Of a DNA stretch of 11,417 nucleotides, positions 1-11,417 are shown in pieces. How positions within the stretch are numbered: position 1 is the first letter of the stretch; every line of letters starts with the position of its first letter. Source of the DNA: Eledone cirrhosa. Lineage: Eukaryota. The notes below the pieces were generated by a model. It did not search any database, had not been told where the DNA came from, and was given only the letters and a program-made list of their open reading frames with translations. The stretch spans positions 1 to 11,417 of the forward strand of contig CAXHJY010000124.1 in the NCBI GenBank assembly GCA_964016885.1, in the 5' to 3' direction. Both the position numbers and the translations under genes were made by a program.

Positions 1-1069
<1,069 letters not shown>

Positions 1070-1193
1070 TGAATATAGACATAGAATATTCGAAAATATT
1101 CTGTATGTTTATAATAAACATTTTGAAGACCTAATCGCTATAGAATAGAATACGTCACGTATTACAATTAGATTCTCGATAAAAGCAAGGGAA

Positions 1194-1236
1194 GTAATCT
1201 ACACGTTTCATTCTTGTTAGAAATCTTCAGGACTAC
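1194..1236 (-). ncRNA. Type I hammerhead ribozyme motif (first of 13 minus-strand copies, at 1194 + n x 310)
   Basis: Minus strand reads GUAGUC-CUGAAGA-U-UUCU-AACA-AGAA-U-GAAAC-GU-GUA^GAUUAC. Stem I is GUAGUC/GAUUAC, core boxes CUGANGA and GAAA are present, stem II is UUCU/AGAA, and the cleavage triplet is GUA (cut between 1200 and 1199). A perfect 16-bp helix (1172-1187/1245-1260) extends stem I. Confidence 0.88.
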
Positions 1237-4200
1237 ATATCCAGTGCTTTTATCGAGAATGACACAGCTAGAGACTTATAGAATACTTAGCTGTGTACAG
1301 GAACTGGTTTGAAAGAGCGGTTGCCGGTCCGGCAGAAATTAGAAATTGGAATAAATGCTCTGAAATAGCGATATATATGTGAATATAGACATAGAATATT
1401 CGAAAATATTCTGTATGTTTATAATAAACATTTTGAAGACCTAATCGCTATAGAATAGAATACGTCACGTATTACAATTAGATTCTCGATAAAAGCAAGG
1501 GAAGTAATCTACACGTTTCATTCTTGTTAGAAATCTTCAGGACTACATATCCAGTGCTTTTATCGAGAATGACACAGCTAGAGACTTATAGAATACTTAG
1601 CTGTGTACAGGAACTGGTTTGAAAGAGCGGTTGCCGGTCCGGCAGAAATTAGAAATTGGAATAAATGCTCTGAAATAGCGATATATATGTGAATATAGAC
1701 ATAGAATATTCGAAAATATTCTGTATGTTTATAATAAACATTTTGAAGACCTAATCGCTATAGAATAGAATACGTCACGTATTACAATTAGATTCTCGAT
1801 AAAAGCAAGGGAAGTAATCTACACGTTTCATTCTTGTTAGAAATCTTCAGGACTACATATCCAGTGCTTTTATCGAGAATGACACAGCTAGAGACTTATA
1901 GAATACTTAGCTCTGTACAGGAACTGGTTTGAAAGAGCGGTTGCCGGTCCGGCAGAAATTAGAAATTGGAATAAATGCTCTGAAATAGCGATATATATGT
2001 GAATATAGACATAGAATATTCGAAAATATTCTGTATGTTTATAATAAACATTTTGAAGACCTAATCGCTATAGAATAGAATACGTCACGTATTACAATTA
2101 GATTCTCGATAAAAGCAAGGGAAGTAATCTACACGTTTCATTCTTGTTAGAAATCTTCAGGACTACATATCCAGTGCTTTTATCGAGAATGACACAGCTA
2201 GAGACTTATAGAATACTTAGCTGTGTACAGGAACTGGTTTGAAAGAGCGGTTGCCGGTCCGGCAGAAATTAGAAATTGGAATAAATGCTCTGAAATAGCG
2301 ATATATATGTGAATATAGACATAGAATATTCGAAAATATTCTGTATGTTTATAATAAACATTTTGAAGACCTAATCGCTATAGAATAGAATACGTCACGT
2401 ATTACAATTAGATTCTCGATAAAAGCAAGGGAAGTAATCTACACGTTTCATTCTTGTTAGAAATCTTCAGGACTACATATCCAGTGCTTTTATCGAGAAT
2501 GACACAGCTAGAGACTTATAGAATACTTAGCTGTGTACAGGAACTGGTTTGAAAGAGCGGTTGCCGGTCCGGCAGAAATTAGAAATTGGAATAAATGCTC
2601 TGAAATAGCGATATATATGTGAATATAGACATAGAATATTCGAAAATATTCTGTATGTTTATAATAAACATTTTGAAGACCTAATCGCTATAGAATAGAA
2701 TACGTCACGTATTACAATTAGATTCTCGATAAAAGCAAGGGAAGTAATCTACACGTTTCATTCTTGTTAGAAATCTTCAGGACTACATATCCAGTGCTTT
2801 TATCGAGAATGACACAGCTAGAGACTTATAGAATACTTAGCTGTGTACAGGAACTGGTTTGAAAGAGCGGTTGCCGGTCCGGCAGAAATTAGAAATTGGA
2901 ATAAATGCTCTGAAATAGCGATATATATGTGAATATAGACATAGAATATTCGAAAATATTCTGTATGTTTATAATAAACATTTTGAAGACCTAATCGCTA
3001 TAGAATAGAATACGTCACGTATTACAATTAGATTCTCGATAAAAGCAAGGGAAGTAATCTACACGTTTCATTCTTGTTAGAAATCTTCAGGACTACATAT
3101 CCAGTGCTTTTATCGAGAATGACACAGCTAGAGACTTATAGAATACTTAGCTGTGTACAGGAACTGGTTTGAAAGAGCGGTTGCCGGTCCGGCAGAAATT
3201 AGAAATTGGAATAAATGCTCTGAAATAGCGATATATATGTGAATATAGACATAGAATATTCGAAAATATTCTGTATGTTTATAATAAACATTTTGAAGAC
3301 CTAATCGCTATAGAATAGAATACGTCACGTATTACAATTAGATTCTCGATAAAAGCAAGGGAAGTAATCTACACGTTTCATTCTTGTTAGAAATCTTCAG
3401 GACTACATATCCAGTGCTTTTATCGAGAATGACACAGCTAGAGACTTATAGAATACTTAGCTGTGTACAGGAACTGGTTTGAAAGAGCGGTTGCCGGTCC
3501 GGCAGAAATTAGAAATTGGAATAAATGCTCTGAAATAGCGATATATATGTGAATATAGACATAGAATATTCGAAAATATTCTGTATGTTTATAATAAACA
3601 TTTTGAAGACCTAATCGCTATAGAATAGAATACGTCACGTATTACAATTAGATTCTCGATAAAAGCAAGGGAAGTAATCTACACGTTTCATTCTTGTTAG
3701 AAATCTTCAGGACTACATATCCAGTGCTTTTATCGAGAATGACACAGCTAGAGACTTATAGAATACTTAGCTCTGTACAGGAACTGGTTTGAAAGAGCGG
3801 TTGCCGGTCCGGCAGAAATTAGAAATTGGAATAAATGCTCTGAAATAGCGATATATATGTGAATATAGACATAGAATATTCGAAAATATTCTGTATGTTT
3901 ATAATAAACATTTTGAAGACCTAATCGCTATAGAATAGAATACGTCACGTATTACAATTAGATTCTCGATAAAAGCAAGGGAAGTAATCTACACGTTTCA
4001 TTCTTGTTAGAAATCTTCAGGACTACATATCCAGTGCTTTTATCGAGAATGACACAGCTAGAGACTTATAGAATACTTAGCTGTGTACAGGAACTGGTTT
4101 GAAAGAGCGGTTGCCGGTCCGGCAGAAATTAGAAATTGGAATAAATGCTCTGAAATAGCGATATATATGTGAATATAGACATAGAATATTCGAAAATATT

Positions 4201-4913
4201 CTGTATGTTTATAATAAACATTTTGAAGACCTAATCGCTATAGAATAGAATACGTCACGTATTACAATTAGATTCTCGATAAAAGCAAGGGAAGTAATCT
4301 ACACGTTTCATTCTTGTTAGAAATCTTCAGGACTACATATCCAGTGCTTTTATCGAGAATGACACAGCTAGAGACTTATAGAATACTTAGCTGTGTACAG
4401 GAACTGGTTTGAAAGAGCGGTTGCCGGTCCGGCAGAAATTAGAAATTGGAATAAATGCTCTGAAATATCGATATATATGTGAATATAGACATAGAATATT
4501 CGAAAATATTCTGTATGTTTATAATAAACATTTTGAAGACCTAATCGCTATAGAATAGAATACGTCACGTATTACAATTAGATTCTCGATAAAAGCAAGG
4601 GAAGTAATCTACACGTTTCATTCTTGTTAGAAATCTTCAGGACTACATATCCAGTGCTTTTATCGAGAATGACACAGCTAGAGACTTATAGAATACTTAG
4701 CTGTGTACAGGAACTGGTTTGAAAGAGCGGTTGCCGGTCCGGCAGAAATTAGAAATTGGAATAAATGCTCTGAAATAGCGATATATATGTGAATATAGAC
4801 ATAGAATATTCGAAAATATTCTGTATGTTTATAATAAACATTTTGAAGACCTAATCGCTATAGAATAGAATACGTCACGTATTACAATTAGATTCTCGAT
4901 AAAAGCAAGGGAA

Positions 4914-4956
4914 GTAATCTACACGTTTCATTCTTGTTAGAAATCTTCAGGACTAC
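4914..4956 (-). ncRNA. Type I hammerhead ribozyme motif (13th and last minus-strand copy)
   Basis: Identical to 1194-1236. The intervening copies start at 1504, 1814, 2124, 2434, 2744, 3054, 3364, 3674, 3984, 4294 and 4604. Confidence 0.88.
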
Positions 4957-5216
4957 ATATCCAGTGCTTTTATCGAGAATGACACAGCTAGAGACTTATA
5001 GAATACTTAGCTGTGTACAGGAACTGGTTTGAAAGAGCGGTTGCCGGTCCGGCAGAAATTAGAAATTGGAATAAATGCTCTGAAATAGCGATATATATGT
5101 GAATATAGACATAGAATATTCGAAAATATTCTGTATGTTTATAATAAACATTTTGAAGACCTAATCGCTATAGAATAGAATACGTCACGTATTACAATTA
5201 GATTCTCGATAAAAGC

Positions 5217-5449
5217 ATTCTCGATAAAAGCACTGGATATGTAGTCCTGAAGATTTCTAACAAGAATGAAACGTGTAGATTACTTCCCTTGCTTTTATCG
5301 AGAATCTAATTGTAATACGTGACGTATTCTATTCTATAGCGATTAGGTCTTCAAAATGTTTATTATAAACATACAGAATATTTTCGAATATTCTATGTCT
5401 ATATTCACATATATATCGCTATTTCAGAGCATTTATTCCAATTTCTAAT
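5217..5449 (+). repeat. Inverted partial copy (233 bp) of the 310-bp unit
   Basis: 5217-5407 is the reverse complement of 1070-1260. 5408-5449 continues into the neighbouring unit sequence before (AT)n resumes. Confidence 0.97.
5241..5283 (+). ncRNA. Type I hammerhead ribozyme motif in the inverted copy
   Basis: GTAGTC 5241-5246, CTGAAGA 5247-5253, stem-loop II 5254-5267, GAAAC 5268-5272, GT, GTA 5275-5277 (cleavage after 5277), GATTAC 5278-5283. Confidence 0.88.
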
Positions 5450-6642
<1,193 letters not shown>

Positions 6643-6643
<1 letters not shown>

Positions 6644-8535
6644 CATCATCATCATCATCATCATCAACGTTTAACGTCCGTGTTCCACGCTTGCATGGGT
6701 TTGGACGGGGGTAGTCCCACTTGAGGCAAGAGTGATTGTCTTGCTCGCATAGGACTGTCTGGCAGGTTTTCTACAGTTGGATGCCCTTCCTAACACCAAC
6801 CACATTTACAGTGTGGGTCTGGGAGGTTTTTACCGTGTTGCCTACACGGCCACATTACAGCGTGGACTGTGTGTTTTTTTGTCGTGACACCTACACGATC
6901 TCATTTGTTTCGGCCTCGATGGCGCGGCACCAACATAACTTTACATAGAACGGGGTGGTGTGGATCGGGTGGGGGTGGGGGTGGTGGGACGGGGTGTATT
7001 TTGTTAGAGATGCCTACTGGCTGGAGTAGGTTTTACTATATATTTAGGTAAGGCGGGTCTTCTCTGTTACTGAGTACCGCCAAAGGTCTCGGTCCAGTGA
7101 CATTGTCTTGGAGAGGTGTAAGTGTGTGATGTCGGAGTTTATCAGCTCGTCCCAGGTTTTTCTAGGTCTGCCTATTCCGTGACTACCGTCTATCTTTATT
7201 GCCCTGCACTTTGTTATACAGCTATCGACTTTCATGCGCATCACGTGTCCATACCAACGTAGCCTTCTCTCGAGTAAACAACATCTGATCCCTCTTATCT
7301 CTAATTTATTCCTTAGTTCGTTTATGCTTTGCCGTTCACGTATATTACTGTTACACATCCAGCGGAGCATGCAAGCTTCGTTCCTCTCTAGTCTGCGTAT
7401 ATCCTCTGCACACAATGCCCAGGTCTCACTGCCATGCAGCATTGCTGCTCGTATGCAGGCATCGTACAACCTGCCTTTCATTTTTAGTGAGAACCCTTTA
7501 GCAGCTAATAGTGGTATAAGCTCTCTGAACTTTTTCCAACCAGTTCTGACTCTAGCTACAGTACTTTCAGAGCACCCTCCCCCACTGCTGATTTTATCGC
7601 CCAGGTAACGGAAGCTGTCCACTATTTCTATAGAACCCTCTGCGCAATTGAAAGAGCTAGTAGTTTGTGGGCACTTGCTGCTACTTATTGCACCAGAGCA
7701 CCGGCCACATGTAAAATCTATGTTCTTAGTTAGCTTACCTGTGATCCCACTACATCTTTTATGCACCCATACTTTGCATTTAGGACATAAAATGGAGTTT
7801 CTACCTACGCCTTTCCTACACACCGAGCACGACCATTTCCCAGAAGGGACCGCCGCCTTGTTTTCTTTCCTACAAACTAGTACTTTGGTCTTAGCCAGGT
7901 TAGTTTTAAGTCCTTTTGACTCTAGGCCGTGCTTCCATGTTTGGAATTTCTTCTCTAGCTCGGCCATTGATTCCGCTATGAGTGTCAGGTCGTCTGCGTA
8001 TAGGAGTTCCCATGGGCAGCCTGTCTTGAACTCCTCTGTTATAGCCTGAAGGGCAATAATAAATAGTAGTGGACTGAGAACAGAGCCCTGATGGACGCCG
8101 ACTTTTACGCTAAACTCTTCACTATATTCGTTGTTAATTCTAACCTTGCTGACTGTTTCTTTATACATGGCTTGTATAGCCCTCACAAGCCATTCGTCAA
8201 CGCCTAGTTTTCTAAGAGCCCACCAGATAATGGAGCGGGGGACTCTGTCGAAGGCTTTCTCCAAGTCGACAAAAGCTAAGTAGAGGGGTTTACCTTTAGC
8301 TAGGTACTTCTCCTGTAGTTGTCGTACTATGAAAAGAGCGTCTGTGGTACTTTTGCCTGACACAAACCCGAACTGCATTTCATCTAGGTCAATTCTCTCT
8401 CTGATTAGTTGCGCTATTACTCTTTCCGTGACCTTCATGACCTGGTCGATTAATTTAATGCCTCTATAGTTACTCCTATCTAGGGCGTCTCCTTTACCCT
8501 TATAACAGTTAACGATGATGCTGCTATGCCAGTCC
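6643..8535 (-). mobile_element. 5'-truncated RTE-clade non-LTR retrotransposon (RT + C-terminal domain + 3' UTR + (TGA)8 tail)
   Basis: RT ORF at 7044-8537, 3' UTR at 6667-7043, and (TCA)8 at 6643-6666 is the minus-strand (TGA)n tail. (AT)n lies on both sides. The C-terminal [11 protein letters not shown]...GRPRKTW motifs are typical of RTE. Confidence 0.93.
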
Positions 8536-8536
8536 A

Positions 8537-8537
<1 letters not shown>
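7044..8537 (-). CDS. LINE reverse transcriptase, N-terminally truncated (no APE endonuclease), with internal PHD finger; 497 aa from the junction ATG
   Basis: Motifs [51 protein letters not shown] (7989-8000), FRYLG. There is no stop until TAA at 7044-7046. The ORF-track extension to 8741 is microsatellite. Confidence 0.9.
7698..7829 (-). other. PHD-type (C4HC3) zinc finger coded inside the RT domain
   Basis: CSVC-x10-CPKC-x4-HKRC-x14-CGRC, lying between the KTKVL and FRYLG RT motifs. Confidence 0.85.
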
Positions 8538-8586
<49 letters not shown>

Positions 8587-8725
8587 CACATATATATACA
8601 CATATACATATATATATATACACATATATATACACATATATATATACATATATATACATACATATATATACATATATATACATATACATACATATATATA
8701 TACATATATATACATATATATATAC

Positions 8726-8797
<72 letters not shown>
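8536..8797. repeat. (AT)n/(AC) microsatellite separating the two LINE fragments
   Basis: Direct reading. Confidence 0.99.
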
Positions 8798-8801
<4 letters not shown>

Positions 8802-9268
8802 GCTTCTCCCTCAGAATGAAAGGCAGACTGTATGATGCGTGTATCCGAACAGCGATGTTGCATGGTAGTGAGACCTGGGCGCTGAAGGTGGAAGACTTAC
8901 GTAGATTAGAGAGAAACGAAGCCTGCATGCTCCAGTGGATGTGTACACGTAGTAATATACGCGAACGACAAAGCATAAATGAATTGAGAGAGAGACTGAG
9001 CATAAGAGGAATCAAATGCTGCGTGCAGGAGAGGCGGTTACGCTGGTATGGACATGTGATGCGTATGAAGGATGACAGCTGCATAAAAAGGTGCAGAGCA
9101 CTAGAAGTTGATGGAAACCGCGGAGTGGGGAGACCCAAGATGACTTGGGATGAGGTGATAAAAGCCGACCTTACCCAACTACACCTCTCAAAGTCAATGA
9201 CACACGACCGTGACTTCTGGCGTCACGCAGTAATACAGGGTACCCGACCTCCCATGGGTACATGCTGA
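8798..9268 (+). pseudogene. C-terminal fragment of RTE ORF (post-RT region)
   Basis: The frame is open from the truncation point to TGA at 9266-9268 and contains [19 protein letters not shown] and GRPKMTW. It lacks the RT catalytic core. Confidence 0.88.
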
Positions 9269-9571
9269 AGCATATAAACAATATGCCCCCCCCCCCCACC
9301 GCAAGGTGGTCGTGGAGGTGCCACGGCAAAAAAGCACCCAGCCCACACTGTAAAGTGGACGTGTAGGCGCCACGAAAAAGCACCCAGCACTCACTGTAAA
9401 TGAGGTTGGTGTTAGGAAGGGCATCCAGCTGTAGAAATCAAGCCAGATCAGTTCCTGTATGAGCAAGGCATGGTCAGCCGACCAGACACTGCCCACAACA
9501 GGACAACCCGTCTAACCCATGCTAGCGTGGAAGAACGGACGTAAAACGGTGATGATGATGATGATGATGAT
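8798..9571 (+). mobile_element. Heavily 5'-truncated RTE-clade LINE of a related subfamily (C-terminal coding part, 3' UTR, (TGA)7 tail)
   Basis: The translation [17 protein letters not shown]... aligns with the C-terminus of the minus-strand ORF. The 3' UTRs share motifs (GGTTGGTGTTAGGAAGGGCATCCA; ACCCATGC..GCGTGGAA..ACGGACGT). The tail is at 9550-9570. Confidence 0.93.
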
Positions 9572-9788
9572 ATAAGTATGTGTATTTTGTATTATCTAGT
9601 GATATACAGTAGGTTTACGAATAAACATTTTGAAAGCCTTCAACTATGAATTTGGTAGCTGATGACATAATGCCATCTAGCAGAAGCAAAGGTTGAGTAA
9701 CTGACAACGCCATTTCTGACTCAGGTCATTATCAAGACAGTGCTCCCTTACCATGCTCTTTGCTAGAACTCAATATAGGCAAAAATAT

Positions 9789-9849
9789 ATAGTTTTGACA
9801 CCTATGTACATGAGGCTAATCAGCCCATGTACACAGGTGTCAAAACTAT
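9789..9849. repeat. Near-perfect inverted repeat (27 bp paired, 4-nt loop)
   Basis: ATAGTTTTGACACCT-a-TGTACATG-a-GGCT [AATC] AGCC-CATGTACA-c-AGGTGTCAAAACTAT. Confidence 0.92.
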
Positions 9850-10087
9850 TTGCAGTATTAACATAAAGACTTCAATTTTATATGTTCTGGCTCTGGGGTT
9901 GATGCAGTACAAAGTGTTAAGAATTAAGAATTAGCCTGATCTGTGAGAACCTGTCCAACAATTACTAGCAGGGGAAAATGGGCATTAAATGCTGATACAA
10001 ATTAAAACACAAAATTGTCATTTAAATGGTAACAATACAATGTAAAAAGGACTCTTCAGTCATGTTGAAGGTGAGATAGCCTCTTTA

Positions 10088-10170
10088 GTGTTGATGCCAT
10101 AATAAGTGCACCCAGTACACTCTGCAAAGTGGTTGGTGTTAGGAAGCATCCAGCCATAGACATCATGCCA
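10088..10170 (+). mobile_element. Degraded SINE/RTE-3'-UTR-related fragment
   Basis: GCACCCAGTACACTCTGCAAAGTGGTTGGTGTTAGGAAGCATCCAGCCATAGA matches 9380-9435. A second partial copy (TGCACCCAGTA) lies at 10243-10253. Confidence 0.7.
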
Positions 10171-10270
10171 AAAAGATTAAAGAGGACCTTTCAGTTATGT
10201 GAAGAACAAGACAAATTCTTTAGAGCTGCTGTCACAATAAAATGCACCCAGTATATGGGATGATAGTTCA

Positions 10271-10395
10271 AGTGTAGGGGGTAGTCAGATGGGAGTGTAT
10301 GGGGTAGTTTGTGTGAGGAGGGAGTGTATGGGGTAGTTTGACTGAGAAGGGAGTGTAAAGAATAGTTTCTTTGAGGTGGGAGTGTAGGGTGTAGA
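10271..10395. repeat. Degenerate G-rich minisatellite with a period of about 29 bp
   Basis: GGGAGTGTATGGGGTAGTTTG is exact at 10291-10311 and 10320-10340. AGTGTA-containing degenerate copies lie on both sides. Confidence 0.75.
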
Positions 10396-10547
10396 GAGAG
10401 GTGACAGTTAATGAGCCACACAAACTGTTGTGAACATGGGACTCATTAATAATCTAATGACAACTTAATACAATGAGACTATCTAATGCTAAACAATTAT
10501 CTGTTGTTGTTTTGTATGCTGTGGTCATTATAATCACATTTGTCATT

Positions 10548-10635
10548 GTATCAACATCATCATCGAGACTATCATCCTCATTAGCAATAACATCGTTAAT
10601 CATCATCAACAACACCATCAACATCCTCATCAATA
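10548..10635. repeat. Degenerate (CAT/CAA)n low-complexity tract
   Basis: Repeated atc/aac triplets. Confidence 0.65.
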
Positions 10636-10693
10636 CAGTCACATGGCATGCTAGAAATAGCAGCCAAAACTAATCCTCCATCACAGACTTAAA

Positions 10694-10711
10694 TGATGGT
10701 AGTAGTAGTAT

Positions 10712-10752
<41 letters not shown>

Positions 10753-10799
10753 ATAGTAGTAGTAATAATAGTAATAATAATAGTAGTAGTAGTAGTAGT
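10694..10799. repeat. (AGT)n/(AAT)n microsatellite
   Basis: Direct reading. Confidence 0.97.
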
Positions 10800-10881
10800 G
10801 AGAGGTGTACTTAGATAAATACAATGACAAAAACAAAACCTCTTTGACAGCCATAAAACTTCTGACAAACATGATGAAATT

Positions 10882-10932
10882 GAGAGAGTGAGAGAGAAAG
10901 AGAGAGTGAGTGAGGGAGAAACAGAGAGAGAG
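10882..10932. repeat. Degenerate (GA)n tract; GA-rich sequence resumes after the SINE (11158-11207)
   Basis: Direct reading. Confidence 0.8.
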
Positions 10933-10946
10933 GGGGGATAAATAGT

Positions 10947-11140
10947 TGTTTCTACTTTTGACACAAGGCCAGCAATTACCCAGTACATTACTGGTACTTT
11001 ATTTTATCGACCCCGTAAGGATGAAAGGCAAAGTTAACCTCGGCGGGATTTGACCTCAGAATGGCAAGGGCAGTAACTCTATGCGTCAAAGCATGGCGTC
11101 CAACTCTCTACCGATACTGCCAATTCACCGCCCAATTCAC
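10947..11140 (-). mobile_element. tRNA-derived SINE with 17-bp target-site duplication
   Basis: The minus strand starts GGCGGTGAATTGGCAGTATCGGTAG (A-box-like) and has GGTCAAATCCC (B-box-like). It continues TTTGCCTTTCATCCTTACGGGGTCGATAAAATAAAAGTACCAG, which from memory resembles the Meta-type SINE central domain. GAGGGGGGATAAATAGT is identical at 10930-10946 and 11141-11157. Confidence 0.88.
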
Positions 11141-11417
11141 GAGGGGGGATAAATAGTGAGGGATAGATAGAGAGAGTCAGGGAGTGGGAGAGAAAAAGAG
11201 AGATTTGAGAACCGGGTGGGAAGAGAGGGAGAGCTACTTTGAGAAAAATAATTCCTCCAGAGATCACAGGTCAAAGAATATCTTGTATGGTGGCAGTGAT
11301 TGGGGTGGAGGTGGGGGGAGATATGGGAGAAGAGAGAGGAGGAGAAGAGGGAGAAGATGAAGGGGGAGCCCAGGAGAAATTGAAATTGAAATGATGTTTT
11401 TTGTTCTGGTATTGTTG

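Follow-up and report, generated by a model that had tools for sequence, protein, structure and literature searches.

A probable insertion of a young non-LTR retrozyme in Eledone cirrhosa, with a hammerhead predicted to fold better in neighbouring pairs and an array likely copied by Penelope-type reverse transcription

The tandem 310-nt repeats in the stretch of Eledone cirrhosa DNA analysed here (11,417 nt, GenBank assembly GCA_964016885.1, contig CAXHJY010000124.1, positions 1 to 11,417; hereafter the window) are probably an insertion of a young retrozyme. Its hammerhead ribozyme is predicted to be poor when alone and better as a double formed with a neighbour, and the array is likely a copy of released RNA made by a Penelope-type reverse transcriptase. 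Judged by sequence, the array is one insertion of an abundant, non-coding non-LTR retrozyme family with about 18,000 cores. The insertion and its target are composed of the following parts.

1..1070, no strand: (TA)n microsatellite, left target flank
1061..5217, minus strand: long arm, 13.4 head-to-tail 310-nt retrozyme units with 13 hammerheads, from repeat and core mapping
5216..5449, plus strand: short inverted arm, 0.75 unit, with the 14th hammerhead at 5241-5283, from core and arm-end mapping
5448..6643, no strand: (TA)n microsatellite, right target flank
1200..1509, minus strand: predicted 310-nt monomer, a candidate circular RNA bounded by two adjacent cuts, placed from core positions, with its circular fold computed

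The arms meet 5' to 5' at a junction inside the distal helix I sequence, and both run at their 3' ends into (TA)n, the long arm at end site 1 (unit position 131-139 past the cleavage site) and the short arm at end site 2 (unit position 165-172). The unit has a GC content of 34%, full copies differ at three variable positions in total, and no protein-coding frame of at least 80 aa was found inside the array. All 14 hammerhead cores of the window, 13 on the minus strand and one on the plus strand, are identical. Sequence characters of a non-LTR retrozyme were found, i.e. a non-coding tandem unit within 150-450 nt, low GC, a hammerhead in each unit and arrays of the family dispersed through the genome. 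In three of four assembled sequencing runs, a lone 340-nt contig represents one unit plus 30 bases, a product that a circle and a perfect tandem repeat would yield alike. Among the sequencing runs listed as containing the repeat, none is recorded as RNA.

Elsewhere, the window holds two LINE fragments unrelated to the array, which we take to be RTE-like. The first, at 7044-8537 on the minus strand, encodes a reverse transcriptase fragment with a PHD finger (Pfam), and the second, from a similar LINE, lies on the opposite strand at 8799-9268 (plus), beyond a (TA)n tract. A short inverted repeat at 9789-9849 with a weak miRNA-family match is possibly a small MITE-like hairpin.

The hammerhead itself was mapped in the two repeats nearest the left flank.

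1194-1236, minus strand: hammerhead core of the last repeat, predicted cleavage after 1200
1504-1546, minus strand: hammerhead core of the adjacent repeat, predicted cleavage after 1510
1511-1516, also 1201-1206 and every 310 nt, minus strand: helix III hexamer ACGUGU
1520..1533, minus strand: helix II with U10.1 (1533), U11.1 (1520), three more pairs and the 6-nt loop UAACAA
1482..1570, minus strand: extended hammerhead with 6-bp helix I, 3x1 internal loop, 3 pairs, 2x2 loop and 16-bp distal helix
1555-1570 paired with 1482-1497, minus strand: the two strands of the distal helix

The core reads GUAGUC / CUGAAGA / U-UUCU-AACA-AGAA-U / GAA / ACGUGU / A / GAUUAC. Two such type I cores lie within 1194-1546 on the minus strand, and the initial annotation is confirmed in its description of ACGUGU as the stretch from GAA to the cleavage base and of U/U as the pair closing helix II (10.1/11.1), the latter being present in all 14 cores. 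Its designation of the motif as minimal had to be given up, as the looped helix I covaries and the structure has the extended build of canonical type I hammerheads. We found the conserved elements CUGANGA / GAAA / UH, helices I to III with helix I open-ended, and a 6-bp helix I whose internal loop could be contacted by the loop of helix II, the tertiary contact itself being putative. The canonical G10.1-C11.1 pair is absent and is represented by U·U in the window and by A-U in 3,963 cores of the family. The motif does not match the description of minimal Penelope-like element (PLE) hammerheads (Cervera and de la Pena 2014), namely a long helix II (7-8 bp), a short helix I, an ill-defined loop 1 and an extra base between positions 9 and 10.1. 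The extended hammerhead has a predicted folding energy of -31.3 kcal/mol (z -7.1), and its proximal 6+3 helix I pairs covary across families. A genome pattern search returned 16,883 matches to related core patterns versus 308 for the reversed control, indicating that the motif is not due to chance. In Rfam, the best hit of the core was HH9 (15.3 bits, E 0.49), under the cut-off though the alignment fits; the scan of the whole window listed no hammerhead and only simple-repeat miRNA matches, and a genome search with Hammerhead_1 yielded a different family with a 7-nt helix III (30 loci taken).

The proposal that the hammerhead acts as a dimer rested on ACGUGU pairing with a second copy of itself. 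Formally, all 6 positions do pair. However, 4 of the 6 pairs are automatic for any 2-bp helix III, so that only the middle two are informative, and here these form a weak tandem GU/UG duplex (-0.8 kcal/mol). The family at large presents a clearer picture. A DNA search of the genome with the window's repeat gave at least 219 matches, the exact pattern with the window's loop II occurs in 8,449 cores genome-wide, and a pattern allowing loop II variants detected 18,009 cores, of which 17,945 have the helix III loop GC, 31 GU, 20 UC, 9 AC, 2 CC, 1 GG and 1 GA. Hence, the family norm is the perfect palindrome ACGCGU and the window's GU loop is a rare variant. The helix III is too short alone and its loop is self-complementary, perfectly so in the family norm and by weak wobble pairs in the window, which is the configuration of a dimer-acting hammerhead.

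The 31 GU cores comprise the 14 of the window, all 6 of a further insertion on C5 (L031) and 11 at single places, four of which are surrounded by GC copies. L031 represents an independent GU insertion, as its junction is unlike that of the window. Loops that cannot self-pair were seen as singles, as one spaced pair or scattered in one C14 region, but never in runs of adjacent copies. Counted by loci, GU fills 2 loci entirely and non-pairing loops fill 0, while sporadic copies number 11 for GU and 9 for AC; this whole-locus bias has the right direction for selection, but is too small for significance, may go back to one event and is suggestive only. Since GU, a C-to-U variant, is present in both arms of the window and in one other insertion, it likely passed through an RNA stage despite its weaker predicted duplex. 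Family haplotypes also alternate at position 7, position 10.1 and loop II, A10.1 alone being found in 3,963 cores. As a separate observation, the UC-loop variant recurs 19 times at irregular spacing at G000:C14:25.02-25.32 Mb, probably within a very large, locally amplified array.

Next, related families were compared. Among AC-NN-GU cores, those with a non-pairing loop amount to at most 552 of 16,883, a figure in which AA and CC are counted twice and from which 232 control matches have not been subtracted. For covariation, 17 distinct cores with a 14-nt helix II region were chosen from 30 distinct strings; junction-truncated, near-duplicate and indel copies were dropped, as were three strings whose loops cannot pair (UC in two, AC in one) and which occur in arrays as minority variants. 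The loop 3 pair is kept in all 17 aligned cores (UA in 10, GC in 4, AU in 2, GU in 1), at least three of these states being Watson-Crick. Helices I and II covary with double changes at 14 of 16 pairs, counts that overstate the number of independent events because the 17 cores represent few related families (the tool itself warns that kinship inflates scores). The helix III hexamers of related families are ACUAGU, ACAUGU or AGUACU, and in an older sister family (~70% identical, 4,458 pattern matches) the helix III regions are longer, with complementarity mostly reaching the centre. The palindromic loop is not universal, since purine-purine loops with the same short helix III occur in a more abundant group: among the first 100 of 38,593 AG-NN-CU cores, counted by eye, 17 are AGUACU and 83 have purine-purine loops, mostly at dispersed places. 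Three further observations concern this wider set. Tens of thousands of mostly dispersed cores genome-wide combine a 2-bp helix III and a purine-purine loop (AA, GA, AG) with a long helix II; other retrozyme-like families with 466-469-nt units and an ACUAGU helix III reside at L155-L156, L159 and L165 (G000:C1 5.74, 14.04 and 21.9 Mb); and one ACUAGU-type array mixes UA with non-pairing UC loops.

Folding of tandem pairs was assessed with an equilibrium nearest-neighbour model, tertiary contacts and co-transcriptional order lying outside it. The double hammerhead of a tandem pair is a nested structure in which the helix I strands are swapped. Predicted energies of the hexamer duplex are -0.8 kcal/mol for GU/GU, -5.6 for GU/GC and -7.5 for GC/GC. 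For natural tandem pairs with GC loops (L046, L166 and L167), the double hammerhead is the unconstrained minimum in 3 of 3 cases, the helix III duplex having a probability of 0.98-0.99. For the window's GU pair this probability is 0.001, i.e. the predicted ensemble lacks the duplex, and the double fold imposed by constraint (-99.8 kcal/mol) lies 6 kcal/mol above the minimum and 12.6 below two single folds. In all 4 pairs tested, the constrained double fold beats two constrained singles by 12.6-19.6 kcal/mol, and each motif folded singly lies at least ~9 kcal/mol above the predicted minimum. By its predicted pairing, the window's copy is therefore a weakened variant of the family hammerhead. 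For the family, the comparison and the folding models suggest that cleavage is likely enhanced in dimers.

These data also bear on the idea that single extended hammerheads do the cutting, contacts between loop I and loop II offsetting the strained helix III and the palindrome being inherited or secondary. The looped helix I extension required for this is present and covaries across families, and newt monomer cleavage requires exactly such an extension (PMC6155905). Moreover, local folding should come before strand swapping, and the single fold may be kinetically trapped, because transcription would complete the local 25-bp helix I ~230 nt ahead of its swap partner. Two insertions consist of the GU variant in spite of its weak duplex, and families with purine loops thrive as dispersed copies. 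Nevertheless, a free hairpin loop should drift, yet the AC-NN-GU families change only between self-pairing states. The energetic cost of the single folds and the poor performance of the nearest assayed analogues as monomers (PMC7229834) argue in the same direction, and we consider cutting by single hammerheads unlikely. Regarding the initial claim that the ribozyme needs adjacent repeats, a double-hammerhead fold between neighbours is likely, but "faster with" fits better than "needs", because newt monomers of the same extended build are reported to cleave.

It is possible, though we rather doubt it, that the window's GU array is a dead end, the variant having been excised once or twice by virtue of a GC-loop neighbour in its source array and all-GU arrays now cleaving poorly. 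The graded duplex energies and the occurrence of GU in only 2 whole loci would be accounted for. On the other hand, there are two independent insertions with different junctions (window and L031), of which one could be the other's daughter, and among active conformations the double fold is still favoured over singles. At the level of the family, such a dead end is compatible with the preferred explanation of a retrozyme acting better in neighbouring pairs.

The U/U pair at the base of helix II had been regarded as unusual, which it is not: U10.1 and U11.1 around a 12-nt insert are found in 44,383 cores genome-wide, and axolotl HHR_Amex2 provides a published precedent (PMC7229834). In its strong form, the initial annotation attributed the existence of the array to cleavage that increases with copy number, and reasoned that slowing by U/U may leave multimeric templates. 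Private variants recur at multi-unit spacing in some arrays (window copies 3 and 9; L044 copies 2 and 4), and multimeric RNAs are described in axolotl tissues (PMC7229834). However, the spacing of such repeats departs from strict periodicity (L042, L046), and the other arm of L044 lacks its variant, in keeping with duplications that arose once the element had inserted; across 38 loci, the periodicity of variants is ambiguous and gives no clear sign of multimeric templates. The A-U cores of the family (3,963) build equally long two-armed arrays, up to ~17 units in the loci sampled, so that U·U is not needed for arrays. Several loci hold only 1-2 hammerheads, and a monomer bottleneck would account for a rare variant being shared by every copy in the two arms. 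Furthermore, no type I retrozyme can release its unit without two cleavage sites, and dimer dependence therefore adds no reason for an array. We judge the strong form very unlikely; the ends of the arrays point to reverse transcription instead of cleavage by copy number, and the array is better explained by the element's copying than by a need for many ribozymes.

To define these ends, arms were mapped in 38 loci found by similarity to the window, in 22 stretches drawn from pattern lists in order of position and in 13 follow-up stretches. Every two-armed locus is divergent, joined 5' to 5', and none is convergent. Both ends were seen in 49 two-armed loci, of which 46 pair an end at ~131-139 with one at ~165-172, 6 of these 46 depending on follow-up stretches; in the other 3 one end lies elsewhere, and pairing of like with like was observed in 0 of 49. 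One-armed loci make up 14 of the 60 first stretches, some of them because the assembly has gaps, because other sequence separates the arms or because the second arm is very short. The arm ends pass into TA-rich sequence in 56/61 and 33/39 cases. In 12 of 12 two-armed loci chosen regardless of haplotype, both arms share the same position 7 / 10.1 haplotype, which argues for one RNA or one source. The insertions show an inverted, 5'-truncated arm, a tail at one end and a microsatellite target, the footprint of Penelope mobilisation. Thus, the arrays look like products of Penelope-type reverse transcription, with that enzyme as the likely agent. L1-style twin priming on one linear RNA was considered and rejected, since the 5' ends of the arms are scattered over the unit and do not lie beside the start site of the other arm. 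In one insertion (L204:2098-2371), ~270 nt of unrelated sequence separate the two arms, possibly captured from another template.

An ordinary DNA-level satellite carrying an inert hammerhead look-alike could account for the Rfam scores under the cut-off, and local amplification is real, as exemplified by the UC-loop variant on C14. Such a satellite is hardly reconcilable with dispersed loci, two fixed 3' ends, strict pairing of site 1 with site 2, (TA)n flanks, an invariant core and covarying helices, and we regard it as highly improbable.

The genome carries elements encoding a reverse transcriptase (RT) plus GIY-YIG with a Neptune-type cysteine linker. One RT plus GIY-YIG family has a hammerhead with U·U and AGUACU in its 3' repeat, two 3' ends and two-armed insertions. 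In that family, the Neptune-type candidate helper, 67 of 69 scored copies lack stop codons. At L171:1492-2107 (G000:C1 near 4.92 Mb), an arm of the sister retrozyme is joined 5' to 5' to the 3' end of this Neptune-type Penelope element, both ends lying in (TA)n; this is the one head-to-head chimera with the candidate helper among 30 sister-family loci. No chimera of the main family with a Penelope element was seen, the unit and the 3' end of the candidate helper share no significant sequence similarity, and no Penelope ORF continuous with the unit was present in 50 GIY-YIG loci (30 plus 20 extended) or in 30 sister-family loci. For the main family, this element is accordingly a candidate helper only, proposed from sequence. 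Separately, full-length Penelope ORFs were observed in tandem at ~4.2-kb spacing (G000:C4:322582050-322592379 and G000:C1:147233776-147243642), arranged minus-then-plus like the retrozyme arrays. This hints that the autonomous element, too, may be copied from a circular or multimeric template.

We propose the following cycle for the retrozyme. Read-through transcription of the minus strand would produce a multimer. Within it, as the folding predictions suggest and covariation supports, neighbours would exchange strands of helix I while their palindromic hexamers form a common helix III, so that both sites are cut and the 310-nt unit is freed. By analogy with coral, mussel and axolotl retrozymes, the unit would then be circularised, and with a single weak hammerhead the circle would survive. 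Finally, a Neptune-type Penelope enzyme, suggested by the footprint, would cut (TA)n and prime from both DNA ends at two fixed RNA sites ~30 nt apart, copying several unit lengths each way and leaving arms joined at their 5' ends. A more far-reaching reading, which we put forward tentatively and with slightly less than even confidence, is that the copies record this full cycle: a dimer-only hammerhead would cut multimers and spare the 310-nt circle, and a dimeric Neptune-type RT would roll round the circle from two fixed starts, each serving one DNA end, so that both multi-unit arms carry a single haplotype. Loop 3 would be kept self-complementary by selection acting at the RNA stage, so that only variants that keep the pair, such as the window's GU, could found new arrays. 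The value of the system lies in its use for testing, as one genome provides natural variation in loop 3 (GC, GU, UA, AU, purine-purine) and in helix II (U·U, A-U), fitness being readable from copy numbers, together with intact candidate helpers. It becomes testable whether dimer-dependent cleavage protects retrozyme circles and whether Penelope enzymes copy circles.

Our literature search, in which most subscription journals and bioRxiv supplements were outside reach, found no description of octopus or cephalopod retrozymes or of this 310-nt family. Earlier work on newt and axolotl retrozymes has reported the anatomy, the dimer mechanism and the U·U pair, and the dimer idea is in print (PMC4209133, PMC7229834). 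Since that idea is established for hammerheads of newt, axolotl and viroids, the finding as first written is not new. PMC4209133 describes metazoan type I hammerheads as usually combining a short helix III and its small palindromic loop with a dimeric fold, and also cites the idea that such an architecture may spare monomeric circles; the same helix III palindromes are remarked upon in PMC3088659. According to PMC7229834, axolotl monomers with a palindromic weak helix III or with U·U cleave to 6% and 22% in 1 h and dimers much better, while most invertebrate retrozymes show efficient monomer cleavage; newt monomers cleave given a looped helix I extension (PMC6155905). The window family resembles axolotl HHR_Amex1 and HHR_Amex2 and newt satellite 2 (PMC7229834, PMC6155905) in its type I fold and in units of ~300-350 nt, with weak monomers and efficient dimers in those systems and cleavage predicted here. 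HHR_Amex1 is like the window family in its helix III, composed of one pair and a palindromic tetraloop, and HHR_Amex2 is like the window in its U·U at the base of helix II. In contrast to these, the two weak features are combined in the window's motif, which occurs in two-armed insertions within (TA)n. Minimal PLE hammerheads (PMC4209133) have a long helix II, a short helix I and an ill-defined loop 1, whereas the window's motif is canonical, with 6 bp in helix I, 4 positions in helix II and a looped extension.

With EN+ Neptune-type PLEs, whose insertions are reported as inverted, tailed and (TA)n-biased (PMC8557442) and whose enzyme was seen to extend both strands in vitro, its two adjacent start sites on the RNA determining the genomic tail (PMC11167929), the insertions share the inverted 5'-truncated arm, the short end tail, the (TA)n bias and two RT start sites. 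They differ in that the 310-nt unit encodes no protein, the tail measures ~26-41 nt and the helper enzyme is putative. Retrozymes have been argued to derive from Penelope elements in a preprint (bioRxiv 10.64898/2026.07.22.740005) that also describes Xenopus retrozyme dimers, 1/9 of which cleaved in vitro, and a circular-template model has been put forward (PMC7761336). The family is like the metazoan non-LTR retrozymes of these reports and of PMC7229834 in its non-coding tandem unit, here of 310 nt and 34% GC, in its hammerhead per unit, in its dispersed arrays and in the presence of Penelope-like elements in the same genome, the family here being known from DNA alone. The metazoan retrozyme papers, in the text available to us, draw the Penelope link from co-occurrence and homology (the word "inverted" occurs 0 times in that of PMC7229834), whereas here it is drawn from the ends of the insertions.

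Follow-up and report, generated by a model that had tools for sequence, protein, structure and literature searches.

Why should a tandem array of short non-coding units stop at one arm of a helix, restart in the opposite orientation from the other arm, and extend further at one end than at the other? The question is raised by a stretch of 11,417 nt (the window), which is one entire contig; the assembly searched comprises 3.0 Gb. The long arm of the array (1070-5217, RNA sense on the minus strand, delimited by array analysis and alignment) consists of 13.4 tandem units of 310 bp, with 3 substitutions over its whole length. Its outer end lies at monomer position 130 (site A below; position 1 is the first base past the predicted ribozyme cleavage site), and its inner end at 13-15. 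The short arm (5217-5449, 233 bp, RNA sense on the plus strand) is an exact inverted copy that covers monomer 250-310 and then 1-172. At the inner junction (5202-5232, plus strand), the 16-mer ATTCTCGATAAAAGCA is present at 5202-5217 and again at 5217-5232, i.e. the helix arm occurs twice in tandem with a 1-nt overlap at 5217. Monomer 13 is thereby connected to monomer 250 with an overlap of 1-2 nt; an exact match to this junction occurs only once in the assembly, and the strand switch can be placed anywhere in the 2-nt overlap 5216-5217. The "left arm" of the first-pass annotation, which was read on the plus strand, is the 3' helix arm in the RNA sense (monomer 13-28), and the inverted copy begins at the 5' helix arm (monomer 250-265). 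In the assembled sequence, this arrangement is exact to the nucleotide, and so are the 191-bp terminal inverted repeats (1070-1260/5217-5407). The annotated 42-nt extension (5408-5449) is also exact; it becomes 40-42 nt once bases common to the flank are counted, and the flanking microsatellite also fits 1-2 nt at each outer end.

The flanks belong to the same compound (AT)n/(ATAC) microsatellite, the target tract, and have the same orientation. The plus strand contains 64 C versus 1 G on the left (1-1069) and 75 C versus 3 G on the right (5450-6641). The right flank starts with an apparent direct repeat of 14-16 bp of the left-flank end, which is inseparable from the microsatellite (suffix and prefix match over 14-16 or 28-30 nt). 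A search for an empty allele with flank 9580-10290 scored 40 candidates, none of which is a second match over the full length. Further to the right, non-LTR retrotransposon fragments (RVT_1, E 7.7e-32, and a PHD-like finger) lie in opposite orientation at 7047-8531 (minus strand) and 8799-9265 (plus strand). They flank an (AT)n tract (8536-8798) and terminate in (CAT)n tracts (6642-6666 and ~9550-9572).

As judged from its sequence, the 310-bp unit is a non-LTR retrozyme, non-coding and with a predicted hammerhead. It resembles the animal non-LTR retrozymes (Cervera and de la Pena 2020, PMC7229834) in its tandem arrangement, its length (310 bp, against a range of 150-450 bp), its low GC content of 33.9%, the lack of LTR-type coding sequence (the longest ATG ORF has 30 aa) and its occurrence in dispersed multicopy arrays. 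As in these elements, each unit contains a type I hammerhead motif, here predicted from core and stems. On the RNA-sense strand, stem I is formed by monomer 274-279 with 1-6, the core CTGAAGA occupies 280-286, and stem II, GAAAC and a 2-bp stem III follow, with cleavage predicted after 310. The motif lies within a perfect 16-bp helix, in which 250-265 pairs with 13-28. As in an axolotl motif (PMC7229834), stem III is weak and stem II has a U-U pair at its base. In the short arm, the predicted minimal hammerhead, read from motif and fold, spans 5241-5283 on the plus strand (stem I GTAGTC/GATTAC, core CTGAAGA...GAAAC, 2-bp stem III), with predicted cleavage between 5277 and 5278. The 3' side of stem I and the 3' helix arm TGCTTTTATCGAGAAT (5290-5305) are located in 5278-5305 by folding. 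In the long arm, one full predicted domain occupies 4905-4996 on the minus strand, with helix arms at 4965-4980 and 4892-4907, and recurs every 310 bp.

An Rfam scan (E<=1) returned microsatellite-driven miRNA matches and no hammerhead match, and the assignment therefore rests on the motif and the pattern of variation. None of the 23 variants fixed in arrays falls into the invariant hammerhead core, and the four at paired hammerhead positions all retain or restore pairing. The commonest fixed variant, 284T, is located at the free N7 position. A rare 307T base, seen in the variant pattern at 5274 (plus strand), lies within the predicted hammerhead. An exact 32-mer search of the genome gave 8,293 matches, 8,269 with 307C and 24 with 307T, of which 14 are in the window and 6 at locus L031. 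307C makes loop III a perfect palindrome, and the predicted dimer pairing of typed 11-mers falls from -9.5 to -3.9 kcal/mol with 307T. L031 (G000:C5:72563762-72565857) is the sole other array with 307T in every unit, and the inner end of one arm, at monomer 14, lies inside the 13-15 of the window, with different flanks and a different partner end. This likeness may reflect a shared source or chance.

The anatomy of the window is typical of its family. In addition to the window, 130 other loci were read in three samples. Sample 1 comprised 50 loci from the best matches to the window unit, and therefore favours haplotypes like that of the window. Samples 2 and 3 comprised the first 40 and the next 40 site-B junctions (see below) on C1 in order, with 4 already-read loci skipped. 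Genome-wide, there are 1,051 exact site-B junctions. Two arms were found at 115 of the 130 loci and a single arm at 10; the remaining 5 could not be resolved (one complex, two at N gaps, two with an arm over 8 kb). An inverted 5'-truncated copy, the footprint of Penelope-like elements (PLEs), is thus present in 115 of 125 resolved other loci, in agreement with the first-pass expectation of inverted ends. The RNA 3' ends face outward in all two-armed loci. Of 80 site-B flanks, 75 are all A/T over 12 nt, of which 6 nt had been part of the selection, and a candidate target-site duplication, with a match beyond pure TA (10-60 nt), was seen in only 8 of 72 loci.

These copies bear on the possibility that the junction is an artefact of assembly or of a fold-back read. 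The window is a whole unplaced contig of 11,417 bp, and its junction is bridged by no contig among the 24 of ~390 pieces listed for sequencing runs X1, X5, X6 and X7. However, these runs may stem from another individual, and the short-read contigs of X1 show 11 like joints at other unit positions. Moreover, the same architecture is found at 115 chromosomal loci, the window ends at the two family sites, its flanks are colinear rather than mirrored (C-rich plus strand on both sides), and the junction is not a symmetric palindrome. We therefore regard an artefact as very remote.

The unit was also seen in other sequencing runs. It occurs at 65-84% of words in runs X1-X20, which carry 18 organism codes, with very high depth in X1, X5 and X6 (one sample) and as a single low-depth contig in X7 and X17. 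In X23 and X24, raw Hi-C runs of another organism with unit words, 0 reads matched. Horizontal transfer, as the many organism labels might suggest, was not accepted; from the runs examined in detail, trace contamination looks likelier. The listed runs with the unit include no RNA run.

The outer ends of the arms follow a strict rule. Site A spans monomer 127-139, about 130 nt past the predicted cleavage, and site B spans 161-172, with a family mode of 165. One arm starts at A and the other at B in 113 of 114 scorable insertions, the window included. This combination holds for 41 of the 43 two-armed loci in sample 1 and the window taken together; of the exceptions, one runs into an N gap at one end, and the other (L047) ends at 74, at neither site. 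The 41 loci were chosen regardless of their ends, and contain 0 A/A and 0 B/B pairs (p 4.5e-13 for independent 50:50 choice). Samples 2 and 3 were selected on site B and are thus blind to A/A pairs; in these, the partner end is at A in 36/36 and 36/36 loci, with one more not reached. Seven ends of sample 2 were scored at 118-126, where exact matching halts at haplotype variants; the flanks run on to ~130. Ends that recur at two fixed positions, as the first-pass annotation had proposed to look for, are thus borne out. The orientation is free (A left in 23, B left in 19 loci), and either site may carry the longer arm.

The extension of the window has to be seen in this light. It was originally described as an inverted pseudo-LTR that runs on past its counterpart. 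The second arm varies in length from 19 bp to over 7 kb, and is therefore not a short inverted pseudo-LTR. Since it often comprises several kb, the tail more plausibly represents the distance that separates two priming sites. In the window, this is the exactly matching stretch 5408-5449 (plus strand), from monomer 130 to 170-172, and over 41 loci the gap has a median of 35 nt (range 22-44). Site A adjoins an AU tract of 8 nt that is internal to the unit (ATATATAT, monomer 132-139; the site A end of the window is at 1070-1080, minus strand). This tract could pair with a (TA)n primer, for which site B offers 2 nt.

Do the two arms stem from one template? Arm haplotypes were compared wherever each arm had two or more full units, which was the case at 42 loci. 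Both arms share the same fixed variants at 40 of these (shuffled mean 6.5, maximum 16), and in samples 2 and 3 only, the haplotypes are identical in 28 of 30 loci, which represent 14 haplotypes. Several haplotypes are known from one locus only, and yet fill all units of both arms (L194, L196, L186). At one exception, L153, the haplotype differs over most of one arm. At the other, L180 (G000:C1:136.72 Mb), both arms begin alike, and one arm switches after two units to a haplotype that is kept for 15; this is possibly due to a jump of the reverse transcriptase between templates. In the simplest reading, one RNA served both arms. That it was a circle would fit the uniform multimers over 8 kb and the model for animal retrozymes (PMC7229834). 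Variants also recur periodically inside single arms at 7 loci, including the window (217G, six units apart), which suggests later duplication or multimeric templates. They count against the explanation that we consider best, to the extent that a monomer circle alone is insufficient.

The same data speak to two other accounts. Growth of a satellite by unequal crossing-over from a lone pseudo-LTR, followed by inversion, is one such account; the origin of arrays is discussed in bioRxiv 10.64898/2026.07.22.740005. The periodic variants within single arms suggest that some duplication did occur after insertion. This account predicts neither the fixed A/B ends nor the opposed arms, nor private variants fixed in all units of both arms, and we give it almost no credence. 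The other account holds that a single target-primed cDNA folds back, or that the reverse transcriptase switches to its own product, and that an endonuclease resolves the second end at the other site. A fold-back would explain identical haplotypes equally well, which counts against a reading with two cDNAs; at L143, L087 and L153, a non-fixed variant is even common to the inner units of both arms, and the tail of PLEs has been ascribed to endonuclease-mediated resolution (PMC8557442). Yet either site may carry the longer arm (the A arm in 18 of 41 loci), so that the cut would have to fall at whichever site was not used first. No correlation is seen between the lengths of the two arms (rho 0.19, p 0.24), at L153 the haplotypes disagree along most of the arms, and in vitro, both target strands are extended from RNA (PMC11167929). 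Taken together, a fold-back appears unlikely. We quite confidently prefer two cDNAs, one primed from each strand of the cut target by a PLE-like RT/GIY-YIG enzyme acting in trans.

What, then, is the role of the helix at the junction? It had been suggested that the hairpin guided the template switch or the joining of two cDNAs, and clustering of inversion points on it had been proposed as a check. Among 115 other loci, 34 of 230 inner ends fall on the helix arms, compared to 23.7 expected (1.4-fold, p 0.021), and 196 are elsewhere. By sample, the counts on arms are 7/84 (8.7 expected), 16/72 and 11/74 (7.6 expected). For sample 3, the test was set beforehand, and gave p 0.14 on the arms and p 0.056 at the edges. 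At the edges (13+-1 or 250+-1), the pooled excess is 2.7-fold (12/230 versus 4.45 expected, p 0.002). These values derive from hand-entered positions, four of them corrected for haplotype variants, and the null distribution is uniform, without regard to base composition. For inner ends, the 3-nt interval at 13 is among the top 3 of 310 intervals; the 16-nt interval at 250 is ordinary, as 33% of intervals reach its level. An equally high peak (8/230 in 3 nt) is present at 82-84, away from the helix; post hoc, this was seen to sit on a short AT-rich inverted repeat, monomer 79-95 (minus-strand equivalent 1666-1682 in the window). Clustering of inner ends at the predicted cleavage site was considered and rejected, with 5/84 ends within monomer 1-20 versus 5.4 expected. 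Both inner ends are on arms at only one of 115 loci, L135, where 13 is joined to 250 and just one arm copy is present.

The slight excess on the arms and at their edges, together with L135 and the window itself, where both ends are at helix edges, thus speaks weakly for some involvement of the hairpin; the idea that it guides the switch or join does not hold as a rule. The helix is at most a minor joining hotspot, and was rejected as a general switch point. That it generally directs the strand switch or the cDNA join, as first proposed, we consider highly improbable in view of the ends off the arms, the single arm-to-arm case, the counts of samples 1 and 3, the equal peak elsewhere and the unremarkable interval at 250. 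For the window itself, the arms may plausibly have annealed through the helix and been trimmed at its edges, after which they were joined end to end or slipped by 15 nt; chance is about equally likely. A join of annealed helix arms would leave one arm copy, as in L135, and the window has two. In general, the inner joins have other properties: the mean overlap of the 85 joins without insertion is 2.2 nt, versus 0.76 nt in random joins; insertions, some copied from nearby, are present in 30 of 115 joins. Short microhomology and insertions at joins are the pattern of alternative end joining, which the inner joins resemble.

The enzymes that could have acted in trans were sought in the same genome. 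GIY-YIG matches gave 10,595 candidates, of which 150 were scored. Of four ORFs subjected to Pfam analysis, three contain RVT_1 and GIY-YIG, and the fourth RVT_1 only. The L110 ORF has a CxxC linker ahead of the nuclease, a linker type described for Neptune and Nematis (PMC8557442). Two-armed insertions of two RT + GIY-YIG families (L115, L119, L124) have one end site per arm, ~50-60 nt apart, in (TA)n, and the far site of the L115 family terminates in TTTCTAAT, as does that of the window. RT + GIY-YIG elements with the same end architecture are thus present in the genome; an autonomous element that shares the hammerhead or the termini, which the first-pass annotation had proposed to look for, was not found among 40 loci. 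The comparison of the unit with the pLTRs of these 40 GIY-YIG loci (20 x 3.3 kb and 20 x 9.9 kb out of 10,595 candidates, blastn word 7) gave no match, and the matches that were found there are sister non-coding repeats. The inverted ends, the two recurrent outer ends and the RT + GIY-YIG elements that end alike argue that PLE-type machinery very probably acted in trans, as had been suggested. The unit has no ORF for RT and GIY-YIG, as an autonomous EN+ PLE would; it works like a PLE passenger and is not itself a PLE.

In the sister repeats of L091 and L110, monomer 59-215 is shared at 75-82% identity, which makes this segment a candidate protein-binding site. Both sister families retain a long enclosing helix of different sequence. 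Sister repeats with monomer 59-215 were seen at L091:2449-2864, L110:332-705, L125:9008-9103, L135, L168 and L189; their hammerhead and helix sequences differ from those of the unit, and L091 has two arms, which end at positions equivalent to B and A. L110, L111, L115, L119 and L121 form a young RT + GIY-YIG family, 96-98% identical. Its pseudo-LTR folds into a hammerhead-like structure in which the core (TTGAAAA) is non-canonical and loop III palindromic. A tandem repeat of ~490-510 bp at L120:8068-9553 has a canonical-looking type I hammerhead, and a short palindromic repeat beside PLE ends (L119:7695-7938, L115:879-1023) has the core CTGATGA...GAAAC and a stem II that resembles that of the unit's hammerhead.

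The insertions can be accommodated in the following scheme. Array transcripts would self-cleave and be ligated into 310-nt circles. A PLE dimer would bind ~60-215 nt past the cleavage site and nick both (TA)n strands. As the observed end positions suggest, one strand would then prime at A (130-139) and the other at B (~165), and the gap between the two would become the tail. Both cDNAs would copy the same RNA over 0.1 to more than 25 unit lengths, in keeping with the haplotype identity of the arms, and their 3' ends would be connected at largely arbitrary positions by microhomology-type end joining, the pathway suggested by the features of the joins. The helix might occasionally seed a join, because it is the longest complementarity between two same-sense cDNAs. 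In the window, both ends are at helix edges and may have been joined end to end, or may have annealed and then slipped by 15 nt. The scheme draws on the green anole PLE, a predicted dimer that in vitro cleaves both target strands, extends them, and starts reverse transcription at two internal sites with the gap as tail (Frangieh et al. 2024, PMC11167929). In the same assay, the start site is independent of the strand and ribozyme cleavage is dispensable, which argues against the scheme. It is conceivable, at somewhat less than even probability, that the two RT heads of one PLE dimer load ~35 nt apart on one 310-nt circle and roll together. If so, each head would displace the cDNA of the other until the products are end-joined, the tail would be the spacing of the RT heads, and the inverted pseudo-LTR would be the second primed cDNA.

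Two primed cDNAs are also the basis of L1 twin priming, in which two target strands prime one RNA and the inverted join has microhomology. There, the second primer is at variable internal sites and the cDNAs cover different parts of the RNA. In contrast, both sites are fixed here, and the same unit is copied repeatedly into each cDNA.

Inverted copies and an often one-ended tail of PLEs, retrozymes, and their proposed dependence on PLEs are already known. With EN+ PLEs of the Neptune/Nematis type (CX2-5CxxC linker), the insertions share the inverted 5'-truncated copy, a tail of 30-40 bp that is often found at one end only, (TA)n targets and a hammerhead in the repeat (Craig et al. 2021, PMC8557442). 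They differ from them in that the unit has no ORF, each arm consists of multiple copies of one small unit, and the restriction of the tail to one end is near-absolute (113/114). Like PAc, the Poseidon element of the green anole studied in vitro, the family has an AT-rich target, two internal RT starts downstream of the hammerhead as read from its ends, a tail that equals the gap, and probable cutting and extension of both strands (PMC11167929). PAc is described in that account without strand preference of the start and without priming homology, whereas each insertion here uses each site once, and the AU tract of 8 nt beside site A has a match to the target. For animal non-LTR retrozymes, tandem cDNA synthesis from circles by a PLE or LINE RT has been proposed; inverted arms, a tail or a fixed pair of start sites were not found in the main text of that report (PMC7229834). 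Xenopus retrozymes have been regarded as non-autonomous PLE derivatives from co-occurrence and pLTR homology (bioRxiv 10.64898/2026.07.22.740005). PLE dependence is proposed in both cases; the evidence here is insertion anatomy, and not pLTR homology as in Xenopus, which was not found in 40 loci. The word "tail" is absent from the main text of the Xenopus report. Searches of the openly readable literature found no description of a two-arm, paired-site retrozyme anatomy. What is new, and can be put to the test, is the strict A/B pairing on a single template.

The origin of the inverted ends and the one-sided tail of PLEs has been stated as an open question (PMC8557442), and the enzyme that moves animal retrozymes has been proposed (PMC7229834; bioRxiv 10.64898/2026.07.22.740005). 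In the family described here, a single short template has left more than 1,000 young insertions. The retrozyme thus displays the footprint of a PLE, with each start site almost without exception used once and one haplotype per arm pair; the helix at the junction, which first drew attention to the window, is a side effect. The A/B rule and the haplotype identity provide quantitative constraints for the existing in vitro PLE assay, with a 310-nt RNA.
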